Source of the DNA: Thermoleophilia bacterium
GTDB taxonomy: Bacteria; Actinomycetota; Thermoleophilia; BMS3ABIN01
DNA: 64,000 nucleotides
Assembly: GCA_020053595.1 (NCBI GenBank)
Contig: JAGVMV010000024.1
Coordinates: forward strand, 29,707 to 93,706
Direction of reading: 5' to 3'
Shown here: one piece after another, positions 1-64,000 of the stretch
Numbering within the stretch: position 1 is the first letter of the stretch
How the letters are laid out: each line of letters begins with the position of its first letter
The notes under the pieces: model-generated
What the model was told of the DNA's origin: nothing
Database searches by the model: none
Seen by the model: only the letters and a program-made list of their open reading frames with translations
Made by a program: the position numbers and the translations under genes

Positions 1-1
1 T

Positions 2-457
2 CTCGATCCCAACGGGCTCGACTCCAGCGCCGGCAGTGTCAAGGCGCTGGGTTTGCTGGACATGGAGACGGTTTTTTCTCCGGAAAAGGAAACGCGGCAG
101 ACGGCCGGTGAAGTGGTGGCCGCCACGCCGCTGCTCGCCGAGGGCGCGCTGGTGACCGGGTATGAGATTCACATGGGCCGATCCGAGCTGGGCCCGGGCG
201 TGAAACAGCTGTTGCAGACCGGCCACGGGGCCGACGGAGCCGTGAGCGCCGACGGCCTGGTGCTCGGCAGTTACCTCCACGGTTTTTTCGACAGCGATGA
301 CGTGCTCGCGGGGCTGCTTTCCTATTTCGGCTGTCCGGCGGAACTGCCCATGATGGGGCGGGAACTGCTCAAGGAGCACGAATACGATCGCCTGGCGCGC
401 GAACTCCGGGCATCACTTGACATGGAGAAGATATATGAGATTATCGGGATCGGCTAG
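2..457 (+). CDS. cobQ: Cobyric acid synthase CobQ/CbiP, C-terminal glutamine amidotransferase domain. Partial: the 5' end lies outside the window.
   Basis: Translation VTGYEIHMGRSELGP...LVLGSYLHGFFDSDDV matches the conserved C-terminal GATase region of CobQ. The frame is open to the window edge. Genomic context is the cbi cluster. Confidence 0.8.
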   Translation, partial: LDPNGLDSSAGSVKALGLLDMETVFSPEKETRQTAGEVVAATPLLAEGALVTGYEIHMGRSELGPGVKQLLQTGHGADGAVSADGLVLGSYLHGFFDSDDVLAGLLSYFGCPAELPMMGRELLKEHEYDRLARELRASLDMEKIYEIIGIG

Positions 458-1435
458 ATGACGGCAACCGCGGTTAAAATATTTCTCGGTTATTCCCTGG
501 ACCTGACGGCTGGAGAACCGCCGGCGGCCTGGCACCCGGTTTGCTGGATGGGCAAGGCCGTGGATCTGACGGATTGGGCCGCGCCCGGCCGGGAGCGGCT
601 CCCTCGCAGCCAGCGTATTTCCGGGGCGGCGGCGGCGGTTCTGCTGCCCACGGGAACCTATCTGCTCACCCGCGGGTTTTTAAGGTTGTTGCCACGCCCG
701 TTTTCCGGTGTGGCCGAGGTGGCGCTCATATCGACGGCGCTGGCAGGGCGTTCTCTGTATGAACAGGCCATTCGCACGGAGGATGGAGTTGTGCTCGGTA
801 TCGGGGAGGGCCGCGAGGCGGTCTCGGCAATGGTAGGTCGCGACACGGATGAACTCGGCGAGGACGATATCATCCGCGCCGCTGTCGAGAGCGTCGCCGA
901 GAACGCCAACGACGGGGTTATCGCGCCGCTCTTCTTCGCCGTCATCGGCGGGGCGCCACTGGCGCTGGCTTACAAGATGGTGAACACCCTGGATTCGATG
1001 ATCGGCTACAAGGATGAGCAGTACAAGTATTTCGGCTGGGCCGCCGCCCGGCTGGATGACAGCATTGGCTTTATTCCCGCCCGGCTGACAGCGCTGGCGG
1101 CTGCGGCTGCCAGCTCTCTGGTCGGCGGCAGCTCGAACGATGCCCTGGCCATATGGCGCCGTGACGCCAGGTTGCAGGACAGTCCAAACGCCGGCGTTTG
1201 CGAATCGGCCTATGCCGGGGCTCTGGGCGTGCGTCTGGGCGGCCAGAATTATTATTCCGGCTTGCCGGTGCAAAAACCGGTGATGGGTGGGGAGTTCCGG
1301 AAGCCGGTCCATGACGACATCGGCCGCGCCGCCCGGCTGATGTATGCCTCCTCGGCGCTGGTGCTGGGCGCCGGGCTGCTGGCCAGGATGATCATCGCCG
1401 CGTTCAAATTCATGGGTAGCGGGCGAAAAAAGTGA
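458..1435 (+). CDS. cbiB: Adenosylcobinamide-phosphate synthase CbiB/CobD
   Basis: 325-aa multi-TM protein of the CobD/CbiB family. It lies in the cobalamin cluster, with the next gene overlapping its stop by GTGA. Confidence 0.85.
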   Translation: MTATAVKIFLGYSLDLTAGEPPAAWHPVCWMGKAVDLTDWAAPGRERLPRSQRISGAAAAVLLPTGTYLLTRGFLRLLPRPFSGVAEVALISTALAGRSLYEQAIRTEDGVVLGIGEGREAVSAMVGRDTDELGEDDIIRAAVESVAENANDGVIAPLFFAVIGGAPLALAYKMVNTLDSMIGYKDEQYKYFGWAAARLDDSIGFIPARLTALAAAAASSLVGGSSNDALAIWRRDARLQDSPNAGVCESAYAGALGVRLGGQNYYSGLPVQKPVMGGEFRKPVHDDIGRAARLMYASSALVLGAGLLARMIIAAFKFMGSGRKK

Positions 1436-2049
1436 GCTCGGAAGGCCCGGATAAAGGGAAAGGCGGGAATTTTGAGGACCACGACCGCCTGGCGCGGGTG
1501 CTCTGGGAACAGGCGCGCCGGCAGGGGCTGGTCCATCTCTATACCGGGAACGGCAAAGGCAAGACCACGGCGGCGCTGGGGCTGGCGCTCCGGGCCCTCG
1601 GACGGGATCGCAAGGTGGCGGTGATCCAGTTTCTCAAGCGGACGACAATCATGACCGGCGAGATGGTCTTCGCCGAAAAAATGGGCGGCCCTTTGATCAT
1701 CCGCCAGTTCGGGGCCTCGCGTTTCGCCACAAAGCAGGAGCAGCGGGCGGTGGCAGAGAGCGGCCACACTGTCGAGCGCGGCTGGGAAGTCGCCCGGGAG
1801 CTGGTTACCACCGGCGACCACGATCTCGTGGTGCTTGATGAGATCACCCATGTGGTCAAAAACGGGCAGATAAAGCTGGCGGACCTCATCGACCTCGTCA
1901 GGCACAAGGCGCGCAGCGTCGAGCTGGTGCTGACCGGCCGCTACGCGCCGCCGGAGCTACTGGAAGTCTGTGACTATGTCACGGAAATGCGAGAAATCAA
2001 ACATCCCTATCACAACGGCGTCAGAGCCCGCGAGGGGACCGAATATTGA
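1432..2049 (+). CDS. cobO: Cob(I)yrinic acid a,c-diamide adenosyltransferase (CobO/BtuR/CobA type)
   Basis: Motif YTGNGKGKTTAALG is the P-loop typical of CobA/CobO. GTG start overlaps the cbiB stop. Confidence 0.85.
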   Translation: MSSEGPDKGKGGNFEDHDRLARVLWEQARRQGLVHLYTGNGKGKTTAALGLALRALGRDRKVAVIQFLKRTTIMTGEMVFAEKMGGPLIIRQFGASRFATKQEQRAVAESGHTVERGWEVARELVTTGDHDLVVLDEITHVVKNGQIKLADLIDLVRHKARSVELVLTGRYAPPELLEVCDYVTEMREIKHPYHNGVRAREGTEY

Positions 2050-3155
2050 AAGATCTGAGCGGAAAAAATTTTATCGGCATCGATTCGGGCGCGGACGCCA
2101 TCCCCGCCCACGGTGGGCGCCGCCTGGATGCGGCGCGCCGTCATGGCATACCCAAGGAAGAACTGCTCGACTTCAGCGCCAGCATCAATCTGCTCGGTCC
2201 TTCACCGGCGGCGCTGGCGGCCGTCAGGACGGCCACGGTGGACATCCACTATTATCCGGATGAAAACGCCGACGGCTTTTCGCGCCTGGTGGCGAGCTAC
2301 CTGGGCGTCTTCCCGGATGAGGTCGTTCCCGGCAACGGCAGCATCGAGGTGATCTACTGGCTGGCCGTGGCGTTAAAACCACGTCGGGTGCTGATCGTCG
2401 AGCCGACTTTCTCCGAGTATCGCCGGGCCTGCGAGTCGGTTGGCGCCAGCTGTGACTCTTTTATGCTGGAAGAGGACGAGGACTTCGCTTTCGAAACCGC
2501 GCGGCTGCAACCCGATGGCTATGACCTGGTTTTCGTCTGTAATCCGAACAATCCCACCGGTTACCTGGCGCCGATCGAGGAAATAGCCGCTTTGTGGCAG
2601 CGATGCCGCCTGGCCGGGGCGGCCCTGGTGGTGGATGAGGCGTTCATCGATTTTTCCGGCCCCGAGCAGTCGATTCTTTCTCATGGCGTTTCCCAGGGAC
2701 TTTTCGTGGTGCGCTCATTCACCAAGTCGCACGCGCTGGCGGGATTGCGGCTCGGCTGCCTGGTGGCCGAGGCGAATTTCGCCTCGCGATTGCGGTCCCT
2801 GATGCCGCCCTGGAACGTCAACTCTTTCGCCCTGGCGGCGGGAGAGGCGTCGCTGTGCGACTGGGAATACATGCCGCACAGCCGTCGCCAGAACGCGTCG
2901 GCGCGGGCGCGGTTGTACGCCGACCTCGAGGCTATCCCGGGTATGGAGCCACTGCCTTCCGAGGCCAACTTTTTGCTCTGCCGCCTTGCCGGCGCCGGTT
3001 CGGCGGCTATAACCGAATGGCTGGGGAGCCAGGGTATCCTGGTGCGGGAATGCCGTTCATTTCCGGGCCTGGGCGACAGCTATATCCGCGTGGCGGTCCG
3101 TTCCGAACGGGATAACTACCAGCTTGTCTCGGCACTGAGAAAGGCGCTGAAATGA
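2046..3155 (+). CDS. cobD: L-threonine-O-3-phosphate decarboxylase (CobD/CobC; class I/II aminotransferase fold)
   Basis: N-terminal FIGIDSG...DFSASINLLGPSP and overall aminotransferase-like sequence. TTG start overlaps the upstream stop. B12-cluster context. Confidence 0.8.
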   Translation: MKDLSGKNFIGIDSGADAIPAHGGRRLDAARRHGIPKEELLDFSASINLLGPSPAALAAVRTATVDIHYYPDENADGFSRLVASYLGVFPDEVVPGNGSIEVIYWLAVALKPRRVLIVEPTFSEYRRACESVGASCDSFMLEEDEDFAFETARLQPDGYDLVFVCNPNNPTGYLAPIEEIAALWQRCRLAGAALVVDEAFIDFSGPEQSILSHGVSQGLFVVRSFTKSHALAGLRLGCLVAEANFASRLRSLMPPWNVNSFALAAGEASLCDWEYMPHSRRQNASARARLYADLEAIPGMEPLPSEANFLLCRLAGAGSAAITEWLGSQGILVRECRSFPGLGDSYIRVAVRSERDNYQLVSALRKALK

Positions 3156-3219
3156 TGGTGCCTGCAGGCGGAGAAATGCTTGCTCCAGCTGGCGCGGGCC
3201 GGCTTTGGGAGGCGCATCA

Positions 3220-4677
3220 GTGATCCCTCTGGCGATAGCAGGGGTTGCCAGCGGCGTCGGCAAGACGACGGTCGCGATCGGCCTGATGGGCGCGTTCAGG
3301 CGCCAGGGCATCAGGGTGGCCCCGTTCAAGACGGGTCCCGATTATATTGATCCCGGTTACCATCTGGCGGCCACCGGGGTTCCGTCGCGGAATCTCGACA
3401 GCTGGCTGACATCCGCTCAGGTGGTTCAGGAAATCTACGCGCGCGGTGCTGCCGGAGCTGACCTGGCGGTAATCGAGGGGGCCATGGGCCTCTTTGACGG
3501 GCGCGCCGGCGCCGGCGATCAGTGCAGCACCGCCGAAATCGCGCGACTCACCGGCGCGGCAGTCGTGCTGGTGGTCGACTGTGCCCGCCAGGCCCGCAGC
3601 CTGGCGCCGGTGCTGGCCGGCTTTGCCGCCTTCGACAGGAGGGTGAATCTGGCGGGGGCAATCCTCAATAATGTTGGTAGTTCCGCACACGCGCGCCTTC
3701 TCGAAGACGCCGCCCGTGAGGCCGGGGTGCCGCTGCTGGGTGTGCTGCCGCGGCGCCGGGATATCTCGCTTGATTCCCGCCACCTTGGGCTGGTTCAGGC
3801 GGATGAGCCGGTAGCGACCGCGGGCAGGCGAAACGGGGAGCTTGTCGCCGAAGTGATCGAACGAATAATCGATCATGTAGACGGCAATCTGGACCTCGAG
3901 GCCATGCTGGGGCTGTCCCGTGGAGCGGCCGCTGTTGTTGAACCTCGGCCAGTGGCTACTGCTCCGCCAGTGGTTGCTGTTGTGCCGGCGGATGCTGCGC
4001 CAGCGGCGACGGTTCTGCCCAGGCTATCCCGCATCCGCCTGGCGGTGGCGCGGGACGAAGCTTTTTCTTTTTATTATCTTGACAGTCTCGAAGCGCTGGA
4101 GGCCGCGGGCGCGGAACTGATTTACTTCAGCCCTCTGCATGACCCGGAGCTGCCTGCTTGCGACGGCCTCTATCTGGGAGGCGGTTACCCGGAGATGTTC
4201 GCGGCCGGGCTCGAGGCCAACGCGTCCATGCGGGGTTCGCTGGCCGCCGCGGCCGGGGACGGTTTGCCGGTTTATGCCGAGTGTGGCGGACTGGTCTATC
4301 TCTGCCGCGAGCTGGAGGTCGATGGCAGGCGTCGGTCGATGGTTGGCGCCCTGCCGCTGAAGGCCCGCATGACCGGCAGCCGCCAGGCGCTGGGATATGT
4401 GGAGGCCGAAGCCAGGACCGACAACCTGCTGTTCGCGAGCGGGGAGCGGGTTCGCGGCCACGAGTTCCATTGGTCCGCCATCGACTGGCAGGAGGAAAAC
4501 CTGGCCTATGACTGTTTTTCCAGCCGGGAGCCCGGTGGCTGGGTAGACGGATTCAGTGCCGGCAACCTGCTGGCGTCATATGTTCATATTAATTTCGCCG
4601 GTAACCCCCGGGCGGCCGAACGGCTGATCGCCACCTGCGCCAGCGTGAAGGGAGTGAGCGTTCGTGCCAGCCTCTGA
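3220..4677 (+). CDS. cbiA: Cobyrinic acid a,c-diamide synthase CbiA. The likely GTG start at 3220 follows a GGGAGG RBS; the ORF track starts at TTG 3205.
   Basis: IPLAIAGVASGVGKTTVAIGLM P-loop start. C-terminal GATase region ...YAECGGLVYL.... Strong RBS before 3220. Confidence 0.85.
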   Translation: MIPLAIAGVASGVGKTTVAIGLMGAFRRQGIRVAPFKTGPDYIDPGYHLAATGVPSRNLDSWLTSAQVVQEIYARGAAGADLAVIEGAMGLFDGRAGAGDQCSTAEIARLTGAAVVLVVDCARQARSLAPVLAGFAAFDRRVNLAGAILNNVGSSAHARLLEDAAREAGVPLLGVLPRRRDISLDSRHLGLVQADEPVATAGRRNGELVAEVIERIIDHVDGNLDLEAMLGLSRGAAAVVEPRPVATAPPVVAVVPADAAPAATVLPRLSRIRLAVARDEAFSFYYLDSLEALEAAGAELIYFSPLHDPELPACDGLYLGGGYPEMFAAGLEANASMRGSLAAAAGDGLPVYAECGGLVYLCRELEVDGRRRSMVGALPLKARMTGSRQALGYVEAEARTDNLLFASGERVRGHEFHWSAIDWQEENLAYDCFSSREPGGWVDGFSAGNLLASYVHINFAGNPRAAERLIATCASVKGVSVRASL

Positions 4678-5842
4678 TATTTCCGGAAAAGCCGGGGGTG
4701 AAACCGGCGTGGTCGTCCTCGGCCATGGCAGCCGGGCTCCGGAAGCGCTCGTTCTGCTCAATTGGGTTGCCGACCACCTGGCGGAACGGCTGGAGATGCC
4801 TGTGCTGGCGGCTTCCCTGCAGTTCAACAACCCGACGCTGGGCGAATGCTGCCGGGAGCTGGCGGCTGCCGGAGCACGCCGCGTTGTGGTGGCGCCCTAC
4901 TTCCTTTTCAATGGCAACCATCTGATGAAGGATATCCCCGAAGAACTGGAACGGTTGCGGCTGGAACTGCCCGGGACGGAGTTCATCCTGGCCGATTCAC
5001 TGGGGACCGACGACCTGCTGGTAGAAGTTCTGGCCCGACGCACGTTGGCGAAGATGGATAAGCTCGGGGAAGGAGATAGCGCGGATCGGTCAGCCAATGA
5101 CGATGCCGCGGATTTATTCGCAGCCCTTTGCAACGCAGCCTGCGGTTTGGGCGATGCGACCTGCGGCGATGGCGGGGATACGGCTGGCCGGAGCGGGGAA
5201 ACTTTTACCGGCGGCGCGGCCGCCGCGATAGCCCGGCACCCGATCGAAGTGGAAAGTTTTGAGATCATCGATAGCCTGCTGGAACCCGCTGACGCCGCTG
5301 ATCCCGAGTATCAGGTGATCCGCCGTGTGGTTCATACCACCGGTGATCCCTCGCTGGCCAGGGCGATGTATTTTTCCGCCGCCGCCATCGGGGCCGGCGT
5401 TGAGGCTATTGCCGCCGCCGCCGGCATCTATTGCGATGTGAACATGGTGGCCGCCGGCATCCAGCCGACCACGTCAATCCTTGGACTCGAAGTGACCTGC
5501 ATGGTTGCGGACCCGGCGCCGGCTGAGCTGGCCGAGCAGGAGGGCATTACCCGTGGCGCGGCGGCGATGCGACTGGCGGCTCCCACGCTCGATGGCGCCA
5601 TCGTCGCCATCGGCAACTCGCCCACGGCGCTCTTCGAGCTGTTGCGGCTGGTTGAGAAACAGGGGCTGCGCCCGGCGCTGGTCGTTGGGGTACCGGTTGG
5701 TTTTGTCGGCGCCGCCGAGAGCAAGGAAGCGCTGGCGGCTTCGGCTATTCCCTGTATAACCTTGCCGGGCAACCGCGGCGGCAGCACCGTGGCCGCGGCC
5801 ATAGTCAACGCGCTGATGAGGCTGAGCGCTCGAGGTCAGTGA
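4664..5842 (+). CDS. cbiXC: Fusion protein: N-terminal CbiX-type sirohydrochlorin cobaltochelatase domain plus C-terminal precorrin-8X methylmutase CbiC/CobH domain
   Basis: N-terminus VVLGHGSRAPEA...VVVAPYFLFNGNHLMKDIP is CbiX(S)-like. C-terminus HPIEVESFEIID...AIVAIGNSPTALFELL...VVGVPVGFVGAAESKEAL is CbiC-like. The two are joined by a low-complexity Gly/Ala/Asp linker. Confidence 0.8.
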   Translation: MPASDISGKAGGETGVVVLGHGSRAPEALVLLNWVADHLAERLEMPVLAASLQFNNPTLGECCRELAAAGARRVVVAPYFLFNGNHLMKDIPEELERLRLELPGTEFILADSLGTDDLLVEVLARRTLAKMDKLGEGDSADRSANDDAADLFAALCNAACGLGDATCGDGGDTAGRSGETFTGGAAAAIARHPIEVESFEIIDSLLEPADAADPEYQVIRRVVHTTGDPSLARAMYFSAAAIGAGVEAIAAAAGIYCDVNMVAAGIQPTTSILGLEVTCMVADPAPAELAEQEGITRGAAAMRLAAPTLDGAIVAIGNSPTALFELLRLVEKQGLRPALVVGVPVGFVGAAESKEALAASAIPCITLPGNRGGSTVAAAIVNALMRLSARGQ

Positions 5843-5893
5843 TAAAACCAAACAACAAAAATTTAACTATTATCAAGTGATGATACGAACTGG

Positions 5894-5922
5894 TTGAAAA
5901 TGCAATTACGTTTATCTATACT
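5894..5922 (+). promoter_or_regulatory. Sigma70-type promoter: -35 TTGAAA, 17-bp spacer, -10 TATACT
   Basis: Near-consensus hexamers with optimal spacing in an AT-rich stretch directly upstream of the riboswitch and cbiM. Confidence 0.5.
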
Positions 5923-5954
5923 CCAATCCACCAAACAAGGTCAGTGGGGCTTCC

Positions 5955-6100
5955 TGTTTTTAAATGGAAGCTTAAATGGGGCAAGTCCGGTGCAAGTCCG
6001 GCGCAGTCCCGCTACTGTAAGTGAGAACGGTGTTCAGGTCCGGCATTTGTCGACCGTACCCGTCTCTCACAAGCCAGAAAACCCGCCCCTGACCAGGATT
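5955..6100 (+). ncRNA. Cobalamin (adenosylcobalamin) riboswitch
   Basis: GGAAGC...GGTGCAAGTCCGGCGCAGTCCCGCTACTGTAAGTGAG core. Downstream B12-box-like AAGCCAGAAAACCCGCC. It sits in the 5' leader of the cbiM cobalt transporter gene. Confidence 0.75.
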
Positions 6101-6227
6101 CCGAGAACCTTCGCGAGAAAGGGGCAGGATTATGATGGCATTTCCATAGATAACCCTTTGTCCAGCTTCCAGGATGAAGGTTTTTTTCATTTTTCAGCAA
6201 TTATCTGAATCGCAGAAAGGATGCTCC

Positions 6228-6887
6228 ATGCACATTCCTGAAGGACTGATTCCCGCGCAGCAGGCGGTAGTCTGGTACGCGCCGGCGATGGCTTTTCTGG
6301 GCGCCGGGCTGATCGGACTCAAGCGTCATCTGGCCGCAATACCATCATCGCGCCCCCTGGTCGGCCTGATGGGCGCCTTTGTATTCGTAATATCGCTCAT
6401 GCCGATTCCGGTCCCGGGCCTGGGGACGGTTTCCCACCCCTGCGGCACCCCCATGGCGGCCATCCTGTTGGGGCCGCTTACGGCTGCAGTGCTGGGATCG
6501 GTGGCGCTGCTGCTGCAGGCGCTTTTCTTTGCCCATGGCGGCATCACCAGCTGGGGCGCCAACATCATGTCGATGGCCGTGGGCGGTTCGTTCGCTGGCT
6601 TCGCGGTCTTCAAGATCTCCCGTCGCGCCGGGCTCGGCCTCGGGATATCGGCCGGGATGGCCGGCTTCGTCGGTGATCTGGTCACTTACGGCCTGACTTC
6701 GCTCCAGATCGCCCTGGCGCTGCATGGGGATGAGCCGGCGCCGTATGTCTGGGGGGCGGCTTTTGTCTCATTTATGCCGACCCAGGTGCCGCTGGCGATC
6801 GCCGAAGCGCTGTTTACCGCCGGCGTGGTGGTCTTCATCGCTAACGAGCGCGCCGAGATCCTCGAAGGCGCGGTGGTGCGGCCATGA
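6228..6887 (+). CDS. cbiM: Cobalt ECF transporter substrate-specific component CbiM. The ATG at 6228 is preferred over the upstream ORF start at 6174.
   Basis: MHIPEGLIP start typical of CbiM, preceded by an AAAGGA RBS. Multi-TM protein. Confidence 0.85.
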   Translation: MHIPEGLIPAQQAVVWYAPAMAFLGAGLIGLKRHLAAIPSSRPLVGLMGAFVFVISLMPIPVPGLGTVSHPCGTPMAAILLGPLTAAVLGSVALLLQALFFAHGGITSWGANIMSMAVGGSFAGFAVFKISRRAGLGLGISAGMAGFVGDLVTYGLTSLQIALALHGDEPAPYVWGAAFVSFMPTQVPLAIAEALFTAGVVVFIANERAEILEGAVVRP

Positions 6888-7156
6888 AGCGCTGGATGAT
6901 AGTTCTGGCAGTAGTAGCGGTTTTTCTGACCGCTGTGCTTTTCACAGAATCACAATGGGAAGGGGATGTCACCGAAGGGGCCGCAGCACCTCTGGCGGAG
7001 AAGGCGGGTGTTGAGGAATCCCAGGTCCTTCCCTGGAAGATAGACGGCGACCTGCTGCTCTTCTTCTTTCTCTCCGGCGGCGCCGCCGCTGGCTTTGCCG
7101 CTGGGTATTACTGGAGGACGCTGTTTTCTGAAAGCGGCAGGAAGGAAATGGCTTAG
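6884..7156 (+). CDS. cbiN: Cobalt transport protein CbiN
   Basis: 90-aa protein with two TM helices. Its position between cbiM and cbiQ is diagnostic. Confidence 0.75.
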   Translation: MKRWMIVLAVVAVFLTAVLFTESQWEGDVTEGAAAPLAEKAGVEESQVLPWKIDGDLLLFFFLSGGAAAGFAAGYYWRTLFSESGRKEMA

Positions 7157-7230
7157 ATGATACAAGTGTCGCCAGATGATACAGGGACGCGCCACGGCGC
7201 GTCCCTGTGGAACTTTCCAGGGGAACCCAG

Positions 7231-7998
7231 ATGACCGGAACGTCGCACAGTGGTGACAGCTACGCCTGGGGAGACAGCTTTCTCTCCCGCATCGATCCCA
7301 GGGTGAAAATCGCCGGATTCGCAGGACTGCTGATGGTTAATCTGGTTGGAGCTTCATACCTTGTGTCAGGGTTGATAGCTCTCGCCATGGTCCTGTTGAT
7401 GATCGCCGGACGCATTCCCTACCGCCGGCAACTGCTAATGATCGCTTTCCCCTCGACTTTCGCCTTGTTTGCCATAATTTCACAAACCGTGTTTAAAGGG
7501 GGAGAGGTATTCGTCGCGCTGGGTCCGTTCGACTTGCACCTTGACGGGCTCTTTCACGGCCTCTATCTCTCCCTGCGAATCGTCGCCGGGGGCCTGATTG
7601 TCGTCGTCCTGGGGGTGACGACACCGCTCAACCGGCTCTGTCTGGCCCTCAGATGGTTCAAAGCTCCGGCTACCTTTATTGAGGTAATGCAATTGACTTA
7701 CCGGTATCTATTCGACATACACGCGGAATTTTCAAGGATGCGAGAGGCGCAACGCTCGCGGCTCGGCTGGTCCTCGGCGCGCTCCGGTTTGGCGAGCAGC
7801 CGCATGCTGGGCGGTTCCCTTTTTCTGCGGGTCTACGAACGTGGCCTGCGGTCCTCGGAAGCGATGCGCTGCCGTGGCTCGGGGCCGGTGGTAAACGGCG
7901 CGCTGCCCCGTCCCGGCCGGCTGGATATTCTCGCCGGGCTGGCCGTCGCGGCGTTTCTCAGCGCCTTGAGCCTGCTGGCCCTGGGAGGCCCGGCGTGA
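7231..7998 (+). CDS. cbiQ: ECF transporter transmembrane (T) component CbiQ. The ATG at 7231 follows an AGGGGA RBS; the ORF track starts at GTG 7207.
   Basis: IDPRVKI motif and multi-TM profile of the CbiQ/EcfT family. Confidence 0.8.
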   Translation: MTGTSHSGDSYAWGDSFLSRIDPRVKIAGFAGLLMVNLVGASYLVSGLIALAMVLLMIAGRIPYRRQLLMIAFPSTFALFAIISQTVFKGGEVFVALGPFDLHLDGLFHGLYLSLRIVAGGLIVVVLGVTTPLNRLCLALRWFKAPATFIEVMQLTYRYLFDIHAEFSRMREAQRSRLGWSSARSGLASSRMLGGSLFLRVYERGLRSSEAMRCRGSGPVVNGALPRPGRLDILAGLAVAAFLSALSLLALGGPA

Positions 7999-8858
7999 TC
8001 CGCATCGACGATCTTCATTTTACCTATCCCGGCGGCACCCAGGCGCTTGACGGCGTCTCCCTGGAGGTGCCCGAGGGTTCCTTCCTGGCGGTGATGGGCG
8101 CCAACGGCTCGGGCAAGTCGACGCTGCTCAAGCATATCAACGGCTTGTTGCTGGCCCAGTCGGGCGCTGTCACGGTGGCCGGCCTGGAGGTCGAGCGCAA
8201 GAACTTCGACGAGGTCAACCGGGTTGTCGGCTTTGTCTTCCAGGATCCCAACGACCAGATATTCGCGCCGACCGTGCGCGACGACATCTGTTACGGGCCG
8301 CGGAACCTGGGTCTGCCGGAGGAGGAAGTGGAGCGCCGGCTCACGCGGGTGGCGGCGCAGGTGGCGATTGGCGACCTGCTCGACCGGCCGATTCATCACC
8401 TGAGCTATGGTCAGAAGAAGCGCCTTTCCATCGCCGGGGTGCTGGCCATGGAGCCGCGGGTTCTGGTTCTGGATGAGCCCACCGCCAGCCTCGACCCGAT
8501 GGGCGAGCGCCGGCTGATGCGGTTGCTGCTGGAACTCAACCGGCAGGGCATGACCATAGTCATGGCGACGCACGATGTCGATCTGGTGCCGCTTTACGCC
8601 CGGCAGGTCTGCCTGTTACGCGGCGGCCGGCTGGTGGTCGCCGGCGGCCTGCGCGAAGTCTTCAGCGACCAGGAGCTGATCGAGCGTTGCCATCTCAGGC
8701 TGCCACGGATCTCCTACCTTTTTGAGATGATCCCCGATGTCGAGGAGCTGCCACTGACCGTAGGCATGGCCCGCCACAAGCTCGAAGAATTGCTGGAGCG
8801 TGGCGAGCTGGGAGCTGTCGGGCTCGAGCTGCTCGAGGTGGAGGAGGGCCTGACATGA
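7995..8858 (+). CDS. cbiO: Cobalt ECF transporter ATP-binding protein CbiO
   Basis: Walker A GANGSGKST, Q-loop, LSYGQKKRLSIA signature and Walker B LVLDEPT. Confidence 0.9.
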   Translation: MIRIDDLHFTYPGGTQALDGVSLEVPEGSFLAVMGANGSGKSTLLKHINGLLLAQSGAVTVAGLEVERKNFDEVNRVVGFVFQDPNDQIFAPTVRDDICYGPRNLGLPEEEVERRLTRVAAQVAIGDLLDRPIHHLSYGQKKRLSIAGVLAMEPRVLVLDEPTASLDPMGERRLMRLLLELNRQGMTIVMATHDVDLVPLYARQVCLLRGGRLVVAGGLREVFSDQELIERCHLRLPRISYLFEMIPDVEELPLTVGMARHKLEELLERGELGAVGLELLEVEEGLT

Positions 8859-10024
8859 GCCGGGAGCCGCAAATCGGGAATCAGGATTCGGGGAAGATCG
8901 GCCGGGAGCCGGGCAAAGACAGCCGTCAAGGAGTTTCAGGGAAGCGTGCGCCGCGCCGCGGTTATACCACCGGCGCCTGCGCCCAGGCGGCGACAAGGGC
9001 GGCGGCGCTGACCGTCGCCATCGGCTACCCGCCCTGCAATCCGGAGGCCGAGGAAGATACAAACATCGTTTGTGATACCAGGGGCCTGGTCGATGTGACT
9101 CTGCCCAATGGCGAGAACGCGATCTTCCCGATGACCATGCATGACGAGGGTGTGGTGTCCGTCGTCAAGGACGCGGGCGACGACCCGGACGTTACTAACG
9201 GGATTCAGATTTTTGTCTGCGTTGTCGGGCGGCTTGATGGACAGTTTTATGTGGATGGCGCCGAAGGCGTGGGCCGGGTGACGCTGGAGGGGCTGCCGGT
9301 GAAGCCGGGAGAAGCGGCCATCAACCCGGTGCCCCTGAAGTTCATCATCAAGGAGGCGAAGCGTGTACTGCCGCTGGGCGCAGAGGTCACGATTTCCATC
9401 CCGGAAGGTGAGGAGCTGGCGTCCAGGACATTCAATCCGAAACTTGGCATCATCGGCGGTCTCAGCGTCCTGGGAACGACCGGGCGGGTTGAGCCCTGGT
9501 CTTCGGCGGCCTACCAGGAATCATTGTTGCCGCAGCTGGACGTGGCCAGGGCAGCCGGTGTGAAACGGCCGGTACTGGTGCCTGGCGCCAAGGGTGAGAG
9601 GGCGGCGCTGGCGGCGGGGTTCAAGCCGCTGGCGGTGGTGCAGACGGGAAATTTTACCGGCATGATGCTGGCGGCGGCGCGGGAGCGTGGCATGCTGCAG
9701 GTAGTCATTCTGGGCCACGCCGCCAAGGTAGCCAAGCTGGCGCGAGGCGATTTCAACACCCATTCGCGGCGTTCGCCGATGCCCCTCGATGTGCTGGCTG
9801 AATGCGCCGAGGCGGCGGGATGGAAGAGCAGCCGGGCGCGGGAACTCCTGCTACTGCCGACGACCGAGGCGGCGCTTGCGAGGCTCAGGGAAGCGGGTGC
9901 GGAGGGCGCCCTGGTTCTGGAAGAGACGGCCCGGCGCGTTGCCGCGCGCGTCAGCGATGAATACGGCATCACGGCCGAGGTGATCCTGACCGACGGGCGG
10001 GGGAAAATCGTCGGTCGAGCATAA
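8855..10024 (+). CDS. cbiD: Cobalt-precorrin-5B (C1)-methyltransferase CbiD
   Basis: RRGYTTGACAQAATRAAAL N-terminal motif characteristic of CbiD. Good GGAGGAGG RBS. Confidence 0.85.
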   Translation: MSREPQIGNQDSGKIGREPGKDSRQGVSGKRAPRRGYTTGACAQAATRAAALTVAIGYPPCNPEAEEDTNIVCDTRGLVDVTLPNGENAIFPMTMHDEGVVSVVKDAGDDPDVTNGIQIFVCVVGRLDGQFYVDGAEGVGRVTLEGLPVKPGEAAINPVPLKFIIKEAKRVLPLGAEVTISIPEGEELASRTFNPKLGIIGGLSVLGTTGRVEPWSSAAYQESLLPQLDVARAAGVKRPVLVPGAKGERAALAAGFKPLAVVQTGNFTGMMLAAARERGMLQVVILGHAAKVAKLARGDFNTHSRRSPMPLDVLAECAEAAGWKSSRARELLLLPTTEAALARLREAGAEGALVLEETARRVAARVSDEYGITAEVILTDGRGKIVGRA

Positions 10025-10081
10025 TTTTTTCCATAAGCTGGACCGGAAGAGAAATATAACCGCACATGGATCAAAAAAATC

Positions 10082-11374
10082 ATGGATGAAAACAAACACA
10101 TGGATGAAAACCGGAACATGCTGTATATAGTCGGCGCCGGTCCGGGGCCCGGAGCGATGCTTACCGGGGAGGCCCGAGCCCTGATCGCCCGCTGCCGGAG
10201 TTTCGCCGGCGGACGGCGTCTGCTGGAGCTGGCTCCTGAGGGCGCCGACCTGCATGCCATCACGGCCGACCTGGAGGAGACCCGGCGTTTCGTTGCCGCG
10301 GGGCTTGAGCATTCTGATGTCTGCGTGCTGGCCAGCGGCGACCCGGGCTGTTTCGGCATCCTGCCTTTTCTCAAGGAGAATTTCGCTGACCGGATTCAGG
10401 TTGCACCGGGCATCTCTTCGCTGCAGATCATGGCGGCCAGGCTGCGCTTGTCCTGGCAGGACTGGCGTCTGGTGAGCCTGCATGGCCGCGCTTCCGAACT
10501 GGCGCCCCTGCCGGACGTGTCGCGGCCGACCATCTATTTTTGTGACGCCTTCAGCTCTCCCCAGGTGATCGCTAAAAGCATGCCCCTCACCCTGGCCGAT
10601 CGCCGCGCCGCTGTCGGTTGCGACCTCGGCCTGCCGGAAGAGCAGATCTGGCAGGGCCGCCTGGCGGATGCCGCTCTTCTGAACTTCCCGGGGAACTCTC
10701 TGTTTCTGATTCTTCCTGAAGAAGACCGTAACGTCTCCGGGGATACCGACAGAATGGAAGCCGGACGCCCCGCTTCAGCGCCGGGCATTCCCGACGAGTT
10801 GTGGTTGCGCGGCGAGGGGATCCCGCTGTCCAAAAGTGAAGTACGCGCCGTCCTGCTCGCCAAGGCCCAGCCACTGGGACGGCGGGTTATCTGGGACTCG
10901 GGCGCCGGCACCGGCTCATATGGAATCGAATGCTCCCTGGTCGAACCTGGCGCCCGCGTCTACTCAATTGACAAGAACACTGAAGCCTGTGACCTGGCGT
11001 CGCGAAACGCCCGGCGCTTTGGAGCCGTTATCGAGACTGTCTGCGCTGAGGCGCCGGACTGTTTCGACTCATTGCCGCGGCCCGACCTGGTGATTGTCGG
11101 CGGCAACGACGGCCGGCTGGAAAAGATTTTCCAGGGAGCCCTGGAGGCTCTCGCTCCCGGCGGCAGGATACTGGTCACGGCGCTGCTGGAACAGACCAAG
11201 AAACAGGCGCACAACCTGTTCGCGCATTCCGGCCTTGAAGGTCGGAGCGTCACCAGGGTATCGATCGCTCGTGGTGAGGCGACGCGGTGGGTGGAGCACA
11301 ATCCGGTGGTAATCTTTACTGGAGACAAACCGCAGGCAGACGAGGAGCCCGCGGCTGTAAACATGGGACAATGA
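10082..11374 (+). CDS. cbiET: Fused cobalt-precorrin-6B C5/C15 methyltransferase (CbiE) and decarboxylating methyltransferase (CbiT), CobL-like. The start is ambiguous between 10082, 10100 and 10115.
   Basis: N-terminal LYIVGAGPGPG tetrapyrrole-methylase domain. C-terminal GIPLSKSEVRAV...VIWDSGAGTGSYGIE SAM-methyltransferase domain typical of CbiT. Confidence 0.85.
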   Translation: MDENKHMDENRNMLYIVGAGPGPGAMLTGEARALIARCRSFAGGRRLLELAPEGADLHAITADLEETRRFVAAGLEHSDVCVLASGDPGCFGILPFLKENFADRIQVAPGISSLQIMAARLRLSWQDWRLVSLHGRASELAPLPDVSRPTIYFCDAFSSPQVIAKSMPLTLADRRAAVGCDLGLPEEQIWQGRLADAALLNFPGNSLFLILPEEDRNVSGDTDRMEAGRPASAPGIPDELWLRGEGIPLSKSEVRAVLLAKAQPLGRRVIWDSGAGTGSYGIECSLVEPGARVYSIDKNTEACDLASRNARRFGAVIETVCAEAPDCFDSLPRPDLVIVGGNDGRLEKIFQGALEALAPGGRILVTALLEQTKKQAHNLFAHSGLEGRSVTRVSIARGEATRWVEHNPVVIFTGDKPQADEEPAAVNMGQ

Positions 11375-11377
11375 ACG

Positions 11378-12118
11378 ATGAAACCTGAACGGGAAGACAT
11401 CAGCGATGAGCCGGGCGCCATGAGCCGGGAACCGGGAACTCTATACGGAGTGGGCGTCGGACCGGGGGATCCCGGCCTGTTGACGCTCAAGGCCCTCGAG
11501 GTGATAAAACGCGTGGGTGCCGTGGCTTATCCGGTAAACCGGGAAGGCGCCGGCAGCCGCGCTTTCGAGACGGTGGCCGGCCATCTGCCGGAAGCGACCA
11601 TCCGCCTGCCGCTGCTGATGCCGATGACCCGTGACCAGGAGCGGCTCGAACAGGCCCACGCCGCCGCTGCCGAAACCGTGATCGCCGCCACCGCCGGTGG
11701 CATGGACATAGCCTATCTGTCCCTGGGTGACCCGCTTTTCTACAGCACTTTCGGCTACCTGGCGGAGCGTTTTCCCGGCCGGGTCGAGGTGGTCAGTGGC
11801 GTCACGGCGGCCAGTGCCATGGCCGCGGCTCTTGGCTTGCCTCTGGCAGCCGGAGACACGCCCACGGTGGTGGTCACCGGGCAGGCCCACGCGGCCCTGG
11901 AACAGGCTTTGGCGATGAGGGCTTCGGTGGTTATCATCAAACCGCGCTCTCTGTCGGAGGAGTCCCTGGAAATGCTGGACGCCAACGGTGTCTGGGGGCG
12001 CGCCCGCGGTGTAATCGAGCTGGGCGGCACCGGCGAGCGGGTTCTGGAGAAGCTGGACCGGGAGTCGGCGGCAACCCTGCCGTACTTTGCCGTACTCTGG
12101 ATCCAGCCGCCCGAATGA
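11378..12118 (+). CDS. cbiL: Cobalt-precorrin-2 C20-methyltransferase CbiL. An alternative start at 11420 is possible.
   Basis: LYGVGVGPGDPGLLTLKA motif of CobI/CbiL. Confidence 0.85.
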   Translation: MKPEREDISDEPGAMSREPGTLYGVGVGPGDPGLLTLKALEVIKRVGAVAYPVNREGAGSRAFETVAGHLPEATIRLPLLMPMTRDQERLEQAHAAAAETVIAATAGGMDIAYLSLGDPLFYSTFGYLAERFPGRVEVVSGVTAASAMAAALGLPLAAGDTPTVVVTGQAHAALEQALAMRASVVIIKPRSLSEESLEMLDANGVWGRARGVIELGGTGERVLEKLDRESAATLPYFAVLWIQPPE

Positions 12119-12157
12119 AAAAAACGCTAAAGCGAAATTCTTGCAGGAGATGAACAG

Positions 12158-12910
12158 ATGACTGTCAGCAAAATATATTTTCTCGGCGCCGGACCCGGCG
12201 ATCCGGAGCTGATGACGATTAGGGGTATGCGTTTGCTGGAACAGGCCGAAACGGTCATCCACGCCGGCTCGCTGGTCAGCCCGGAGCTGCTGGGTTTCTG
12301 TCCCTGGGCCGAGCTGGTGGACAGCGCGCCGCTCTGCCTCGACGATATCGTCAAGGTGATGGTCGCCCGGGCGCGTGCCGGCAAACGCGTGGTGCGCCTG
12401 CATAGCGGCGATCCCTCGTTCTACGGAGCGATCAAGGAGCAGATCGCCCGGCTGCGGCAGGAGGGCATTGATTTCGAGGTGGTCCCTGGAGTTTCCTCGC
12501 TGAACGCGGCAGCCGCCGCGCTCGCCAGCGAGCTGACCGTGCCGGGAGTCTCCCAGACGGTCATCATCACCCGCGCCGCCGGCCGGACGCCGGTACCGCA
12601 GAGTGAGAGCATCGCCCGGCTGGCCACTCACGGCGCAACCATGGCCATATTTCTGAGCGCCGGGCTCGCAGCCGAGGTCCAGCAACAACTGCTTGAGGGG
12701 TATAAACCGGAGACGCCGGTCGCCGTGGTTCAGAACGCCAGCCGGTCGAGCCAGCGGATTATGAGGACAACCGTGGCGAAGCTGGCTGGCGACATCGAGG
12801 CGGCGGGAATTGACCGCACCGCCATCATCCTGGTGGGGGAAGCGCTCGCCCAGGCAGGGGATGAGTCCCTGCTCTACAAAGACGGATTCTCCCACGGTTA
12901 CCGGGAGTGA
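12158..12910 (+). CDS. cbiF: Cobalt-precorrin-4 C11-methyltransferase CbiF
   Basis: IYFLGAGPGDPELMT...HSGDPSFYGA motifs of CbiF/CobM. Confidence 0.9.
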   Translation: MTVSKIYFLGAGPGDPELMTIRGMRLLEQAETVIHAGSLVSPELLGFCPWAELVDSAPLCLDDIVKVMVARARAGKRVVRLHSGDPSFYGAIKEQIARLRQEGIDFEVVPGVSSLNAAAAALASELTVPGVSQTVIITRAAGRTPVPQSESIARLATHGATMAIFLSAGLAAEVQQQLLEGYKPETPVAVVQNASRSSQRIMRTTVAKLAGDIEAAGIDRTAIILVGEALAQAGDESLLYKDGFSHGYRE

Positions 12911-14838
12911 ACGAAATTCAGGAGCTGAATATCAGCAGGTTGGAAGATAATCGCCAAATCAGCTATTTCTCATTGACCGCGGGCGGGACCCTGCTGGCGC
13001 TCAAGCTGCGCGACCGTTTTGGCGGCACCGCCCACCTGCCCCGATGTCACAGCATGGGCTGTCCGCGTTGCGATTCTTTCGACAGCATCGCCGAAGCATT
13101 GCCTGAGCGATTCCGCGCTGGTGAAACCCTCGTCTGTGTCATGGCGGCGGGCATCGCCTTCCGCGTGCTGGCGCCGCACCTGGACTCCAAGCAGAGCGAT
13201 CCGGCCGTCATCGTTGTCGATGAGGATGGACGCTACGCGGTGCCGCTGCTCGGCGGCCATGCCGCCGGCGCCAACCGGTTCGCCCGTGAGATCGCTGATT
13301 TCCTGGATGGCGATGCGGTTATTACGACCGCCAGCGACGTCCAGGGCCTGACCGCTCCCGACGAGGCCGCCCGTCAGCTGGGTCTTGTCATCAGCGACCC
13401 GGTCGCCCTCCGGCGAGTTACCGCCTTGCTGGTTGACGGCAAGCCCGTCTGTATCGAGAGCCGTGAGGACCCGCGGATCGATGGTTACGGCTGGCTGCCG
13501 CCTGGCGGCGATAGCAGCGGCTACGCCGGACGACTTTTAATTACACACGAGAAGAAGAACGGTAGTGGCGCCATCCCGACCGCCTGCCTGATCCCACGAG
13601 TAGTCGTGGTGGGCATCGGCTGCCGCCGGGGGACGCCGGTGGCGGAAATCAGTCAGGCCATCGAGACTGTCTGTGAAAAACACGGCATGGACCGGCGCGC
13701 CATCGCCCGGGTCGCCTCAATCGATATCAAGCAGGATGAAAACGGACTGATCGAAGCCGCCGCCGCCCTTGATGCGGATATCGTCTTTTTCACGGCGGCC
13801 GAACTTGCGGCACTGGACCGGCCTGGTAACAGCTTCGTCGCCGAGACAGTGGGAACCCCCGCTGTCTGTGAACCGGCGGCGCTCCTGGCAGCTGGTGAGA
13901 ACGCCATGCTGGTTTCGGGCAAGGAAACAATCGGCAGGGTGACTGTGGCCCTGGCGGTCGAGTCTGACGATTTCAGGCAGGTTGAACCTGTTCCTTTGGC
14001 ATCGGTCACCGCTCACACACAGACTACCGCCCACGACTCCACTTTCGCTGACGACGACGCCCGCTCCAACAGACAAAATCAGGTACCCGGGCGCGTGCTG
14101 GTCGTCGGCACCGGCGCCGGGACCGCGCCGCTTTTGACAGCCGCCGCCGCCGCCGCGCTTGGCGAAGCGGAGATTATCATGGGCTATCGTACCTACATCG
14201 AGCAGGTCAGACCACTCTTCCCTGACAAGGAATATATAACCGGCTCCATGGGCGCCGAGATCGATCGCTGCCGTGAGGCTCTCCGGCTGGCGGCGGAGGG
14301 GAGGACAGTCGCCCTGGTTTCCAGCGGCGATCCGGGAGTCTACGGCATGGCCGGACCCTTGCTGGAGCTCGCCGGCGAGGCGCCGGTGACCGTCGTCCCA
14401 GGGGTGACCGCGGCCCAGATCGCCGCCGCCAGACTCGGCGCGCCGCTGATGAATGATTTCATCACCCTCAGTCTGAGCGACCTGCTTACGCCACGGGAAG
14501 AAGTCCTGCGGCGGGCGCGGCTGGCCGCGGCCTCTGACCTGGTCATCTGCCTGTACAACCCCACCAGTAAAAAACGGCGGGCGCTGTATGAAGAAGTCCG
14601 CGGCCTGATCGCCGCCGAGCGACCGGCGGATACGCCGGTCGGCTGGGTGCGCGAAGCGGGAGGCGCCAGCGAGACCAGCGGCGTCATCAGGCTGGATGAA
14701 CTGCCGGCCCGGCAGATCGACATGCGGACGATCATCATCATCGGCAACTCCCGCACGGCGATCTTCAATGGCAGGATGGTAACCGCCCGTGGTTATGAGG
14801 GAAAAAGGATGATCAAGGCCGAAACCTCGGACCAATGA
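12907..14838 (+). CDS. cbiGH: Fusion of cobalt-precorrin-5A hydrolase CbiG (N-terminal) with cobalt-precorrin-3B C17-methyltransferase CbiH (C-terminal)
   Basis: N-terminal half has CbiG-like conserved blocks (VVDEDGRYAVPLLGGHAAGAN). C-terminal half has VLVVGTGAG...VSSGDPGVYGMAG, the methylase fold of CbiH/CobJ. Confidence 0.85.
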   Translation: MNEIQELNISRLEDNRQISYFSLTAGGTLLALKLRDRFGGTAHLPRCHSMGCPRCDSFDSIAEALPERFRAGETLVCVMAAGIAFRVLAPHLDSKQSDPAVIVVDEDGRYAVPLLGGHAAGANRFAREIADFLDGDAVITTASDVQGLTAPDEAARQLGLVISDPVALRRVTALLVDGKPVCIESREDPRIDGYGWLPPGGDSSGYAGRLLITHEKKNGSGAIPTACLIPRVVVVGIGCRRGTPVAEISQAIETVCEKHGMDRRAIARVASIDIKQDENGLIEAAAALDADIVFFTAAELAALDRPGNSFVAETVGTPAVCEPAALLAAGENAMLVSGKETIGRVTVALAVESDDFRQVEPVPLASVTAHTQTTAHDSTFADDDARSNRQNQVPGRVLVVGTGAGTAPLLTAAAAAALGEAEIIMGYRTYIEQVRPLFPDKEYITGSMGAEIDRCREALRLAAEGRTVALVSSGDPGVYGMAGPLLELAGEAPVTVVPGVTAAQIAAARLGAPLMNDFITLSLSDLLTPREEVLRRARLAAASDLVICLYNPTSKKRRALYEEVRGLIAAERPADTPVGWVREAGGASETSGVIRLDELPARQIDMRTIIIIGNSRTAIFNGRMVTARGYEGKRMIKAETSDQ

Positions 14839-15710
14839 TCAACCAGACCATATACCTGATAGGCGGCACTAGCGAGGCCAACCAGGCCGCCTGGCGTCTG
14901 CAGGAAGAAGGCTATCGCGTGATCGTCAGCGTGGCTACACCGCTGGGCGCCGAAGTAGCGGCCGCCGCCGGACTGGAAACCGATACCGGCAGGAAGGACT
15001 CCGGCGGCATGGCGGCCAGAGCCGCCAAACTGGACTGCGCTGCCATCGTCGACTGTTCTCATCCGTTTGCGCGGGAGGCCAGCGAGCAGGCGAGGCTTGC
15101 CGCCAACATCGCCGGCCTGCCCTACTTTCGCAGCTCGCGTCCCCCCTGGATGCAAACCGGGAGCATCGGCGCGGGTTCGCCGCCGGAAGCCGTCGACTCT
15201 TTCGATGAAGCGGCCAGCCGGCTTCGGGCAAGCGGTGCCCGCTCCCTGTTGACCCTCGGCACGCGGAATCTCGAGCCATTCGTCCAGGCCGGCCTGGATT
15301 TTACCGCACGCATCCTCCCATTGTCCGAATCTCTTGAAGATTGCCTGCGGCTGGGGATAAAGCCTCAAAATATAATCGCCGCCTGGCCGCCTTTCACCGT
15401 TGACTTTAACCGCGCCTGCCTGCGGCAATGCGGGGCGTCTTTGCTGGTCACCAAGGATTCCGGCCGTGAGGGCGGTCTGGAGGAAAAGCTGAAGGCTGCC
15501 GAACTGGAGGGCGCCGCTGTCATCCTGGTCCGGAGACCCGGAGAACCGGACGCCATACACGACCTGGACGTTCTGGTGGGCAGGATCAAGGCATCGCTAG
15601 CCAGCGTAAGGTCCGGAGATGCTTCTGCTGGAACTACAGTTTCCACCGGAGCCACGGCTCCCACAGGAAACATCGAGGCAGCTGCGGACAGAGCGGTGCC
15701 TGGAGCTTGA
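14835..15710 (+). CDS. cbiJ: Cobalt-precorrin-6A reductase CbiJ/CobK
   Basis: IYLIGGTSEA N-terminus and overall CobK-like sequence. ATGA overlap with the cbiGH stop. Confidence 0.8.
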   Translation: MINQTIYLIGGTSEANQAAWRLQEEGYRVIVSVATPLGAEVAAAAGLETDTGRKDSGGMAARAAKLDCAAIVDCSHPFAREASEQARLAANIAGLPYFRSSRPPWMQTGSIGAGSPPEAVDSFDEAASRLRASGARSLLTLGTRNLEPFVQAGLDFTARILPLSESLEDCLRLGIKPQNIIAAWPPFTVDFNRACLRQCGASLLVTKDSGREGGLEEKLKAAELEGAAVILVRRPGEPDAIHDLDVLVGRIKASLASVRSGDASAGTTVSTGATAPTGNIEAAADRAVPGA

Positions 15711-16462
15711 ACAGCCTGCGCCACGTCTTCGGGTTTTTCACCATTCTGCCGCTTTCGCGGGCGGGTACAATTGAAGACACCGCACGCGCCGGCTATCTGC
15801 TGCCCCTGGTCGCGGCGGTGCTCGGCGGCATCGAAGGCCTGGCCGGCTGGGGTTGCGAGCGGCTTTTCGGCCAACCGGTCGCTGCCGCCGCCATTCTGGC
15901 CATGGCGCTCCTGCTCACCGGTTTTCATCACTCGGACGGGCTTGCCGATTTTGGTGACGCCGTCATGATTCACGGTGACGCCGCTCGCCGCATCGAGGTT
16001 CTCAAGGACAGGACCATGGGCATAGGCGCTACCGGCGCCGTATTTCTGACCTGGCTCATCTCCTGGGCCGCGCTCTTGCAGCTGCTCAGCTCCTCCGGTC
16101 AGGGGGTTCGCATCGTCTGGAGCCTGATGGCCGTGGAAATTTCGGCGCGCCTGAGCATGCTCATGGTTACTGCTGTCAGTGTGCCCTCCCACGAAGGCAG
16201 CGGCAGCGTCTTCCTCGCGAACCTGAAGGGCTGGCGAAGCATTCTGGGAATCGTCCTGTCAGCCTGCGGTCTTGCGGCACTGGCCCTGGCTTTGCCGTTG
16301 GCCGGTATAATCACGGCGGGCACTGCCGCGGTTTTCACGGGATTGATTCTGGCGGCGGCGGGCAGACACTGGTTTGGCGGCGCTGGTGGAGACTTGATGG
16401 GAGCAGCGGTGGAGCTGGGGAGGATGGCGGCACTGCTGGGCCTGGTGGCGACCCTGCTATAA
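15707..16462 (+). CDS. cobS: Adenosylcobinamide-GDP ribazoletransferase (cobalamin synthase) CobS
   Basis: Multi-TM protein with HHSDGLADFGD motif of CobS. Confidence 0.85.
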   Translation: MNSLRHVFGFFTILPLSRAGTIEDTARAGYLLPLVAAVLGGIEGLAGWGCERLFGQPVAAAAILAMALLLTGFHHSDGLADFGDAVMIHGDAARRIEVLKDRTMGIGATGAVFLTWLISWAALLQLLSSSGQGVRIVWSLMAVEISARLSMLMVTAVSVPSHEGSGSVFLANLKGWRSILGIVLSACGLAALALALPLAGIITAGTAAVFTGLILAAAGRHWFGGAGGDLMGAAVELGRMAALLGLVATLL

Positions 16463-18823
16463 CAAGTTCCTGTCGCTGGTTGTTTCCGTACTAGCTGTCG
16501 TATCAGTTTCCGCTGTCGTTTCCGCATCGGCTGTCGTTTCAGCCCCTGCTTCCGGAATGTTACCGACACTGGCCGGATCCATACTTGCGGTTTCCCTGAT
16601 AACTTCTTCCGCGCCCGGCAACTCACAGGTATGGATTGCCACAGCCAGCTGATTGGCGACACTCATAATCGTCTCGATCGTCGCTGGTGTGAACGGCCGC
16701 TTGTCAGGCCAGACCAAGGCCATGCCCCCGACTACTTTTTCCTTGTAAATAATAGGCAGCGTGCAGCGGCGGTTGTCGCCCACATTCAACGCCTTGAGGA
16801 TGTAAGCTTCGGACTCGGTCGCGTTGGAGAGATCGACCTCCTCGTGGGTGATCATGCGCCGCTCCAGAACGGCGCGGGTCAGCAGTGTGCCGCGGGACAT
16901 CGGCGAGAACTTGAACTCGTCCATGACCTTTGGTGAATGTCCCATGAAGGCCAGGTTAACCAGGCCGTCCAGCTCTTCGTCCAGATAATAGACGCTGGCG
17001 CGAAAGCAGCCCATCTGTTCATAGACCGCTTCCATGGCGCTGCTGGCGATCTTTCTGATATCATGCGACCCGGCGCAGGCGGCTGCCACGTCCCGAAGCA
17101 TCGCCACGCGGGCAAGCTCCTTCATGGTCTTTTCGTGCAGGACCGAGTTCTGCACCGCCATCGACGCCCGGTCGGCCAGAACCTGGATCAGTCCCCACTC
17201 GCGGGCCGAAAAAGCCTTTTCCCGCTGGCTGCCGATCTGCAGTACGCCGGAGACCCTGCCGCCTACTCTCAACGGCACGGCCAGCACCGACCTGATACCC
17301 GAGCTCTCGGTAAAAAGAGAAAAATCACGTGACTCCGGGTCGTTTTGCAGATTGTCGACCTTCATCGGCACACCGTCCTGGAACGCGCGCCCTGCCAGTC
17401 CTTCACCGATCCCGACCCGGATATCCGCCAGTGGCGTCGCCAGGTTACCGGCCGCAGCCCGGGCCACCAGTTCGCTGCCGGTTTCGTCGGCCAGCAGGAT
17501 CATGGCGGCGTCCATCTGCATGACATCCTGGGCCCGCGTCACCAGCTCGATCAGGACCTCCTCGAGGTCGAGTGAGACCAGCCCGGCCTCGGAGATCGCC
17601 TCGATGGCCTCCAGCGACTTGCGTATGTAATGCTCGTTCTCATAGATGCCGGCGTTCTCGATCGCCAATGCCGCGTGTGAGCCGATGATCATGGCGAATT
17701 TGATCTGCTCCTCGGTGAACTTGCGCATCTTGTCGGTCTGGACGAGCCAGACGACGCCGATTGACCGGTTAGAGGAAACGAGCGGCACCATCAGCAACGA
17801 TCTGACTTTCAGGCTTCTGAGCAACTCCGGACTGAAGCGCATATCCTCGGCCGGGTTTTCCGAAGCAATGGCCTCCTTGCTTTCCAGGGCGGCGACACTG
17901 ACCGGTATGTCGTCATAAGGGAAACGCAGCTGTTGGATCATCTCGTCGGAATACTGGCCGTAACCTGTCTTGCCTACCCACTGGTCGTCCTCGAGCAGGA
18001 GAAGGGCACCGGCATCCGTACCGGAAGTAAAGACCATGTTGTCGAGCACTACTCGCAATGTTTCGTCCAGGCTGAGGCTCGACATGACCGCGGCGCTGAT
18101 CCTGAGAGCCGCCTCGCGTGTGCGTCCACGGATTACCGAATCGGTGATGTCGTAAGCGAAGAGCGCCACGGAGCGCGGCGTTCCCCCTCCCTGAGTGGAG
18201 ACCGGGATAAAGTTTATTTGCCAGAAGCTGCCGCGTCCTTCTTCACCGGGCAGATGGAATTCGTCCGAGTCGACACGTGCCCTGGTAGCGATGGCCTCGT
18301 CCATTTTGCCGGCCATTTTGCCGGCGTTTTCTTCAGATAACAAATCGGATAGCCTGGCGCCCGGTTTGCAGTTGTTGTTGGCAATCCTCGTGAAAGTCTG
18401 GTTGAAGTTAGCCAGTTTGTATCCAGGGAAACTGAACTCGGCGTAGGCGAGGGGAGATTCTTCGAGGGCATCCCGAATCAGGTTTATCCGTCTGAAATAA
18501 CGGTGGATAAAGTTAGCCTTGATGGCGACCAGAACGCCGAAAGCGCCGACCGCGGCAGAACTCCAGAGATTGACATCGGAGTCACCGCCGACCACGGTCG
18601 CCGCACAGATGATCATCGCCACCAGGCCAACCATAACAGTCTCCAGCGGGCTTAAGAGGTAAGCCGCGGTGATTATTGGGACGGCCCAGGCCAGGTTGAT
18701 CCAGGGTAAGTCATCCATCAGTAATTCGTCCAGGAGGCCGACGATTGCCAGCAGGACGCCCACGATCAGGATCAGGACCAGATGGCGTCCCGGGAACTGT
18801 TTTGGCAGGCGAGGAACATTCAT
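16457..18823 (-). CDS. Membrane-anchored PAS/triple-GAF sensor protein with no recognisable output domain. The ATG at 18823 follows an AAGGAAAA RBS.
   Basis: N-terminal TM helices, a PAS-like segment (FWQINFIPV...AYDITDS), then three GAF-like repeats. No HisKA/HATPase, GGDEF, EAL or HD-GYP motifs are seen. The C-terminus is a Thr/Ala/Glu low-complexity tail. Confidence 0.75.
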   Translation of the reverse strand: MNVPRLPKQFPGRHLVLILIVGVLLAIVGLLDELLMDDLPWINLAWAVPIITAAYLLSPLETVMVGLVAMIICAATVVGGDSDVNLWSSAAVGAFGVLVAIKANFIHRYFRRINLIRDALEESPLAYAEFSFPGYKLANFNQTFTRIANNNCKPGARLSDLLSEENAGKMAGKMDEAIATRARVDSDEFHLPGEEGRGSFWQINFIPVSTQGGGTPRSVALFAYDITDSVIRGRTREAALRISAAVMSSLSLDETLRVVLDNMVFTSGTDAGALLLLEDDQWVGKTGYGQYSDEMIQQLRFPYDDIPVSVAALESKEAIASENPAEDMRFSPELLRSLKVRSLLMVPLVSSNRSIGVVWLVQTDKMRKFTEEQIKFAMIIGSHAALAIENAGIYENEHYIRKSLEAIEAISEAGLVSLDLEEVLIELVTRAQDVMQMDAAMILLADETGSELVARAAAGNLATPLADIRVGIGEGLAGRAFQDGVPMKVDNLQNDPESRDFSLFTESSGIRSVLAVPLRVGGRVSGVLQIGSQREKAFSAREWGLIQVLADRASMAVQNSVLHEKTMKELARVAMLRDVAAACAGSHDIRKIASSAMEAVYEQMGCFRASVYYLDEELDGLVNLAFMGHSPKVMDEFKFSPMSRGTLLTRAVLERRMITHEEVDLSNATESEAYILKALNVGDNRRCTLPIIYKEKVVGGMALVWPDKRPFTPATIETIMSVANQLAVAIHTCELPGAEEVIRETASMDPASVGNIPEAGAETTADAETTAETDTTASTETTSDRNLL

Positions 18824-19047
18824 GATTAATTTTTCCTTGCGCAGAGATAGGTGAGGCGCAAAATGCCCCCCGGCAAATTGATGATAGATATGGATTATAT
18901 GGCAAACGGGCTGTAAGTTCACCTCTGGCGGCTTAATCTTTCTTAATGCCGCCCTGCTTTGGATAAGTCCACACCTGGGTATTATAAATAAAGGACGCCA
19001 AGGCGATAAAACAGGGTCGTCCTCAATACTTCAAAGGAGACAATTTC

Positions 19048-19605
19048 ATGGCAGATGACAGCAGGTCTGGTCCGTTTGCAGGAAGTGCGGGAAAATTTAT
19101 TGGAACAGCAGGAAGGCCGGGGTTTGCAAAGCGATTTGTAGCCATAATCGCGGCTTTAGCAGGGGTCTTGCTGACGCTGGCTATAATCGCCGGCTGCGAC
19201 GGCGATCAAAAAACCGATACAGCAACGGCGCCAGCCGGCCAAAAAACAGAGGCGGCGATAGCCCTGCCGGCCGACTCGGGTGGCCGAATGCAGATCGCTG
19301 AGACCAGCTACGACTTTGGCAGTGTCCCGGTGGATCAGAAAGTCGAACACTCGTTTGCCATCAAAAACACCGGTAGTGGTCCTCTCAGTCTGGGCCGGCT
19401 CGACGTCAAGCGACTGGAAGGCTGCTGAGACGCTCAGGCGGTCGTGGGTTCCACGACTATCGAACCGGGCGAAAGCACGACGGTCACCGTTTCCATGCAT
19501 ATGGGCAAGGGCATGGGAGGCCAGCATCTCTTCGAGGTGACGATCAACTCCAACGATCCCTCTCCAGCCGTCAGCAAGGTGTCGGTGAGGGCGAACTATA
19601 TTTAA
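19048..19605 (+). CDS. DUF1573 lipoprotein interrupted by an in-frame TGA (19426-19428) inside the conserved Cys motif. Either a putative selenoprotein (Sec) or a pseudogene.
   Basis: Strong AAAGGAGA RBS. Signal peptide with lipobox LAIIAG-C. DUF1573-like sequence: ...YDFGSVPVDQKVEHSFAIKNTGSGPLSLGRLDVKRLEGC-TGA-DAQAVVGSTTIEPGESTTVTVSM...EVTINSNDP. A hairpin GUCGUGG-GUU-CCACGAC begins 11 nt after the TGA. Confidence 0.55.
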
Positions 19606-19608
19606 TTC

Positions 19609-21030
19609 ATGACTGATCAGACAAATGAAGCGGCTGCCGGCCAGGCGGGTCCGGCAAGCCTCAAGCTGCGGCTGCCGGGCATAGATCCTCTGCTGCGATG
19701 GCGTTTTTATCCAGGGCTATTCCACTGGCTGTTCTACGCCGCCCTTGTGGCCCTGATTTACTTTGCCTTCGCGCCCGGCCAGCGCGGCGAAGGCAACCTG
19801 GCAACCGAGGTTGTCTGGCGCCTCTGGTGGCCGGGGCTGGGGTTCCTGCTGCTCTTCGGCGGCAGGATCTGGTGCGGTGTCTGCCCATTCGGCGGTGTCG
19901 CCGATCTGGCTGGCAGGATCATGAAGGAGCGACCGGCTCCCCCGGGTGTTTTCCGCCGCCTTGGCCCCTGGTTGGGGGTGGCATCGGTGTTTACTTTTGG
20001 CCTGGCCTTTCTGGCGCTCGGGCTCGAAGGAAACGCGGGCGCCACCGGGATCATTCTCATCGGCATGACCTTCCTGGCCTTCGGGCTGTCGCTGGCTTTT
20101 CGCGGTCGGACATTTTGCCGCTATCTTTGTCCCGTAGGGCTGATCACTCGGGTCTATTCTTTTTTCTCCTGGCTGAGGCCTCATGGCAGCACACGGATGC
20201 AGGGCGCCATGGCGGTCTGTCCGGTAGGGCAGTCGCCCGCGAGCCTGAGGCAGCCGAGCCAGTGCCAGATGTGTGGCGTCTGCACTCACGATCCTGGCGT
20301 GCGCGGCATCACCACAACAGTGACACCGGTTTCGCCGCGGCTGCCCGGTCTCCAGGAGTTCGGGCGCACCGAGGGCGTGCTGTCGTTACTGCTTCTGGGT
20401 CTGATGGCCGCCGATTCGGTGCGTATGACCCAGCTATTCGCCCGCTACCAGCAATTCGCACTTCCCTACCTGGGTTACAACTACCGGTTGACCGTCGTCC
20501 TGGGCGTGTCGGGTCTGGTGGGCACGATCCTCCTGTTGCAGCTTTGCGTGGCGCGATTACTGGGCGGGCGCGTGCAGGTTGCGGGCGCTGCTGGTACAGG
20601 TGTAGCCAGTGCTGCTACAGGCGCTGCCGTTGCTGGAGATAACACAGGTGTCAAAAACTCGTCCGCCGGCAAAGCATTATCATCGAGCTTCAACTCCATG
20701 GCCTTCAGTATGTTGCCGTTGACCCTGGGAGTTTTCCTGTCACTGTCGCTGCAGCACTTGTGGTCGGGCGCCTGGCCGTCGCTGCAGACGGTGCTGCTGG
20801 AATCGCGGCTCATCGACTGGTCCGGCCACATGCCGCCGACCAACGTTTACTTCGTCAGTATCCCACTGAAGTTACTGCAACTGGCGTTGCTGGGGATGGG
20901 CCTGTACTTCTCCCTGGGGCTTGCCCGGAAAGATAAGAGGGCGGGAGCTCTTAGCCGCAGCGCCGTAGTGCTGGCCGCTTTCAGCGGTTTTGGATTCCTC
21001 TTTCTGCTGCCGATGAGCGGAGCGTGCTAA
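19609..21030 (+). CDS. Polyferredoxin-like integral membrane 4Fe-4S protein (NapH/MauN/FtrD-like)
   Basis: Multi-TM protein with WCGVCPFG and FCRYLCPVG CxxCP ferredoxin motifs, plus a third CQMCGVC cluster. Translationally coupled to the upstream gene. Confidence 0.7.
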   Translation: MTDQTNEAAAGQAGPASLKLRLPGIDPLLRWRFYPGLFHWLFYAALVALIYFAFAPGQRGEGNLATEVVWRLWWPGLGFLLLFGGRIWCGVCPFGGVADLAGRIMKERPAPPGVFRRLGPWLGVASVFTFGLAFLALGLEGNAGATGIILIGMTFLAFGLSLAFRGRTFCRYLCPVGLITRVYSFFSWLRPHGSTRMQGAMAVCPVGQSPASLRQPSQCQMCGVCTHDPGVRGITTTVTPVSPRLPGLQEFGRTEGVLSLLLLGLMAADSVRMTQLFARYQQFALPYLGYNYRLTVVLGVSGLVGTILLLQLCVARLLGGRVQVAGAAGTGVASAATGAAVAGDNTGVKNSSAGKALSSSFNSMAFSMLPLTLGVFLSLSLQHLWSGAWPSLQTVLLESRLIDWSGHMPPTNVYFVSIPLKLLQLALLGMGLYFSLGLARKDKRAGALSRSAVVLAAFSGFGFLFLLPMSGAC

Positions 21031-21034
21031 CCCG

Positions 21035-21469
21035 ATGAATGCCTGGACCAGAAGAGCAGGTGGCATGGTAGCGGTTCTGGCGATGCTGCTGATCGTCTTC
21101 TTTATTGCTGGTTGCGGCGACTCGACCGCCGGCAATGACCCGGCCTTCCCGGAGTTCGTCTACCGTTCCGAAGAGTCCCTGAACGGCTACCGGATTGCCG
21201 CCGCCAACCAGTCCATTCTGGAACATGTGCCCTGTTACTGTGGCTGTAAACAGGATCCTGAGAAATACCAGAACCTCAAGGACTGTTTCTACAATCGCCA
21301 GACCGGCGACTTTGACGAGCACGCCGCCGGGTGCACAACCTGTCTCGACGAGGCGATGGATATCGGCCAGTGGCAGGGGGAAGGATTGTCGGTGCTGGCT
21401 ATCCGGGAGAGGATCGACGCCAAGTATTCAGAACGCGGTGAGCCCACGGATACCCCGATGCCCGAGTAA
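21035..21469 (+). CDS. PCYCGC-motif lipoprotein of unknown function
   Basis: Signal peptide with lipobox FIAG-C. Conserved PCYCGC motif plus additional Cys residues (CTTC). Confidence 0.7.
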   Translation: MNAWTRRAGGMVAVLAMLLIVFFIAGCGDSTAGNDPAFPEFVYRSEESLNGYRIAAANQSILEHVPCYCGCKQDPEKYQNLKDCFYNRQTGDFDEHAAGCTTCLDEAMDIGQWQGEGLSVLAIRERIDAKYSERGEPTDTPMPE

Positions 21470-21472
21470 AAC

Positions 21473-21808
21473 TTAGCCTTTTCCCGCCCAGCGCCGCGAA
21501 AGACCGGACAGCCCCTCGCGCCAGAACACGCGCCAGAACTCAGTCTTCTGATAGCGGGCGTAGGCGGCCCGGCGGCCCGGGTCGGTGAGCACGTCGTGCG
21601 CCTCGTTGATCTCCTGCATCATCAGATTGGCCCACTGTTGCCGTTCCGCGGGATAAGCGTCGGGGTGGTACTTGCGCGCCAGCGCCCTGTAGGCGCGGTC
21701 GATCACTTCCCGTGAAGCTTCAGGGTGGACTTCGAGGATACGGTAATAATCTTTCAAAGCTGGCTGGTTTTTTGATCCATGTTTGCTTGAAGGTGGCGTC
21801 ACGGCCAT
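21473..21808 (-). CDS. J-domain (DnaJ-like) protein. The start is chosen at the Met preceding the J-domain; the ORF is open further upstream.
   Basis: DYYRILEVHPEASREVIDRAYRALARKYHPD is a J-domain with the HPD motif. Confidence 0.6.
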   Translation of the reverse strand: MAVTPPSSKHGSKNQPALKDYYRILEVHPEASREVIDRAYRALARKYHPDAYPAERQQWANLMMQEINEAHDVLTDPGRRAAYARYQKTEFWRVFWREGLSGLSRRWAGKG

Positions 21809-22041
21809 TTCCGGCTCAGCCAATGGTATCGCAAACACAGGAGGGTTCCAAACCAGGAGGGAAGTCATGCCATCAGTGCGCACAAATTTGAGCACGCCCT
21901 CTATGGCAGGTACTTGGCAAGCCTGCAAAGTTAGCCGGGTCGGCAAATCCGCTCGCAACTGCCGCTTCTGACCCGACACCACGTCCACGTCAACTGTAAT
22001 TCACAAACCTCTGCGCTTGCCACGCGCTCGTCTGGAGAGGA

Positions 22042-22515
22042 TTAAGCTGGAATCCTCTCACTTTGGGAATCAGAAAATTCCCATCCCTTGGAAGAGCCTG
22101 CCACGTAATTGATCTTATCCGATGCCAGATCGGCGAATGTCGTCGACTCCAGCCGGTCGATCAGTGTCTGCTGGATGCGATCCCAGATGGGGTAAACGGG
22201 ACAGAAACTTTCCCGGTCACATTCGCCTTTGTCCCGCAGGCAGTGGTTGAGCACTATCGGTTCCTCGATTGCCTCTATGACCTCACGCAGGTTGATCTTA
22301 TCCGGCGATCTGGCCAGCAGGACACCGCCCTGGTTGCCGCGGAGCGTCCTGACGAGGCCGGCGCGGGCCAGAGTGCGCATGATGGTGGGGAGATACTTCT
22401 CGGGGATTCCCTCACTGATCGCGATTTCCTTGGTCTGCACCACATTGCCAGTCTTTTCAGCCGACAGATGCAGCAATGCTCTAACCGCGTAATCAGCTTG
22501 TCTGGTAAGTTGCAT
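22042..22515 (-). CDS. Rrf2-family transcriptional regulator (IscR/NsrR-like, Cys-containing)
   Basis: N-terminal winged-helix YAVRALLHLS... sequence. Conserved cysteines (CLRDKGECDRESFCP) suggest Fe-S cluster ligation. Confidence 0.8.
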   Translation of the reverse strand: MQLTRQADYAVRALLHLSAEKTGNVVQTKEIAISEGIPEKYLPTIMRTLARAGLVRTLRGNQGGVLLARSPDKINLREVIEAIEEPIVLNHCLRDKGECDRESFCPVYPIWDRIQQTLIDRLESTTFADLASDKINYVAGSSKGWEFSDSQSERIPA

Positions 22516-22924
22516 TTGTCACCTCCTCGCACGAATAATTTTTTGCGCGGGCATCTACCAACGTTTTCAACCTTGTGCCGTAAACTTACGTAAGGAGCAT
22601 ATCCTCCCTGGGAACCCGCTACTATCGGGGAAAACCCCCATCTTTGTTATCGCAATAACTAATATTAGTGGGTCGGTTGTGTCTGTTTGAAGCAGGTTTA
22701 GGTACAAAATCACAATTTGCAGGCTAATTTTAATCAATAGCTAGTAGGGGTGAAATCTCAAGCATGTCGCGATTCCGAATCGAGCTGAAGTTTTTATCCT
22801 GATGGATAAAAGGCGGGACAGTGCAGGACAGTTCGGGACGATTGGGCTAAATGCCGCAGAGGACGATGCGGCGCAAAGTGGGACACCCTGGTGAGGCTCT
22901 CAATCCTCCTTGAGGAATGCTCGC

Positions 22925-24262
22925 TTACCACTTACGCTCGAGGTTCAAGAGCTCCCTGGTGTAGCCGACCACGCAGATCGGTGAGACGATGAACTGATAG
23001 ATCAGGAAATAGGCCAGGAAACCCAGTAGATTCCGGCGGATCTTCAGGCCCATGAGGTCGAAGACGCCCTTCTGGTAGCGCAGCATGATCAGCACGATCA
23101 AAGCGGTCAACGGCAGCACCAGCAGGGTCATCGCCCCGGCCAGGTAGAAGTAGCCGAAGCAGGCCAGTGCTACGCCAGGGAGAAAAGCCAGGGTAAAGAC
23201 CAGGTCCAGGGGCGGGAAGAGCAGGTCCATCGCCACAAAGAAGCTGGCGAACCGGCGTTGGCGCCAGACATTTCCCAGATGGCTGCGAAGAGCCTCGATC
23301 ATGCCGCGGGCCCAGCGCTGGCGCTGGCGGTAGAAACCGCGGAACGTATGGGGCACTCTGGTGAAGGCAATAGCGGTCGGTTCATGGACGATCTGATGGC
23401 CCTCACCGATCAGCGCCCAGGTGAGCACGATGTCCTCGCCGATGCGGTTCGGCCAGCCCCGGGCGGCGCGCACCACGCCGGTGCGGAAGGCGCTGAACGA
23501 GCCTTGCGCCACCAGCGTCCCCCGGTACATGCTCTGCTGGCGCTTGACGGCGCCGATGCCCAGGAAATAATCCCACTCCTGCAGCCGGGTAAAACTGGAT
23601 TCCCGCGAATTCTTGGCCAGCACCGAACCCGCCACGGCGGCGCAGTCAGGACTCTGCATCAGCCGGGCGACGATCCGGCGTAGCGCCTGTGGATGCAGGA
23701 AGGTGTCGGCGTCGATGGTTACCAGTATCCGGTGGGAAACCGCTTCCAGCCCGGCGTTCAGCGCCGCCGCCTTGCCCTGGTGGGGGATGGAGATGACTTC
23801 GAGGCAGGGCTTCCTCAGCGAACGCAGAAAATTGAGGGTCCCGTCGCTGGAGCCGTCGTCGACGACTATCACCTCAATCTCCGCCGGATAATCCTGACCC
23901 GCCAGGCCGCGGAAAGTCTCCGCCAGGTTCTCCTCTTCGTTATAGGCGGCCATGAGGATGGAAACGCCCGGAAACGTTCCCTCGAGACTGAGTTTCGGCT
24001 GACGGTAGGAAAGCAGGCTGAGCAGGAGGAAGATGTTCAGGTAGCCGGGGATGATGGCGATGAAGGCGACCAGGATGATGGCGCCGGGCAAGGTCAGCAG
24101 GTCATCAAGGTCGCCGACCCAGCGGGATGCCAGCAGGCTGGCGGCGCCAGCGCACATCAGCGCGCCGACGTTGGCGGCGATAAAGCGCGTTGCCATTCCC
24201 GAGCGGGGCAGCTCCGCGGCGAGCCCCTCACCGCCCAGGGCGGTTTTTGAATGAGTGTTCAA
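22925..24262 (-). CDS. Family 2 glycosyltransferase, processive synthase type (multi-TM; PgaC/cellulose-synthase-like)
   Basis: ILMAAYNEEENL...VVDDGSSDGT and DxD region, QxxRW-like RQRQRWARG, and flanking TM helices. Confidence 0.8.
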   Translation of the reverse strand: MNTHSKTALGGEGLAAELPRSGMATRFIAANVGALMCAGAASLLASRWVGDLDDLLTLPGAIILVAFIAIIPGYLNIFLLLSLLSYRQPKLSLEGTFPGVSILMAAYNEEENLAETFRGLAGQDYPAEIEVIVVDDGSSDGTLNFLRSLRKPCLEVISIPHQGKAAALNAGLEAVSHRILVTIDADTFLHPQALRRIVARLMQSPDCAAVAGSVLAKNSRESSFTRLQEWDYFLGIGAVKRQQSMYRGTLVAQGSFSAFRTGVVRAARGWPNRIGEDIVLTWALIGEGHQIVHEPTAIAFTRVPHTFRGFYRQRQRWARGMIEALRSHLGNVWRQRRFASFFVAMDLLFPPLDLVFTLAFLPGVALACFGYFYLAGAMTLLVLPLTALIVLIMLRYQKGVFDLMGLKIRRNLLGFLAYFLIYQFIVSPICVVGYTRELLNLERKW

Positions 24263-24425
24263 AGCGAAATCGTTTTACCTTACCCCGAGGTACGGAGCAA
24301 AACGAGAAGAGCGGCCAGGCCTCCGGCTAGAAGGCCCGGCACAAATTCGACATTCTAATTCGCTGTTACGACCATAAAACCTCTATTTGGAAGGGCTGAG
24401 GTTCTCTGTTACAACCACACAATCT

Positions 24426-26138
24426 CTATTTGGAGGGGCTGAGGTAGAGCACCTGCTGCCGGCGGCTGCCGTAACGAAAAACAGTGATGCCCTTGCAACC
24501 CAGCTCCCAGGCCAGCAGAAAGACGCGCTTTACATCATCAATGCCGGAGTCCCGTGGCAGGTTGACCGTCTTGGAAACCGCGTTGTCCACATGCTTCTGG
24601 AAGGCGGCCTGCATGCGCACGTGCCACTCGGGTTCGATGTCCATGGCGGTTCGGAAAAGCTTGCGCAAGTCGGCGGGCACCCGCTCGTTTCCGGCTACGC
24701 TGCCGCTGCGGGCGATTTCCATCATCAGGTCCTCCGAGTGGAATCCGTGCTGGCGGGCCAGGCGTTCGAACTCGGTATTGGTCTCAAAAAGGCGGGTGCC
24801 ATCCATCACGTCCCGCACGAAAGAGATGGCGAACAGTGGCTCGATGCCGCTACTGGTGCCGGCGATCACACTTATGGTTCCGGTTGGCGCGATGGTCGTC
24901 ACGGTGGCGTTCCGCATGGCTTCATAGCCGCGCTGTTGCCAGAGGCTGCCCTCAAAGTTGGGGAAGGACCCGCGCCGGCCGGCGATCCCGATCGATTTTG
25001 CCACCGCCCGCTCCTCGATGAACTTCATGATCTCCTCCGCCTTGGCCAGCGCCGCTTCCGAGTCGTAGCGGATTCCCAGCCGCACCAGCGCCTCGGCGAA
25101 GCCCATTACGCCAAGGCCGATCTTCCGGTTGCCGTCGGTCATCTTCCCGATCTCGTCCAGCGGGAAGTGGTTGGCATCGATAACGTTGTCGAGAAAATGT
25201 ACCGCGATATCGACCAGCTTGCCGAGCCGAGCCCAGTCGATCTCGCCGGCCGTGACGAATTTCGACAGGTCTATCGAGCCCAGGTTGCACGACTCGTAAG
25301 GCAGCAGCGGCTGCTCGCCGCAGGGATTGGTGGTTTCCATCGACCCCAGCCGCGGCGTGGGGTTGGCAGCGTTGATGCGGTCGAGGAAGATCATGCCCGG
25401 GTCGCCACAGGCCCAGGCCGCGGCGGCGATCGCCTCCATAACCGGGAGCGCCCGCAACCGCCCGGCCGCCGCGCCGGTTCGCGGGTTTACCAGCCGGTAC
25501 TCACTATCCGTTCTCACCGCTTCCATGAACTCGTCAGTCACTGCCACGGAAATGTTGAAGTTCCGTAGAAAGTCCTCCTGCTGCTTGGACCCGATGAACT
25601 CCAGGATGTCTGGATGGTCGATACGCAGCACACCCATGTTGGCGCCGCGCCGCCGCCCGCCCTGCTTGACCACCTCGGTGGCGCTATCGAAGGTGCCCAT
25701 GAAGCTCACCGGACCGGAAGCGATACCATGGGTTGTTCCCACGAGGTCGCCTTTTGGCCGCAGGTGGGAGAAGGAGAACCCGGTGCCGCCGCCCGCCTGG
25801 TGGATGATGGCCATGGACTTGACCGAATCAAAAATCCCGGTGATGGAATCGGGCACCGGCAGGACAAAGCAGGCCGAGAGCAGCCCCAGTTCCGTGCCGG
25901 CGTTCATCAGGGTGGGGGAGTTCGGCAGGAACTCGAGCGACGCCATGGCCTGATAGAACTGCTCCGCGGAAAAAGCCGGGTCGTCCCCGTAAGCCGCATC
26001 GGGAGCGGCCACGTGCCGGGCCACACGCCGGAAAAGTTCCGCCGGTGTTTCCACGACCCTGCCCTGTCCATCTTTCATCAGGTAGCGCCGCGACAGAACA
26101 GTCAGTGCGTTTGGTAGCAGATGCAGGTCGTTCTTCAT
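24426..26138 (-). CDS. nrdJ: Adenosylcobalamin-dependent (class II) ribonucleoside-diphosphate reductase NrdJ
   Basis: Class II RNR motifs: LPNSPTLMNAG, active-site CGEQPLLPYESCNLGS, and a C-terminal redox pair. Confidence 0.85.
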   Translation of the reverse strand: MKNDLHLLPNALTVLSRRYLMKDGQGRVVETPAELFRRVARHVAAPDAAYGDDPAFSAEQFYQAMASLEFLPNSPTLMNAGTELGLLSACFVLPVPDSITGIFDSVKSMAIIHQAGGGTGFSFSHLRPKGDLVGTTHGIASGPVSFMGTFDSATEVVKQGGRRRGANMGVLRIDHPDILEFIGSKQQEDFLRNFNISVAVTDEFMEAVRTDSEYRLVNPRTGAAAGRLRALPVMEAIAAAAWACGDPGMIFLDRINAANPTPRLGSMETTNPCGEQPLLPYESCNLGSIDLSKFVTAGEIDWARLGKLVDIAVHFLDNVIDANHFPLDEIGKMTDGNRKIGLGVMGFAEALVRLGIRYDSEAALAKAEEIMKFIEERAVAKSIGIAGRRGSFPNFEGSLWQQRGYEAMRNATVTTIAPTGTISVIAGTSSGIEPLFAISFVRDVMDGTRLFETNTEFERLARQHGFHSEDLMMEIARSGSVAGNERVPADLRKLFRTAMDIEPEWHVRMQAAFQKHVDNAVSKTVNLPRDSGIDDVKRVFLLAWELGCKGITVFRYGSRRQQVLYLSPSK

Positions 26139-26493
26139 GCCGGGGAGCTTTCCGACGACCCGCTGCCGCCATCAGACTGAAGTGCCCGGCTCTCGGCAAA
26201 ACCGAAATTAGCCGTCATGGCCACGGAGAATCCCAGCAGCATGGATTTTATGGTCGTTTCGCCCATCCAGTTTGGAACTTCGGCTCCCGTGGCAGAAAAC
26301 AACACCTGCAAACAGCGGTATATTATTTCCCTTTCCCGGCGAAACTTAACCAGTTCTTAATGGGCGAAACTTGCTGTAAACAGCCGTAGCACAGTACAAT
26401 ACTCGCAATTGGAAACAGTGCGGCCGTTCGGGTTCAGGCTAACAGGAGCTGAAAATGGAACTTTTGGCGAGCCGCGGATCGGGAAAGGGAAAA

Positions 26494-26871
26494 ATGTCTT
26501 TATTGCTGGAACTGTCCGAAGAGCTGGATTGCAAGGAGTGCGGGGTGCTTTGCGAAAAGGTTGTCTACCCCGCCAACTGCATCGACTCGGAATGCAAGTA
26601 TATCTATTCGTACGACCAGGCCGGCTCCACCTATTTCGGCTGCCTGTACAAGGTGTTCGCCGTGGAGATCGACATGGCGGGATTTCTGGAGCTGGAGAAG
26701 CGCAAGGGCGGTTTTGGCGCGGTCAAGGTCGTGCGCCCGCCCCGTGAACGCTGCCACGTTACCGTGGAGAAGGCCTACAACCGCGAGCAGGGGGAATCCT
26801 GCCGCCAGGCGCTGCTCAAGCGTTACTCGACTGATAAAGCAGAGGCGCCGGCCTACCCCCACGAACGCTGA
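26494..26871 (+). CDS. Hypothetical Cys-rich small protein. The ATG at 26494 follows an AAGGGAAAA RBS.
   Basis: High GC3 codon bias and good RBS. CxxCxxxC (DCKECGVLC) plus four more Cys. No family recognised. Confidence 0.45.
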   Translation: MSLLLELSEELDCKECGVLCEKVVYPANCIDSECKYIYSYDQAGSTYFGCLYKVFAVEIDMAGFLELEKRKGGFGAVKVVRPPRERCHVTVEKAYNREQGESCRQALLKRYSTDKAEAPAYPHER

Positions 26872-26919
26872 ACCCTTCGGGGACGCAGGTTGCCTGTTTC
26901 CATTTGTGTCGTACTCTAA

Positions 26920-27288
26920 TTGAACCGCGCCCATTTTGAACAACTGGTAGAGGAAGCGCTGGCCGATCTGCCGCCGGAGTTCGCCGAGCGCCTCGACAAC
27001 GTCACCATCATGGTCGAGGACTGGGCTTCGCCGGATCAGCTGGGCAAGGTGAACCTGAGGGATCCCCATCACCTGCTGGGCCTTTACGAAGGCATCCCGC
27101 TGACCGAAAGACCCCGGGCCTACGACGGCGCCCTGCCGGACCGCATAACAATCTTTCGCATCCCCATCGAGGAGATGTCACGCTCCGACAGCGATATCAA
27201 GAACCAGGTCCGCAAGACGGTCATGCATGAGCTGGGGCATTACTTTGGTATGTCGGAGGAGCAGCTGCGCGAAACCGGCGCCGATTGA
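26920..27288 (+). CDS. Zincin-like metallopeptidase family protein (DUF1025/Zincin_1-like)
   Basis: HELGHYFG HExxH motif. N-terminal FEQLVEEALADLPPEF...NVTIMVED block typical of this family. Confidence 0.7.
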   Translation: MNRAHFEQLVEEALADLPPEFAERLDNVTIMVEDWASPDQLGKVNLRDPHHLLGLYEGIPLTERPRAYDGALPDRITIFRIPIEEMSRSDSDIKNQVRKTVMHELGHYFGMSEEQLRETGAD

Positions 27289-27307
27289 CCACAAAGCAGT
27301 GATCATA

Positions 27308-27345
27308 AGAGCCGCGCCGCTGAAAGCGGCGCGGCTCTTATTCCT
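27308..27345. terminator. Bidirectional rho-independent terminator between convergent genes
   Basis: Perfect 13-bp stem AGAGCCGCGCCGC / GCGGCGCGGCTCT with a 5-nt loop and a T-rich tail. Confidence 0.7.
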
Positions 27346-27382
27346 GATTTGAAGAGCAGGCAGTAAGTTACCGCTGCCTTGC

Positions 27383-27865
27383 TTACTTCTTGACCGGCAT
27401 CAGCAACTGAGCGCCTGAGAGAACTATCAGCACGCCGCCAGCGATAACGAAGAACCAGGGCATATTTCTCATGGGCAGCTGATTCGCCTTCTGGAAGTTG
27501 TCCACATTCCGGTCCATCACGGTGATGACCGTGCTGAAGTCTTGGCCCATCATGTCCATCTGGCCCATTCCATTCGCCACCCCGGGGAACTGCTGCTGCA
27601 TCATCTGGTTGAGCTGGTCCTCGCTCATTCCCATCGGTTGTGCGAACGCGGGCATCATTTTATTCATGTCGGTCTGCATGCCCCCGAAGGTCTGCATGTG
27701 TCCCTGGAAAGTCGTGACATTCGGACGTGTCAGCACGGGCTCGAAGTCCTTCATCATGTCAGCTCCAGCCGGCGCCCGATCGAACATCTTGTAGCCGACA
27801 GGTGCGATGAGCAGTGCAACCCCTACGATGAGTATCAAGATTGATAGAATTCTGTTGGCAGACAT
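27383..27865 (-). CDS. Met/Gln-rich membrane protein of unknown function (TM helix at each end)
   Basis: N- and C-terminal hydrophobic helices. Central repeats of M/Q-rich motifs (MQTFGGMQTDMNKMMP, MGQMDMMGQDF). Confidence 0.55.
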   Translation of the reverse strand: MSANRILSILILIVGVALLIAPVGYKMFDRAPAGADMMKDFEPVLTRPNVTTFQGHMQTFGGMQTDMNKMMPAFAQPMGMSEDQLNQMMQQQFPGVANGMGQMDMMGQDFSTVITVMDRNVDNFQKANQLPMRNMPWFFVIAGGVLIVLSGAQLLMPVKK

Positions 27866-28043
27866 ATGCCGCCTCCTGGTTGGGATTAAAGTACGTTTCT
27901 ATCTTCTAATGTACTTAACTATTCCCTTCTTGCCCGGATAGGGGGATCGCCCTGAGAGCGGTGTTATCTTCCTCCAGTAAGCAAGACTATTATTTCTTAA
28001 CTTCCAATGATATCATATTGATATCAATAGAAAGGTGGTTCGG

Positions 28044-28280
28044 ATGACCGATGTCCTGGTGCGCAACATCCCGGAAGAGGCTCTTCAGCGCCTGAAGCGA
28101 AAGGCCGCCAGCCGGAATCGCTCTCTGCAACAGGAGCTTCATGGCATCATCACCAATGCTGCATATGACGATGTGAATGCCCTTGTCGACCGCGTGCGTG
28201 AGCGGCGGGTCAGATATGAGGTCACGGGAAAAAAAGTGGAGGACAGTACGGGAATGATCCGGCGGGAGCGCAGCCGGTGA
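28044..28280 (+). CDS. vapB: VapB/FitA-like ribbon-helix-helix antitoxin
   Basis: MTDVLVRNIPEEALQRLKRKAASRNRSLQQELHGII matches the StbC/FitA antitoxin pattern. AAAGGTGG RBS. A downstream PIN toxin gene follows. Confidence 0.65.
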   Translation: MTDVLVRNIPEEALQRLKRKAASRNRSLQQELHGIITNAAYDDVNALVDRVRERRVRYEVTGKKVEDSTGMIRRERSR

Positions 28281-28311
28281 AACCGGATAACCCCCGGCGC
28301 AATCACAATCG

Positions 28312-28764
28312 ATGAATCCTGATATTCCTCCAAGAACCCTGGTGCTGGACACCAGCGTCGTCGCCAAGTGGTTTCTGCCTGAGCCGCTCAGCACGGAAGC
28401 GGATAGCGTTCTCGAGGAAGTTCGTCTGGGAAAGACACAAGTGGCTTCACCGGATCTGATCGTTTATGAGTTAGCCAATATCCTCTGGCAACGCCAGAAG
28501 AAGGAAGAGATCAGCGGCAGGCAGGCCGCCGCGATCATGTCGGATTTCGAGCGTCTTCCAATTCAGCTGGTCCCGGGAGATGTCCTCGGGTCTCAAGCAC
28601 TGAAAATCGCGGGAAGGACGGGCTGCACTGCTTATGACGGAGCATTCATGGCATTGGCGTCCGGCCTCAATTGCACCCTGATTACCGCGGACCAGAGATT
28701 TATCAGTCTGATGACCGGCACAAGATTCGCAAAGCGGGTTGTGTGGCTGGGTGAGTGGAAATAA
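28312..28764 (+). CDS. vapC: PIN-domain toxin VapC
   Basis: LVLDTSVV start and the conserved acidic residues of the PIN fold. Paired with the upstream RHH antitoxin. Confidence 0.8.
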   Translation: MNPDIPPRTLVLDTSVVAKWFLPEPLSTEADSVLEEVRLGKTQVASPDLIVYELANILWQRQKKEEISGRQAAAIMSDFERLPIQLVPGDVLGSQALKIAGRTGCTAYDGAFMALASGLNCTLITADQRFISLMTGTRFAKRVVWLGEWK

Positions 28765-28834
28765 TCGCCTGTCTTTCCGGCCTGATAGCATGATCATGCA
28801 AGCCTGATAGAATAGTTTCCATGAAAGGACCTGC

Positions 28835-29059
28835 ATGCAAATGAGGGACATCAAACCCCGCCCCAACCATGCGAAGTACGTACAGATTCTGCGCGGGCTG
28901 ACCCCGGAGGAGCGCCTTTTCAAGGCTTTTGAAATCTCGGCGTTCTCCAGGGATCTCTTCATGTCCGGCCTTCGGAAAAGATTCCCCGACTTAACTGAAG
29001 CTGACAGAAAAGAAATCTACCTGAGGCGACTGGAAAAATGTCACAACAGGAATTACTAG
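28835..29059 (+). CDS. Small (74 aa) helical protein, candidate partner of the downstream nucleotidyltransferase
   Basis: AAAGGA RBS. Overlaps the downstream gene by 22 nt (translational coupling). C-terminal R-x4-H motif (RLEKCH) resembles a HEPN signature. Confidence 0.4.
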   Translation: MQMRDIKPRPNHAKYVQILRGLTPEERLFKAFEISAFSRDLFMSGLRKRFPDLTEADRKEIYLRRLEKCHNRNY

Positions 29060-29538
29060 CAAAGGTAGTTTCGGCTCTCAACCATGCGGGCATCGACTAT
29101 ATGGTGACCGGCTCCCTGGTTTCGAGTCTTCAGGGCGAGCCACGCTCAACCCACGACATTGATTTCGTCGTATCGGCAGGGCCGGAGATTGTCGGGGCGC
29201 TCGTCGAAGTATTCCCCCCTCCTGATTACTATCTTGACAGAAAAAGCATTACGGAAGCGGTCAGCAGGCAGGATATGTTCAACCTGATCGATGTGAAATC
29301 CGGTGATAAGGCTGATTTCTGGATCTTAACGGATGAACCGTTCGACCGGTCCCGCTTTGCTAGAAAATATGAAGAGAACGTGCTGGGTATGAAACTCAAG
29401 GTTTCCAGTCCCGAGGACACGATTCTCGCCAAGTTGAGATGGGCCGCGCTGTCCGGAGGAAGTGAAAAACAGTTCATTGACGCCTTGCGGGTCTATGAGG
29501 TGCAATCTGGCAAACTGGACATGGAGTACCTTTCGTAG
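29038..29538 (+). CDS. Minimal nucleotidyltransferase (pol-beta superfamily) protein
   Basis: TGSLVSSLQGEPRSTHDIDFVV fits the GS-x(9-13)-DxD NTase motif. Confidence 0.55.
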   Translation: MSQQELLAKVVSALNHAGIDYMVTGSLVSSLQGEPRSTHDIDFVVSAGPEIVGALVEVFPPPDYYLDRKSITEAVSRQDMFNLIDVKSGDKADFWILTDEPFDRSRFARKYEENVLGMKLKVSSPEDTILAKLRWAALSGGSEKQFIDALRVYEVQSGKLDMEYLS

Positions 29539-29633
29539 AGCACCCAGGGATTCTTAACTCTTCTGACGTAAGACGGCTGTCTTTGAATCTTGCATACAGG
29601 TACGTGCTGGTCCTTCTTGACGGTAGCAGTTGC

Positions 29634-29822
29634 TTACTTGGCCGGTGGAACTCCGAGGTCTCTGCAGATTTTCTTCGCCAGGATATCCTGAATCTCTCGA
29701 TGCCTGGGAATCGCTGAACGTTTGTTTAAGTCCGGGTTGTGCCACCAGGAATGTCTACCGCCTTCTCTTAATTGCTCGCATCCGTTTGCTATTAAGTGCC
29801 GGATCAGTGCATCCCTTTTCAT
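29634..29822 (-). CDS. hicA: HicA-family mRNA interferase toxin
   Basis: 62-aa protein ALIRHLIANGCEQLREGGRHSWWHNP... typical of HicA (YcfA-like). Confidence 0.8.
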   Translation of the reverse strand: MKRDALIRHLIANGCEQLREGGRHSWWHNPDLNKRSAIPRHREIQDILAKKICRDLGVPPAK

Positions 29823-30031
29823 ACAGCAATCTGTTCTTCTTCGTAATCCTCTCCGGCTGCGGACACGGCATCCTGGCGATTAAAATCAAGCGCTTCTTTC
29901 AACGCCTCTTTCAAACTTTCAACCAATTCGGGTCTCGTCGACTCCTGGCAGTTCACACCGGGAACTTCTTCCATCCACCCTATCCACCAGCTCTCCGTTT
30001 TTTTGATTACAGCAGTATATTGGTTATCCAT
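29819..30031 (-). CDS. hicB: HicB-like antitoxin (UPF0150 family)
   Basis: YTAVIKKTESWWIGWMEEVPGVNCQESTRPELVESLKEAL matches the UPF0150/HicB N-terminal domain. Overlaps hicA by 4 nt. Confidence 0.7.
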   Translation of the reverse strand: MDNQYTAVIKKTESWWIGWMEEVPGVNCQESTRPELVESLKEALKEALDFNRQDAVSAAGEDYEEEQIAV

Positions 30032-30267
30032 GATGTTTTCCTCGCTTCATCCGGGATTGATGCCTCTAATAAACCTCATGATTATTAATTCTAAAGAGAT
30101 TAATCACTTTTGGCTATAGAGATTGATGCAATTCCCCCTCATAAATCTCCTTGCGGGTCTTATCCCTCAGCATCACGAAGTCTTGGTCAAAAGGCGGAGA
30201 GACAACCGACGACAACCTTGAAACCAAGTGCAAACAATGCAACCTTGGCAAGGGAAACGCATTTAAT

Positions 30268-30595
<328 letters not shown>

Positions 30596-30603
30596 GGCTG
30601 GCG

Positions 30604-30657
30604 GATGCGGTTCAAGATCGACGAGAACCTTCCCGAAGACGTGGCATCGGTCCAATA
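30604..30657 (+). pseudogene. Truncated DUF5615 (PIN-like, partner of DUF433) gene remnant
   Basis: MRFKIDENLPEDVASVQ-stop. Only the first 17 codons of the usual ~110-aa DUF5615 toxin remain. Confidence 0.5.
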
Positions 30658-30659
30658 GA

Positions 30660-30749
30660 GCTGCGCCCGATGAAATAAAAAAGCTTGTCGAACTGGGTGT
30701 TATAAAGCAAAAGGGGAGTGGACGGAGTACCCAATACGAACTGGCGTAG
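30660..30749 (+). pseudogene. C-terminal fragment of a RecG-like/AAA-HTH (AlbA_2/HATPase_c_4 family) protein
   Basis: ...PDEIKKLVELGVIKQKGSGRSTQYELA-stop resembles the conserved C-terminal wHTH tail of that family. No N-terminal part is present. Confidence 0.35.
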
Positions 30750-30773
30750 CCGTTCACGATTAAGTTCACGAAT

Positions 30774-31048
30774 AGGTTCACGAATAATGACTCCGGACTC
30801 ACCAAACGCGCCAGTTGTCACACTTTCCGCCACTCATTTGCCACGCATCTGCTCGAAAACGGCTACGACATCCGCACCATCCAGGAACTGCTGGGACACA
30901 AGGACATAAAATTACCATGATTTATACCCATGTACTCAATCAGGGTGGGCAAGGCGTCCAGAGTCCAATTGACAAGTTGCCTCGGCGATGGACGATTAAC
31001 CGGATCAATCTAAACCGCCAGCTTAGAACCTGTTCTTCCTGCAATTGT
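30774..31048 (+). pseudogene. intI: Integron-type tyrosine recombinase (IntI/XerD-like) gene: C-terminal ~55-codon fragment, frameshifted
   Basis: ...[36 protein letters not shown], then a frameshift, then [22 protein letters not shown] in the other frame. This is the hallmark C-terminal catalytic region with the Tyr box of integron integrases. No N-terminal 300 codons are present. Confidence 0.7.
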
Positions 31049-31130
31049 TGGAATATTGTGTGAAGGGATAGGGGTTTATACTGCAGAATATTCAGTGTTG
31101 GGGGTTGTTATATGGATACGTATAAACACT

Positions 31131-31137
31131 GTTAGGC
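31131..31137 (+). other. GTTAGGC core recombination site (R'-type) forming the 5' boundary of the exonuclease cassette
   Basis: Exact GTTRRRY consensus, preceded by a 7-bp stem CAGTGTT/AACACTG. It lies 32 bp upstream of the cassette ORF. Confidence 0.5.
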
Positions 31138-31168
31138 ACTTTGTCAGACCAGCTTCCGAGGTAGAGCA

Positions 31169-32440
31169 ATGTCACGGTCCCTGATCGCAGGTCCCATAGG
31201 CGTGATCGACGTGGAGACGACGGGGTTGTTCCCGTCCCGGCATGATCGCGTGGTAGAGGTGGCTGCCGTTGTTGTGGGAGCTGACGGGCGCATTGAACGC
31301 GAGTTCGTATCGCTGGTGAACCCAGCTCGGGACATCGGGCCGAGCAGCATCCACGGTTTGACCTCGGAAGATATTCTCCACGCGCCGCAGTTTGCAGAGA
31401 TCGCAGCACTACTATTGGACGTGCTGAGTGGCACGGTGGCGATAGCCGCTCACAACGTTCGATTCGACCGCCAGTTCTTGGAGAGCGAATTCTCACGGCT
31501 GGAGTGCCAGTTACCGGACTGTTTCAGCATTTGCACAATGCAGCTGGCGGGGGGCGGGAGACTAGCGGACTGTTGTCGTGACTATGGAATCTCACCAGAA
31601 GGCGATGCTCATCACGCCCTCGCCGATACTCATGCCGCTGCTCTGCTACTGACCTGCCTTCTCGCCGACCAGCCTCGCACGGTTCAGAAGCTCAGCAAAC
31701 TTGCGCCGGTTCAGTGGCCGACCGTTCCCCGCACGATGAAGCAACCCGTCACGCGCGATGAGTCACGCCGTCGCCAAACTGAACCGCCCACATTCTTGCA
31801 GTATCTTCTCGAACGAATGCATGGTCACGGATTTCCGGACGCCACCGACGGGGCGGTTATGGCTTACGTGGCGTTGCTTGATCGCTTCCTGGAAGATCGT
31901 CATGTGGACGACTCTGAAGCCGATGCACTCGTGGAAACGGCTACAAAATGGGGCCTGAGCGGGGACCAGATATCCCTTGCCCACCGTGACTATCTGAATC
32001 AATTGGCAATTGCTGCAGTAGCCGACGGAATCGTCACGGACGCGGAACGACGGGACCTGAAGCTTGTCGCGCACCTGCTGGGCCAGGAGAAACGCGACTT
32101 GGACGAGATACTCAGTGAAGCTGCTGCGAAGGTGTGCGAGACACATCCCGATCCGGCCACGGCCAAACCCGCCGAGGAGAGCCTGATCGGGATGCGCGTT
32201 TGTTTCACAGGGGAGCTACAGTGCCATCATGACGGAGAGATGATTTCGCGCGAGTTGGCCGAAGAGCTCGCCAGTAGAGCCGGGCTTGTTGTGGCGGACT
32301 CTGTCACCAAGAAGCTCGATCTTCTTGTATTGGCCGACCCGCACACACAGTCTGGAAAGGCCAAAAAGGCCCGGCAGTATGGCATTCGGATCATGCACGA
32401 GCCCGTGTTCTGGAAGGCTATCGGCGTGAATGTGGAATGA
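31169..32440 (+). CDS. Cassette-encoded DEDDh 3'-5' exonuclease (DnaQ-like) fused to a TerB-like helical domain and a C-terminal BRCT domain
   Basis: Exo I IDVETTG, Exo II AHNVRFDRQFL, Exo III HHALADTHAAAL. The central helical region is TerB-like by composition. C-terminal GMRVCFTGEL...LLVLADP...SGKAKKARQYGIRIM is BRCT-like. Confidence 0.8.
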   Translation: MSRSLIAGPIGVIDVETTGLFPSRHDRVVEVAAVVVGADGRIEREFVSLVNPARDIGPSSIHGLTSEDILHAPQFAEIAALLLDVLSGTVAIAAHNVRFDRQFLESEFSRLECQLPDCFSICTMQLAGGGRLADCCRDYGISPEGDAHHALADTHAAALLLTCLLADQPRTVQKLSKLAPVQWPTVPRTMKQPVTRDESRRRQTEPPTFLQYLLERMHGHGFPDATDGAVMAYVALLDRFLEDRHVDDSEADALVETATKWGLSGDQISLAHRDYLNQLAIAAVADGIVTDAERRDLKLVAHLLGQEKRDLDEILSEAAAKVCETHPDPATAKPAEESLIGMRVCFTGELQCHHDGEMISRELAEELASRAGLVVADSVTKKLDLLVLADPHTQSGKAKKARQYGIRIMHEPVFWKAIGVNVE

Positions 32441-32472
32441 GCGAGAATCATGCCGCAGGGTGATGTCGCCGT

Positions 32473-32570
32473 GCCTAACAAAACGCTCACCTGCCGCGGC
32501 CCGCATTGCGTTCCTCGGGGTTCGACACCCCCTTGCACCGGGCCGCGGCAGGTGAGCGCCAACGTTAGGC
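32473..32570 (+). other. attC recombination site (98 bp): R'' GCCTAAC, imperfect inverted repeats L''/L', R' GTTAGGC
   Basis: GCCTAAC-AAAACGCTCACCTGCCGCGGCCCG ... CGGGCCGCGGCAGGTGAGCGCCAAC-GTTAGGC. One extrahelical base asymmetry between the arms. Located 33 bp after the cassette ORF stop. Confidence 0.7.
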
Positions 32571-32650
32571 AGTAGGCCCAGTGGTTTTATGGAGCCGAGG
32601 ATTTGGTTGGGGGTTGTTGTGGGTTTAAGTTGCAAAAACGGGAGGTCATC

Positions 32651-33647
32651 GATGAAGAAAAAATTCCTATCGATCGGACAGATCCTAGCCCTGGGTGCGT
32701 TTCTGATCGTCTATATCGGGGTAGTGGCTGGGTGTGGCGGAACTACCGAGGAAAGCGGAGGATCGGCTTCTCGAAGCGACGAGGCCACGCTGGTCGCCAT
32801 GACGGAATCCGGCAGCCATCAGAATCCCGCCTGGTCCCCCGACGGTTCGGCACTCCTCTTCACCCGTTGGCGAAGCGGTTACAATACGGGTGCAGCCGAC
32901 CTCTTCGTCGTTACCCTCGCCGATCTCGCCCTCAGGACGCTCGTCTCGGACGGAAGCGCCAACGTGAATCTTCCGGGATCGGCATCGACCTGGAACGGAA
33001 CGACCGACGAAATCGTTTTCACCTCCTCGCGTGACCCCCACGACGAGGCCTACGTGATCGGTGAAAACGGCGCCAGAGGTTCGGCGACGCAGGTGACATC
33101 TCGTCCCAACCACGTAGTCTTCGAAGCGTCCCTTTCCCCGGACGCTCAATCGATCGTCTTCGAATCGCATCAGGTCGACGTGGAGGACAACGGCGTCATC
33201 TTCCGTTACAAAAGAGACGGGAGCGAGGGCTATGTGCCCTTGACGCCCGCCGGCATGGACTGCCGTCAACCGGTCTGGTCCCCCACCAGAGATAAGATCG
33301 TTTGCCAGTGCAAGGTAGGCGGTCAATTCGCGGTCTTTGTGATGAAGACCGACGGGGCCACCCTGACACAAGTCACGGGCGGAGCAGGTGAGATGACGGA
33401 CCCATCTTTCTCCCCTGACGGCTTGATGGTCGTCTACAGCTCGAACGAAGGAGGACTTGCTCAGGCCAATCTTTTTGTCGTTCCCGTGACAGGTGGACAC
33501 TCGACACGGGTAACCAACTATTCCGGCTACGATGGCGCACCCTCATGGTCTCCGGATGGAACGAAGATCGCTTTCGAGTCCTCACCGAGTGATCCCGACG
33601 GGTCCGCGGGGACTAAGCTTTACATCATCGCCGCACTGTCTCCCTAG
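32651..33647 (+). CDS. TolB-like WD40/PD40 beta-propeller lipoprotein (cassette 2). The ATG at 32651 follows a GGGAGG RBS.
   Basis: Signal peptide with lipobox VVAG-C. Repeated ...PAWSPDGS..., ...SLSPDAQSIVF..., ...PSFSPDGLMVVY..., ...APSWSPDGTKIAF... PD40 repeats. Confidence 0.7.
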
Positions 33648-33785
33648 ACGAGCCCCATGGCCGGCCACGACCGTATAAAGTCCCCGTGCAGACAAAGGGG
33701 TCAGCGCTTTACTTTATATTTATTGCCAGTAGTGTCCGGTTAGGGAACGGTGTCAGACTTGCCTAAGTTGTCCAACAATGCACTG

Positions 33786-33848
33786 GAGCCGACCGTATGA
33801 TATCTGCGCATTTTAGCGTTGCCCTGCGGTCGGCGGCTCAGTTTTTTC
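33786..33848 (+). terminator. Hairpin plus T-tract: terminator of the cassette region, or a leader attenuator of trpS
   Basis: Stem GAGCCGACCG / CGGTCGG(CG)GCTC with a long loop, followed by GTTTTTTC. It lies ~45 bp upstream of the trpS start. Confidence 0.35.
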
Positions 33849-33893
33849 ATTAGATCGCGTGCTTTTCCCGCCCCCTTCCGATAAAATCCAGCC

Positions 33894-34910
33894 ATGCCAG
33901 AAACGCCCAAGCAGCCCAGCCTCCCACCGCGTGAAAGAGTCTTCTCCGGTATGCGGCCCACCGGCCGCCTGCACTTGGGCCACCTCCTCGGCGCCCTCCC
34001 CAACTGGGTAAAACTCCAGGACGACTACGACTGCTTCTACTGCGTCGCCGACCTGCACGCGTTGACCACTCGCTACGACAACGTCGCGGGCATGAAGCAG
34101 GACGGCATCGAGATGGTCGCCGACTGGATTGCCACCGGCATCGACCCGGAGCGCAGCGTCATCTTCCGCCAGTCGGAGGTCAAGGAACACAGCGAGCTGG
34201 CCCTGCTGCTGGGGATGCTGGTGCCGGTCTCGTGGCTCACGCGGGTGCCTTCCTATAAAGAGATGGTCACCGAGCTGGGCGAGCGCGTCGCCACCCTCGG
34301 CTTCCTCGGCTACCCGGTGCTGCAGACCGCCGACATCATCCTATATAAGGCCGGGCGCGTGCCCGTCGGCGAGGACCAGCTTTCGCATCTGGAGCTGGCG
34401 CGCGAGATCGTGCGGCGTTTCAACGGCCTCTACGGTCCGGTCTTTCCGGAGCCCAAAGCGCTGCTTACCCAGACGCCACGGCTGCTGGGGCTGGACGGGC
34501 GCAAGATGAGCAAGTCCTACGGCAACTCTATCGACATCGCAGAAGACCCGGAATCCGTACGTAAGAAGATTTCTTCAATGTTCACCGACCCGGCGCGCCA
34601 GCGGCTCAAGGACCCCGGCCACCCGGAGAAATGCAACGTGTTCTCCTATCACCAGTTTTTCGAGGCGCCCGAGGCCGAGCTTGACGAGATCGACACCGGC
34701 TGCCGCGCCGCCACCATCGGTTGTACGGAATGTAAAGACAGGCTGGCCGACCGCATCATGGCGCGGCTCGACCCCATCCGGGAGAAGCGCGAGGCGTTGC
34801 TCGCCGAGCCCGGACGCATGGAGGCTATCCTGCAGGACGGCCGTGCACGGGCGCAGGTCGTGGCCACGGAAGTGCTCGATGAGGCATGCAGGGCGATCGG
34901 CATAGAATGA
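33894..34910 (+). CDS. trpS: Tryptophan--tRNA ligase
   Basis: HLGHLLGAL HIGH-type motif and KMSKS motif (GRKMSKSYGN). Confidence 0.9.
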   Translation: MPETPKQPSLPPRERVFSGMRPTGRLHLGHLLGALPNWVKLQDDYDCFYCVADLHALTTRYDNVAGMKQDGIEMVADWIATGIDPERSVIFRQSEVKEHSELALLLGMLVPVSWLTRVPSYKEMVTELGERVATLGFLGYPVLQTADIILYKAGRVPVGEDQLSHLELAREIVRRFNGLYGPVFPEPKALLTQTPRLLGLDGRKMSKSYGNSIDIAEDPESVRKKISSMFTDPARQRLKDPGHPEKCNVFSYHQFFEAPEAELDEIDTGCRAATIGCTECKDRLADRIMARLDPIREKREALLAEPGRMEAILQDGRARAQVVATEVLDEACRAIGIE

Positions 34911-34983
34911 TTAGCGGCACGTGCATAATGGAAAAAATGGGCCGGCAGATGCCGGTTTATCGGGTAAAAGGGATTTAGGCGTA

Positions 34984-35742
34984 ATGGCACACGACTGGGA
35001 CCTCGAGCTTCTCGACCTCGACCTGGAGGTATTCCAGGGTCCGTTCGACCTGCTGCTGACGCTCATCCTCAAGGAAGAGATCAGCATCTTCGAGGTGTCG
35101 CTCTCGGATATCGTTATTTCCTACCTGGAGAAGCTGGAGGCTGAAGAGGAACTTGACCTGGACGCCGCCAGCGAGTTCCTCATCCTGATGAGCGCCCTGC
35201 TGGAGATCAAGTCGGCGCAGCTGCTGCCCAAGCCCGAGGAGCTGGACCTGGAGGAGCTGACGCCGGAGGAGGCCCGCGAGGAGCTGGTCATCCGGCTGAT
35301 CACCTACAAGAAGTTCAAGGAAGCGGCTTCGTGGATGCGCGCTCGCCACGACGTCACCCGCCACTGGCGCTATCGGGCGGCGCCGCTGCCGAAGATCAAG
35401 GGCCGTGGCCAGGAAGAGGTACCGCACAAGTACGATCCCTCGAGGCTGACCGACGCGCTCAAGGTGCTGCTGGCCGAACCGCCGGAGATACGCACCGACC
35501 ATATGACCCGGGTCACCGCCAACGTCTGGGAGCAGATGAAGGCGATCCGGACGGCGGTCAGGCATCAGGCCAAGGTGGCCTTCGAGGACATCGTCGGCGA
35601 CGCTGACCGGGTCACCCAGGCGGTGACCTTCTTCGCGCTGCTGGAGATGTACAATTCCGGCGAGCTGGAAGTCGAGCAGGAGCAGCTGTTCGGGCGGATA
35701 TTGATTTATGCGGCGGAGAAGAGCGGCAAATTGATCGCCTAG
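34984..35742 (+). CDS. scpA: Segregation and condensation protein A. The start is chosen at MAHDWDLELL; the ORF track starts at 34921.
   Basis: FQGPFDLLLTLILKEEISIFEVSLSDIVISYL is the ScpA N-terminal signature. scpB follows. Confidence 0.8.
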   Translation: MAHDWDLELLDLDLEVFQGPFDLLLTLILKEEISIFEVSLSDIVISYLEKLEAEEELDLDAASEFLILMSALLEIKSAQLLPKPEELDLEELTPEEAREELVIRLITYKKFKEAASWMRARHDVTRHWRYRAAPLPKIKGRGQEEVPHKYDPSRLTDALKVLLAEPPEIRTDHMTRVTANVWEQMKAIRTAVRHQAKVAFEDIVGDADRVTQAVTFFALLEMYNSGELEVEQEQLFGRILIYAAEKSGKLIA

Positions 35743-35781
35743 CCGGAGAAACTTTGTATTTGAAAAATACTGGAGGCTGTT

Positions 35782-36576
35782 TTGGACGACCAGGATATTC
35801 AGGAACCGGAATCAGAAGATGAAGAGCTGATGGATGACCTCGAAATGGCGGAGGCTGATAGCCCGGCCGCGGTAACTGCCGGTGCCCCGGACTTCGAAAC
35901 TGAATATGTAGAAGAAGCTGACGAAACAGCCGCCGATATGACGGCAGAAGAAACTGCTGATGAACCTGCACTGGAAGCCTTTGCCGCGCAAGCGCCCGCG
36001 CCTGACACCGCCGACATCATCCGCGATATCGAGGCGATCCTTTTCATCGCCCCGGATCCGGTCAGCCTCGAAGTCCTCGCGGAGGTGACCAGCACTGAAG
36101 GCGAAGCCCTGGCCCACGCGGTCGAATCCGTGCGCGAGAAATATTCAGACCCTGATGGCGGCATCATCTTCGCCGAGATAGCCGGCGGTTACACCTTCCG
36201 CACCGGCGACTTCGCCCGCGAGGCGGTCGAGCGTTTCTGCCGCCGTCCTGTGGATTATTCCCTGTCGCCTGCGGCAATGGAGACGCTGGCCATCGTTGCC
36301 TACCTGCAGCCGATCACCCGGCCCGAGATCGCCCGCATTCGCGGCGTCGGCGCCGACACGGTGGTCGCCAACCTGCTGGACAAGGGGCTGGTGGCGGAAG
36401 CCGGGCGCGCCCAGCAGACGGGAGCCGTCAAGTACCGCACGACGGAGGCGTTCGAGAAGCTGTTCGGGCTGGCTGAGATGGCCGATCTGCCTTCGCTGGA
36501 AGGCTTCGAGGCTACGGCGGCAGACGTCGAGGAACTGCGCGAAAAGCTGCATTTGGCCGCGGACAAACGGCAGTAA
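35782..36576 (+). CDS. scpB: Segregation and condensation protein B with an acidic N-terminal extension
   Basis: IEAILFIAPDPVSLEVLAEV...wHTH repeats of ScpB. The first ~75 aa are D/E-rich. Confidence 0.85.
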   Translation: MDDQDIQEPESEDEELMDDLEMAEADSPAAVTAGAPDFETEYVEEADETAADMTAEETADEPALEAFAAQAPAPDTADIIRDIEAILFIAPDPVSLEVLAEVTSTEGEALAHAVESVREKYSDPDGGIIFAEIAGGYTFRTGDFAREAVERFCRRPVDYSLSPAAMETLAIVAYLQPITRPEIARIRGVGADTVVANLLDKGLVAEAGRAQQTGAVKYRTTEAFEKLFGLAEMADLPSLEGFEATAADVEELREKLHLAADKRQ

Positions 36577-36582
36577 GTTTGT

Positions 36583-36662
36583 GGTGGCCGGGACGGGATG
36601 TTCCCGCCTCCACTTGGGTCTTCGACAGACGTTGCGGCGGAAACATCCCGTCCCGGCCATGA
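36583..36662 (+). repeat. Intergenic ~80-nt long-hairpin repeat element, copy 1
   Basis: GGCCGGGACGGGATGTTCCCGCC-TCCACTTGGGTCTTCGACAGACGTTGC-GGCGGAAACATCCCGTCCCGGCC. A second copy lies at 63663-63740 with compensatory changes in the stem. Confidence 0.7.
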
Positions 36663-36694
36663 ACTTTTTTCCCGTTTGAGAGGCTAGCTTTATC

Positions 36695-37414
36695 TTGGAA
36701 AGACTGCAAAAGTTTTTGGCCCGCTCCGGCATCGCCTCGCGCCGCAAGTGTGAGGAGCTGATTCTTGCCGGCCGGGTGATGGTCAACGGCGAGACGGTCA
36801 CCGAGCTGGGTACGCGTGTCCAGCTCGGCGATGTAGTCTGGTTTGACGGCAAACCGGTCGCACCCGAGCGGCTGGAGTACTATCTGCTTAACAAACCCGC
36901 CGATGTTATTTGCGCTGTCTCCGACCATCGTGGCCAGAAGACGGTGGTCGATCTGGTCGCAAGCCCGGTGCGGCTCTTTCCCGTGGGCCGGCTCGACCGT
37001 GACACCACTGGCATCATTATCCTTACCAACGATGGCGCCATGGCGCATTCGCTGATGCATCCCCGCTTCGAGGTTGATAAAGTATATAAGGCCGAAGTCG
37101 AGGGTGAGGTAACCGAAGACGAACTTGACAGGTTGCGCAACGGAGTCCAGCTTGAAGATGGCCTGACACGCCCTGCCGTTGTTCTCCTGATGGGCAAACG
37201 CAGTGGCGGCAGTTTTGTGGAAATCACTTTACACGAGGGGCGCAAGCGGCAGGTGCGGCGCATGTTCGACGCCATCGGCCATCCGGTCTGGAAGTTGCAC
37301 CGTAAAAGATATGCCATGTTGACGGATGTGGGCCTGGCTCCCGGCGGGTCTCGTCCCCTCAAGGAAAAGGAAGTAGCAGCCTTGCGGAAATTAGCAAAAG
37401 GAGAAATATCATGA
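36695..37414 (+). CDS. rluB: 23S rRNA pseudouridine synthase (RluB/RsuA family; S4 domain plus PseudoU_synth)
   Basis: N-terminal S4 domain (RLQKFLARSGIASRRK). Catalytic PVGRLDRDTTGIIILTNDG motif. Confidence 0.85.
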   Translation: MERLQKFLARSGIASRRKCEELILAGRVMVNGETVTELGTRVQLGDVVWFDGKPVAPERLEYYLLNKPADVICAVSDHRGQKTVVDLVASPVRLFPVGRLDRDTTGIIILTNDGAMAHSLMHPRFEVDKVYKAEVEGEVTEDELDRLRNGVQLEDGLTRPAVVLLMGKRSGGSFVEITLHEGRKRQVRRMFDAIGHPVWKLHRKRYAMLTDVGLAPGGSRPLKEKEVAALRKLAKGEIS

Positions 37415-37788
37415 GGGAGGGCGAGTGGCGGCTGGTAGCCGTGCGTGGCGCGACCACCGTGGAAGAGGATAAGGCCGCACAGGTCAGGGAACGGACCGCG
37501 GAGCTGCTCGAAGAGATGATGCAGCGTAACGATATCCGTGAGGATTCCCTGATCAGCATCATATTTACCGCCACCACTGATCTGGTTTCCGAGTTTCCCG
37601 CGGCGGCGGCGCGGGGAATGGGGCTGGCGCAGATCCCCCTTCTTTGCTCCCAGGAGATTCCGGTTACCGGCAGTATCGAGCGTTGCATCCGGGTGCTGAT
37701 GCACGTCTACTCGATCAAGCCACGCAAAGATATCCGCCATGCGTACCTGCATGCGGCACGGCAGCTAAGGACCGATTTACTGGAATGA
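37411..37788 (+). CDS. aroH: Monofunctional chorismate mutase, AroH class
   Basis: VRGATTVEED...SIIFTATTDL...FPAAAAR...CIRVLMHV matches Bacillus-type AroH along its whole length. Confidence 0.85.
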   Translation: MREGEWRLVAVRGATTVEEDKAAQVRERTAELLEEMMQRNDIREDSLISIIFTATTDLVSEFPAAAARGMGLAQIPLLCSQEIPVTGSIERCIRVLMHVYSIKPRKDIRHAYLHAARQLRTDLLE

Positions 37789-38873
37789 AATTTATTTCCC
37801 AGATAGAAAACCTGACGCCATACGTGGCCGGCACGCCCATCGAGGTGGTGGCCGAAGCCTACGGGCTCGACCGGGTGGTCAAGCTGGCCTCCAACGAGTC
37901 GCCCTTGCCGCCTTTTCCCGAGGTGCTGGAGGTCATAACCGGCAAGTTCGAGAGCCTCAACCGCTATCCCGACGCCGAGGCGCGGCAGTTGCGCGCCGCC
38001 CTTGCCGAACGCTACGCTGTCGACCCCGGACAGGTCATCCTTGGCAACGGTTCCTGTGAGCTGCTGATCTGGCTGAGCCTGATCTTCCTCGAGCCGGGGA
38101 CCGAGGCGGTTTTTTCCGACCCGACATTCCTGGTTTACGAGGAGGTGACCCTGGCGCGGGGCGCCCGGGCGGTCAAGGTTCCCCTGAGGGATTTCGCCAA
38201 CGATCTCGAAGCTCTTGCGGCGGCGGTCAACGAGCGTACGCGGCTGGTTTTCCTCACCAACCCGCACAACCCCACCGGTTCATACCTGCCGGCGGCTGAT
38301 ATCGCCGCCTTCGCGGCGCGGCTGCCCGATAGCTGCGCGCTGGTGCTCGATGAAGCCTATAACGAGTACGTCGAGGAGCCCGATTCACAGGGCGGCCTGG
38401 AGCTCTTTCGGGCCAACGCCAACGTTATCGTCATCCGCACCTTTTCCAAAATCTATGGCCTCTGCGGGCTCAGGGTGGGTTATGGCCTCTGCGCGCCGGC
38501 GGTTAAAGAGGCGGTGGACAAGGTGCGCCAGCCGTTCAACATCAATACGCTGGCCCAGGCCGCGGCGCTGAAGGCGCTGAGCCTCGAGAAGCGGCTGGAG
38601 GAGCGCCGGTCACTCAACCTCGCAGGCCGCCGCCAGCTGTATGAAGGGTTTGACGGTCTCGGCATCGGCTACATCCCGACGCAGAGCAATTTCATGCTGG
38701 TGGAGATCGATCAGCTCGCGGTTGCAGCGGCAGACGTGCCGGAAGAGCTGTTGCGACGCGGTGTCATCGTGCGGGACGGAGCTGCGCTGGGATGCCCGGG
38801 GTATATGCGGGTAAGCGCCGGCACGCCATCGGAGAATGAATTCTTACTGGCGAAGCTGGCTGAGCTGAAATAA
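37785..38873 (+). CDS. hisC: Histidinol-phosphate/aromatic aminotransferase (HisC family). ATG overlaps the aroH stop (ATGA).
   Basis: Class II aminotransferase motifs (LASNESPLPP, NPHNPTGSY, RTFSKIYGLCGLRVGY). Context next to chorismate mutase suggests an aromatic aminotransferase role. Confidence 0.8.
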   Translation: MKFISQIENLTPYVAGTPIEVVAEAYGLDRVVKLASNESPLPPFPEVLEVITGKFESLNRYPDAEARQLRAALAERYAVDPGQVILGNGSCELLIWLSLIFLEPGTEAVFSDPTFLVYEEVTLARGARAVKVPLRDFANDLEALAAAVNERTRLVFLTNPHNPTGSYLPAADIAAFAARLPDSCALVLDEAYNEYVEEPDSQGGLELFRANANVIVIRTFSKIYGLCGLRVGYGLCAPAVKEAVDKVRQPFNINTLAQAAALKALSLEKRLEERRSLNLAGRRQLYEGFDGLGIGYIPTQSNFMLVEIDQLAVAAADVPEELLRRGVIVRDGAALGCPGYMRVSAGTPSENEFLLAKLAELK

Positions 38874-38887
38874 GCTTAAATAAATCG

Positions 38888-39097
38888 TCAGACAGAGTGG
38901 CTTGAATCGCCACTCTTGTCTTTAGCTTTGCCGGCGTCGTCCTTGTTGTCTTCTATGCCTTTCAGACCACCCTTGAACTCCTTGATCCCTTTACCGAGGC
39001 TGCGGCCGAGATCAGGTAGACGTTTGGGGCCGAATATGAGCATGGCGACAACGAGAATGAAAATTATATGCGTGGGTGCGAGAAGTTCGCCGAACAT
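38888..39097 (-). CDS. tatA: Twin-arginine translocase subunit TatA/E
   Basis: FGPKRLPDLGRSLGKGIKEFK signature. Single N-terminal TM helix. Confidence 0.85.
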   Translation of the reverse strand: MFGELLAPTHIIFILVVAMLIFGPKRLPDLGRSLGKGIKEFKGGLKGIEDNKDDAGKAKDKSGDSSHSV

Positions 39098-39224
39098 GCT
39101 GATCCTTCCTTAAATGAATATGCCTGGTTCATATATATAACAAAAGGATCTGAATGTTAAATCGGGGCTACAGGGATAACAAAAGGATCTGAAAGCTAAA
39201 TCGGTCCGGGTAATTCGGGGCAAC

Positions 39225-40250
39225 TCAACCAGCGGCATGCCGTTCGCCGCTTCCGGTCATTCCGGCATAGGAATCTTTCTGCTCGGGTCGTTCCGTATGG
39301 GATGAGTTCTCATTGCGAGAGCTCTCTTCGTTATGAGAGTTGCCGTTTTCCCGTTTCGGACTGGATTGGCTTCCGCCATCATGTCCGCCGGAATCCGGTG
39401 TGCCATCGCCACCCGACTCGCTGCCAGCATGGCCGGCATCCTCAGCCGGGGCACCCGGGTCTGGGCTTTCGACCGGCTCGACGGCCGCCGGTTGGGCCGC
39501 GCCGGCGTTGGCGCTCATTTCATCCTGCGTTACTGGCTGTGGTCCAGCCTCGCCTGCTCCGGTAACAGCCGATATCTTCCTGAGCATTTCTTCATGGCGC
39601 AGGCGGGTCGACTGGATCAGGGCATCTATTTCAGCAGTGTCTTCGCCGTCAACCGTGGCGGACCGGGCGTGGGCTGCGGCGTCGCTGATGTTTTTGTCAT
39701 AACGGGCCAGCAGGTCAGGTACGTATTCCTGCCGGTTATTATCCAGCATCTTCTGGAGTTCATCGAGACGCGCGTTCGCGTGGCTGTTTTCGACCCGGGC
39801 CTGATCAAGGTTCTGCACGGCGAGTGTAGTGTGGGCCGATTCAAGCCGCTGCTTCACAGGATAAAGACGGCTGTCGGGTCCGGCTCCGCTGGCAGCCACC
39901 GCCGTGCTGGCGAACAGCAGCACGAACAGTCCTGCTATTAGGACCAGCGGCCGCAGCATGGCCAGACGGTGCGACCCGGAGCGCCGCTGCATCGACAGGC
40001 TTCGAGCCCGTGCCAGGAGTTTCTCCCGTGTTTCCTCCCGCGACGCCGTTGAAACCTCGGCCTGCAGCGCCTCACGGCTCGACAGGGCCAGCTGCAAAAG
40101 CGGACGCAGTTCTGCGGCCAGTTCCGGGTTAACGGCGCAGCACTCTTCCAGACCGGCTTTTCCATCAAGCAGGCGGCCCAGCTCCCGGTCCAAAGCCGTC
40201 TGGAGCCGGTTACCTGAACCCTGCTCGTTTTTTTTAAAATCTTCGTTCAT
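39225..40250 (-). CDS. Putative anti-sigma factor (single TM, DUF5667-like periplasmic region) cognate to the upstream ECF sigma
   Basis: Immediately downstream of the ECF sigma gene on the same strand. N-terminal cytoplasmic Cys-containing helix, TM helix LVLIAGLFVLLF, then a low-complexity C-terminus. Confidence 0.55.
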   Translation of the reverse strand: MNEDFKKNEQGSGNRLQTALDRELGRLLDGKAGLEECCAVNPELAAELRPLLQLALSSREALQAEVSTASREETREKLLARARSLSMQRRSGSHRLAMLRPLVLIAGLFVLLFASTAVAASGAGPDSRLYPVKQRLESAHTTLAVQNLDQARVENSHANARLDELQKMLDNNRQEYVPDLLARYDKNISDAAAHARSATVDGEDTAEIDALIQSTRLRHEEMLRKISAVTGAGEAGPQPVTQDEMSANAGAAQPAAVEPVESPDPGAPAEDAGHAGSESGGDGTPDSGGHDGGSQSSPKRENGNSHNEESSRNENSSHTERPEQKDSYAGMTGSGERHAAG

Positions 40251-40267
40251 ATCGATTCCTGTAAGTG

Positions 40268-40819
40268 TTACTTCTTCTCCAGCCTCTTCCTCAGGGCCAG
40301 CATCGCCCGGTGCGTCAGCCCCTTGACTGCTCCCTCGCTCTTGCCCAGCACTTCACCGATCTGGCGGTTGCTGAAGTTCATCATCAGCTTGAGCAGCACA
40401 ACCTGCTGCTGTTCCTCGGAAAGCCCGGCGATCGCCCGTCTGAGCTCCCGATCATCCCAGGCCTTGTTTGCCTGGTCTTCCACCAGCGCTGCCGACGGCA
40501 GCTCCATGACATCTTCCGTCAGTGCTGTCTCACGGGCGCCCCGTCCCAGCCGCCGGAAGTGGTCCAGAACATCGTTGCGCGCGATGCGAAACAGCCAGGC
40601 GGCGAAACCCGCACCACGCCAGCTGAACTCGTCGATCTTCTCCAGCACATAGAGGAAGACCTCGGCGGTGATGTCCTCAGCGTCCGCCCTGGAGCCGGTC
40701 TGGCGCAGCACATAGGAGTATACCGGGTCATAAAACCGGTCATACAGCTGACCGAAGGCATCGGCGTCGCCTTTCTGAATGCGCTTGATTAACCGCGACA
40801 GCTCGCGCTTCTCGGTCAA
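40268..40819 (-). CDS. ECF-family RNA polymerase sigma factor
   Basis: Sigma-70 regions 2 and 4: FGQLYDRFYDPVYSYVLRQTGSRADAEDITAEVFLYV and the region-4 HTH SNRQIGEVLGKSEGAVKGLTHRAMLALRK. Confidence 0.85.
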   Translation of the reverse strand: MTEKRELSRLIKRIQKGDADAFGQLYDRFYDPVYSYVLRQTGSRADAEDITAEVFLYVLEKIDEFSWRGAGFAAWLFRIARNDVLDHFRRLGRGARETALTEDVMELPSAALVEDQANKAWDDRELRRAIAGLSEEQQQVVLLKLMMNFSNRQIGEVLGKSEGAVKGLTHRAMLALRKRLEKK

Positions 40820-41085
40820 CTCATGACTCCTGTTTATCCAGCGTTGAAAGGGGCAAATTGGATACGGGGCAATATCCGCCCGGGGGGAGGGGCTGACTGC
40901 ATATCCCGAGTCTAACGTTTTTCGGGGATCTCGGCCCCAGTTAAATCCTTACAGGTTGCGTCGGTCGAAATCAACCAAATGAGAGAAGAATTAATTATTT
41001 TTCTTTTAGCCGTAACTTTACCTCGACCTGACCGCTATACCCTTGAAAGCGGAACCGTGCAAGAGAAGAAAGCGAGGAATTCGAT

Positions 41086-41625
41086 ATGGCGTTCAAAATG
41101 AAGCTGTTAATAATAGCGGCACTATTGCTGCTGGGTGTGACCGGCGTGGCTTTTGCCTCTGGCCAGGTTCCGGACGCAGTCAGCGGCGGTATCGCCACCC
41201 TCACGGGGTCGGGTGTGGGCGGAACGAGTGCCGCATCCAGCGCGTATGATGATGACAACGCCGCGGACGACGAGTACGGAAGCGACGACAACGCGGCCTC
41301 TGATGAGTACGGAGACGATGACGCGACCGAGCAGGAAGACCACGGCCAGGCCAGGGATGATGACGAAGACGAGGCCGGGGAAGCGGGCGAGCATCATCAG
41401 GGCAACATGGGCAGGGGCGCCGAGCATGCCAACGAACATGCGAACGTGCCGGCAACTACTCCTGTGTCCGGCGGTAACGCTCCGGCGCATGAAGCGGATG
41501 ACGAAGACGACTATTCTGCACAAGGCGGCATGGGCGGATATTCAGACTCTGGTTCAACCACGATGGGAACGCCGGCAGCCATGCATCTTCCACAAAATCA
41601 CACGGTAGGGATTGATGCCGGATGA
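41086..41625 (+). CDS. Secreted acidic low-complexity protein (signal peptide; D/E/A/G-rich)
   Basis: GAGGAA RBS. Signal peptide MKLLIIAALLLLGVTGVAFA. Divergent from the ECF sigma gene. Compositionally biased, so a coding call is tentative. Confidence 0.45.
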   Translation: MAFKMKLLIIAALLLLGVTGVAFASGQVPDAVSGGIATLTGSGVGGTSAASSAYDDDNAADDEYGSDDNAASDEYGDDDATEQEDHGQARDDDEDEAGEAGEHHQGNMGRGAEHANEHANVPATTPVSGGNAPAHEADDEDDYSAQGGMGGYSDSGSTTMGTPAAMHLPQNHTVGIDAG

Positions 41626-41709
41626 AGCGCGGGCTTAATCAGCCCGTTCTGGCATCCTGAGCCACCCGGCAGCGGCAGCTGGGGAGTTGTCTGCCGGGTG
41701 GCTGAGTTT

Positions 41710-41743
41710 GGCCCGGGCCGTGGCAAGCGGTCCGGGTTTTTTC
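41710..41743 (+). terminator. Rho-independent terminator, preceded by an additional perfect 12-bp hairpin at 41661-41702
   Basis: GGCCCGGGCCG...CGGTCCGGG followed by TTTTTTC. Upstream hairpin GCCACCCGGCAG / CTGCCGGGTGGC. Confidence 0.55.
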
Positions 41744-42296
41744 TTATCGCCTTGTTGAAACAGACCGGGCTTTAAGCTTTCAGCCGTTGAAATAGCCAGG
41801 GCCTTGACCGTTTCGCCTCTCGAAACCGGCCAGGTTGGAAGCAGAAAAAATTTTTCCGGAAAACAGGTTTAGCAGGTTTAGGAATTCTTTCGCCGGGTAT
41901 ATATAGGTAGCATCTTCCAGAGTCGGACCGCGAGGTCAAAGACAAGGAAGATAAAGAGAGCCCCAAGAAGTCGGAAGACAAAGGGACTGACCAAAAAAGT
42001 GGCGGGGAAGGACGAGACGCCAGGGAAAGCAGGGTAACAAACTCTGCGAGGTCAGGAAAAAAGTCTAAAGGTTTTTTGGGGCTTTTGCTATGCCCTGATA
42101 ACCGGCGGCCGGGCTCGCCGGATTCCCCGTTAAAACTCCCGTTTTTCCTTATGGCAGCGTAGTGTTAGAATTACAGGCTGTTGGCGCCGCGGCTGAATGG
42201 CTCGCCCGTAGGCGCCGGACTTTTTATTCTTTGACCAATTATTGACCAATACGGCGCTGTGCCGGCCAACATTTCACTGGTGGAGGTAAAGCCGCG

Positions 42297-43313
42297 ATGA
42301 TGATTATCATGAAACCCGATGCTACCGACGAGCAGATCCAGCATGTTGTCGACCGGCTCGCCGCCGTCGGAGCAAAAGCCCACATCTCCCGCGGTGAGTT
42401 CGTCACCATCATCGGCGCCATCGGCGACCGCGATGAGATCGTGCAGTTGCCGCTGGACGCCATGCCCGGCGTCGACAAGATCATGCCTATCCTCAAGCCT
42501 TACAAGCTGGCCAGTCGCCAGGCTCATCCGGACGATACAGTCGTACAGGTGCGCGATCGCGCCCTGGGCGGCGGTATGTTTGCACTGATAGCGGGCCCCT
42601 GCTCAGTCGAGAGTGAGGACCAGTACCTGCAGGCGGCCCGGCAGGCCAAAGAGGCCGGCGCTTCCATGCTTCGCGGTGGCGCCTTCAAGCCCCGCACCTC
42701 TCCCTACAGTTTCCAGGGTCTGGGCGAGGACGGCCTGAAGATCATGGCTTTGGCCCGGGAGGAGACCGGGCTCCCCCTGGTCACCGAACTGATGGATCCG
42801 CGTGATGTGGAGGTAGTGCTCAAATACGCCGACGTCATCCAGATCGGTACTCGTAACATGCAGAATTTCCAGTTGCTCTCCGAGGTGGGCAAGGTGGAGC
42901 GCCCGGTGCTGATCAAGCGCGGCATGAGCGCCACCATCGAAGAACTGCTGATGGCGGCCGAGTATGTCCTCAAGGAGGGAAACTCCAATGTCATCCTTTG
43001 CGAGCGGGGCATCCGGACGTTCGAGACCGCAACCCGGTTCACCCTGGATATTTCCGCCATTCCGGTCATCAAGAAGCAGAGCCATCTGCCGGTCATCGTC
43101 GATCCCAGCCACTCGTCGGGCAAGCGTGAACTGGTGCTGCCGCTCTCGCTGGCTTCGGTGGCGGTGGGCGCCGACGGTCTGATCGTCGAAACCCATCCCG
43201 ATCCGGAAGCGGCTCTCTGCGACGGTTCCCAGTCGCTGCCGGCTGATGAATTCAAGGCTTATACCGCCGAGGTTCGCCGTTACGTGGAGCTGGCGGGTAA
43301 GCAGATCTCCTAG
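42297..43313 (+). CDS. aroF: 3-deoxy-7-phosphoheptulonate (DAHP) synthase, type I-beta, with an N-terminal regulatory domain
   Basis: KDO8PS/DAHPS I-beta motifs (FALIAGPCSVES, LRGGAFKPRTSPYSFQGLG, IVDPSHSSG). ~90-aa N-terminal ACT/FL-like extension. Confidence 0.85.
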   Translation: MMIIMKPDATDEQIQHVVDRLAAVGAKAHISRGEFVTIIGAIGDRDEIVQLPLDAMPGVDKIMPILKPYKLASRQAHPDDTVVQVRDRALGGGMFALIAGPCSVESEDQYLQAARQAKEAGASMLRGGAFKPRTSPYSFQGLGEDGLKIMALAREETGLPLVTELMDPRDVEVVLKYADVIQIGTRNMQNFQLLSEVGKVERPVLIKRGMSATIEELLMAAEYVLKEGNSNVILCERGIRTFETATRFTLDISAIPVIKKQSHLPVIVDPSHSSGKRELVLPLSLASVAVGADGLIVETHPDPEAALCDGSQSLPADEFKAYTAEVRRYVELAGKQIS

Positions 43314-43337
43314 AGCGGCGCCGCCGCGGGGACGGCC

Positions 43338-44465
43338 ATGCCAGATTTCTCCAACACTTCCATCGCCATCATCGGTGTCGGACTCATGGGCGGCTCGCTG
43401 GGCCTGGCGGCCCAGGAACGTCTGGGCGTCCGGCGCGTCAGCGGTTTCAGCCGCACGGAGCGCAGTCTGCAGCAGGCGCTGGAGATGGGCGCCATCACTG
43501 AAAAGGCCGGCAGTATCGAGGAAGCGGTCTCGGGAGCGGATATCGTCTTTCTGGCGACTCCCGTGCGCTCGTTGATGGCGATGGCGCGGCAGGCGCTTGC
43601 TGCCTCTGGTCCAGCCTGCATTGTCACCGATATGGGCAGTACCAAATCGAGCCTGATGGCGGCCCTGAGTCCAGCCGAGGAAAAGCGCTTCATCGGCGGC
43701 CACCCGGTTTGCGGCGCCGAGACCGCCGGCGTGGTGAACGCCCGCGAGGAACTTTTTGACAACGCCACCTGGTTTCTGACCTCCGGACAGGGGGTCGACC
43801 CTTCCAACTACGAGCGCCTGCACGGCTTCATCGCCGGCGTCGGCGGCGTGCCTACCGCTATCGACCCGGACGCCCATGACCGTATCATGGCGCTGGTCAG
43901 CCATCTGCCGCATGTACTGTCCAACTCCACCATGAACCAGGTGGGGGGCGTGAACCTGGATGGCCGCGAGGCGCTGCTCTCCGCAGGCCCCAGCTTTCGC
44001 GACCTGACCCGGACGGCCGGCAGCAACCCCCAGGTCTGGACCGATATCTTCATGGAGAACAGCCGCTGGCTGGCCGAGGCGCTGCGCGACCATCGGGACA
44101 GCATCGATCGCATCCTGGAGGCGGTCGAGAGTGGAAATGAAGCTTTTTTAACCGGCATGATCACCGAGGCGGCAGCTAATCGCAACCGCATGCTGGAAGC
44201 TGAGAACCTGGCTCCCAGTGAGCTTTTCGTGGTCAAGGTGCCGGTCTTCGACCAGCCGGGTGTGCTCAGCCAGGTCACCGTCGCTCTGGGCAACGCCGGC
44301 ATCAACATCGAGGATCTTGCCTTCCACCGCATCAGCATCGAACAGGGTGGCGTGCTGTCGCTGGTAGTTTCCGGTAGCGATACCGGCGATCGCGCCGTGG
44401 AGCTGCTGCGGGGACTCAACTACGATGCGGTGGCGGTGCCTTTCACCAACGCCGAGGCGGGTTAG
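43338..44465 (+). CDS. tyrA: Prephenate dehydrogenase with C-terminal ACT domain
   Basis: IAIIGVGLMGGSLGLA Rossmann motif. C-terminal ACT (VKVPVFDQPGVLSQVTVALGNAGINIEDL). Confidence 0.85.
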   Translation: MPDFSNTSIAIIGVGLMGGSLGLAAQERLGVRRVSGFSRTERSLQQALEMGAITEKAGSIEEAVSGADIVFLATPVRSLMAMARQALAASGPACIVTDMGSTKSSLMAALSPAEEKRFIGGHPVCGAETAGVVNAREELFDNATWFLTSGQGVDPSNYERLHGFIAGVGGVPTAIDPDAHDRIMALVSHLPHVLSNSTMNQVGGVNLDGREALLSAGPSFRDLTRTAGSNPQVWTDIFMENSRWLAEALRDHRDSIDRILEAVESGNEAFLTGMITEAAANRNRMLEAENLAPSELFVVKVPVFDQPGVLSQVTVALGNAGINIEDLAFHRISIEQGGVLSLVVSGSDTGDRAVELLRGLNYDAVAVPFTNAEAG

Positions 44466-44474
44466 GAGCCGGTC

Positions 44475-45788
44475 TTGGCGGTGGCGCCGGGAAGTTCCAT
44501 TATGTTCATGCCATCCGGCGGCCTGCGGGGGACCCTGCAGGTGCCGGCAGATAAATCGGTTTCCCATCGCGCCGCCATCATCGCCGCCATTTCCGATTCC
44601 CCGGTCAGGATCAATAATTTTTTACGGGCCGCGGACACCAGTTCGACGCTGCGGGCGATGGCCACCTGCGGGGTTGAGATTGAGAACCTGGACGATGGCA
44701 CACCGATCGTTCATGGCGCCGGCCTGCGTGGCCTCAGACCGCCTCGCGGTACCATCGACATCGGCAACTCCGGCACTTCCATCCGCCTGCTCCCCGGGGT
44801 TTTTTCCGGGCAAAGCGGCTCCTTCACACTGGACGGGGATGAAAGTATCCGCCTCCGGCCAATGGACCGTATAGTTTTTCCCCTGCGGGAGATGGGTGTC
44901 CGGATCCAGGCGAAGGAAGATCGCTTTGCGCCGGTCACGGTGGCGGGCGGCCGGCTGCACGGCATCCGTTACGAGATGCCTGTGGCCAGCGCACAGGTCA
45001 AGTCGGCGCTGCTGCTGGCGGGGCTCTATGCCGACGGTCCCACCGAGGTAGTTGAGCCCGCGGTCTGCCGTGACCATACCGAGATCATGCTGGCCGCCGC
45101 CGGAGCGCGGGTGGAAAAAGAAGGCCTGCTGACCCGAATCCATCCGGCCGGGCGGCTTCACCTGGAGGAAATCGATGTCATCGCTGATATCTCTTCGGCC
45201 GCCTTCTGGCTGGTGGCGGCGACGATCATCTCCGGTTCCGAGTTGACGCTTGCCGGGGTCGGAGTAAACCCGACGCGCACCGGTCTGATCGATATCCTGC
45301 TGGAAATGGGAGCTGACATTACGCTTGAAAACGAACGCCGGCAGAGTGGCGAGCCGGTAGCGGATATCAGGGTACGTCATGCGAAGCTCCACGGCCTGGT
45401 GGTGGGCGGCGGGATCACCGGACGCGCCATCGACGAGTTGCCGTTGCTGGCCCTGGCCGGCGCCTACGCCGAAGGCGAAACCCTGGTCACCGGCGCCGCC
45501 GAACTGCGCCTGAAGGAATCAGATCGAATTACCGGTCTGGTGGATAACCTCGCCGGCATTGGTATTCACATCCAGGGATGTGAGGAAGGTTTCCTGGTAC
45601 GTGGCATCCACGGCGCCTTGGGCGGACGCATCCGCAGCCATGGCGATCATCGCATGGCCATGCTGGGCGCGGTGGCCGGGCTTGCATCAAGTGAAGGGAT
45701 CGCAGTGGATGATTTTGATTGCGTGGCCGTATCGTATCCGGCATTCCTGGACGATCTGGAAAAGCTGGGCGAAAGGGGAAGCTGGTGA
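44475..45788 (+). CDS. aroA: 3-phosphoshikimate 1-carboxyvinyltransferase (EPSP synthase). An alternative start near 44505 is possible.
   Basis: LQVPADKSVSHRAAIIAAIS start region and EPSPS motifs throughout (LxxGNSGTSIRLL, RPMDRI). Confidence 0.9.
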   Translation: MAVAPGSSIMFMPSGGLRGTLQVPADKSVSHRAAIIAAISDSPVRINNFLRAADTSSTLRAMATCGVEIENLDDGTPIVHGAGLRGLRPPRGTIDIGNSGTSIRLLPGVFSGQSGSFTLDGDESIRLRPMDRIVFPLREMGVRIQAKEDRFAPVTVAGGRLHGIRYEMPVASAQVKSALLLAGLYADGPTEVVEPAVCRDHTEIMLAAAGARVEKEGLLTRIHPAGRLHLEEIDVIADISSAAFWLVAATIISGSELTLAGVGVNPTRTGLIDILLEMGADITLENERRQSGEPVADIRVRHAKLHGLVVGGGITGRAIDELPLLALAGAYAEGETLVTGAAELRLKESDRITGLVDNLAGIGIHIQGCEEGFLVRGIHGALGGRIRSHGDHRMAMLGAVAGLASSEGIAVDDFDCVAVSYPAFLDDLEKLGERGSW

Positions 45789-46447
45789 TCGTCGCCATTG
45801 ACGGCCCGGCGGGCGCCGGCAAGAGTACCATCTCACGGCTGGTAGCCGACCGCTATGGCTGGACCTATCTGGACACCGGCGCCATGTACCGCGCGGTGAC
45901 TTTGCTGGCACTGGAGCAGGGCATCGCGCCTGGAGACGCCGATGAACTCGGCCTGCTTTCGCGCAACCTGGAGATCGGTTTTCAGCCAGGTCCCGGCGGC
46001 GTGCCGCGGGTTTTTGCCGGTTGCCGCGAGGTCACCGAGGAGATACGTTCGCAGGAAGTGACCGGCAACGTCTCGGAGGTGTCCGCCCAGGCGCCGGTGC
46101 GCGACACCATGCTGCAGAAACAGCGGGATTGCGCCGCCGATGGCAATGTGGTGGTCGACGGGCGTGACATCGGCACCGTGGTCTTTCCCGAGGCAGAGGT
46201 AAAGATTTTCCTGACCGCCTCAGTTGCCGAGCGGGCGCAACGCCGCCGCCTGGAACTGGGGGGCAAGGGCGTGGAAGTCGCCCAGGACAGGATGGAGCGG
46301 GAGATCGCCGCTCGCGATGACTACGATTCCAGCCGGAAAGTGGCTCCGCTGAAAGCGGCGGACGATGCGGTCCTGCTGGACACAACGGACCTGAACATCG
46401 AACAGGTAGTTGACAGGGTGGCGGAAATAGTTGAAGAAAAAATCTGA
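45785..46447 (+). CDS. cmk: Cytidylate kinase. A GTG start overlapping the aroA stop (GTGA) is preferred over the upstream ATG of the ORF track.
   Basis: IVAIDGPAGAGKSTISRLVADRYGWTYLDTGAMYRAVT is the canonical Cmk N-terminus. Confidence 0.8.
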   Translation: MIVAIDGPAGAGKSTISRLVADRYGWTYLDTGAMYRAVTLLALEQGIAPGDADELGLLSRNLEIGFQPGPGGVPRVFAGCREVTEEIRSQEVTGNVSEVSAQAPVRDTMLQKQRDCAADGNVVVDGRDIGTVVFPEAEVKIFLTASVAERAQRRRLELGGKGVEVAQDRMEREIAARDDYDSSRKVAPLKAADDAVLLDTTDLNIEQVVDRVAEIVEEKI

Positions 46448-47057
46448 GCCATATTCCCGGATAATTTACGCGATATCCAGGTTTATCATCACCCGGCCGA
46501 TCAAGTTCATGTTCCACATGGAGATCATCGGAGCGGAGAACTGGCCAAAGCACGGTCCGGCTATCCTCGCCGCCAACCATTCCAGTAACATGGACCCGCC
46601 ACTGGTCTGCCTCTCCTATCCGGGATATATCAGCTGGATGGGCAAGTCGGAGGTGCTCAGGGCGCCGGTGTTGGGCTGGTATCTCAAAAAGGTCGGGGCA
46701 TTCGAGGTGCGGCGCGGTGAAGCTGATCGCGAGGCCATCCGCCGGGCGCGGGAGCTGCTGGACGAAGGATATGTTGTCGGTATGTTCCCGGAAGGCTCAC
46801 GCCAGCGCGATGGCCATCTCGGCGAAGCCCTGCCGGGGGTGGGCATGCTGGCATTGACGCCCGGAGTGCCGGTCATTCCCGTGCGCATCCGCGGCAACGA
46901 CCAGATCGTCCGGAACGGCAGGCTGCACCGGCCGAAAGTCACTGTGACAGTTGGGCCGCCAGTCGACCTGGAGATGCCGGAGATGCCGGAGATGCCGAAA
47001 GGAAAATCCTACCGGGAAGCCAGCCGGCGGATCATGGCTGCGATCGAGGCGCTATGA
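46431..47057 (+). CDS. plsC: 1-acyl-sn-glycerol-3-phosphate acyltransferase
   Basis: HxxxxD motif (AANHSSNMDP) and FPEGSR motif. Confidence 0.85.
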   Translation: MKKKSEPYSRIIYAISRFIITRPIKFMFHMEIIGAENWPKHGPAILAANHSSNMDPPLVCLSYPGYISWMGKSEVLRAPVLGWYLKKVGAFEVRRGEADREAIRRARELLDEGYVVGMFPEGSRQRDGHLGEALPGVGMLALTPGVPVIPVRIRGNDQIVRNGRLHRPKVTVTVGPPVDLEMPEMPEMPKGKSYREASRRIMAAIEAL

Positions 47058-47121
47058 GGATAAGGAATAATCCGGCTGTGGACAGCTATGGTTGTGCCAA
47101 TCAAAACAGGATGATAACGGG

Positions 47122-47961
47122 ATGAAGATACTTATCTCCAAACGTGGCGGCTATTGTTATGGTGTCCAGCGCGCGCTGGAGGTCGCCGAACGGGCGGCCG
47201 AGGATTCCCCCGGCCCTATCCATACCATGGGACCGATAATCCACAACCCGGGTGTGGTCCGCGACCTTGCGGCGGCCGGCGTCTCGCCGGTGGAGGACCT
47301 CGAGGGTGTCACCGGGGGCACCATTATCCTCAGGACACATGGCGTTACGCCCCAAGTCATCGCTGACGCGAAGAAAAGAGGGCTGACGATTGTCGACGCC
47401 ACCTGTCCCTATGTGAAGGTGGCCCAGGAAAAAGCCTCTTTCCTCGGCGAACAGGGTTACCTGATCATTATCCTCGGCGAACATGAGCACCCGGAGGTGG
47501 TGGCGCTGGTGGCCAACGCCGGTGAGAAGACGATCGTTGTCGAAAACGCCGAGGAGCTCGATCTGAAACAGGCCCGGGGCAAGCGCGTTGGTGTTGTCGT
47601 CCAGACCACCCAGGCGAGCGCCAATCTGGCGGCGCTGGCGGCCCGGCTGGCCCCGGCCTGCCGGGAGCTGCTGATCTACAACACCATGTGCAATGCCACC
47701 CAGAAGTGCCAGGATGAGGCGTTGAGCCTCGCGCGCAAGGCGGACGCCGTCATCGTCATCGGCGGACGCAACAGCGCCAACACTACAAGGCTGTCACAGC
47801 TTTGTCGGGAGGTGCAGTCGCGTACTTACCACATCGAGGATGTCGGCGAGCTGAAGCCGGAATGGTTCAAAGGCGCCAAGACGGTTGCCATCACCGCTGG
47901 CGCCTCGACCCCGCCCGAACAGATGGAAGCGGCTGCGGCATGGCTGGAAAAGCTTGATTGA
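47122..47961 (+). CDS. ispH: 4-hydroxy-3-methylbut-2-enyl diphosphate reductase IspH/LytB. The ATG at 47122 is preferred; the ORF track starts at TTG 47092.
   Basis: GYCYGVQRA and ATCPYV cysteine motifs that ligate the Fe-S cluster. Confidence 0.85.
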   Translation: MKILISKRGGYCYGVQRALEVAERAAEDSPGPIHTMGPIIHNPGVVRDLAAAGVSPVEDLEGVTGGTIILRTHGVTPQVIADAKKRGLTIVDATCPYVKVAQEKASFLGEQGYLIIILGEHEHPEVVALVANAGEKTIVVENAEELDLKQARGKRVGVVVQTTQASANLAALAARLAPACRELLIYNTMCNATQKCQDEALSLARKADAVIVIGGRNSANTTRLSQLCREVQSRTYHIEDVGELKPEWFKGAKTVAITAGASTPPEQMEAAAAWLEKLD

Positions 47962-48016
47962 TCGAAAGTAGAGGTTATGGCTGCGACAGGCCTGAACAGG
48001 ATGGCGGTTTGCGGTT

Positions 48017-48802
48017 TCAGCCAGTCGGCCGGTTGCTCACCGCCAGCGGCACCTCCACCAGCAGTAGCTCGACATCGGCTTCAGCTTTGATGTGCAGATC
48101 CGGTACGCCGATGACCCGGGCCGCGCCCAGTGCCGGCACCGTGTGGCCGTTCGCCCTGACCGTTCCACCCTCCAGAACGTAGAGATAGGCACCCCGGCCG
48201 GTATCAAGGTGATGCTCGACCGCTTTCCCGTTCTTCAGAAACGAAGAAAAGACTCTGGCATCAGAGGCAATCGGCAGGGCGCCCTCGTCGGCCGCGTTGC
48301 TGGAAACAAGCGGCAGCAACCGGTTGGTCCGCTCCTGTTTTTCCACCGGTTTTCGCTGCAGCTCGGGTTCGAGGTCGGTACTCGAAGGCAGGAACCACAT
48401 CTGGACGAAACGCATGGCTTCATCCTGGTTGTCGTTGATCTCGGAGTGTGACATGCCGCGCCCGACTGTGGTGTGTTGCACCCACCCCTTCCTGAGGATG
48501 TCGCCCTCACCGTTCTCGTCGGCGTGGCGGAAGACGCCGCCGGCGCAATAAGTAACCACTTCGATGTTGCGGTGCGGGTGCAGCGGCCAGGTGGCGCCGG
48601 GTGTGAGAGTATCGTCATTGAATACCCGCAGGGTGCCGAAATGGCTGTATTCACGGTCATAATACTTGTCGAAGGAAAAATGCCATCGGCCCTCGAAGGT
48701 GCCGTTTTCGATGATGCCGCGGGCCTGGAATATGCTGTCAGGCTGCCGGACGATTATAAGGTCCCTGCCGGTGAGGCTTTCCATAAGAGCTCCAAGAATC
48801 AT
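48017..48802 (-). CDS. Pirin-family cupin protein. The start may lie at the internal Met of MESLTGRDL.
   Basis: Pirin N-terminal cupin motif with metal-binding His (HPHRNIEVVTYCAGGVFRHADENG). Confidence 0.8.
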   Translation of the reverse strand: MILGALMESLTGRDLIIVRQPDSIFQARGIIENGTFEGRWHFSFDKYYDREYSHFGTLRVFNDDTLTPGATWPLHPHRNIEVVTYCAGGVFRHADENGEGDILRKGWVQHTTVGRGMSHSEINDNQDEAMRFVQMWFLPSSTDLEPELQRKPVEKQERTNRLLPLVSSNAADEGALPIASDARVFSSFLKNGKAVEHHLDTGRGAYLYVLEGGTVRANGHTVPALGAARVIGVPDLHIKAEADVELLLVEVPLAVSNRPTG

Positions 48803-49020
48803 TTGTGGTTTCGCCCTGTAAATTTTCTTTCCCGCTGATAGCGTTTATAAAACCGCCGGTCTGAATCTTAAAAGCGCAAAGTGAGGAAAAACGCCCTTGA
48901 TTATTGTATTGGTGCTGATTAAAAGCGAAAGCGCTGCTACAATTAATCACTGGCTCAGGTTTTTCGAATGACGGGCAAGTAAAAGGGTTATGTGGGAGGA
49001 CTACCGGGAAACATTATTGT

Positions 49021-51474
49021 ATGAGACGATTGGCACCATTTTCAGCACTGGCGGTTCTGGCGCTAATAGCGTTGGTTGCCGTCGGGGCTATTTTCTTTTT
49101 GGGGGAAGATGATTCCGCTTCGCATTTGGCCATGGTACCCGGCGATTCGTCTCATACCGCCGGTAGCGATGGAGATTCAGCCGGTTCCCCGCCGGTGGTT
49201 TCTCCGGAAGAATCGACTGGCATAAAAAACGACTCGACGGTAGATACGGCTGGCCAATCTGTCGCGAACAGCCAGACCAGCCCGGGTTCACCGGCCAAAT
49301 CAACGCCCAGGCTGCAATCGAGCATCAGTGAACTCGCGGCGAAACAATCGCAGGAAGGGCCAGTCGCCGCCTCCGAATTTGCTGCCACGCGGGGTTTGAA
49401 GCTGAAGGATGGCAAGGTGCAGGTAGTCCTGGAAGCTGCTTCTGCCTCAGCTGATACAACCATCGACCCCGCCGTGTCCGTTGCGACACCGGCCGCCACA
49501 CAAGCGGACGCTGCCGCGGCCACGCAAGCCGCCATCGCCGCAGGCGCCATCATCGAGACCACCCACGACGGCCTCATCCAGGCTGAAGTACCGGTGGAGA
49601 GTCTGTCGCAACTGGCCGCCGCCCCTTCTATCAGTTACATCCGCGAACCTCACAAACCCTCGACTTTCGCCACCACCGAGGGTGTCGCCGACATCGGGGC
49701 TGATACCTGGCAATCCGCAGGCAACAACGGCGCCGGCGCCAAGGTAGCCGTGCTCGACCCCGGGTTTTCCGGCTACGATCAACTGGTTGCTGCGGGTGAG
49801 CTGCCGGCAAACGTTATCACCAGTTCGTTTTCCGGCGACATCACCGGCGGCGGCGAGACGCACGGGGCTGCCTGTGCCGAGATCGTCCACGACGTCGCCC
49901 CGGGCGCCCAGCTCTACCTGGTCAATTTCAGTACAGATGTGGAGCTTGGCAACGCTGTTGATTATCTGATCGCTCAGGATGTTGATGTGGTTTCCGCATC
50001 CTGGGGTTTCTATAGCTCTTTCCGCGGCGATGGTCAGGGTGACATCGATGACATGGTACAGCGGGCGAACGCTGCCGGCATCATCTGGGCGAACGCCTCA
50101 GGCAACGCCGCCCAGGCACACTGGAGCGGGCCTTTCACTGACGTCGATGGCGATTCCTGGCATGAATTCGCCACAGGCGACAACGGCAACGACATTACCG
50201 CCTCAGCCGGCTCTTCCATCGATTTCTACCTGACCTGGGATAAATGGCCGTTGACCAACCAGGATTACGACATATACTTGTACTGGAGCGGCAATACGAC
50301 GGCGGTCGCGGCTGGCGACAGCTGGCAGAACGGCAACCTACCGCCATCCGAGGAAATCCACTACACGGTACCGAGCGGCCAGAGCGGTACCTATTACATC
50401 GCTATCAACAACTACAACAACAGCGCCACTGGTGACGCCACCTTCCAGCTGTATTCATATCCCGGGCAGCTGCAGTACCAGGTCGCCGCAGGAAGCCTGG
50501 GTGGCCAACCCACCGATTCGGTCTACGCCATGACCGTTGGCGCGGTGCCGGTGGGCGGCACTACCATTGAAAATTTCAGTTCCCGGGGTCCGACGATCGA
50601 TGGCCGCATCAAGCCTGATATAACCGCGCCCGACCGGGTTTCGACCGTGACCTATGGCAGCCAGGGATTCTCGGGCACTTCGGCTGCCGCGCCTCATGCA
50701 GCCGGGGCTGCCGCGCTGTTCAAGGCGGCAAATCCGGCCTACACACCCTCGGCAATACAGGCGGCCCTGGAATCGCGGGCCACCGACCTGGGCACAGCGG
50801 GTAAAGACAATACATACGGCAGCGGTAAGCTGAACCTCGCGGATAAGACACCCCCCATAGTGACCGGAGTGCAACCATCCGGTGCTGTTTATGCCAGTTC
50901 GGGTACAGTAGCAGTCTATTATCTTGACTCCAACAGTGGTGTGGACACAGCCTCGGTACAGGTTACCATCGACGGCACAGCGCTTTCCGGCTGCGCCATT
51001 ACCGCGGCCGAGGCCAGCTGCCCGTTCTCCGGTTTATCTTCGGGCGCACATACCATCGGGGGCAGTGTCGCCGACCACGCTGGCAATACCAGCCCGATCA
51101 GCGGTTCATTTAACCTTGTTTGCGGTAAACCGGCGATCAGCCTCGGGGTACTGAACACCTTCTGGACTTCTTATGCCGACTACCAGGCGAGAGAGCTCTC
51201 GGCGACCTTCACAATCAGCAATGGTGGCATCAATGGAGCTTATAATGTCGTCATGGCTGGCAGCGTCAACACCAACAGAGCCCTGCTCATTTCACCTGTA
51301 CCACTGACCGTGGGCGACATCGACGCCTCCGGCGGCCCCGCCGACAGCGTCCAGGTGACGGTTAAATATCTGGTGCCCACAGATGTATCCATTTTCTATA
51401 CCACGGTTTATTTGACCGCAGATGATATTTGTGGGATATCCTATGACTATCCGTCCCCATATTCCGGTTCCTGA
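49021..51474 (+). CDS. Secreted subtilisin-like serine protease (S8 family) with C-terminal Ig-like domains
   Basis: Signal peptide. Catalytic triad motifs VAVLDPGF (Asp), THGAACAEI (His) and GTSAAAPHAAGAAAL (Ser). Long beta-rich C-terminal region. Confidence 0.8.
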   Translation: MRRLAPFSALAVLALIALVAVGAIFFLGEDDSASHLAMVPGDSSHTAGSDGDSAGSPPVVSPEESTGIKNDSTVDTAGQSVANSQTSPGSPAKSTPRLQSSISELAAKQSQEGPVAASEFAATRGLKLKDGKVQVVLEAASASADTTIDPAVSVATPAATQADAAAATQAAIAAGAIIETTHDGLIQAEVPVESLSQLAAAPSISYIREPHKPSTFATTEGVADIGADTWQSAGNNGAGAKVAVLDPGFSGYDQLVAAGELPANVITSSFSGDITGGGETHGAACAEIVHDVAPGAQLYLVNFSTDVELGNAVDYLIAQDVDVVSASWGFYSSFRGDGQGDIDDMVQRANAAGIIWANASGNAAQAHWSGPFTDVDGDSWHEFATGDNGNDITASAGSSIDFYLTWDKWPLTNQDYDIYLYWSGNTTAVAAGDSWQNGNLPPSEEIHYTVPSGQSGTYYIAINNYNNSATGDATFQLYSYPGQLQYQVAAGSLGGQPTDSVYAMTVGAVPVGGTTIENFSSRGPTIDGRIKPDITAPDRVSTVTYGSQGFSGTSAAAPHAAGAAALFKAANPAYTPSAIQAALESRATDLGTAGKDNTYGSGKLNLADKTPPIVTGVQPSGAVYASSGTVAVYYLDSNSGVDTASVQVTIDGTALSGCAITAAEASCPFSGLSSGAHTIGGSVADHAGNTSPISGSFNLVCGKPAISLGVLNTFWTSYADYQARELSATFTISNGGINGAYNVVMAGSVNTNRALLISPVPLTVGDIDASGGPADSVQVTVKYLVPTDVSIFYTTVYLTADDICGISYDYPSPYSGS

Positions 51475-51485
51475 CGCATAACGGT

Positions 51486-52790
51486 TTGAACGCAACTCAA
51501 AAGCATCCAGGCGGCCTCGTGGCAGCCGTACAGACCGGAAGCCCCGCCTCGACCGCCGGAATCGAACCCGGGGATGTCATCATTTCGCTCGACGGTCATC
51601 TGCTCGATGACGTCATCGATTACCAGTTCTATTTCGAGCCCCGGGTCCAGGTTGTTGAGCTGGAGCGCGCCGGCCACATCCTCGAACTCGAGTTCGACAA
51701 TACTGAAGGCGGCGACCCCGGCATCTTTTTCAGCAACGTCATCTTCGACCGCGTCCGAACCTGCTCCAACCGTTGCCTGTTCTGCTTCATCGAACAGGTT
51801 CCAATAGGCCTGAGGCCGCCGCTCTATCTGAAAGATGACGACTACCGCCTCTCCTTCCTCAACGGGAATTTCATCACCCTGGGGAATCTTAGGGAAAGCG
51901 ACCTGACCCGCATCATCGAACAGCGTCTTAGCCCCCTGTATATTTCAGTTCATGCCACCGACCCGGAAGTGCGTGGCCTGCTGATGGGTTGCAGTTCTGA
52001 TATGGCGCAGCGAGGCCTGGCGAACCTGAAGAGGCTGGGGGACGCGGGTATTGAGAGCCATATCCAGATAGTGCTTTGCCCGGAGATTAACGATGGCGCC
52101 GTGCTCGAGCAGACAATAAACGAGCTGGGGAAGGACTATACCGGCGTCGCCAGCATCGGTGTCGTTCCCGTGGCGCTGGACGCGGAGTATCTTCGGGAGC
52201 ATCCCAAAACCGCGCTCCGGCCGGTCTCGGTCGAGGATTGCATCGCAGTCGTCGACGCTACAGACGATTGGCAGATGAGATTCCGCCGGGAGCGAGGCTA
52301 TGGTTTTGTCTACGCCGCCGACGAGTTTTTGCTCAGGTCCGGCCGGCCGCTGCCGCCCCCGGAATATTACGACGATTTCGCCCAGTATGAGAACGGTGTC
52401 GGCATCTGCCGGAGCTTCGTCGAAGAGGGTGAGGGTCTGATCGGGGATCTTCTTGCCGGTCGCGACGCCACCACCGGATCCGGCCGCGTCTTTCTGCTAA
52501 CCGGGACGCTGGCGGCGGATTTCATGGCAGTGGCCTGCGACCGGCTCAGCCAGGCGCTTGATCGCGAAATACTGCCACTGGTCGCCGGCAACCAGCTTTT
52601 CGGCTCCCATGTTACCGTGACCGGCCTCCTCGGTGGACGAGACATAATAACCGCCGTTGAAGCCGCTGATCTTAGCCGGAACGATCTGCTGCTGGTTCCC
52701 CCCAGCACGATGGAGAGCTCAGGCGAGCGCTTTCTTGACGATCTCACTTTTGAAGAGCTCAACGAGCTGCTGCCCTGCGAAGTTATCTGA
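51486..52790 (+). CDS. PDZ-domain/DUF512 radical-SAM-like Fe-S protein (TIGR03279-like)
   Basis: N-terminal PDZ (GSPASTAGIEPGDVIISLDG). CSNRCLFCFIEQVP Cys motif characteristic of DUF512. Confidence 0.65.
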   Translation: MNATQKHPGGLVAAVQTGSPASTAGIEPGDVIISLDGHLLDDVIDYQFYFEPRVQVVELERAGHILELEFDNTEGGDPGIFFSNVIFDRVRTCSNRCLFCFIEQVPIGLRPPLYLKDDDYRLSFLNGNFITLGNLRESDLTRIIEQRLSPLYISVHATDPEVRGLLMGCSSDMAQRGLANLKRLGDAGIESHIQIVLCPEINDGAVLEQTINELGKDYTGVASIGVVPVALDAEYLREHPKTALRPVSVEDCIAVVDATDDWQMRFRRERGYGFVYAADEFLLRSGRPLPPPEYYDDFAQYENGVGICRSFVEEGEGLIGDLLAGRDATTGSGRVFLLTGTLAADFMAVACDRLSQALDREILPLVAGNQLFGSHVTVTGLLGGRDIITAVEAADLSRNDLLLVPPSTMESSGERFLDDLTFEELNELLPCEVI

Positions 52791-52834
52791 GTGGTTTTTC
52801 ACGTGCCTGCCGCGTTAACTGATAGAATCCCACA

Positions 52835-54145
52835 ATGCCCATACTGCCAAAAGTCGCTGTTGTCGGTTACCCCAATGTGGGTAAATCGACTCTGCTCAAC
52901 CGCCTGACCGGCCGTCGCGACGCCGTCGTCCACAGCGAGGCCGGCGTGACCCGAGACCGCAAGGAATTGCAGGTCGACTGGATCGGGCGCTCGTTTACGC
53001 TCATCGACACCGGCGGCGTTGACACCGCCGATCGCCGGCAGATGGCGCGCCAGATACGTGTCCAGGTCGAGGCGGCGCTCAAGGAGGCGGCACTGGTGCT
53101 GCTGGTCGTTGACGGCCTCACCGGCATCGGCCCCGGCGACGAGGATCTGGCCCAGATCGTTCGCCGCAGCAAGCGTCCCGCCATCCTGGTCGCCAACAAG
53201 ATCGATGACTTCAATCGCGTTGACCTGATCCACGAGTTTCATGCCCTGGGCATGGGTGAGCCGCTCCCGCTGAGCGCCTTGCACGGCACCGGCTCGGGCG
53301 ATCTGCTGGATATGATCGTCGATCGACTCGAGGAGATGGGGGAGATCACGGAAGCTGAAAGCCGCGAGGAGATCCGCGTCGCCTTCATCGGCAAACCGAA
53401 CGCCGGCAAGTCCTCGATGCTCAACCGCATGCTCGGGGAGGAGCGGGTCATCGTTTCCGCCGAGCCCGGCACTACCCGGGACAGCATCGACACCGTCGTC
53501 GAGGCGGGGGACTCGCTGATCCGCTTCGTCGACACCGCCGGGCTGCGCCGTCCCGGCAAGCTCAGCGACGACGTTGAATACTACAGCCGCGTACGCGCCT
53601 TCGCTGCCCTGGAAAAGGCCCAGATCGCCCTGATCCTGGTGGATTGCACCGTCGGCCTGACCGACTATGACCTCACCATCATCGACGAGGCGATGAAGCG
53701 CAACTGTGCCGCGGCGCTTCTGCTCAACAAGTGGGACCTGCAGAAGCTCGACCTCGAGGATCTCAAGTGGAAGCTTGGCCGCAAGACGACGCTGAAGCCG
53801 CCGTTTCTGGCGACTTCGGCGCTCACCGGCCGCGGCGTCAAGGACATCCTGCCGTTGATCCGCCATCTGCACGAGCTCTATACCACACACATTTCCACCC
53901 GCGAGCTCAACAAGTTTTTAACCGAGATCAAGACGGAGCATTCACCGCCCATCGTCCGCGGCCGCCAGCTGAAGATGTACTACGTCAGCCAGCCGGCGGC
54001 GGCGCCACCACGCATCGTCGTCCAGGTAAACAACAAGGGGCTGGTCACCAGGCCCTACGCCACCTACCTGGAAAACACCATGCGTGAGCGCTTCGGCTAC
54101 TTCGGCTGCCCGCTGGTGATCGAGTTCCGGGGCAAGAAGGGATAG
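52835..54145 (+). CDS. der: Ribosome-biogenesis GTPase Der (EngA), tandem GTPase domains plus KH-like domain
   Basis: Two G-domains (VAVVGYPNVGKSTLLN and VAFIGKPNAGKSSMLN) and a C-terminal KH-like region. Confidence 0.9.
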   Translation: MPILPKVAVVGYPNVGKSTLLNRLTGRRDAVVHSEAGVTRDRKELQVDWIGRSFTLIDTGGVDTADRRQMARQIRVQVEAALKEAALVLLVVDGLTGIGPGDEDLAQIVRRSKRPAILVANKIDDFNRVDLIHEFHALGMGEPLPLSALHGTGSGDLLDMIVDRLEEMGEITEAESREEIRVAFIGKPNAGKSSMLNRMLGEERVIVSAEPGTTRDSIDTVVEAGDSLIRFVDTAGLRRPGKLSDDVEYYSRVRAFAALEKAQIALILVDCTVGLTDYDLTIIDEAMKRNCAAALLLNKWDLQKLDLEDLKWKLGRKTTLKPPFLATSALTGRGVKDILPLIRHLHELYTTHISTRELNKFLTEIKTEHSPPIVRGRQLKMYYVSQPAAAPPRIVVQVNNKGLVTRPYATYLENTMRERFGYFGCPLVIEFRGKKG

Positions 54146-54201
54146 CTTCTCGTGTATCTGCCAGTCCATAGCCGCCAGACTGGATCGGAAAAGGGGACGG
54201 C

Positions 54202-54840
54202 TTGGTGCTGACCGCCATCGCGCTGATCATTTTCGCCTACCTGCTGGGGTCGGTGCCGTTTGCGCTCCTGATCGGCAAGGGCATCTATGGCGTCGATGTC
54301 CGCCAGCGCGGCTCGGGCAACATCGGCACCACCAACGTCTTCCGCGTCCTCGGGAAGCGGGCCGGAGCACTCGTTTTCGCCGGCGACCTGCTCAAGGGCT
54401 TTATACCCGTATATTTTTCATTAAATTTACCCTCATACCTTTCATCAAATTTTTCTTCTGTTGAAAACGTCAAGCTGGTGGCCGTGCTGGCCGCCGGCGC
54501 CGCCATCGCCGGCCACACGTTCCCGATATTCCTGAGGTTCAAGGGCGGCAAGGGAGTCGCCACCGGAGCCGGCACCATCCTGGCATTGATGCCGACACTC
54601 TTTTTCATCACCTTCGCCGTATTCTGGGTCGTGCTCATCGCCACGCGCACCGTTTCGATAGCGTCTCTTACAGCGGTGACGGCGCTCTGTCTCGAGGTCA
54701 TCGTCACCGACCAGCCTACGCCGTACACGGTCTTCACTTTCATGGGCGCGGCCGTGATATTCTACGCTCACCGCTCGAACATCAAGCGGCTTCGTAATGG
54801 GGAAGAGAGCCAGGTAACCTTTCCGTGGAACCGCAAATGA
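54202..54840 (+). CDS. plsY: Glycerol-3-phosphate acyltransferase PlsY
   Basis: LGSVPFALLIGK...GSGNIGTTNVFR motifs. Multi-TM. Confidence 0.85.
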   Translation: MVLTAIALIIFAYLLGSVPFALLIGKGIYGVDVRQRGSGNIGTTNVFRVLGKRAGALVFAGDLLKGFIPVYFSLNLPSYLSSNFSSVENVKLVAVLAAGAAIAGHTFPIFLRFKGGKGVATGAGTILALMPTLFFITFAVFWVVLIATRTVSIASLTAVTALCLEVIVTDQPTPYTVFTFMGAAVIFYAHRSNIKRLRNGEESQVTFPWNRK

Positions 54841-55844
54841 ACGGCAGCATCAAGGCATCGGTCGTCGGCGGCGGCAGCTGGGGAACGGCTTTCGCCCGGC
54901 TGCTGGCGCGCGCCGGTGCGGAAACGGAGATCATCTGCCGCCGGCCCGAACAGGCCGAAGCGATCAATCGCAGCCACCGGAACCCGGATTACCTGCGTGA
55001 CATTGAGCTGCCGGCGTCCCTTACCGCCGCATCCTTCGAAAACAACCACCTGCAGTCAGCCGGCCTGGCCGTCATCGCCATCCCCAGCAAGGTCTATCGG
55101 ACGGTTGTCAGGGAAATTGCGGCCAGCCTCAATCCGGAAGCCGCCGTCCTCAGCCTGACCAAGGGCCTCGAGCCGGTGACTCTGAAACGTTTGTCCCAGG
55201 TGCTCGCCGAAGAGCTGCCAGAGCCCGCCGCTTCCCGCATCATGGTCCTCTCCGGGCCGAACCACGCCGAGGAGGTCGCCCTGGACATTCCCACGGCGAC
55301 GACCATCGCCTCGACGGATCTCGAGCTTGCCGCTTGGATGCAGAAGCTCATCTCAACCGAAAGTTTCCGTCCATATGTCAATCCCGACCTCACGGGCGTC
55401 GAGCTCTGCGCCGCCGCCAAGAACGTCATTGCCCTGGCCGCCGGCATGAGCGACGGCCTCGGCTTCGGCGATAACACCAAGGCGAGCCTGATTACCCGAG
55501 GCCTGGCGGAGATGGCTCGCCTGGGAGACAGGTTCGGCGCCGACCCCCAGACCTTTTCCGGTCTCGCCGGGATGGGTGACCTGATCGCCACCTGCACTAG
55601 CCGCCACAGCCGCAACCGCATGGCCGGCGAGCTCATCGCCACCGGGAAGACGCCGGCCGAGGCTGAAGCCAAAATGGGCATGGTGGCTGAAGGGCTGACC
55701 AGCGCCGCCGCGGTCCTGGAGCTGGCGCTGGCAAACGGCGTCGAGATGCCCATCACCGAGCAGGTCTGCGCGGTTATCTATCAGGGTAAGGACGTACGCC
55801 GCGCCGTCGCCGTGCTCATGGCCCGCGCCCCGCGGCCGGAATAA
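54825..55844 (+). CDS. gpsA: NAD(P)H-dependent glycerol-3-phosphate dehydrogenase. An alternative start at 54837 is possible.
   Basis: VVGGGSWGTAFA Rossmann motif and a GpsA-family C-terminal domain. Confidence 0.85.
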   Translation: MEPQMNGSIKASVVGGGSWGTAFARLLARAGAETEIICRRPEQAEAINRSHRNPDYLRDIELPASLTAASFENNHLQSAGLAVIAIPSKVYRTVVREIAASLNPEAAVLSLTKGLEPVTLKRLSQVLAEELPEPAASRIMVLSGPNHAEEVALDIPTATTIASTDLELAAWMQKLISTESFRPYVNPDLTGVELCAAAKNVIALAAGMSDGLGFGDNTKASLITRGLAEMARLGDRFGADPQTFSGLAGMGDLIATCTSRHSRNRMAGELIATGKTPAEAEAKMGMVAEGLTSAAAVLELALANGVEMPITEQVCAVIYQGKDVRRAVAVLMARAPRPE

Positions 55845-55878
55845 CCCGGGAAACCCCAGGGGACACATTACTGAATCC

Positions 55879-58575
55879 ATGAACCCTGCACCAGAACATC
55901 CCGCCCAGCCCGACCTTTCCGGCGCCCTCTTCCTGATCGACGGCAACAGCCTCGCCTATCGCGCCTTCTATGCCCTGCCCGAGACCATCGCCACCAGCGA
56001 CGGCTTCCCGACCAACGCCCTCTACGGCTTCTCGACCATGCTGGTGAAGATCCTCAACGACTATCAGCCGGCCAATGTCATCGTGGCCTGGGACGCCGGC
56101 AAGAAGGTCTTCCGGCACGAGGAATACGAGGAATACAAGGCCGGCCGCAAGCCGATGCCCGACAACCTCTCCCTCCAGTTCCAGCATTTCGAGGAGCTGG
56201 TGGGCGCCTTCGGCTTCGAGAACCTCAGGAAGGAAGGCTATGAGGCTGACGACATCCTGGCCACCATCGCGCGGGAGGCCCGCGAGGAAAAGCGCAAGGT
56301 GGTCGTCGTCACCGCTGACCGCGACGCCCTTCAACTGGTAGGTTCCGGCATTTTCGTCATGTCCAACAGCAAGGGCATCTCCGAGGTCAAGATCTACGAC
56401 CAGGAGGCGGTGCAGGCGCGTTACGGCATCCCGCCGCGGAAAGTACCCGATTTCATCGGCCTCAAGGGAGACGCTTCAGACAACATCCCGGGCGTTCCCG
56501 GCATTGGTGATAAAACCGCGGCGGCTCTGCTGGCGGATCATGAATCCCTCGAGGATCTGCTCGCCCATCTGGATGAGATCAAGGGAAAGCGCCGCGAACT
56601 TCTGGATGAATACCAGGAGCAGGCGCTCCTGTCAAAGCAGCTGGCCACCATGGACGACGAGGTTCCCGTGGAAAGGATATCCCTCGACGCCGCGCCCGCG
56701 CGCCCCGGCAACAAACCGCTGCGTGATTTCCTCTCGCGCTTCGAGTTCACCAGCCTGATCCGGCGGCTGGAGGAAACGGGCATGCTGGAGCCGCCGGCTG
56801 CCGCTGAAGAGGAGACCGGGCTGGAAAAGGCCACGCTCGAGAAGCTGGCTGGCACGATTGCCGCGGGTGAGACAGCCATCGCCTGGCAGCGGCACGGGGA
56901 AACCGTCGAACTGGCGGCCTACTCCACTACCGCCGGCAAAATTCTGCTGGCCAGCGCCGCCGTCGACGGTTTTGAAACAGCCATGGAAAAACTGATCGAC
57001 GCCCAACTCGCAAAGTCCGCAAAATGTAATGCCGCAGCCTCGCCCGCAAAGGCTGCAAAAGGAAAATCCGCCGCCAAACCCGCCAATGCCCCGGAGCTCG
57101 CTTGCCACGATTACAAGAGCCTGATGGCACTGGCCGGTTCGTCCATCCCCTGCAGCCACGACACCATGGTCGCCGCCTACCTGCTCAAGCCCGCGGCCCG
57201 TACCTATCTGCTCGACCAGCTGGCCGCCGCAGCGGATATCAGGGTCGAGATTTCCGCGGACGCGAATCCGGGCGACCGTGAGCTGGCCCTGGCGGCGCTA
57301 CGGACCCACCACCTCGCGGGCGTTCAGCGCCGGCAACTCGACGGCCATGGCCTCACCGAACTCTTCACCTCAATTGAAATGCCGCTCATCGGCGTCCTGG
57401 CCGGCATGGAGCGCGTCGGCATCCGCATCGACCTGCCCCGCCTGGGCGAGCTGGCTTCGCGCATAGCCGACCGGCTCGACCAGCTCGGCGACGAGATCCA
57501 CAAGCTCGCCGGCGAAGATGATTTCAACATCGACTCGCCCCAGCAGCTATCCGCCATCCTCTTTGAAAAACTGGGGTTGCCGCCGGGGAAAAAGACCAAG
57601 ACCGGCTATTCCACCGACGCCTCCGTTCTCAAGAACCTGCGGGACAGGCATCCCATAATCGAAAAGATCGAGACCTACCGCGAGCTGGCCAAGCTATCGG
57701 GAACCTACCTCCAGGCGCTTCCCCGGCTGGCCGACCCCGACACCTGGCGCATCCATACGACCTTCAACCAGACGGTGACCGCCACCGGCCGCATTTCCTC
57801 CAGCGATCCCAACCTGCAGAACATACCCATCCGCACGCCGCTGGGCGAGAAGATCCGGGACTGCTTCGTTCCTGAGGAGGGTTCGCGCCTGGTAGTCGCC
57901 GACTACTCCCAGGTGGAACTGCGGATCATGGCCCACCTTTCCGCGGAGCCCAAACTGCGCCAGGCCTTCGCCGCCGGCGAGGATGTCCACCGCGATACGG
58001 CGGCCGAGGTCTTCAGCCTCAAGCCGGAGGATGTCACCAGCACCCAACGCGGCCGCGCCAAGGCGGTCAACTTCGGCATCATGTACGGCATCAGCGCCTA
58101 CGGGCTTTCCGAGCAGCTGGGGATCACCCAGGAGGAGGCCTCGGGCTACATCGAGACCTACCTGGCACGCTATCCGAAAGTCGCCGCCTTCCGCGACCAG
58201 ATCATCGAGCAGGCAACTGAAGATGGCTTTGTCACCACCATGCTGGGCCGCCGCCGTCTGATTCCCGAGCTGCGCTCGACCGAGGACCGCGTGAGAAAAC
58301 TGGGCGAGCGCCTGGCGGTCAACACGGTCATCCAGGGAAGCGCCGCCGATATTATGAAAATCGCCATGGTCAATGCCGATCGCGCCCTGCAAGCGGAAGG
58401 CCTGAACGCGCGCCTGGTCCTTCAGGTCCACGATGAACTGGTCTTCGAGGCCCCCGAGGCGGAAACCGCCGCCGTCGCCGAACTCGCCCGCCGCGAGATG
58501 TCCGGCGCCTGGCAGCTTGACCCGCCGCTGGAAGTTGATGTGGGCGTCGGCGAGACCTGGGTGGAGGCGAAGTAA
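55879..58575 (+). CDS. polA: DNA polymerase I
   Basis: 5'-3' exonuclease N-terminus (LFLIDGNSLAYRAFYAL). Polymerase motifs A, B and C (RRAAKAVNFGIMYGISAYGL, VHDELVFE). Confidence 0.9.
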   Translation: MNPAPEHPAQPDLSGALFLIDGNSLAYRAFYALPETIATSDGFPTNALYGFSTMLVKILNDYQPANVIVAWDAGKKVFRHEEYEEYKAGRKPMPDNLSLQFQHFEELVGAFGFENLRKEGYEADDILATIAREAREEKRKVVVVTADRDALQLVGSGIFVMSNSKGISEVKIYDQEAVQARYGIPPRKVPDFIGLKGDASDNIPGVPGIGDKTAAALLADHESLEDLLAHLDEIKGKRRELLDEYQEQALLSKQLATMDDEVPVERISLDAAPARPGNKPLRDFLSRFEFTSLIRRLEETGMLEPPAAAEEETGLEKATLEKLAGTIAAGETAIAWQRHGETVELAAYSTTAGKILLASAAVDGFETAMEKLIDAQLAKSAKCNAAASPAKAAKGKSAAKPANAPELACHDYKSLMALAGSSIPCSHDTMVAAYLLKPAARTYLLDQLAAAADIRVEISADANPGDRELALAALRTHHLAGVQRRQLDGHGLTELFTSIEMPLIGVLAGMERVGIRIDLPRLGELASRIADRLDQLGDEIHKLAGEDDFNIDSPQQLSAILFEKLGLPPGKKTKTGYSTDASVLKNLRDRHPIIEKIETYRELAKLSGTYLQALPRLADPDTWRIHTTFNQTVTATGRISSSDPNLQNIPIRTPLGEKIRDCFVPEEGSRLVVADYSQVELRIMAHLSAEPKLRQAFAAGEDVHRDTAAEVFSLKPEDVTSTQRGRAKAVNFGIMYGISAYGLSEQLGITQEEASGYIETYLARYPKVAAFRDQIIEQATEDGFVTTMLGRRRLIPELRSTEDRVRKLGERLAVNTVIQGSAADIMKIAMVNADRALQAEGLNARLVLQVHDELVFEAPEAETAAVAELARREMSGAWQLDPPLEVDVGVGETWVEAK

Positions 58576-58717
58576 CCAGACACACTCTCTGTAACCCACA
58601 GATTTCTTTCGTCTTCCGCTTCCATCCCCATCATCCCTTCTGTATAATGGTTTCTGGCACGCACAGCGCTTGTGGCTGCGCGGGCTAAATTTTTTTAGAA
58701 AGGAATCAAACAACCAA

Positions 58718-60274
58718 ATGCAAAAAATCAACGACGAAGTAGAAGAGATCACATTAGTAGAGGGGAGCGGGGGGCTGCTCAAGATCGTAGATGGCAAGGA
58801 AGAACCCAACTACGATGCTACCATCACGGAGTTCCAGGAGGGCGACATTGTCTCCGGCGAGGTTGTCCGGATCGACAAGGACGAGATCCTGGTTGATATA
58901 GGGTACAAGTCGGAAGGCGTGATCCCGGCCAGCGAGCTCTCGATCCGCAAGTCCGTCAGCACCCAGGAAGAAGTCAGTGTCGGCGACAGGATCGACGCCC
59001 TGGTAATGCAGAAGGAAGACGCCGAAGGGCGCCTGATCCTCTCCAAGAAGCGCGCCCGCTTCGAGCAGGCCTGGAAGAAGATCGAGGAAGTCGAGCAGCA
59101 GGCCAGCACCATCGACGGCACGGTCATCGAGGTCGTCAAGGGCGGCCTGATCCTGGACCTCGGCGTACGCGGGTTCCTGCCGGCGTCGCTGGTGGACATC
59201 CGCCGTATCCAGAACCTGGACGAATACATGGGCCGCGTTCTGACCTGCCGGGTCATCGAGCTCAACCGCAGCCGTAACAACGTCGTTCTATCCCGCCGCG
59301 CCGTCCTCGAAGAGGAGCGCAAGGAAGTTCGGGAGCAGATCCTGGGCAAGCTCCAGCCGGGTGACGTCGTTGATGGCGTCATCTCCAACATTGTCGACTT
59401 CGGCGCCTTCGTAGATCTGGAAGGCATAGACGGCCTCATCCACATTTCCGAGTTGTCGTGGGGCCACGTCAATCATCCTTCTGAAGTTCTCACCGTTGGC
59501 CAGACGGTCAATGTGAAGGTTCTCGATATCGATCGCGATCGCCAGCGGGTCTCACTTGGCCTCAAGCAGACCCAGGAGGACCCCTGGAAGAGCCTGGTCG
59601 ACGCCCATCAGGTCGGCGACATCATGACCGGCACGGTGACGAAGCTGGTAAGCTTCGGCGCTTTTGTCCAGATCAGCGAGGGCATCGAGGGCCTGGTCCA
59701 CATTTCCGAGCTGGCCGAGCATCATGTTGAGAAACCTGAAGAGGTTGTAGCTGTCGGCGATGAGATCGAGATCAAGGTAATTGAGATCGACGCGCAGCGC
59801 CGCCGCCTCTCCCTGAGCATCAAGCGGCTCCATGAAGTGGATGAGCCTGAGGCGGAGGCTTCCGGGGAAGTGGAAACCGTCGCCGATGCGGAAGCCGCTT
59901 CCGAGGAAGAAGAGCAGTTCGCCGAAGCTTCAAATCTGGGCCTGAGCGACGACATTTTCCCCGACCGGCCCGGCTATGAGCCACCTGTCGAGGACGAAGT
60001 ATCAGACGAAGCATCTGACGCGACCATTCTGGCCGATGCCGAACCCGAGCTGACCTATGAGCCCGAGCTTGCCGCGGAGCCGGAACTAAAAGATACTGTA
60101 GAGGAAGAGCCGGAGTCTGAACCGGAACCCGAAGCCGCGGCGGACGAAACCGTGAAGGCCGAGGAGGAAGCTTCCGAGGAAGCCGCGGCGGACGAAACCG
60201 TCAAGGTCGAGGAAGAAGTCTCTGAGGAAGGCACGGACGAAGTCTCTGAAGGTGAGGACGCGGAAAAGGCGTAA
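58718..60274 (+). CDS. rpsA: 30S ribosomal protein S1 (four S1 domains) with a long acidic C-terminal tail. The ATG at 58718 is preferred.
   Basis: Repeated S1 domains (GDIVSGEVVRI..., GTVIEVVKGGLILDL..., GDVVDGVISNIVDFGAFVDL..., GDIMTGTVTKLVSFGAFVQI...). ~150-aa E/A/D-rich tail. Confidence 0.85.
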   Translation: MQKINDEVEEITLVEGSGGLLKIVDGKEEPNYDATITEFQEGDIVSGEVVRIDKDEILVDIGYKSEGVIPASELSIRKSVSTQEEVSVGDRIDALVMQKEDAEGRLILSKKRARFEQAWKKIEEVEQQASTIDGTVIEVVKGGLILDLGVRGFLPASLVDIRRIQNLDEYMGRVLTCRVIELNRSRNNVVLSRRAVLEEERKEVREQILGKLQPGDVVDGVISNIVDFGAFVDLEGIDGLIHISELSWGHVNHPSEVLTVGQTVNVKVLDIDRDRQRVSLGLKQTQEDPWKSLVDAHQVGDIMTGTVTKLVSFGAFVQISEGIEGLVHISELAEHHVEKPEEVVAVGDEIEIKVIEIDAQRRRLSLSIKRLHEVDEPEAEASGEVETVADAEAASEEEEQFAEASNLGLSDDIFPDRPGYEPPVEDEVSDEASDATILADAEPELTYEPELAAEPELKDTVEEEPESEPEPEAAADETVKAEEEASEEAAADETVKVEEEVSEEGTDEVSEGEDAEKA

Positions 60275-60298
60275 GCCCTTTCACACCTGAGCGATTAC

Positions 60299-60329
60299 GC
60301 GCCCCGCCTTCGGCGGGGCGCTTTTTTTC
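60299..60329 (+). terminator. Rho-independent terminator after rpsA
   Basis: GCGCCCCGCC-TTCG-GCGGGGCGC followed by TTTTTTT. Confidence 0.8.
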
Positions 60330-60403
60330 CCGCGCCAAAGGCAATTTTCATGCCAGATATATGCGTATTCAAATCCAGTCATGGATATTAATAGACAGCC
60401 ACC

Positions 60404-61027
60404 ATGATGAACTCAGATAACAACCAGCAGCCACCGGTCCGCGTTGCTCTCACCGGCGGTATCGGTTCCGGCAAGAGCACGGCTCTGCTGATGTTCGCCG
60501 CCCGCGGCGCGGCGGTGCTCAGTTCGGACCGGGTCGTCCACGAACTTCTGGAACGGGAAGACGTACACGCGAAAATCGCAGCATCACTAGGTATCGAGCC
60601 ACTGCTATCAGGTGAAGAAGGCCGCCGTCAGATCGCCGAAAGTGTCTTTACGGATGAGCTGCAGCTGACCCGTCTAGAGGACATCCTTTTCCCGCTGGTC
60701 GCCGTGGAGATCGCCGCCTGGCAAGCTTCCGCCCAGGCGATGTCTGCCCCGCTCACTGTAGTCGAGCTGCCAATGCTGTTCGAAGCCGGCATGGAGTCCG
60801 GCTTTGATCGGGTGGTGCTGGTGACCGCTCCCACCGAAATTCGCCAGAGCCGTCACGAGGGGCGTGTCGGGATCACCGATTTCGAGCAACGGGCTTCGCG
60901 CCAGCTGCCGGAGTCAGAGAAACGCGCCCGCAGTGACTATGTCTACGACAACACCGGCTCGCCGGAGGAGCTCGACGGGTTCGTGGCTGCCACTGTTGCC
61001 GCCATCATCGGATCCGAAGAGCGCTGA
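60404..61027 (+). CDS. coaE: Dephospho-CoA kinase
   Basis: VALTGGIGSGKST P-loop and the CoaE-family fold. Confidence 0.85.
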   Translation: MMNSDNNQQPPVRVALTGGIGSGKSTALLMFAARGAAVLSSDRVVHELLEREDVHAKIAASLGIEPLLSGEEGRRQIAESVFTDELQLTRLEDILFPLVAVEIAAWQASAQAMSAPLTVVELPMLFEAGMESGFDRVVLVTAPTEIRQSRHEGRVGITDFEQRASRQLPESEKRARSDYVYDNTGSPEELDGFVAATVAAIIGSEER

Positions 61028-61033
61028 TAGCTG

Positions 61034-61615
61034 TTGAAACGCGCGGTTATTATTCTGGTCATCCTCGCAGTACTGCTGGCAGCAGCAGCAGCGGCGGCAG
61101 TATACATAACCAAGCCGGACCTGTATGCCCGCTGGCTGTACCCGCTGGACCATTCTGATCTGATCACCCGCTCGGCAGCTCAAAACAGTCTGGATCCCGC
61201 TTTGGTAGCCGCGATAATCTTTGAGGAGAGCGGTTTCGAGGACGGCATCCGTTCCGATGCCGGCGCCGTGGGCCTGATGCAGCTGATGCCATCAACGGCT
61301 GTCTGGATCGCCGGCAAGACCGGCGGAGCGGACTTCACGGTAGCCGACCTGGGGGAGCCGTCAATCAATATCGCCTATGGTTGCTGGTACCTGCGCTATC
61401 TGATCGACCGCTACGGTAGCTCGGACCTGGCGCTGGCCGCATACAACGGCGGCACCGAGAACACCGACCAGTGGCTCGCCGACGCCCGCAGTGAGGGCCG
61501 GGATTTCAACAGTGACCTGGATGTCCCCTGGACTGAGACCCGGGAATACATTTCACGCGTAGACAAAACCCGAGACATCTATCAGCGTGCCTACAAGGCC
61601 GAACTGGGTATCTGA
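61034..61615 (+). CDS. Lytic transglycosylase (SLT domain) with N-terminal membrane anchor. TTG start.
   Basis: EESGFEDGIRSDAGAVGLMQLMPSTA catalytic motif of SLT domains. Confidence 0.8.
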   Translation: MKRAVIILVILAVLLAAAAAAAVYITKPDLYARWLYPLDHSDLITRSAAQNSLDPALVAAIIFEESGFEDGIRSDAGAVGLMQLMPSTAVWIAGKTGGADFTVADLGEPSINIAYGCWYLRYLIDRYGSSDLALAAYNGGTENTDQWLADARSEGRDFNSDLDVPWTETREYISRVDKTRDIYQRAYKAELGI

Positions 61616-61621
61616 AAAGCC

Positions 61622-63607
61622 ATGTCCATATTCAACATCAATGCGGCTTACAAACCAACGGGTGACCAGCCACTGGCCATTGACGGTCTCGCTGCCGGCG
61701 TCGCCCGTGGTGACCGCTACCAGACGCTTCTCGGCGTCACCGGATCCGGAAAGACCTTTACCATGGCCCAGGTCATCGCCCGTGCCGAAAAACCGGCGCT
61801 GATCATGGCCCACAACAAGACATTGGCCGCCCAGCTCTGCAACGAGTTCAAGGAATACCTGCCCGACAACGCCGTCGAGTACTTCGTCAGTTATTACGAT
61901 TATTACCAGCCGGAGGCCTATCTGCCCTCCTCGGACACCTATATCGAAAAAGACAGCTCGATCAACCAGGAGATAGACCGCCTGCGGCACTCGGCTACCG
62001 CCGCCCTGCTTTCCCGCCGGGACGTGGTCATCGTTGCCAGCGTTTCCTGCATTTATGGTCTCGGTTCGCCGGCGGAGTATCTGGCAAAGATGGTGCTGCT
62101 CAAGGAAGGCGAAGAGCCCGGTCTTGAAGCGGTCACCCGGCGCCTGGTGGATATCCAGTACAGCCGCGGTGACTACGACTTCGGCCGCGGCCAGTTCCGC
62201 CTGCGTGGCGATGTACTGGAAGTCCATCCGCCCTACGAGGATACCGTCCTCAGGATAAATTTCTATGGCGAAACAGTGGAACGCATTCAGCGCATCGACG
62301 CCATGACCGGCGAGGTTTACGATGAGATGAAGCACGTCGCCATCTATCCGGCGACGCATTTTGTCACATCGCCTGAAGCCATAGACCAGGCCCTGAAAGA
62401 TATTCAGACGGAACTTAACCAGCGGATCGCCGAGCTGAAAAAAGAGGGCAAGGAACTCGAGGCCCATCGCCTGCTAATGCGTACCCGCTACGACATGGAG
62501 ATGCTGCGGGAAACCGGCTACTGCTCCGGGATAGAAAATTATTCACGGATCCTCGACGGCCGCGCCCCCGGCGAGCCGCCCAACACCCTGCTGGATTTTT
62601 TCCCCGACGATTTCCTCTGTTTCATCGACGAGTCGCATAACACCGTGCCCCAGATCGGCGGCATGTACAAAGGCGACCGTTCGCGCAAGCTGACCCTGGT
62701 GGATTATGGCTTTCGCCTGCCGTCGGCTCTGGACAATCGCCCCCTGCGTTTCGAGGAATTTCTCGAGTGCGTACCGCAGATTGTCTGCGTCAGCGCCACC
62801 CCTGGCCCCTGGGAGCTGAACCACAGTTCGCAGCTGGTGGAGCAAGTCATCAGACCGACCGGCCTCATCGATCCCGAGGTCGAGGTCCGCGCCACCGAGC
62901 ATCAGGTCGACGACCTGATGAACGAGGTGCGCCAGCGAGTCGAGGCCAGGGAGCGCGTCCTGATCACGACGCTCACCAAGAAAATGGCTGAGGACCTGAC
63001 CGACTATCTGCTGGAGATGGGCTTCAAGGTCCGCTACCTGCATTCTGACATCGATACATTGCAGCGCATCGAGATCGTCCGCGACCTGCGCCTGGGCGAG
63101 TTCGACGTTCTGGTTGGGGTCAACCTGTTGCGTGAGGGCCTCGACCTGCCCGAAGTCACCCTGGTAGCCATCATGGACGCCGACAAGGAGGGTTTTCTGC
63201 GCGGCGAGACCGCCCTGATTCAGACCATCGGCCGAGCCGCCCGCAACATCCGCGGCAAGGTAATCATGTACGCCGACCGGATGACCGGCTCCATGGAGCG
63301 CGCCATCGGTGAGACCAACCGCCGCCGCAGCCTGCAGGTGGCATACAACGAAGAGCACGGCATCACGCCGCGCACCATCGTCAAGGGAGTCTCCGACATG
63401 AGCGCCATGCTGGGCGAGCCGACGGTTCCCTACAAGGCCACCCGCGTTCGCCAGGCGGCGAAGAAGATGGACCAGCAGGAGCTTGACGAGGCAGTAGCTG
63501 ATCTGGAAGAGGAGATGTTCAGTGCGGCCGAACAGCTTAACTTCGAATATGCGGCCAAGTTGCGTGACCAGATCAAGGAGCTGGTGCGCGAAAGAACGGC
63601 GAAATAG
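61622..63607 (+). CDS. uvrB: Excinuclease ABC subunit B
   Basis: [14 protein letters not shown] Walker A. A UvrB-specific beta-hairpin region. C-terminal UVR domain ([14 protein letters not shown]). Confidence 0.9.
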
Positions 63608-63662
63608 AGGGACGTACGTTTCCTATGTTTCCTAATTACGAAAAAAGAGCCAGGTAGATTGT

Positions 63663-63740
63663 GGCGGCCGGGATGGGATTTTCCCGCCTCCACTAGGGTC
63701 TTCGACAGACGTTACGGCGGAAAAATCCCATCCCGGCTGG
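63663..63740 (+). repeat. Intergenic ~80-nt long-hairpin repeat element, copy 2
   Basis: GGCCGGGATGGGATTTTCCCGCC-TCCACTAGGGTCTTCGACAGACGTTAC-GGCGGAAAAATCCCATCCCGGC. Same family as 36583-36662. Confidence 0.7.
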
Positions 63741-63954
63741 AGTTGCCCTTTGCCTGGGCGGGGAAAAAAGAGAGACGTTCTTTTCCTAACGGTACTAATT
63801 AATGAAGCCCAACATCTTGTATTTGTATTGAGCGGTTGGTTCGAACCCGGTTTGGTCCACCAAACTAGTCTCATTTGAACTTTTTGAGAGTAGTGCATGA
63901 AACAGATCGGTGTACTCGACATCGATTTCACCGTTTCTTACGAGGATTTTTTCA

Positions 63955-63986
63955 AAGAAGGCTTGATTAAAGAGCCTTCTTTTTTG
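63955..63986 (+). terminator. Hairpin plus T-tract (terminator-like) near the window end
   Basis: AAGAAGGCT-TGATTAAAG-AGCCTTCTT followed by TTTTTG. Confidence 0.45.
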
Positions 63987-64000
63987 TGGCTTGGCTCTCA

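Follow-up and report, generated by a model that had tools for sequence, protein, structure and literature searches.

Gene organization of the locus

The window (the whole 64-kb stretch of DNA that was analyzed) carries on its + strand three tightly packed genes, here called g1, g2, and g3, which form a real, translationally compact unit with 3 nt between g1 and g2 and 4 nt between g2 and g3. The stop codon of g3 converges with that of a J-domain open reading frame (ORF) on the − strand, leaving 3 nt between them, and an Rrf2-family regulator is encoded on that same strand. The genes and their features are as follows (positions in the window).

19034 to 19039, + strand: Shine-Dalgarno sequence AAGGAG, read from the sequence, 8 nt 5' of the g1 ATG
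19048 to 19605, + strand: g1, 185 amino acids, exported DUF1573-type Ig-like lipoprotein, selenoprotein with a Cys126-Sec127 dyad
19195 to 19197, + strand: predicted lipobox cysteine of g1 (LAIIAGC50), read from the translation
19426 to 19428, + strand: in-frame TGA, assigned as selenocysteine (Sec) codon U127 in the motif E-G-C-U-D from TGA conservation and Cys homologs
19440 to 19458, + strand: SECIS hairpin GGUCGUGG-GUU-CCACGACU, beginning 11 nt 3' of the UGA
19495 to 19527, + strand: Met/His loop of g1, M150-H-M-G-K-G-M-G-G-Q-H160, candidate Cu(I) site
19609 to 21030, + strand: g2, 473-amino-acid integral-membrane polyferredoxin of "type A," about 9 helices
19873 to 20283, + strand: Cys motifs of g2, C89xxC92P, C170xxxC174P, C204P, and C219xxC222xxC225, from a 20-sequence alignment
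20824 to 20838, + strand: G406-H-M-P-P410 of g2, in a predicted outer-face loop, from the alignment
21010 to 21027, + strand: C-terminal P468-M-S-G-A-C473 of g2, with a terminal Cys, predicted outer face
21035 to 21469, + strand: g3, 144-amino-acid exported lipoprotein of the PCYCGC (CYCXC) family
21230 to 21247, + strand: P66-C-Y-C-G-C71 of g3, invariant in 32 sequences
21332 to 21343, + strand: C100-T-T-C103 of g3, invariant, the first Cys being the Sec position in homologs
21473 to 21988, − strand: J-domain ORF, small protein (Pfam DnaJ, 66 bits)
22042 to 22515, − strand: Rrf2-family regulator ORF (Pfam Rrf2, 127.6 bits) with C92, C99, and C105

All five ORFs of a preliminary description of this DNA were found where it had placed them, and Pfam profile searches bore out its three domain assignments (DUF1573, polyferredoxin, matched as Fer4_5, and PCYCGC). 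A σ70 consensus scan upstream of g1 did not detect the plausible promoter that it had placed there.

Sequence features of the three proteins

The g1 reading frame is broken by the TGA alone, and the Pfam DUF1573 match (residues 82 to 180; 45.5 bits against a cutoff of 26.1) covers both sides of this codon, as does the match to PF22544 (48.3 bits). Homologs of g1 were collected from 18 distinct loci. All 16 aligned loci have the TGA at one and the same position, and L081 and L083 share it, so that 18 of 18 Sec-form loci, from two phyla, carry TGA and never TAA or TAG. Protein conservation goes on in frame past the codon, and at least 17 full-length homologs contain Cys at this position (as EGCCP), as does a fusion protein, P0118. 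Local folding gives the SECIS hairpin as the centroid structure, and its location does not vary among the 16 loci. Six of its eight pairs show compensatory changes, 93% of its cells are paired, compared with 23 to 68% in slid registers, and none of 500 shuffles reached the observed pairing value; moreover, it covaries although this changes the protein sequence (VVGSTT versus TIGSMV). Together, the conserved TGA, the Cys-form homologs, and the covarying hairpin confirm at the sequence level, far beyond chance, that the TGA at 19426 is a genuine Sec codon, as the preliminary description had proposed. That it is a true stop, with g1 truncated, split, or produced by a sequencing artifact and only g2 and g3 functional, is virtually inconceivable: public gene callers do annotate ORFs of 89 to 126 and 54 amino acids, the Sec-form homologs in databases all end at ...EGC, and no Sec machinery is encoded in the 64-kb window, but the evidence from the codon, the domain match extending across it, the continuing conservation, and the hairpin already contradicts this reading.

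The g1 protein has a hydrophobic segment at residues 30 to 48 that precedes the predicted lipobox cysteine. Its Met/His loop is kept as M-[HGQN]-x-G-M-x-G-x-H in 18 of 18 Sec-form loci, and most Cys-form homologs have MH(E/Q/P)GMGGxH or a close variant; the Met residues are missing from P0118. Met/His/Cys motifs like those of g1 and g2 are used for Cu(I) in CopC, CusF, and PCuAC-type sites, and the loop may act as a metal ligand in g1.

In g2, Pfam Fer4_5 was matched twice (44 bits; cutoff, 22), and the AlphaFold2 model has a pLDDT of 77 and a pTM of 0.79. We found 35 close homologs, mainly in metagenome-assembled genomes of Thermoleophilia. The 20-sequence alignment shows no variation at C170, C174, C204, C219, C222, and C225 and little at C89 and C92 (at least 90% conserved), and these motifs are conserved in distant relatives too. 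Eight conserved cysteines would be enough for two [4Fe-4S] clusters. The preliminary description had seen two CxxCP motifs, of which the first stands, while the second is CxxxCP (C170-x3-C174-P). Our positive-inside reading of the helix map of the model places the Fe-S cysteines on the cytoplasmic side and the conserved His/Met/Cys motifs DSxRMT, QHL, GHMPP, and PMSGAC on the predicted outer face. Among type-A proteins, GHMPP never varies at G406 and P410 and hardly at H407, M408, and P409, and the motif is missing from type-B relatives; the C terminus PMSxxC-COOH is kept in type A, with LPM(A/S)(H/M)R(M/V)-COOH in the same place in type B. No trans-membrane redox cofactor site was identifiable in g2, for which the preliminary description had proposed NapH-style electron transfer from one side of the membrane to the other.

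The g3 protein matches Pfam PF13798 (PCYCGC) with 75.9 bits (cutoff, 25), has a lipobox predicted from its sequence (FFIAGC27), and has 84 homologs. Its AlphaFold2 model (pLDDT, 88) is all-helical over residues 40 to 131. In the homolog from L050, a TGA stands at the first Cys of CxxC and is followed by a 7-bp hairpin.

Conservation of the trio and genomic context of its relatives

Conservation of the trio extends over Thermoleophilia/Actinomycetota and Chloroflexota. Its genes are adjacent, with gaps of at most 4 nt, in the window and at L001 to L004, L006, L007, L081, and L083, and the flanks are otherwise unrelated between loci. At no fewer than 8 Anaerolineae loci, a g2-like gene has g3-like and g1-like genes within about 6 kb, and P0117, P0118, P0119, and P0122 join the PCYCGC domain to DUF1573, with either one first. 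This adjacency within unrelated flanks, the co-location in Anaerolineae, and the fusions support a functional link among g1, g2, and g3. The preliminary description had said that its module would fall if homologs of the three never co-occurred elsewhere; the three families co-occur repeatedly, in two phyla. It had also allowed that the position between a cobalamin locus and nrdJ might be coincidental, and it is: the flanks of the trio in L083 and L085 are unrelated.

The adjacent J-domain and Rrf2 genes, which the same description had counted with the trio, do not belong to the conserved core: of the nine distinct type-A loci, just four have them next to it, namely the window, L001, L003, and L081, all close Thermoleophilia relatives from one lineage. 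The close abutment, with its 3 nt between converging stops, the same arrangement in the other three of these loci, the three-Cys cluster motif of Rrf2, and the Fe-S clusters that g2 needs would all fit a wider system controlled or matured by an Fe-S-sensing Rrf2 regulator and a J-domain cochaperone. We regard this as very unlikely, given that both genes are missing in 5 of the 9 loci, that the trio has unrelated neighbors in L083, L002/L085, L004, L006, and L007 (the "J-domain" match of L007 being a canonical full-length DnaJ), that both genes lie on the strand opposite to the trio, and that no common operator or motif was found in the g1 and rrf2 upstream regions. Judging from a 94-amino-acid product called in L081, the J-domain start is probably internal to the ORF.

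The Anaerolineae copper islands consist of one + strand array that holds the g1, g2, and g3 families. This array encodes a YHS+HMA P-type ATPase and a small YHS protein, along with a two-component system, a Met-rich YtkA-like protein, and a polyferredoxin. It also encodes a cupredoxin, another cupredoxin that has the CuA motif CNVTCGAMHPFM, a cupredoxin-cytochrome c fusion, a PCYCGC protein, and a Sec-DUF1573 protein. The ATPase carries the signature CPC, YN, and MxxSS, which we take to be the mark of Cu(I)/Ag(I) P1B-1 pumps. Such an ATPase lies within 8 kb in 21 of 80 g2-superfamily loci, which include tight polyferredoxin-cupredoxin-ATPase operons in Planktophila, and some copper-linked neighbor gene is present in 31 of the 80. 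The type-A trio of L006 begins with a YHS gene. The preliminary description had missed the copper islands of the homologs. Copper genes were found within 8 kb of the trio neither in the window nor in any Thermoleophilia locus, and the evidence for a copper link comes from the Chloroflexota relatives and the g2 superfamily at large. In Anaerolineae the polyferredoxins are of type B, with 22 to 25% identity to g2 and different outer-face motifs. The presence of the trio in two phyla and of copper-pump islands in one of them makes the handling of copper outside the cell its most likely role. The extracytoplasmic thiol/selenol or metal (Cu/Fe) relay proposed earlier was of the right kind, with the new evidence pointing specifically to copper.

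Proposed function and comparison with known systems

We infer, at about an even chance, that the trio is an autonomous operon for a split CcoG-like relay of copper redox chemistry and chaperoning in the cell envelope. The g2 protein, with eight Cys, enough for two [4Fe-4S] clusters, in its predicted cytoplasmic loops and His/Met/Cys motifs on its predicted outer face, would couple cytoplasmic reducing power to an outer-face site, thereby maintaining copper as Cu(I) and/or keeping the selenol and thiols reduced. Lipid-anchored on the outer face, g1 would hold a soft metal, which we propose is Cu(I), through its vicinal Cys-Sec selenolate/thiolate pair and MHxGMGGxH loop. The helical, lipid-anchored g3 would swap metal with g1 and g2 through its CxxC (UxxC in homologs) and PCYCGC motifs or, alternatively, use these cysteines to keep the Cys-Sec pair reduced. 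The Cu(I) may then be sequestered or handed on, in detoxification or cuproenzyme supply. The literature searched describes neither the trio nor its copper link, while both lipoprotein families are already catalogued.

A possible but unlikely alternative is that the relay carries no metal and works as an extracytoplasmic thiol/selenol-disulfide reductase, in which g2 would pass electrons to g3 (CxxC, CcmH-like) and g1 (a Cys-Sec selenenylsulfide, likened to the GCU motif of thioredoxin reductase), the targets being envelope disulfides such as those of apocytochrome c or CuA apoproteins in maturation. Sec and Cys do stand in classical redox motifs in g1 (C-U) and g3 (CxxC/UxxC), and the Anaerolineae operons include cytochrome c and CuA-type genes. 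The top fold matches of g3 are CcmH periplasmic domains, hhalign aligned 25 residues with Escherichia coli CcmH (probability, 47%; P = 1.9e-4), and in P0114 a CcmH-like domain (E = 0.0024 to 2kw0) is joined to PCYCGC, but the CcmH similarities are individually nonsignificant (Foldseek E of about 1 to 2). Similarly, a DsbD_2-family membrane protein adjoins the L006 trio, but its best match is to an ArsG-like permease, under the cutoff of that model. In purely thiol-based chemistry, neither the Met/His loop that is invariant in g1 nor the His/Met motifs of g2 would have a role, and the Thermoleophilia trio has neither a thioredoxin-fold partner nor cytochrome c maturation genes. The two readings partly overlap, because reducing the cysteines of CuA or other copper sites is copper biology too.

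That the Cys-Sec dyad captures not copper but a different soft metal or a metalloid (Hg, Ag, As, or Se/Te species) appears decidedly improbable. Vicinal Cys-Cys or Cys-Sec pairs bind mercury or organometals in other proteins, such as MerA and MerT with their vicinal Cys pairs. Another such pair, a CU dipeptide, occurs in the MerB-like SaoL (bioRxiv 10.1101/2022.07.06.499078), several catalogued bacterial selenoproteins are Hg or As related (PMC13188914), Ag(I) is also exported by P1B-1 pumps (PMC7558416), and the ArsG-like permease adjoins the L006 trio. However, mer or ars operon genes were found at none of the examined loci, and the companions are typical of copper (YHS, cupredoxins, the CuA motif, and Met-rich proteins).

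For the copper relay, a working analogy for g1 and g3 is provided by PCuAC, CopC, CusF, YcnI, Sco/TlpA, and CcmH, which are small and envelope tethered and whose Met/His or Cys motifs bind Cu(I) or reduce target cysteines. By sequence, g1 and g3 are members of none of these families, the sole signal being the weak CcmH likeness of g3, and we know of no selenocysteine use in them. Both proteins fall instead into catalogued (seleno)protein families, OS_HP2/DUF1573 and OS_HP4/CYCXC, respectively, an assignment absent from the preliminary description. OS_HP2 is the DUF1573 selenoprotein family NF041425 (Zhang and Gladyshev 2007, PMC1976440; PMC9312934; PMC13188914); like g1, it is exported, has the Ig-like DUF1573 fold, and carries Sec in the Cys motif region. 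Its motif is U-G-C, with Sec as the first Cys of CGC, whereas g1 has C-U, which puts Sec one residue beyond that Cys. Against the OS_HP2 cutoff of 100, g1 reaches 48.5 bits, and its subfamily has the extra MHxGMGGxH loop. The g3 protein holds every invariant residue of OS_HP4 (CYCXC/PCYCGC; PF13798, NF041379) in an all-Cys form that scores 65.7 bits, below the NCBIfam equivalog cutoff of 90, whereas homologs such as that of L050 have Sec for the first CxxC Cys, which is the published UxxC motif (PMC13188914). No function of either family, and no partner of OS_HP4, is described in the literature searched; a lipoproteome paper reports a PCYCGC-family member next to an Fe3+-binding protein (PMC13068155).

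The NapH/MauN style attributed earlier to g2 reduces to the common Fer4_5 domain. Between their trans-membrane helices, NapH, MauN, NosR, and NosH have CxxCP-type motifs like those of g2, and they share with it a ferredoxin-like CxxCxxC...CP segment, but g2 scores 23 bits against a cutoff of 213 (TIGR02163) and 15.8 against 1000 (NosR), has no nap, mau, or nos genes nearby, and contains an additional C-terminal membrane domain. CcoG, a specific cupric reductase with a genetic link to a Cu ATPase, resides in the membrane, contains two [4Fe-4S] clusters, and has an Ig-like domain in the periplasm (PMC7558416). The g2 protein gave no match to a CcoG model at E ≤ 0.01, lacks FixG_C and an Ig domain of its own, and differs in its five-helix C-terminal half with GHMPP and PMSGAC. 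The ccoNOQP/ccoHIS context is missing here, and partners such as the selenoprotein and the PCYCGC protein are not known for CcoG. On the other hand, CcoG/FixG (RdxA) and its short homolog YccM combine Fer4_5 with cysteines for two [4Fe-4S] clusters, as g2 does, and the CcoG family is tied to P1B Cu ATPases, as is the wider g2 family. The Ig-like domain that is part of the CcoG system (PMC7558416) is here a separate protein, g1, so that the relay would amount to a CcoG-type cupric reductase divided among separate polypeptides.

Gene content and conservation of the trio

From gene order across genomes, the trio (g1, a DUF1573 lipoprotein gene with an in-frame TGA; g2, a Fer4_5 polyferredoxin gene; and g3, a PCYCGC lipoprotein gene) is a conserved, autonomous unit. 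In the window, the three genes lie on the + strand with almost zero spacing between them, as seen from the ORF listing and translation.

The trio and its neighbors in the window (g1, g2 and g3 from the ORF listing and translation)
19034-19039, + strand, Shine-Dalgarno-type AAGGAG 5' of g1, read from sequence
19048-19605, + strand, g1
19426-19428, + strand, in-frame TGA (Sec) codon of g1, context KRLEGC-TGA-DAQAVVGSTT
19440-19458, + strand, SECIS hairpin of 8 bp with a GUU loop, starting 11 nt after the UGA
19609-21030, + strand, g2
21035-21469, + strand, g3
21473-21988, - strand, J-domain ORF, converging on g3 with stops 3 nt apart
22042-22515, - strand, Rrf2 gene, converging on the trio side

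Pfam bore out the domain names that a preliminary description had proposed for g1, which matches DUF1573 (PF07610) with 45.5 bits against a gathering threshold of 26.1 as well as the related Ig-like PF22544 with 48.3 bits, and for g3, which matches PCYCGC (PF13798) with 75.9 bits against 25 and has every invariant residue. Both proteins score below the cutoffs of NCBIfam “(seleno)protein” families, g1 with 48.5 bits against 100 for OS_HP2 (NF041425) and g3 with 65.7 bits against 90 for the equivalog CYCXC/OS_HP4 (NF041379). Each protein has a hydrophobic N terminus that runs into a lipobox, IIAG-C50 for g1 and FIAG-C27 for g3. The NapH-like assignment of g2 held only in part: Pfam finds Fer4_5 two times, while the TIGR02163 NapH/MauN cutoff was failed (23 versus 213 bits), and no nap or mau genes were found in the window. 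For the two neighbors, Pfam returned the DnaJ and Rrf2 domains that had been called, the latter with 127.6 bits against 30; the Rrf2 protein has clustered cysteines C92/C99/C105, read from sequence.

The other window genes are housekeeping genes (cobalamin synthesis, GT2 glycosyltransferase, aromatic amino acids, PolA, S1 and UvrB), together with nrdJ and a GAF/PAS protein gene. Among 20 other window ORFs, Pfam detected neither Sec machinery (selA, selB, selD) nor copper genes, and the tRNA scan of the 64-kb window returned no tRNA, hence no tRNA-Sec. The plausible promoter described for the unit was not recovered, as a consensus scan finds no sigma-70-like site upstream of g1; the same kind of scan finds no terminator downstream of g3. 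An inverted repeat, GGCGGC-N15-GCCGCC around a TTAAT direct repeat (18926-18952), falls in the 125-bp gap between g1 and the divergently transcribed GAF/PAS gene, and could be an operator or leader structure. The GAF/PAS gene (16457-18922, - strand) encodes 821 aa with three GAF domains, one PAS domain and N-terminal membrane segments; its synteny with g1 is kept in the homologous loci L081/L082, and L083 and L085 do not have the gene.

The trio is adjacent in Actinomycetota (the window and the loci L001, L002 [identical to L085], L003, L004, L081 and L083) and in Chloroflexota (L006 and L007, the latter in the order g2-g3-g1), so that the three families, whose co-occurrence elsewhere had been proposed as a check, are found together repeatedly in both phyla. 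In L005, the contig end cuts upstream of g2, and there is no g3 downstream. L003, from the Thermoleophilia MAG 5_8_m_bin1, is essentially the same locus as the window, with 93% identity in g2. The Thermoleophilia MAG JAENWV01 carries two trio copies on separate contigs (L003 and L004; g2 ∼53% identical), and an extra PCYCGC paralog lies just 3' of the second copy (L004 5495-6034). Synteny in L081 equals that of the window (cobalamin genes, GAF, trio, DnaJ-like, Rrf2, GT2, nrd); the flanks consist of cupins and a Na/H exchanger in L083 and of ribosomal, trmD and ffh genes in L085. Given these varying flanks, the position of the trio between cobalamin genes and nrdJ is coincidental, as the preliminary description had allowed. 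The Rrf2 and J-domain genes, which it had counted with the system, drop out as members, since no more than 4 of the 9 distinct loci have them next to the trio; no motif common to the g1 and rrf2 upstream regions, as expected of a shared operator, was found. A candidate case of J-domain conservation in Chloroflexota was rejected, the match in L007 being an ordinary DnaJ.

Selenocysteine in the two small proteins

Judged by the usual comparative criteria, g1 qualifies as a bacterial selenoprotein gene: its TGA, noted beforehand as a candidate Sec codon, is supported by codon conservation, the span of the domain, Cys homologs and a SECIS hairpin. The DUF1573 match in Pfam crosses the TGA, and tblastn found g1 homologs with alignments running through the codon in 16 sequences, namely, the window and 15 of the 80 loci that were retrieved by scanning a genome collection with the g2-homolog alignment. 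The stop is at the identical alignment position in 16/16 sequences and the codon is TGA every time, as it is at the same site in L081 and L083, which were fetched by protein identity. Protein-database homologs of the Sec-form g1 all terminate at ...EGC, where gene callers cut them short. Public gene calls break these homologs into an N-terminal ORF of 89-126 aa and a 54-aa ORF; given that this split at the TGA occurs in every MAG examined, the family is systematically misannotated.

Split g1 homologs in public gene calls
L081, 8544-8993
L083, 8458-8949
L085, 8533-9000

When the 58 residues 3' of the TGA were used as a query against 1.8 billion representatives, the matches included orphan fragments of ∼54-61 aa and at least 17 full-length homologs (137-185 aa) in which the Sec site reads EGCCP, indicating that Sec is replaced by Cys in many relatives; the fusion protein P0118 has VGCCPP there. 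P0164, a full-length member of the g1 family, has Trp in place of Sec or Cys (EGCWPP) and retains the downstream loop, which shows that a second chalcogen is not universal in the family.

The register of the SECIS hairpin is identical in 16/16 sequences and the hairpin sequence differs, with arms of GUCGUGG/CCACGAC in Thermoleophilia and ACCAUCG/CGAUGGU in Anaerolineae; compensatory changes, in which both bases of a pair differ, are seen in 6 of the 8 pairs. In this register 93% of cells are paired, versus 23-68% in slid registers, and 0 of 500 shuffles match the observed values. An Rfam scan of 18000-23000 (E ≤ 10) gave chance-level matches only and no SECIS family, so that the SECIS is established through comparative alignment. 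The stability of the 66-nt whole-segment fold is not above that of shuffles (z = -0.45), the local hairpin alone being meaningful.

All Sec-form g1 proteins contain (E/D)-G-C-U-(D/P/N), followed about 23 residues later by M-[HGQN]-x-G-M-x-G-x-H, and most Cys-form proteins retain MH(E/Q/P)GMGGxH or a close variant. In the alignment, the first Cys of the classical DUF1573 motif S-C-G-C-T corresponds to g1 C126, with Sec directly after it. DUF1573 selenoproteins listed in reviews have the motif U-G-C (PMC9312934, PMC13188914), as does the OS_HP2 selenoprotein subfamily, whereas g1, with GCU, has a different Sec placement and belongs to a distinct subfamily. The protein is anchored as a lipoprotein in Thermoleophilia and by an N-terminal membrane anchor in Anaerolineae. 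In the Dehalococcoidia homolog (L006 3573-4445), the DUF1573 domain occurs twice in tandem, reading “GCD,” with one Cys, in the first copy and “GCU” in the second. In Actinomycetota, an exported lipoprotein carrying a Cys-Sec dyad is unusual.

The invariant residues of g3 are Y52, P66-C-Y-C-G-C71, C84, H96, C100 and C103. In L050, the codon equivalent to C100, the first Cys of CxxC, is TGA (2328-2330) and is followed by a 7-bp hairpin, which marks C100xxC103 as the reactive center; this PCYCGC homolog fits the published UxxC form of OS_HP4 (PMC13188914). Both small proteins of this locus, which is from Caldilineaceae, are selenoproteins, the DUF1573 homolog having the usual GCU. The confident AlphaFold2 model of g3 (pLDDT 88) is helical, and its top Foldseek matches in the PDB are the CcmH periplasmic domains 2kw0 and 2hl7 (E = 1.1-2.1; target-normalized TM 0.54-0.55). 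Together with an hhalign match to Escherichia coli CcmH (47% probability over 25 residues) and the protein P0114, in which a genuine CcmH-like domain (E = 0.0024) is fused to PCYCGC, these are three weak hints that make CcmH likeness a lead rather than a finding; a profile search of PDB sequences with g3 returned no CcmH and only noise.

Fusions join the two small proteins in the order PCYCGC-DUF1573 in P0118, P0119 and P0122 and in the reverse order in P0117, and these fusions support, independently of gene neighborhood, a joint function of g1 and g3. Of the fusion proteins, P0118 has GCCPP, and P0119 and P0122 end at ...VGC, which marks the latter two as Sec forms.

Polyferredoxins and their copper-associated relatives

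The conserved cysteines of g2 are C89xxC92P, C170xxxC174P, C204P and C219xxC222xxC225, and further conserved motifs are D269-S-x-R-M-T, Q382-H-L, G406-H-M-P-P and a C-terminal P-M-S-G-A-C473. Its AlphaFold2 model has about nine membrane helices (pLDDT 77, pTM 0.79); a Foldseek search of the PDB with this model gave no significant fold match, and a PDB sequence search gave nothing. When the positive-inside rule is applied to the helix map of the model, the N terminus is predicted to be inside and the eight Fe-S cysteines in cytoplasmic loops; the outer face would bear the His/Met/Cys motifs, the terminal Cys among them. No heme or quinone site for electron crossing is evident in g2. Close homologs number about 35 at 51-93% identity, mostly from Thermoleophilia MAGs, with a few more at 32-37%.

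The 80 loci split into type A (g2 proper) and a far larger type B, whose members share 22-25% identity with g2 over the full length and carry QNxTML and HxAHNLFH motifs as well as LPMxHRM at the C terminus. Type B is found in Bacillaceae, in Planktophila and other Actinomycetota, and in Desulfotomaculia and Anaerolineae, and NCBIfam gave no curated family name for the accessory and type-B proteins. In Planktophila, polyferredoxin, cupredoxin and ATPase genes form a tight operon. The Anaerolineae have a conserved + strand array with a type-B gene at its head.

Genes of the Anaerolineae array (+ strand) and type-B operons elsewhere
LuxR-type response regulator and histidine kinase
Met-rich YtkA-like protein, then polyferredoxin
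Small YHS protein with a His-rich tail (some loci only)
PCYCGC protein
Membrane-anchored cupredoxin, CuA-type motif C-x3-C-x3-H-x2-M
Second polyferredoxin (some loci only)
Cupredoxin-cytochrome c fusion
Sec-DUF1573 protein
Notable Anaerolineae copper-island proteins: L047 10050-10508; L057 9823-10929 and 7179-7901; L012 9418-9654
Type B in operons with cupredoxin and P1B-1 Cu ATPase (Planktophila, Bacillaceae and others): L013 7935-11820; L030, L064, L067, L018, L036, L065, L079

The CuA-type motif of the membrane-anchored cupredoxin reads CNVTCGAMHPFM, and the cupredoxin part of the cytochrome c fusion lacks the Cys ligand. In four Anaerolineae loci, a YHS+HMA P-type ATPase and another cupredoxin are encoded upstream of the array. 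This ATPase contains CPC, YN and MxxSS, which we take, following the accepted classification, to denote a Cu(I)/Ag(I) pump of the P1B-1 type. As raw counts taken around g2-like genes only, a P1B-1-type ATPase is found within 8 kb in 21 of the 80 loci, YHS in 14, a cupredoxin in 16 and a YtkA-like gene in 23, and at least one of ATPase, YHS or cupredoxin is present in 31/80. In Bacillota, Actinomycetota and Chloroflexota, membrane polyferredoxins of a large unnamed family are encoded beside Cu(I) ATPases. Upstream of the type-A trio of Dehalococcoidia (L006) are a YHS gene and, directly next to the g1 homolog, lgt and the gene of a DsbD_2-family permease; reading this permease as CcdA was downgraded, its best match being an ArsG-like permease below the cutoff. 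No Thermoleophilia locus, the window among them, has a copper gene within 8 kb of the trio, so that a copper role for the window trio would be assigned by homology and association.

A possible copper relay and its relation to CcoG

OS_HP2 was named in a study of Olavius symbionts (PMC1976440), DUF1573 (UGC) and CYCXC/PF13798 (UxxC) appear without function in selenoproteome reviews of 2022 and 2026 (PMC9312934, PMC13188914), and a lipoproteome paper describes a PCYCGC lipoprotein of unknown function (PMC13068155). A full-text literature search found DUF1573/OS_HP2 and PCYCGC tied neither to each other nor to a polyferredoxin or copper; searches on PCYCGC, DUF1573, OS_HP2, polyferredoxin with copper, and YccM gave catalog entries only, the trio not being described. 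The parts of the trio are thus of known kinds. The apparently new elements are Sec placed as C-U in g1, a polyferredoxin of type A, conservation of the trio together with the fusions, and the copper context. For DUF1573/OS_HP2 and PCYCGC/OS_HP4, cataloged in selenoproteomes since 2007-2008 without function, a concrete and testable hypothesis and defined partners now follow from the trio, from the fusions and from the copper islands.

Our main proposal, which we rate about as likely as not, is that the trio works as a copper relay, a split system of the CcoG type facing outward. In it, g2 would supply an Fe-S redox module and an outer-face His/Met/Cys site, and g1 would supply the Ig-like domain, whose Cys-Sec pair and Met/His loop are, as judged from motifs, candidate Cu(I) ligands. 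The CxxC/PCYCGC module of g3 would serve either metal exchange or re-reduction of a selenenylsulfide. A serious rival, partly overlapping with the copper proposal, is a pure thiol/selenol reductase relay. For the copper relay, the net role could be either copper detoxification or copper supply to enzymes; copper is the proposed ligand, with silver or mercury as alternatives. A bolder reading, which we hold to be on the doubtful side, is that the trio is an unrecognized selenium-dependent copper relay of monoderm and Chloroflexota envelopes. In this reading, g1 would be the first copper chaperone with a selenolate ligand, and a new class of membrane polyferredoxin, comprising g2 and the large type-B sister family beside CopA pumps, would service it by linking electrons from the cytoplasm to a His/Met/Cys metal site on the outer face. 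Binding of Cu(I) by the Cys-Sec dyad, if true, would give selenium a new role in metal trafficking.

The characterized system nearest to the trio is CcoG, a specific Cu(II) reductase with a genetic link to a Cu ATPase. This membrane protein contains two [4Fe-4S] clusters and copper sites, along with a periplasmic Ig-like domain to which no role has been assigned; YccM and other shorter CcoG homologs are without the Ig domain (PMC7558416). Like CcoG, g2 has the Fer4_5 membrane domain, here twice, and its eight conserved cysteines are enough for two predicted [4Fe-4S] clusters; unlike CcoG, it gave no match to the FixG_C or ccoG models at E ≤ 0.01, and the Ig-like domain is encoded by a separate gene, g1. 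Membrane polyferredoxins beside Cu(I) ATPases may be the counterpart of CcoG where the cbb3 oxidase is lacking, and, if the bolder reading is true, the CcoG paradigm of bacterial cupric reduction would extend to the outside of the membrane.

Follow-up and report, generated by a model that had tools for sequence, protein, structure and literature searches.

In the 64,000-nucleotide stretch of Thermoleophilia DNA analysed here (hereafter the window), the gene at positions 31169-32440 is a gene cassette in first position, next to attI, in a sedentary chromosomal integron with a decayed, non-functional intI. Its 423-residue product joins a DEDDh exonuclease, a TerB-like domain and a BRCT domain and, judged by its sequence, is a fresh member of PDC-S48, a known and already catalogued family that is so far uncharacterised. 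The explanation that accounts best for these data, which we hold at slightly less than even confidence, is that the protein is a nick- or 3′-end-directed DNA exonuclease serving as a portable defence effector, encoded by a promoterless integron cassette. What is new here is that close relatives (70-93% identical) occur across phyla, that the same module is fused to SngC and Hhe helicases, and that homologs are found close to ligA. The features on which the argument draws are as follows.

30819-30991, + strand: remnant of intI comprising ~58 codons from its 3′ end and interrupted by a 1-nt frameshift close to 30908 (from TIGR02249 and tblastn)
31027-31137, + strand: attI-like site with the core GTTAGGC at 31131-31137 (from comparison with sister Thermoleophilia genomes)
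31132-32564, + strand: gene cassette of 1433 bp, whose first bases are the TTAGGC beyond the attI crossover and whose last base is the G of R′ in attC (from shared junctions)
31169-32440, + strand: ORF of 423 aa, assigned to the PDC-S48 family, with DEDDh exonuclease, TerB-like and BRCT domains (from PADLOC, Pfam and NCBIfam profiles)
31196-31696, + strand: DnaQ-like DEDDh 3′-5′ exonuclease domain, about residues 10-176 (from Pfam, residue conservation and Foldseek)
31754-32140, + strand: helical TerB-like middle domain, about residues 196-324, with two D-x6-E motifs (from family-level profiles)
32189-32425, + strand: C-terminal BRCT domain of LigA type, about residues 341-419 (from Pfam and NCBIfam TIGR00575)
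32473-32570, + strand: attC site, in which R″ GCCTAAC and R′ GTTAGGC enclose an unpaired spacer of 4/5 nt, a perfect stem of 20 bp and a variable loop (from folding and comparison)
32571-33855, + strand: rest of the variable segment, with a gene for a PD40/TolB-like beta-propeller lipoprotein at 32589-33647 (from comparison with L090 and L093)

The integron platform is recognisable from what is left of its integrase gene. With one base repaired, the remnant gives a 58-aa peptide whose best match is TIGR02249 (E 7.5e-31, profile positions 262-315 of 315), ahead of its XerC/XerD matches; tblastn recovers it in two pieces, at 30819-30911 and 30908-30991. Transcription of the remnant runs toward attI and the cassette, as in the "inverted" integrons of the Treponema type (PMC3607928; PMC4889954), with which the window shares a downstream attC-bounded array as well. 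It differs from them in that intI is cut to ~58 codons with a frameshift, and in that the host belongs to the Actinomycetota, a phylum in which no complete integron was found by Cury et al. (2016). At two other loci, L015 and L010, similar intI remnants lie in the same orientation upstream of the same cassette.

The attI-like site is 84% identical to positions 6559-6669 of L090, from a sister Thermoleophilia MAG, and the similarity ends right after GTTAGGC; beyond the shared attI, L090 carries a TIR cassette in place of the exonuclease cassette. In a second sister contig, L093, a related GTTATCTGGAACCGTATAAACATTGTTGGGC stands ahead of a different array, with a full attC array at the same locus, and the cassettes of the sister arrays at this locus include TIR, Fic and toxin-antitoxin cassettes. 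The site is not an attC, since no hairpin is present upstream of its core, and the crossover would fall between G31131 and T31132. A 350-aa gene upstream of attI in L093 was considered as an integrase and rejected; it is not one. The junction at which the cassette starts, between G and TTAGGC-ACTTTGTCAG, recurs at other loci that carry the same gene in unrelated upstream DNA: the conserved cassette start TTAGGCACTTTGTCAG is found in the window and in L003, L010, L011, L012, L015 and L037, preceded in each by different sequence. Likewise, the 3′ UTR of the cassette, GCGAGAnnCAnGCC...GTGCCTAACAAAACGCT, is conserved in L004, L010, L011 and L015. Because the same junction recurs with unrelated upstream DNA, and because the sister attI is shared up to GTTAGGC, the cassette boundaries are proven.

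The attC that closes the cassette is a 98-nt imperfect palindrome running from GCCTAAC to GTTAGGC. As single-stranded DNA it has folding energies of -41 to -43 kcal/mol, a stability that none of 200 shuffled sequences reached (z -6.2 and -7.4), and its structure is common to five attCs of the cassette family, with compensatory changes in 10 of 33 pairs. The asymmetry of the spacer (AAAA versus CCAAC) is compatible with polarity-setting extrahelical bases, the stem itself being perfect. A strict attC motif scan of the window found one attC; a relaxed scan with ViennaRNA gave many false positives in GC-rich DNA and was excluded from the counts. A preliminary description of this DNA had proposed a mobile cassette between a GTTAGGC core and an attC, and the intI remnant, the conserved attI, the attC fold and the presence of the same cassette in other integrons bear this out. 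Homology to both L090 and L093 restarts at window position 33856, 38 nt upstream of the trpS start codon. The intervening segment (32571-33855), in which the protein encoded at 32589-33647 carries PD40 repeats, is possibly a second cassette with a decayed attC; no attC-like hairpin was recognised in 33648-33855. A scan of 30600-32700 for promoters and terminators, of a kind ill-suited to Actinomycetota, found none. The cassette is not set apart as foreign by its GC content.

The 423-aa ORF starts with an ATG 7 nt downstream of a GAGG at 31158-31161, an exact-sequence look-up of its product returned no existing record, and the AlphaFold2 model has a pLDDT of 93.9 and a pTM of 0.90. The N-terminal domain matches Pfam RNase_T (PF00929) over residues 12-160 (E 2.9e-19, 70.6 bits against a cut-off of 24). 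ExoI (D14, E16), ExoII (H95, N96, D100) and ExoIII (H148-x4-D153) are kept in 86 relatives, across which all of the DEDDh residues (D14, E16, D100, H148, D153) are invariant or nearly so. Foldseek with the full model returned matches to the exonuclease domain only, RNase T structures among them, and aligned this domain to Pol III epsilon (2gui/1j53) with a target-normalised TM-score of 0.80 and an rmsd of 2.3-2.4. The PADLOC model for CAS-associated DEDDh proteins also matches (E 4.9e-29). Fold and catalytic motifs are thus those of E. coli Pol III epsilon (DnaQ) and of the Cas2-DnaQ DEDDh exonucleases, from which the window protein differs in lacking a theta-/alpha-binding tail, in having no cas genes nearby and in its other C-terminal domains.

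The C terminus matches Pfam BRCT (PF00533; residues 357-411, profile positions 17-71 of 78) with 25.5 bits, where the gathering score is 21.3; the model is also matched by 69 of the 86 relatives, and residues 313-412 of the window protein match the C-terminal end of the LigA model TIGR00575 (profile positions 557-650 of 652, E 5.7e-9). The relatives show little or no variation at T347-G348, R361 and S395-x-K397; from established knowledge of the BRCTs of BRCA1, RFC1 and LigA we take these residues to be the phosphate-binding pocket. A pairwise BLASTP of the BRCT against the LigA encoded by one neighbouring gene was not significant, so that the assignment to the LigA type comes from the NCBIfam profile only. 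Some family members have an extra LigA-type HhH+BRCT tail (HhH2+BRCT, as in LigA) or tandem BRCTs. Unlike LigA, the window protein has neither an adenylation nor an OB domain.

The middle domain is recognisably TerB-like at the level of the family. In the window protein, Pfam TerB (PF05099) is matched by residues 275-313 with 18.0 bits (E 0.0037) over profile positions 77-115 of 118 only, short of the gathering score of 24.4, and Foldseek with the middle-domain model gave no significant fold match. Among the relatives, TerB is matched by 42/86 (best E 3.4e-6) and DUF533 by 5/86, and a profile of residues 186-338 matches PDB 2ou3 ("Tellurite resistance protein of COG3793", TerB family) with E 4.3e-6. 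Across the 86 relatives R196, Y233, D243, E250, H272, D286 and E293 vary little or not at all, and the two D-x6-E motifs that they include (D243/E250 and D286/E293) are invariant in the family. The three-domain architecture suggested at the outset therefore stands, with a complete DnaQ-like domain carrying all three Exo motifs and the DEDDh histidine, and with a C-terminal BRCT; for the TerB-like region it stands in the family profiles (42/86 relatives and 2ou3) and not in the window protein by itself.

Membership of PDC-S48 follows from a full-length match to PADLOC PDLC05027 (E 2.3e-120, 400 bits, residues 12-419 against profile positions 8-406 of 411), a single-gene candidate of the same length and three-domain layout. 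PDCs, of which PDC-S48 is one among many, are untested defence candidates, predicted from their position inside BREX, DISARM or type I RM loci (Payne et al., 10.1101/2024.01.29.577857). Our literature searches on PDC-S48, on TerB+BRCT+exonuclease and on DEDDh+BRCT found nothing on the family, and the integron-cassette form, the ligA linkage and the Shango and Hhe fusions appear in none of the literature searched. A contig scan with the single protein yielded 6 loci only, and the metagenome scan used a close alignment (A2). Relatives of ~423 aa and 67-93% identity occur in Alpha- and Betaproteobacteria, Chloroflexota, Planctomycetota and Acidobacteriota, in addition to the present Actinomycetota host, with strong sequence conservation and without length variation; the window protein and that of L005 are 82% identical across phyla. 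The exonuclease tree is incongruent with those of LigA and of the hosts (between L005 and L013, the exonucleases are 81% identical and the LigA proteins 62%). No full-length homolog was found in the phage collection and only one homolog in the plasmid collection, for which reasons counter-defence, a role raised in the preliminary description, and the plasmid-borne reading were dropped.

Fusions of the complete module point to possible partners. In L065 it is joined to a full-length Shango helicase, SngC (E 5e-277), directly after SngB (E 9e-181), and the same SngC fusion is found in P0126 and P0249, three in total; the SngC-fused members are distant relatives of the window protein only. In P0245 the module is fused to an Hhe/PDC-S37 helicase-REase, in P0171 it is followed by a LigA-like HhH+BRCT tail, and in P0212 it is fused to a HIRAN domain. 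HIRAN domains bind 3′-OH DNA ends. All of these fusion proteins keep every signature residue of the module. The homologs are not uniformly core chromosomal DnaQ paralogs.

Gene neighbourhoods suggest a different association. A LigA gene lies within 202 nt of a stand-alone homolog in 11/79 informative loci, from at least 4 clades and in 3 arrangements (upstream, downstream and convergent), and one of these contexts is a core smc-zipA-ligA-exo-galU arrangement. When the two nearest ORFs on each flank were scanned at 56 loci, defence genes turned up at only about 3 of them. Set against each other, these frequencies point to nick metabolism or repair, and the strong ligA linkage, which has not been reported before, points to nicks as the substrate.

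We nevertheless favour, at the strength given above, the interpretation as a portable defence effector. The window gene would then be a promoterless cassette encoding a stand-alone PDC-S48 member, whose product would act as a metal-dependent 3′-5′ DNA exonuclease of the DEDDh type. The LigA-type BRCT would recruit the enzyme to nicks or recessed ends with a 5′ phosphate, and the TerB-like domain may, through its two D-x6-E acidic pairs, serve as a ligand- or metal-binding regulatory module or as a partner-docking module. Acting on foreign DNA as it invades or replicates, the enzyme would enlarge nicks or trim back 3′ ends, rivalling sealing by ligase, and would thereby provide single-protein immunity to phages or plasmids; the same module may serve the helicase systems Shango and Hhe as their nuclease/TerB part. 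Consistent with this are the evidence for a cassette in an integron, the full-length PDC-S48 match, the fusions to SngC, to the Hhe/PDC-S37 helicase-nuclease, to HIRAN and to a LigA-like HhH+BRCT tail, the accessory and mobile behaviour seen in the spread of close relatives over several phyla and in the incongruent tree, the TIR, Fic and toxin-antitoxin cassettes of the sister arrays, and the near-invariance of the active site and of the T-G/R/S-x-K residues of the BRCT. Shango, Bunzi and Dionysus, all of them validated defence systems, also contain TerB domains (10.1101/2025.09.30.679545). On the other hand, PDC-S48 is a candidate family absent from the literature searched, LigA is a more frequent neighbour than defence genes, and the high conservation without length variation is unlike that of many fast-evolving immune genes. 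Moreover, no similarity to SngA models could be detected in the window protein, the substrate could be RNA, as one source calls a relative a 3′-5′ exoribonuclease, and mycobacterial DnaQ, the one exo+BRCT protein that has been characterised, acts in replication fidelity (PMC11348249).

A more specific form of the defence interpretation, which we regard as speculative, is that the exonuclease, TerB-like and BRCT domains together form a self-contained immune effector that senses nicks, the nuclease-bearing counterpart of the Shango TerB subunit. The single gene would shield its host by turning nicks or 3′ ends of invading DNA into gaps that cannot be ligated, competing directly with LigA, and as an integron cassette it would spread immunity across phyla; such competition would explain its frequent retention beside ligA. 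The resemblance to Shango (SngA TerB protein, SngB ATPase, SngC helicase) lies in the TerB-type domain and in the fusion of the PDC-S48 module to SngC beside SngB. The domains of Shango in the literature consulted are TerB, ATPase and helicase, with nuclease and BRCT not among them, and the window gene differs in being single, in carrying these two extra domains and in matching no SngA model. No SngB or SngC was found among the ten flanking ORFs scanned with Pfam, which places it outside Shango proper.

The main rival, a real possibility that we consider less probable than the defence interpretation, is that the protein is a repair or maintenance accessory of LigA, a nick-editing 3′-5′ exonuclease that clears mismatched or damaged 3′ termini before fill-in and sealing, and that the integron simply spreads a generally useful repair gene. 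In its favour are the ligA proximity in 11/79 loci, including the core smc-zipA-ligA-exo-galU arrangement, the LigA-like BRCT, the members with an HhH+BRCT tail or tandem BRCTs, and the strong conservation. It fits less well with the patchy distribution, with a gene tree incongruent with that of LigA, with the fusion of the module to defence helicases, with the PADLOC candidate match and with a cassette that stands beside TIR and toxin-antitoxin cassettes. To our knowledge, TerB-like domains have no role in nick repair. The fidelity role of mycobacterial DnaQ, another exo+BRCT protein, requires its BRCT (PMC11348249), in keeping with a repair function.

That same precedent means that a proofreading role has still to be weighed. 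Mycobacterial DnaQ has been shown experimentally to be an exo+BRCT accessory proofreader, with a BRCT that is essential and thought to mediate protein contacts (PMC11348249), and the window protein could be a replisome-associated alternative proofreader of this kind (Rv3711c type) gained horizontally by its actinobacterial host. This is unlikely. The best NCBIfam match of the protein is indeed NF004719/PRK06063 (actinobacterial DEDDh exonuclease + BRCT; E 3e-49, in two stretches), the host is one of the Actinomycetota and the exonuclease fold is closest to that of Pol III epsilon; the score of 167.7 bits, however, is far from the curated cut-off of 389, which puts the protein outside the equivalog, and those for the Pol III epsilon models TIGR01406 (75.9 against 222.7) and NF004316 (64.4 against 196) fall well short too. 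Although the window protein shares an N-terminal DEDDh exonuclease and a C-terminal BRCT with the mycobacterial proteins (Rv3711c/MSMEG type, NF004719), it has between them a TerB-like domain of ~130 residues that the PRK06063 family lacks, no clamp-binding motif was seen, by inspection only, at its C terminus (...HEPVFWKAIGVNVE), and it is mobile and not core. Since the cassette moves between phyla, docking onto lineage-specific replisome subunits is unlikely. The initial, hedged proposal of a repair accessory or a defence effector, as opposed to a replicative proofreader, accordingly agrees with the PDC-S48 match, the fusions, the ligA adjacency and the sub-cut-off epsilon and DnaQ scores.

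An RNA-directed exonuclease of RNase T or oligoribonuclease-like type, active in RNA processing or decay, is very unlikely. The Pfam RNase_T and Rv2179c-like (3′-5′ exoribonuclease) models match, one NCBI record names a relative 3′-5′ exoribonuclease and the fold search also returns RNase T structures, but the Rv2179c-like match does not reach the gathering score, DNA proofreading exonucleases give the best matches in both structure and sequence, and the partner domains and contexts are all DNA-related (LigA-type BRCT, HhH, HIRAN, DNA helicases, ligA). Finally, that an ordinary chromosomal gene merely happens to lie between chance GTTAGGC motifs and a terminator-like hairpin would fit the count of this motif in the window (4 copies against 4.6 expected, no excess over chance) and the fact that most PDC-S48 members are not cassettes, but it is already refuted by the comparative data: the intI remnant upstream, an attI that sister genomes share up to the core before different cassettes, the same junctions at no fewer than 8 unrelated loci, an attC structure conserved with compensatory changes and the full attC array of L093 at the same locus.

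The locus documents an integron with an inverted, decayed intI in the Actinomycetota, a phylum once reported to be without complete integrons, and adds to the recent view of integrons as stockpiles of defence genes. As a compact, highly conserved single-gene version of the module, the 423-residue protein allows predictions to be made for D14/E16 as catalytic residues, for T347/K397 as the BRCT pocket and for D243/E250 together with D286/E293 as acidic pairs of the TerB-like domain, and the natural fusions to SngC and Hhe suggest the partners with which the module works. If the reading as a nick-sensing effector is true, it would provide a concrete mechanism for Shango and other TerB systems, and would add a widely distributed one-protein defence. 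If instead the protein serves repair, this too would be new biology, in the form of a mobile enzyme that is associated with ligase and edits nicks.

The exonuclease gene is carried by a mobile integron cassette, as the preliminary description had proposed; this is borne out by the attC and attI sites, by an intI remnant, and by the presence of the same cassette in other loci.

Features in and around the cassette (window coordinates)
28312-28764: PIN gene (Pfam)
29038-29538: DUF2204 nucleotidyltransferase gene (Pfam)
29634-30031, - strand: HicA/HicB-like ORFs (named by eye only)
30335-30595: DUF433-like ORF, then a truncated partner (named by eye only)
30561-30749: Fic-like C-terminal fragment (named by eye only)
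30819-30991, + strand: intI remnant (C-terminal ~58 residues of the integron integrase), frameshifted by 1 nt
31027-31137: attI, ~110 nt before the core, 84% identical to that of L090, a sister Thermoleophilia MAG
31169-32440, + strand: exonuclease ORF, 423 residues, GAGG 7 nt ahead of the ATG
32473-32570: attC, a 98-nt imperfect palindrome (GCCTAAC/GTTAGGC boxes, 20-bp stem, unpaired spacer of 4/5 nt)
32589-33647: PD40/TolB-like beta-propeller lipoprotein gene, past the attC and within the variable segment

GTTAGGC shows no excess over chance across the window, and the attC hairpin is far more stable than shuffled sequences (z -6.2 and -7.4). The frameshift-repaired intI peptide matched TIGR02249 (E 7.5e-31) ahead of XerC/XerD. 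It is transcribed toward the cassette(s), an "inverted" layout with precedent in Treponema (PMC3607928, PMC4889954). As intI is down to ~58 frameshifted codons, the lineage's own integrase can no longer shuffle its array; in L090 the gene has shrunk even further. The attI identity between the window and L090 stops exactly past GTTAGGC, where L090 continues with a TIR-domain cassette. In L093, a sister contig of the same locus, a related attI precedes a long array of different small genes, and the attC-like sites between them end in GTTAGGC or GTTGGGT. Homology to the sister genomes restarts 38 nt ahead of trpS, which delimits the variable segment in the window to 31138-33855, comprising the exonuclease cassette and the PD40 lipoprotein gene. 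The latter has no recognisable attC of its own and could be a second cassette that has decayed.

The host, an uncultured member of the Actinomycetota, has a TrpS 90% identical to that of a Thermoleophilia MAG. Actinobacteria/Actinomycetota were reported to be without any complete integron (Cury et al., 2016). In this Thermoleophilia-like lineage, a hypervariable integron array lies just upstream of trpS (window 31138-33855, L090 6670-9962, L093 1898-9962), with TIR, PhD/ParE and other cassettes in L090 and about 15 small + strand genes with intervening attC-like sites in L093. A second attI-like copy, 71% identical, lies within the L090 array (8916-9092), possibly as a result of attI duplication or recombination. 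Immediately ahead of the intI remnant, a low-GC patch (0.47-0.53; window 28312-30749) holds toxin-antitoxin-type genes and gene fragments. Also there, just upstream of the DUF433 gene, window 30268-30330 has GCCTAAC, then a short GC hairpin (GGACGCGCTTACGCGCGCC), with GGTAGCC close to its end. This stretch is a possible degenerate orphan attC, and it folds no better than shuffles (z about -1).

The cassette start, TTAGGCACTTTGTCAG, recurs behind unrelated DNA in six other loci (L003, L010, L011, L012, L015, L037), and the same 3' UTR with a structurally conserved attC closes the cassette in L004, L010, L011 and L015. In L015 the exonuclease cassette is again the first after an intI remnant. 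L003 (5960-7300) keeps the 5' junction (GTTAGGC) and has lost the attC, making it a fossil cassette; it lies on a 154-kb contig with ligA 4.3 kb away. The cassette forms often have toxin-antitoxin genes around them. Only relatives that share about 55% or more identity with the window protein show the hallmarks of a cassette; family members at 37-50% identity are ordinary genes.

The protein itself has a DnaQ-like exonuclease domain and a C-terminal BRCT domain, both as initially described. Pfam places the RNase_T/DnaQ-like domain at residues 12-160 (E 2.9e-19) and the BRCT at residues 357-411 (25.5 bits, above the gathering score of 21.3). The DEDDh active site is intact, with D14, E16, H95/N96/D100 and H148-x4-D153 invariant or nearly so in an alignment of 86 relatives; the same holds for two D-x6-E pairs in the middle domain (D243/E250 and D286/E293) and for BRCT residues T347-G348, R361 and S395-x-K397. 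The BRCT is of the LigA type with a conserved pocket, and the C-terminus resembles the end of LigA model TIGR00575 (NCBIfam, E 5.7e-9). The middle domain, initially likened to TerB, stands as TerB-like at the family level, judging from sequence profiles: Pfam TerB is matched by 42 of the 86 relatives (best E 3.4e-6; DUF533 by 5/86), and a profile of residues 186-338 matches PDB 2ou3, "Tellurite resistance protein of COG3793" (E 4.3e-6), hence the name. For the window protein alone the assignment is weak (a partial match at residues 275-313, 18 bits, under the 24.4 gathering score). An AlphaFold2 model built from the 86-relative alignment (pLDDT 93.9, pTM 0.90) indicates a single compact body of three domains.

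The PADLOC model of the phage defence candidate family PDC-S48 matches the protein over its full length (E 2.3e-120). The 145 PDCs are candidates only, predicted from the embedding of some members in BREX, DISARM or type I RM loci (10.1101/2024.01.29.577857); no mention of PDC-S48 was found in the literature searched. The family comprises 946 representatives of 50%-identity clusters at E<=1e-30, the top 150 being nearly all full length (400-445 aa). In the closest 120 clusters (67-93% identity) most members have 411-433 aa; truncation or N-terminal extension gives a few others lengths of 356-523 aa. Close relatives span phyla, with MAG labels of Dongiaceae, Chloroflexota, Betaproteobacteria, Sedimentisphaerales and Thermoanaerobaculia. 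Phage records contain essentially no members, and a single plasmid of 72,556 carries one.

A defence role is suggested by fusions to defence helicases. In locus L065, a single 1254-aa ORF immediately follows SngB (E 9e-181) and combines a complete Shango helicase SngC (E 5e-277) with the entire exonuclease/TerB-like/BRCT module (region 112-5254, upstream of which the locus sequence ends). The SngC fusion recurs in proteins P0126 and P0249; in P0245 the module's partner is an Hhe/PDC-S37 helicase-restriction-endonuclease protein. Other members add a HIRAN domain (P0212), a LigA-like HhH+BRCT tail (P0171) or a second BRCT (P0196, P0208, P0210). All six aligned fusions (L065, P0126, P0249, P0245, P0212, P0171) retain the catalytic residues and, with two single substitutions, nearly all TerB/BRCT signature residues. 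The validated systems Shango, Bunzi and Dionysus contain TerB proteins (10.1101/2025.09.30.679545). Of the 56 loci scanned, only about 3 have clear defence genes within two ORFs either side. That the window protein is a defence effector is plausible, and we hold this reading tentatively. The substrate would be DNA 3' ends at nicks or gaps. The BRCT would target the enzyme to 5'-phosphate nicks or ends, as LigA- and RFC1-type BRCTs do, and the TerB-like domain may regulate the enzyme or dock partners.

Nick repair linked to LigA is somewhat doubtful as an alternative. Of 79 informative loci, 11 (L005, L013, L020, L024, L027, L028, L029, L034, L055, L060, L064) have an NAD-dependent ligase gene <=202 nt from the homolog. 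These loci span at least four clades and show three arrangements, and one of the contexts is the core smc-zipA-ligA-exo-galU; no description of this linkage was found in the literature. Simple co-inheritance with LigA does not account for the exonuclease: between L005 and L013 the exonucleases are 81% identical and the LigA proteins 62%, and the actinobacterial cassette copy has 82% identity to the exonuclease of L005. In L024 and L027 the gene order is exonuclease, ligA and then a small stand-alone BRCT ORF (L024 7403-7615, L027 5449-5637), which suggests that the LigA BRCT module was duplicated or shuffled.

An accessory proofreader, for which mycobacterial DnaQ is a precedent (PMC11348249), is improbable: the top NCBIfam match, the actinobacterial exo+BRCT model NF004719, scores 167.7 bits vs a cut-off of 389. 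Every Pol III epsilon model scores far under its cut-off, supporting the original hedged reading of a repair accessory or defence effector and not a replicative proofreader. By Foldseek the N-terminal domain resembles Pol III epsilon (target-normalised TM-score 0.80), PolC and DinG exonuclease domains, RNase T and TREX; an RNA exonuclease is very improbable.

The biological role would be defence on our favoured reading. With the window gene, a family already catalogued but uncharacterised gains a new member in a new genetic vehicle. The most useful new leads on it come from the Shango/Hhe fusions and from the linkage to ligA.

Follow-up and report, generated by a model that had tools for sequence, protein, structure and literature searches.

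A low-copy family of palindromic hairpin elements with an invariant tip in one clade of uncultured Actinomycetota

We describe a low-copy family of palindromic elements of 75-95 nt that is confined to one clade of uncultured Actinomycetota, the MAGs of which carry the NCBI label 'Thermoleophilia bacterium'. Every copy folds as a single long, irregular hairpin with three parts, a lower stem, a sub-apical helix and a tip, and both the hairpin shape and the 11-base tip are maintained by selection. The element has spread to at least six intergenic sites, is vertically inherited and under purifying selection wherever it occurs, and some lineages have lost it by deletion. It belongs to the familiar general class of small intergenic palindromic repeats.

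Two copies lie in the window, that is, the whole 64-kb stretch of DNA analyzed, and are given here on the + strand. The hairpin of copy 1 (36585-36659) is found 3' of scpB (PF04079, 100% match P0001) and that of copy 2 (63666-63738) 3' of uvrB (match P0121); an exact-product look-up of the window RluB returned no record. Both hairpins are about 75 nt long. The sequence-only reading had placed two hairpins after scpB and uvrB, with a 27-nt apex and arms of about 23 nt, and its coordinates were confirmed when read again. Indeed, a 37-nt degenerate pattern has exactly two sites in the window, which are the two copies, for an expected number of 0.00. In copy 1, the 5' flank or 'leader' GTTTGTGG (36577-36584) comes right behind the scpB stop codon TAA (36574-36576), and a TTGTGG-like motif resembling it stands in front of most family copies. 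Then follow the 5' arm TGGCCGGGACGGGATGTTCCCGCC (36585-36608), the 27-nt apical module TCCACTTGGGTCTTCGACAGACGTTGC (36609-36635), the 3' arm GGCGGAAACATCCCGTCCCGGCCA (36636-36659) and a T-rich tail (36660-36678) that ends in a second GTTTG (36674-36678). The apical module combines irregular sub-apical pairs with the invariant core GGTCTTCGACA (36617-36627), which lends itself to a UCGAC pentaloop with U-A as the closing pair. Copy 2 consists of a 5' arm (63666-63688), the apical module TCCACTAGGGTCTTCGACAGACGTTAC (63689-63715, with the invariant core at 63697-63707) and a 3' arm (63716-63738), G63666 and T63738 forming a G.U pair. On the + strand each stem contains a conserved C.A mismatch, C36603.A36641 in copy 1 and C63683.A63721 in copy 2, which would read as a U.G wobble on the - strand. 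Folding gives -57.5 kcal/mol for copy 1 (z -7.3 versus shuffles) and -49.5 kcal/mol for copy 2 (z -5.5 versus shuffles). The two arm differences between the copies, described earlier as mirrored on the opposite arm, are indeed a C-G to T-A and a G-C to T-A change.

The family comprises six independent loci and 12 sequences, drawn from the window and from public MAGs and metagenomes. Exact-pattern scans recovered the apex in one MAG only (JAENWV01, 'Thermoleophilia bacterium', three loci) and in five metagenome contigs; seven more 18-mer apex matches, without arms, were set aside as chance. Further copies were gained from contigs reached via ScpB and UvrB homologues, and two covariance models run with filters off on ~330 kb of clade DNA yielded a single additional locus, in L022. 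Every copy is intergenic. The loci, whose flanking genes were checked by Pfam, are scpB|rluB (window, L008, L018 and L024), the 3' end of uvrB (window, L003, L014, L027 and L025), RNase Y|miaB-like (L002 and L010), argG|argH (L001 and L007), where the element is antisense to both genes, PHP-domain gene|small GTPase (L011), where the flanking genes are convergent, and scpA|scpB (L022 only).

The lower stem counts 22-31 bp; its sequence is locus-specific and its complementarity is kept. The arms of L011 have little in common with those of the other loci and yet pair perfectly. In the 12-sequence alignment 97% of the cells are paired, and double compensatory changes affect 18 of the 30 base pairs. 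The covariation score is 0.422 versus 0.135 +/- 0.017 in shuffles, none of which reached it (0/500). When the 3' partner was slid as a control, at most 7 pairs were obtained and pairing went down to 38-51%. Thus, the folded structure first proposed from two covarying pairs is upheld once the six loci are aligned.

The sub-apical helix also covaries, in L022 (A-U to G-C and C-G to U-A), in L018 and in L011. The 27-nt segment that had been taken for a conserved loop is therefore partly helical, and its invariance is limited to the 11-nt core, identical in 12/12 sequences; nothing else in the element is invariant. This tip, GGUCUUCGACA, contains a core that was found only inside elements in the clade sequence examined. 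Besides the pentaloop, the core can be drawn as a UUCGACA heptaloop. The latter matches by eye the T-loop consensus U-U-C-R-A-N-N of the tRNA T-arm, which we take as a lead only. The closing pair is C-G/U-A and not G53-C61, a tRNA-like body is absent and ARAGORN is negative. That the conserved apex has a specific binding partner, as was suggested from the two window copies, stays plausible given that no sequence of the 12 departs from the 11-nt core, and we speak of a putative partner. The C.A mismatch is seen at five of the six loci. It is replaced by a Watson-Crick pair in L002, L025 and probably L024, and is therefore not essential.

The short tip is not found everywhere in the same form. 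At the scpB site of L018 (GCA_016235065.1, 10891-10962) it is replaced by an unrelated structured domain on a retained lower stem, the apex being of 72 nt versus 27. In the same assembly, the copy at uvrB still has the short tip, with 5/27 positions changed. The 72-nt apex was also considered as a separate repeat, of which no second copy was found.

Conservation of orthologous copies shows purifying selection at individual loci. At uvrB, the window and L025 elements are identical at 64/73 positions (88%), compared with 160/302 fourfold sites (53%) and 49% over the next 60 nt. At scpB, the arms of the window and L018 copies are 91-92% identical, for 50% at fourfold sites and 65% in the downstream spacer. 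Compared with the window, the element has 83/83 identical positions in L008 (93.3% overall) and one difference in 73 nt in L027 (fourfold sites 83%). This is in line with the earlier claim that the copies reflect selection and not a recent duplication. Neither recent duplication nor neutral palindrome self-correction explains the conservation. The element thus displays what is generally expected of a structured hairpin under selection, namely covariation for one fold and conservation above neutral. Since pairing is under selection locus by locus, the folded form is likely to have a role at the level of the host.

The family also behaves as a dispensable, once-mobile repeat. The scpB|rluB site is empty in L016, L022 and L029, with remnants in L020 (a 12-nt exact piece of the 3' arm) and L023 (a more diverged version), and the uvrB site is empty in L026 and L028. 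L016 and L026 are the same contig, of GCA_054606475.1. Both window-locus copies are absent from this genome, although its distance from the window equals that of L027, a carrier (fourfold sites 83% identical for each). One deeper relative also lacks the element at both window loci. Conversely, the scpA|scpB site occupied in L022 is empty in all other genomes. Such polymorphism of presence and absence, together with one lineage-specific insertion, makes the element behave as an interspersed repeat.

The empty alleles, in which the genes are 12-22 nt apart, give some information on the borders. The L016 allele has neither the hairpin nor the T-rich tail (36660-36678 in the window) and retains ...CCGTGG, so the leader may be target sequence and not part of the element. 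Filled alleles at scpB, uvrB and rny read (G)TTTG[TGG...hairpin...tail-TTTG], a pattern not seen at L011 and L022, and the tails from the hairpin to the second TTTG are of unrelated sequence between loci. Two origins account equally well for the TTTG pattern, namely insertion beside a short target that was duplicated, and slippage deletion, stimulated by the hairpin, with short direct repeats as endpoints. The sequence-only reading had opposed its folded structure to membership of a known IS or MITE. The behavior of an interspersed repeat was indeed found; phage, plasmid and viral collections gave no IS or MITE match, and conserved terminal inverted repeats and clear target-site duplications were not demonstrated. 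The MITE definition does not apply, as arms from different loci can disagree at most of their positions (L011 versus the others) and no related IS was matched in these collections.

One may wonder whether the element is a non-autonomous mobile single-stranded DNA hairpin, like REP/RAYT sequences or the ends of IS200/IS605. In such a case, a trans-encoded enzyme, of HUH/Y1 type or other, would read the hairpin, the mismatch, the tip or the 5' flank and cut beside a short target, for instance TTTG, and effects on RNA would be incidental. We hold this to be a serious possibility, albeit a rather unlikely one. It is supported by the unrelated loci that host copies, the new insertion specific to L022, the empty alleles at both window loci and the TTTG pattern of the filled ones, the recurrent TTGTGG-like flank, the mismatch at five of six loci, the lack of a G.U strand bias and an apex that is kept whatever the direction of transcription, as in the argG-argH copy. 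However, locus-specific arms at 88-92% identity versus ~50% at synonymous sites are not what one expects from selfish mobility on its own or from self-correction of palindromes. Moreover, there is a single hairpin instead of two ends, the tails are unlike between loci, L011 and L022 depart from the TTTG pattern, and copies are few (at most three with an exact apex per MAG, two in the window). The ~330 kb of clade DNA examined showed no transposase, and the Pfam tables of the clade loci examined contain no RAYT (Y1 transposase) gene.

REP/REPIN sequences are imperfect palindromes of 20-40 nt with a conserved 5' GTAG, present in tens to hundreds of copies, often as inverted pairs, with a RAYT transposase. 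The element resembles them as an extragenic palindrome behind a stop codon with a conserved imperfection, a short 5' flank and a long vertical persistence. However, it falls outside the REP definition by its length of 75-95 nt, its single and few copies and the lack of a fixed GTAG motif: the 5' flank is TTGTGG-like, and GTAG or GTAA occurs only where the stop codon provides it. ERIC/IRU of Enterobacteria and Correia/NEMIS of Neisseria are imperfect palindromes of ~100 nt in transcribed intergenic regions of operons, patchy among relatives, which form long RNA hairpins that can be processed or can alter mRNA stability. What they conserve is their terminal inverted repeats. Our element is alike in palindrome size, intergenic operon location, patchy presence and long RNA hairpin fold, but shows no sequence similarity to them, has few copies, and keeps its tip invariant with arms that are locus-specific and covary. 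The conservation pattern of the classical palindromic repeats is thus inverted, the tip being fixed and the arms free to covary, which makes the family a clean case for the question of RNA-read versus single-stranded DNA-read hairpins.

The Rfam scan proposed with the sequence-only reading was carried out with Rfam 15 at the gathering threshold on the window and nine loci, and no family matched at any copy. A relaxed search (E up to 10) returned only generic miRNA-precursor hairpin models, at 15-37 bits versus thresholds of 71-90. Nothing similar to the element was found in phage, plasmid and viral-contig collections, and a literature search for a described equivalent gave nothing relevant. 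Likenesses of the arms or apex to parS, KOPS, SOS boxes and the anti-Shine-Dalgarno sequence were dropped, no match being seen by eye. The family adds a well-supported structured element, with 18 covarying pairs and clear purifying selection, in an uncultured lineage of actinobacteria that has received little study. Its practical value is that of an item for annotation and a candidate Rfam motif; to speak of a new mechanism would require a demonstrated partner or effect.

As to function, we favor, with a probability of about 0.42, a stem-loop carried in operon mRNAs that would affect RNA processing or stability and whose tip would be bound by a specific factor; we infer both its transcription and its RNA effect. 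The element would be transcribed as part of an operon or 3'-UTR mRNA, in keeping with the co-orientation of four of the five orientable copies with their flanking genes, and, as an intercistronic or 3' stem-loop, would set boundaries of RNA processing or decay. A stem of more than 20 bp has the size of an RNase III substrate or of a block to 3' exonucleases. The invariant tip would be the docking site of a specific trans-acting factor. The element is not a canonical intrinsic terminator.

Its location is relevant in this respect. Three copies lie within short-spaced co-oriented housekeeping pairs resembling operons (scpA-scpB, scpB-rluB and argG-argH), where a strong terminator would be harmful. 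These positions and the missing U-tract argue against termination. The earlier suggestion of a terminator or small RNA at gene 3' ends does not hold, given three operon-internal copies, one of them antisense, no adjacent U-tract and no sigma-70-like promoter found at either window copy. The related statement that no terminator-type U-tract is present has to be amended: no run of T follows copy 2 and no canonical terminator was called, but a T6 run (36665-36670) starts 6 nt past the stem of copy 1. A terminator that is independent of a U-tract, factor-assisted or bidirectional could still be imagined from the strong GC-rich hairpin ~10 nt or less from stop codons, the L011 copy between convergent genes and the T-rich tails 6-14 nt downstream at some loci. 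We consider it very improbable. Indeed, a scan for intrinsic terminators (GC-rich stem with a U-tract 0-2 nt behind) called no site at either window copy, canonical terminators made of a hairpin and a T-run are present elsewhere in the genome, three copies lie in short-spaced operon-like pairs, the genes of empty alleles being 12-22 nt apart, and termination does not require an invariant 11-nt tip. As separate observations, the window contains an ordinary hairpin with a perfect 17-bp stem and a 3-nt loop (27305-27341), and a tandem hairpin (41657-41740) with a canonical terminator at its end (CCCGG...CCGGG, then TTTTTT), from which it follows that this genome uses standard intrinsic terminators.

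Several observations count against the RNA reading. The argG-argH copy is antisense to an apparent operon and its apex is still perfect, which is easier to reconcile with DNA-level recognition, or with transcription of its own, than with an mRNA-borne function. Of the orientable copies, four are co-oriented with their flanking genes and one is antisense, and the sixth copy of the family lies between convergent genes; this bias is not significant. Mismatch types show no strand asymmetry (by eye, ~6 G.U on the + strand versus 4-5 A.C), and for most copies the - strand gives the slightly more stable fold. Transversions make up many of the compensated changes, and they arise readily when DNA is corrected on a hairpin template. 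Together with the dispensability of the element, these points weaken our preferred stem-loop, and the perfect antisense apex, the lack of G.U/A.C bias, the - strand stability and the transversions keep single-stranded DNA models alive.

Among the latter, a host site at the DNA level could consist of an extruded or single-stranded hairpin bound, independently of transcription, by a chromosomal protein involved in replication, repair or chromosome organization. Such a site would account for purifying selection on arms and apex alike, for the apex of the antisense copy and for the strand-symmetric mismatches. It nevertheless appears distinctly unlikely, as the element is dispensable in close relatives and we know of no system with 5-10 such host DNA sites; orientation relative to replication, estimated by GC skew, was noisy, inconsistent and uninformative. 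A more daring reading would see in the invariant T-loop-like tip on its long helix a dock for a trans-acting factor, for instance a tRNA-elbow-reading enzyme such as RNase P, a T-arm-modifying enzyme or a lineage-specific hairpin-binding protein. The copies would then form a so far undescribed, host-domesticated 'hairpin regulon' punctuating housekeeping operons, the set being gained and lost together, at which the double absence in GCA_054606475.1 hints. We regard this as a speculation with a low chance of being right.

A parallel can also be drawn with integron attC sites, which are structure-defined single-stranded DNA hairpins of similar size, and the window does contain a remnant of an integron upstream of trpS (32473-32570, 30804-30985 and ~28300-32440). 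A third hairpin at 32473-32570, the sole match of an attC box scan, has perfect boxes GCCTAAC...GTTAGGC and a 20-bp perfect inner stem. It comes after a cassette-like ORF for a DnaQ-like exonuclease/BRCT protein, and the adjoining tyrosine recombinase is a frameshifted C-terminal fragment (PF00589, E = 1.3e-15). At the equivalent place in L016, the integrase is intact and accompanied by an attC-like site (844-1662 and 3110-3197). The covariance model of the family does score the third hairpin (32480-32562), at 23.5 bits on the + strand and 22.1 on the - strand, but in view of the attC boxes, the integrase fragment and this intact counterpart we treat it as an integron attC-like site and not as a family member. 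Its tip shares TTCGACA with the family, which could suggest that the whole family is made of attC sites or derivatives. This idea is largely refuted. In attC sites the outer R and L boxes are conserved and the tip is variable, whereas the family conserves its tip and has neither R'' (RYYYAAC) nor R' (GTTRRRY) boxes. In copy 1 the outermost pairs even run with opposite polarity (AAGTT...AACTT). In addition, the copies stand among housekeeping genes and not in cassette arrays, and the apex alignment is weak (p ~0.04). Small ORFs upstream in the integron remnant resemble, on visual inspection, genes of toxin-antitoxin systems (PIN-, HicA/HicB- and DUF433-like).

Other features were noticed around uvrB. 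A second small repeat, GGGACGTNNGTTTCCTATGTTTCCTAA, occurs in the window (63609-63635), L014 (349-375), L027 (~11988-12014), L022 (2204-2230) and L023 (4208-4234 and 4274-4300), where the two are inverted relative to each other and pair perfectly over 31 bp. The window repeat is part of a ~52-nt stretch, bounded by TAGA/TAGA and missing from L003, that separates the uvrB stop codon from copy 2 of the hairpin, and a degenerate copy is present at 63771-63800. Further downstream of uvrB, a conserved block, ...GTTGG TTCGAAC CCGGT TTGGTCC A CCA, is found in the window (63830-63870), L025 (~12103-12125), L026 (~11993-12025 and 12086-12103), L027 (12225-12253) and L003 (897-920), with or without the hairpin. 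Its parts are spaced exactly as in the 3' half of a tRNA (T-arm, acceptor strand, discriminator and CCA), but neither ARAGORN nor Rfam calls a tRNA there. As the genes downstream of the block vary from genome to genome, the block may represent a former integration (att) site.

A third intergenic motif, AGGGACACATTACTTAATTG, also interspersed, could be a regulatory or promoter-type site. It often forms tandem pairs upstream of genes in relatives, namely L018 (1183-1201 and 9937-9960), L025 (3459, 3487 and 9895), L020 (1476 and 9926), L023 (958 and 9926) and L022 (9866), and the window has only a 13-nt partial match (55860-55872). Finally, two riboswitches were recognized, a cobalamin riboswitch in the window (5928-6104, + strand, 55.8 bits) and a c-di-GMP-I-GGC riboswitch in L027 (20141-20217, - strand, 68.5 bits).
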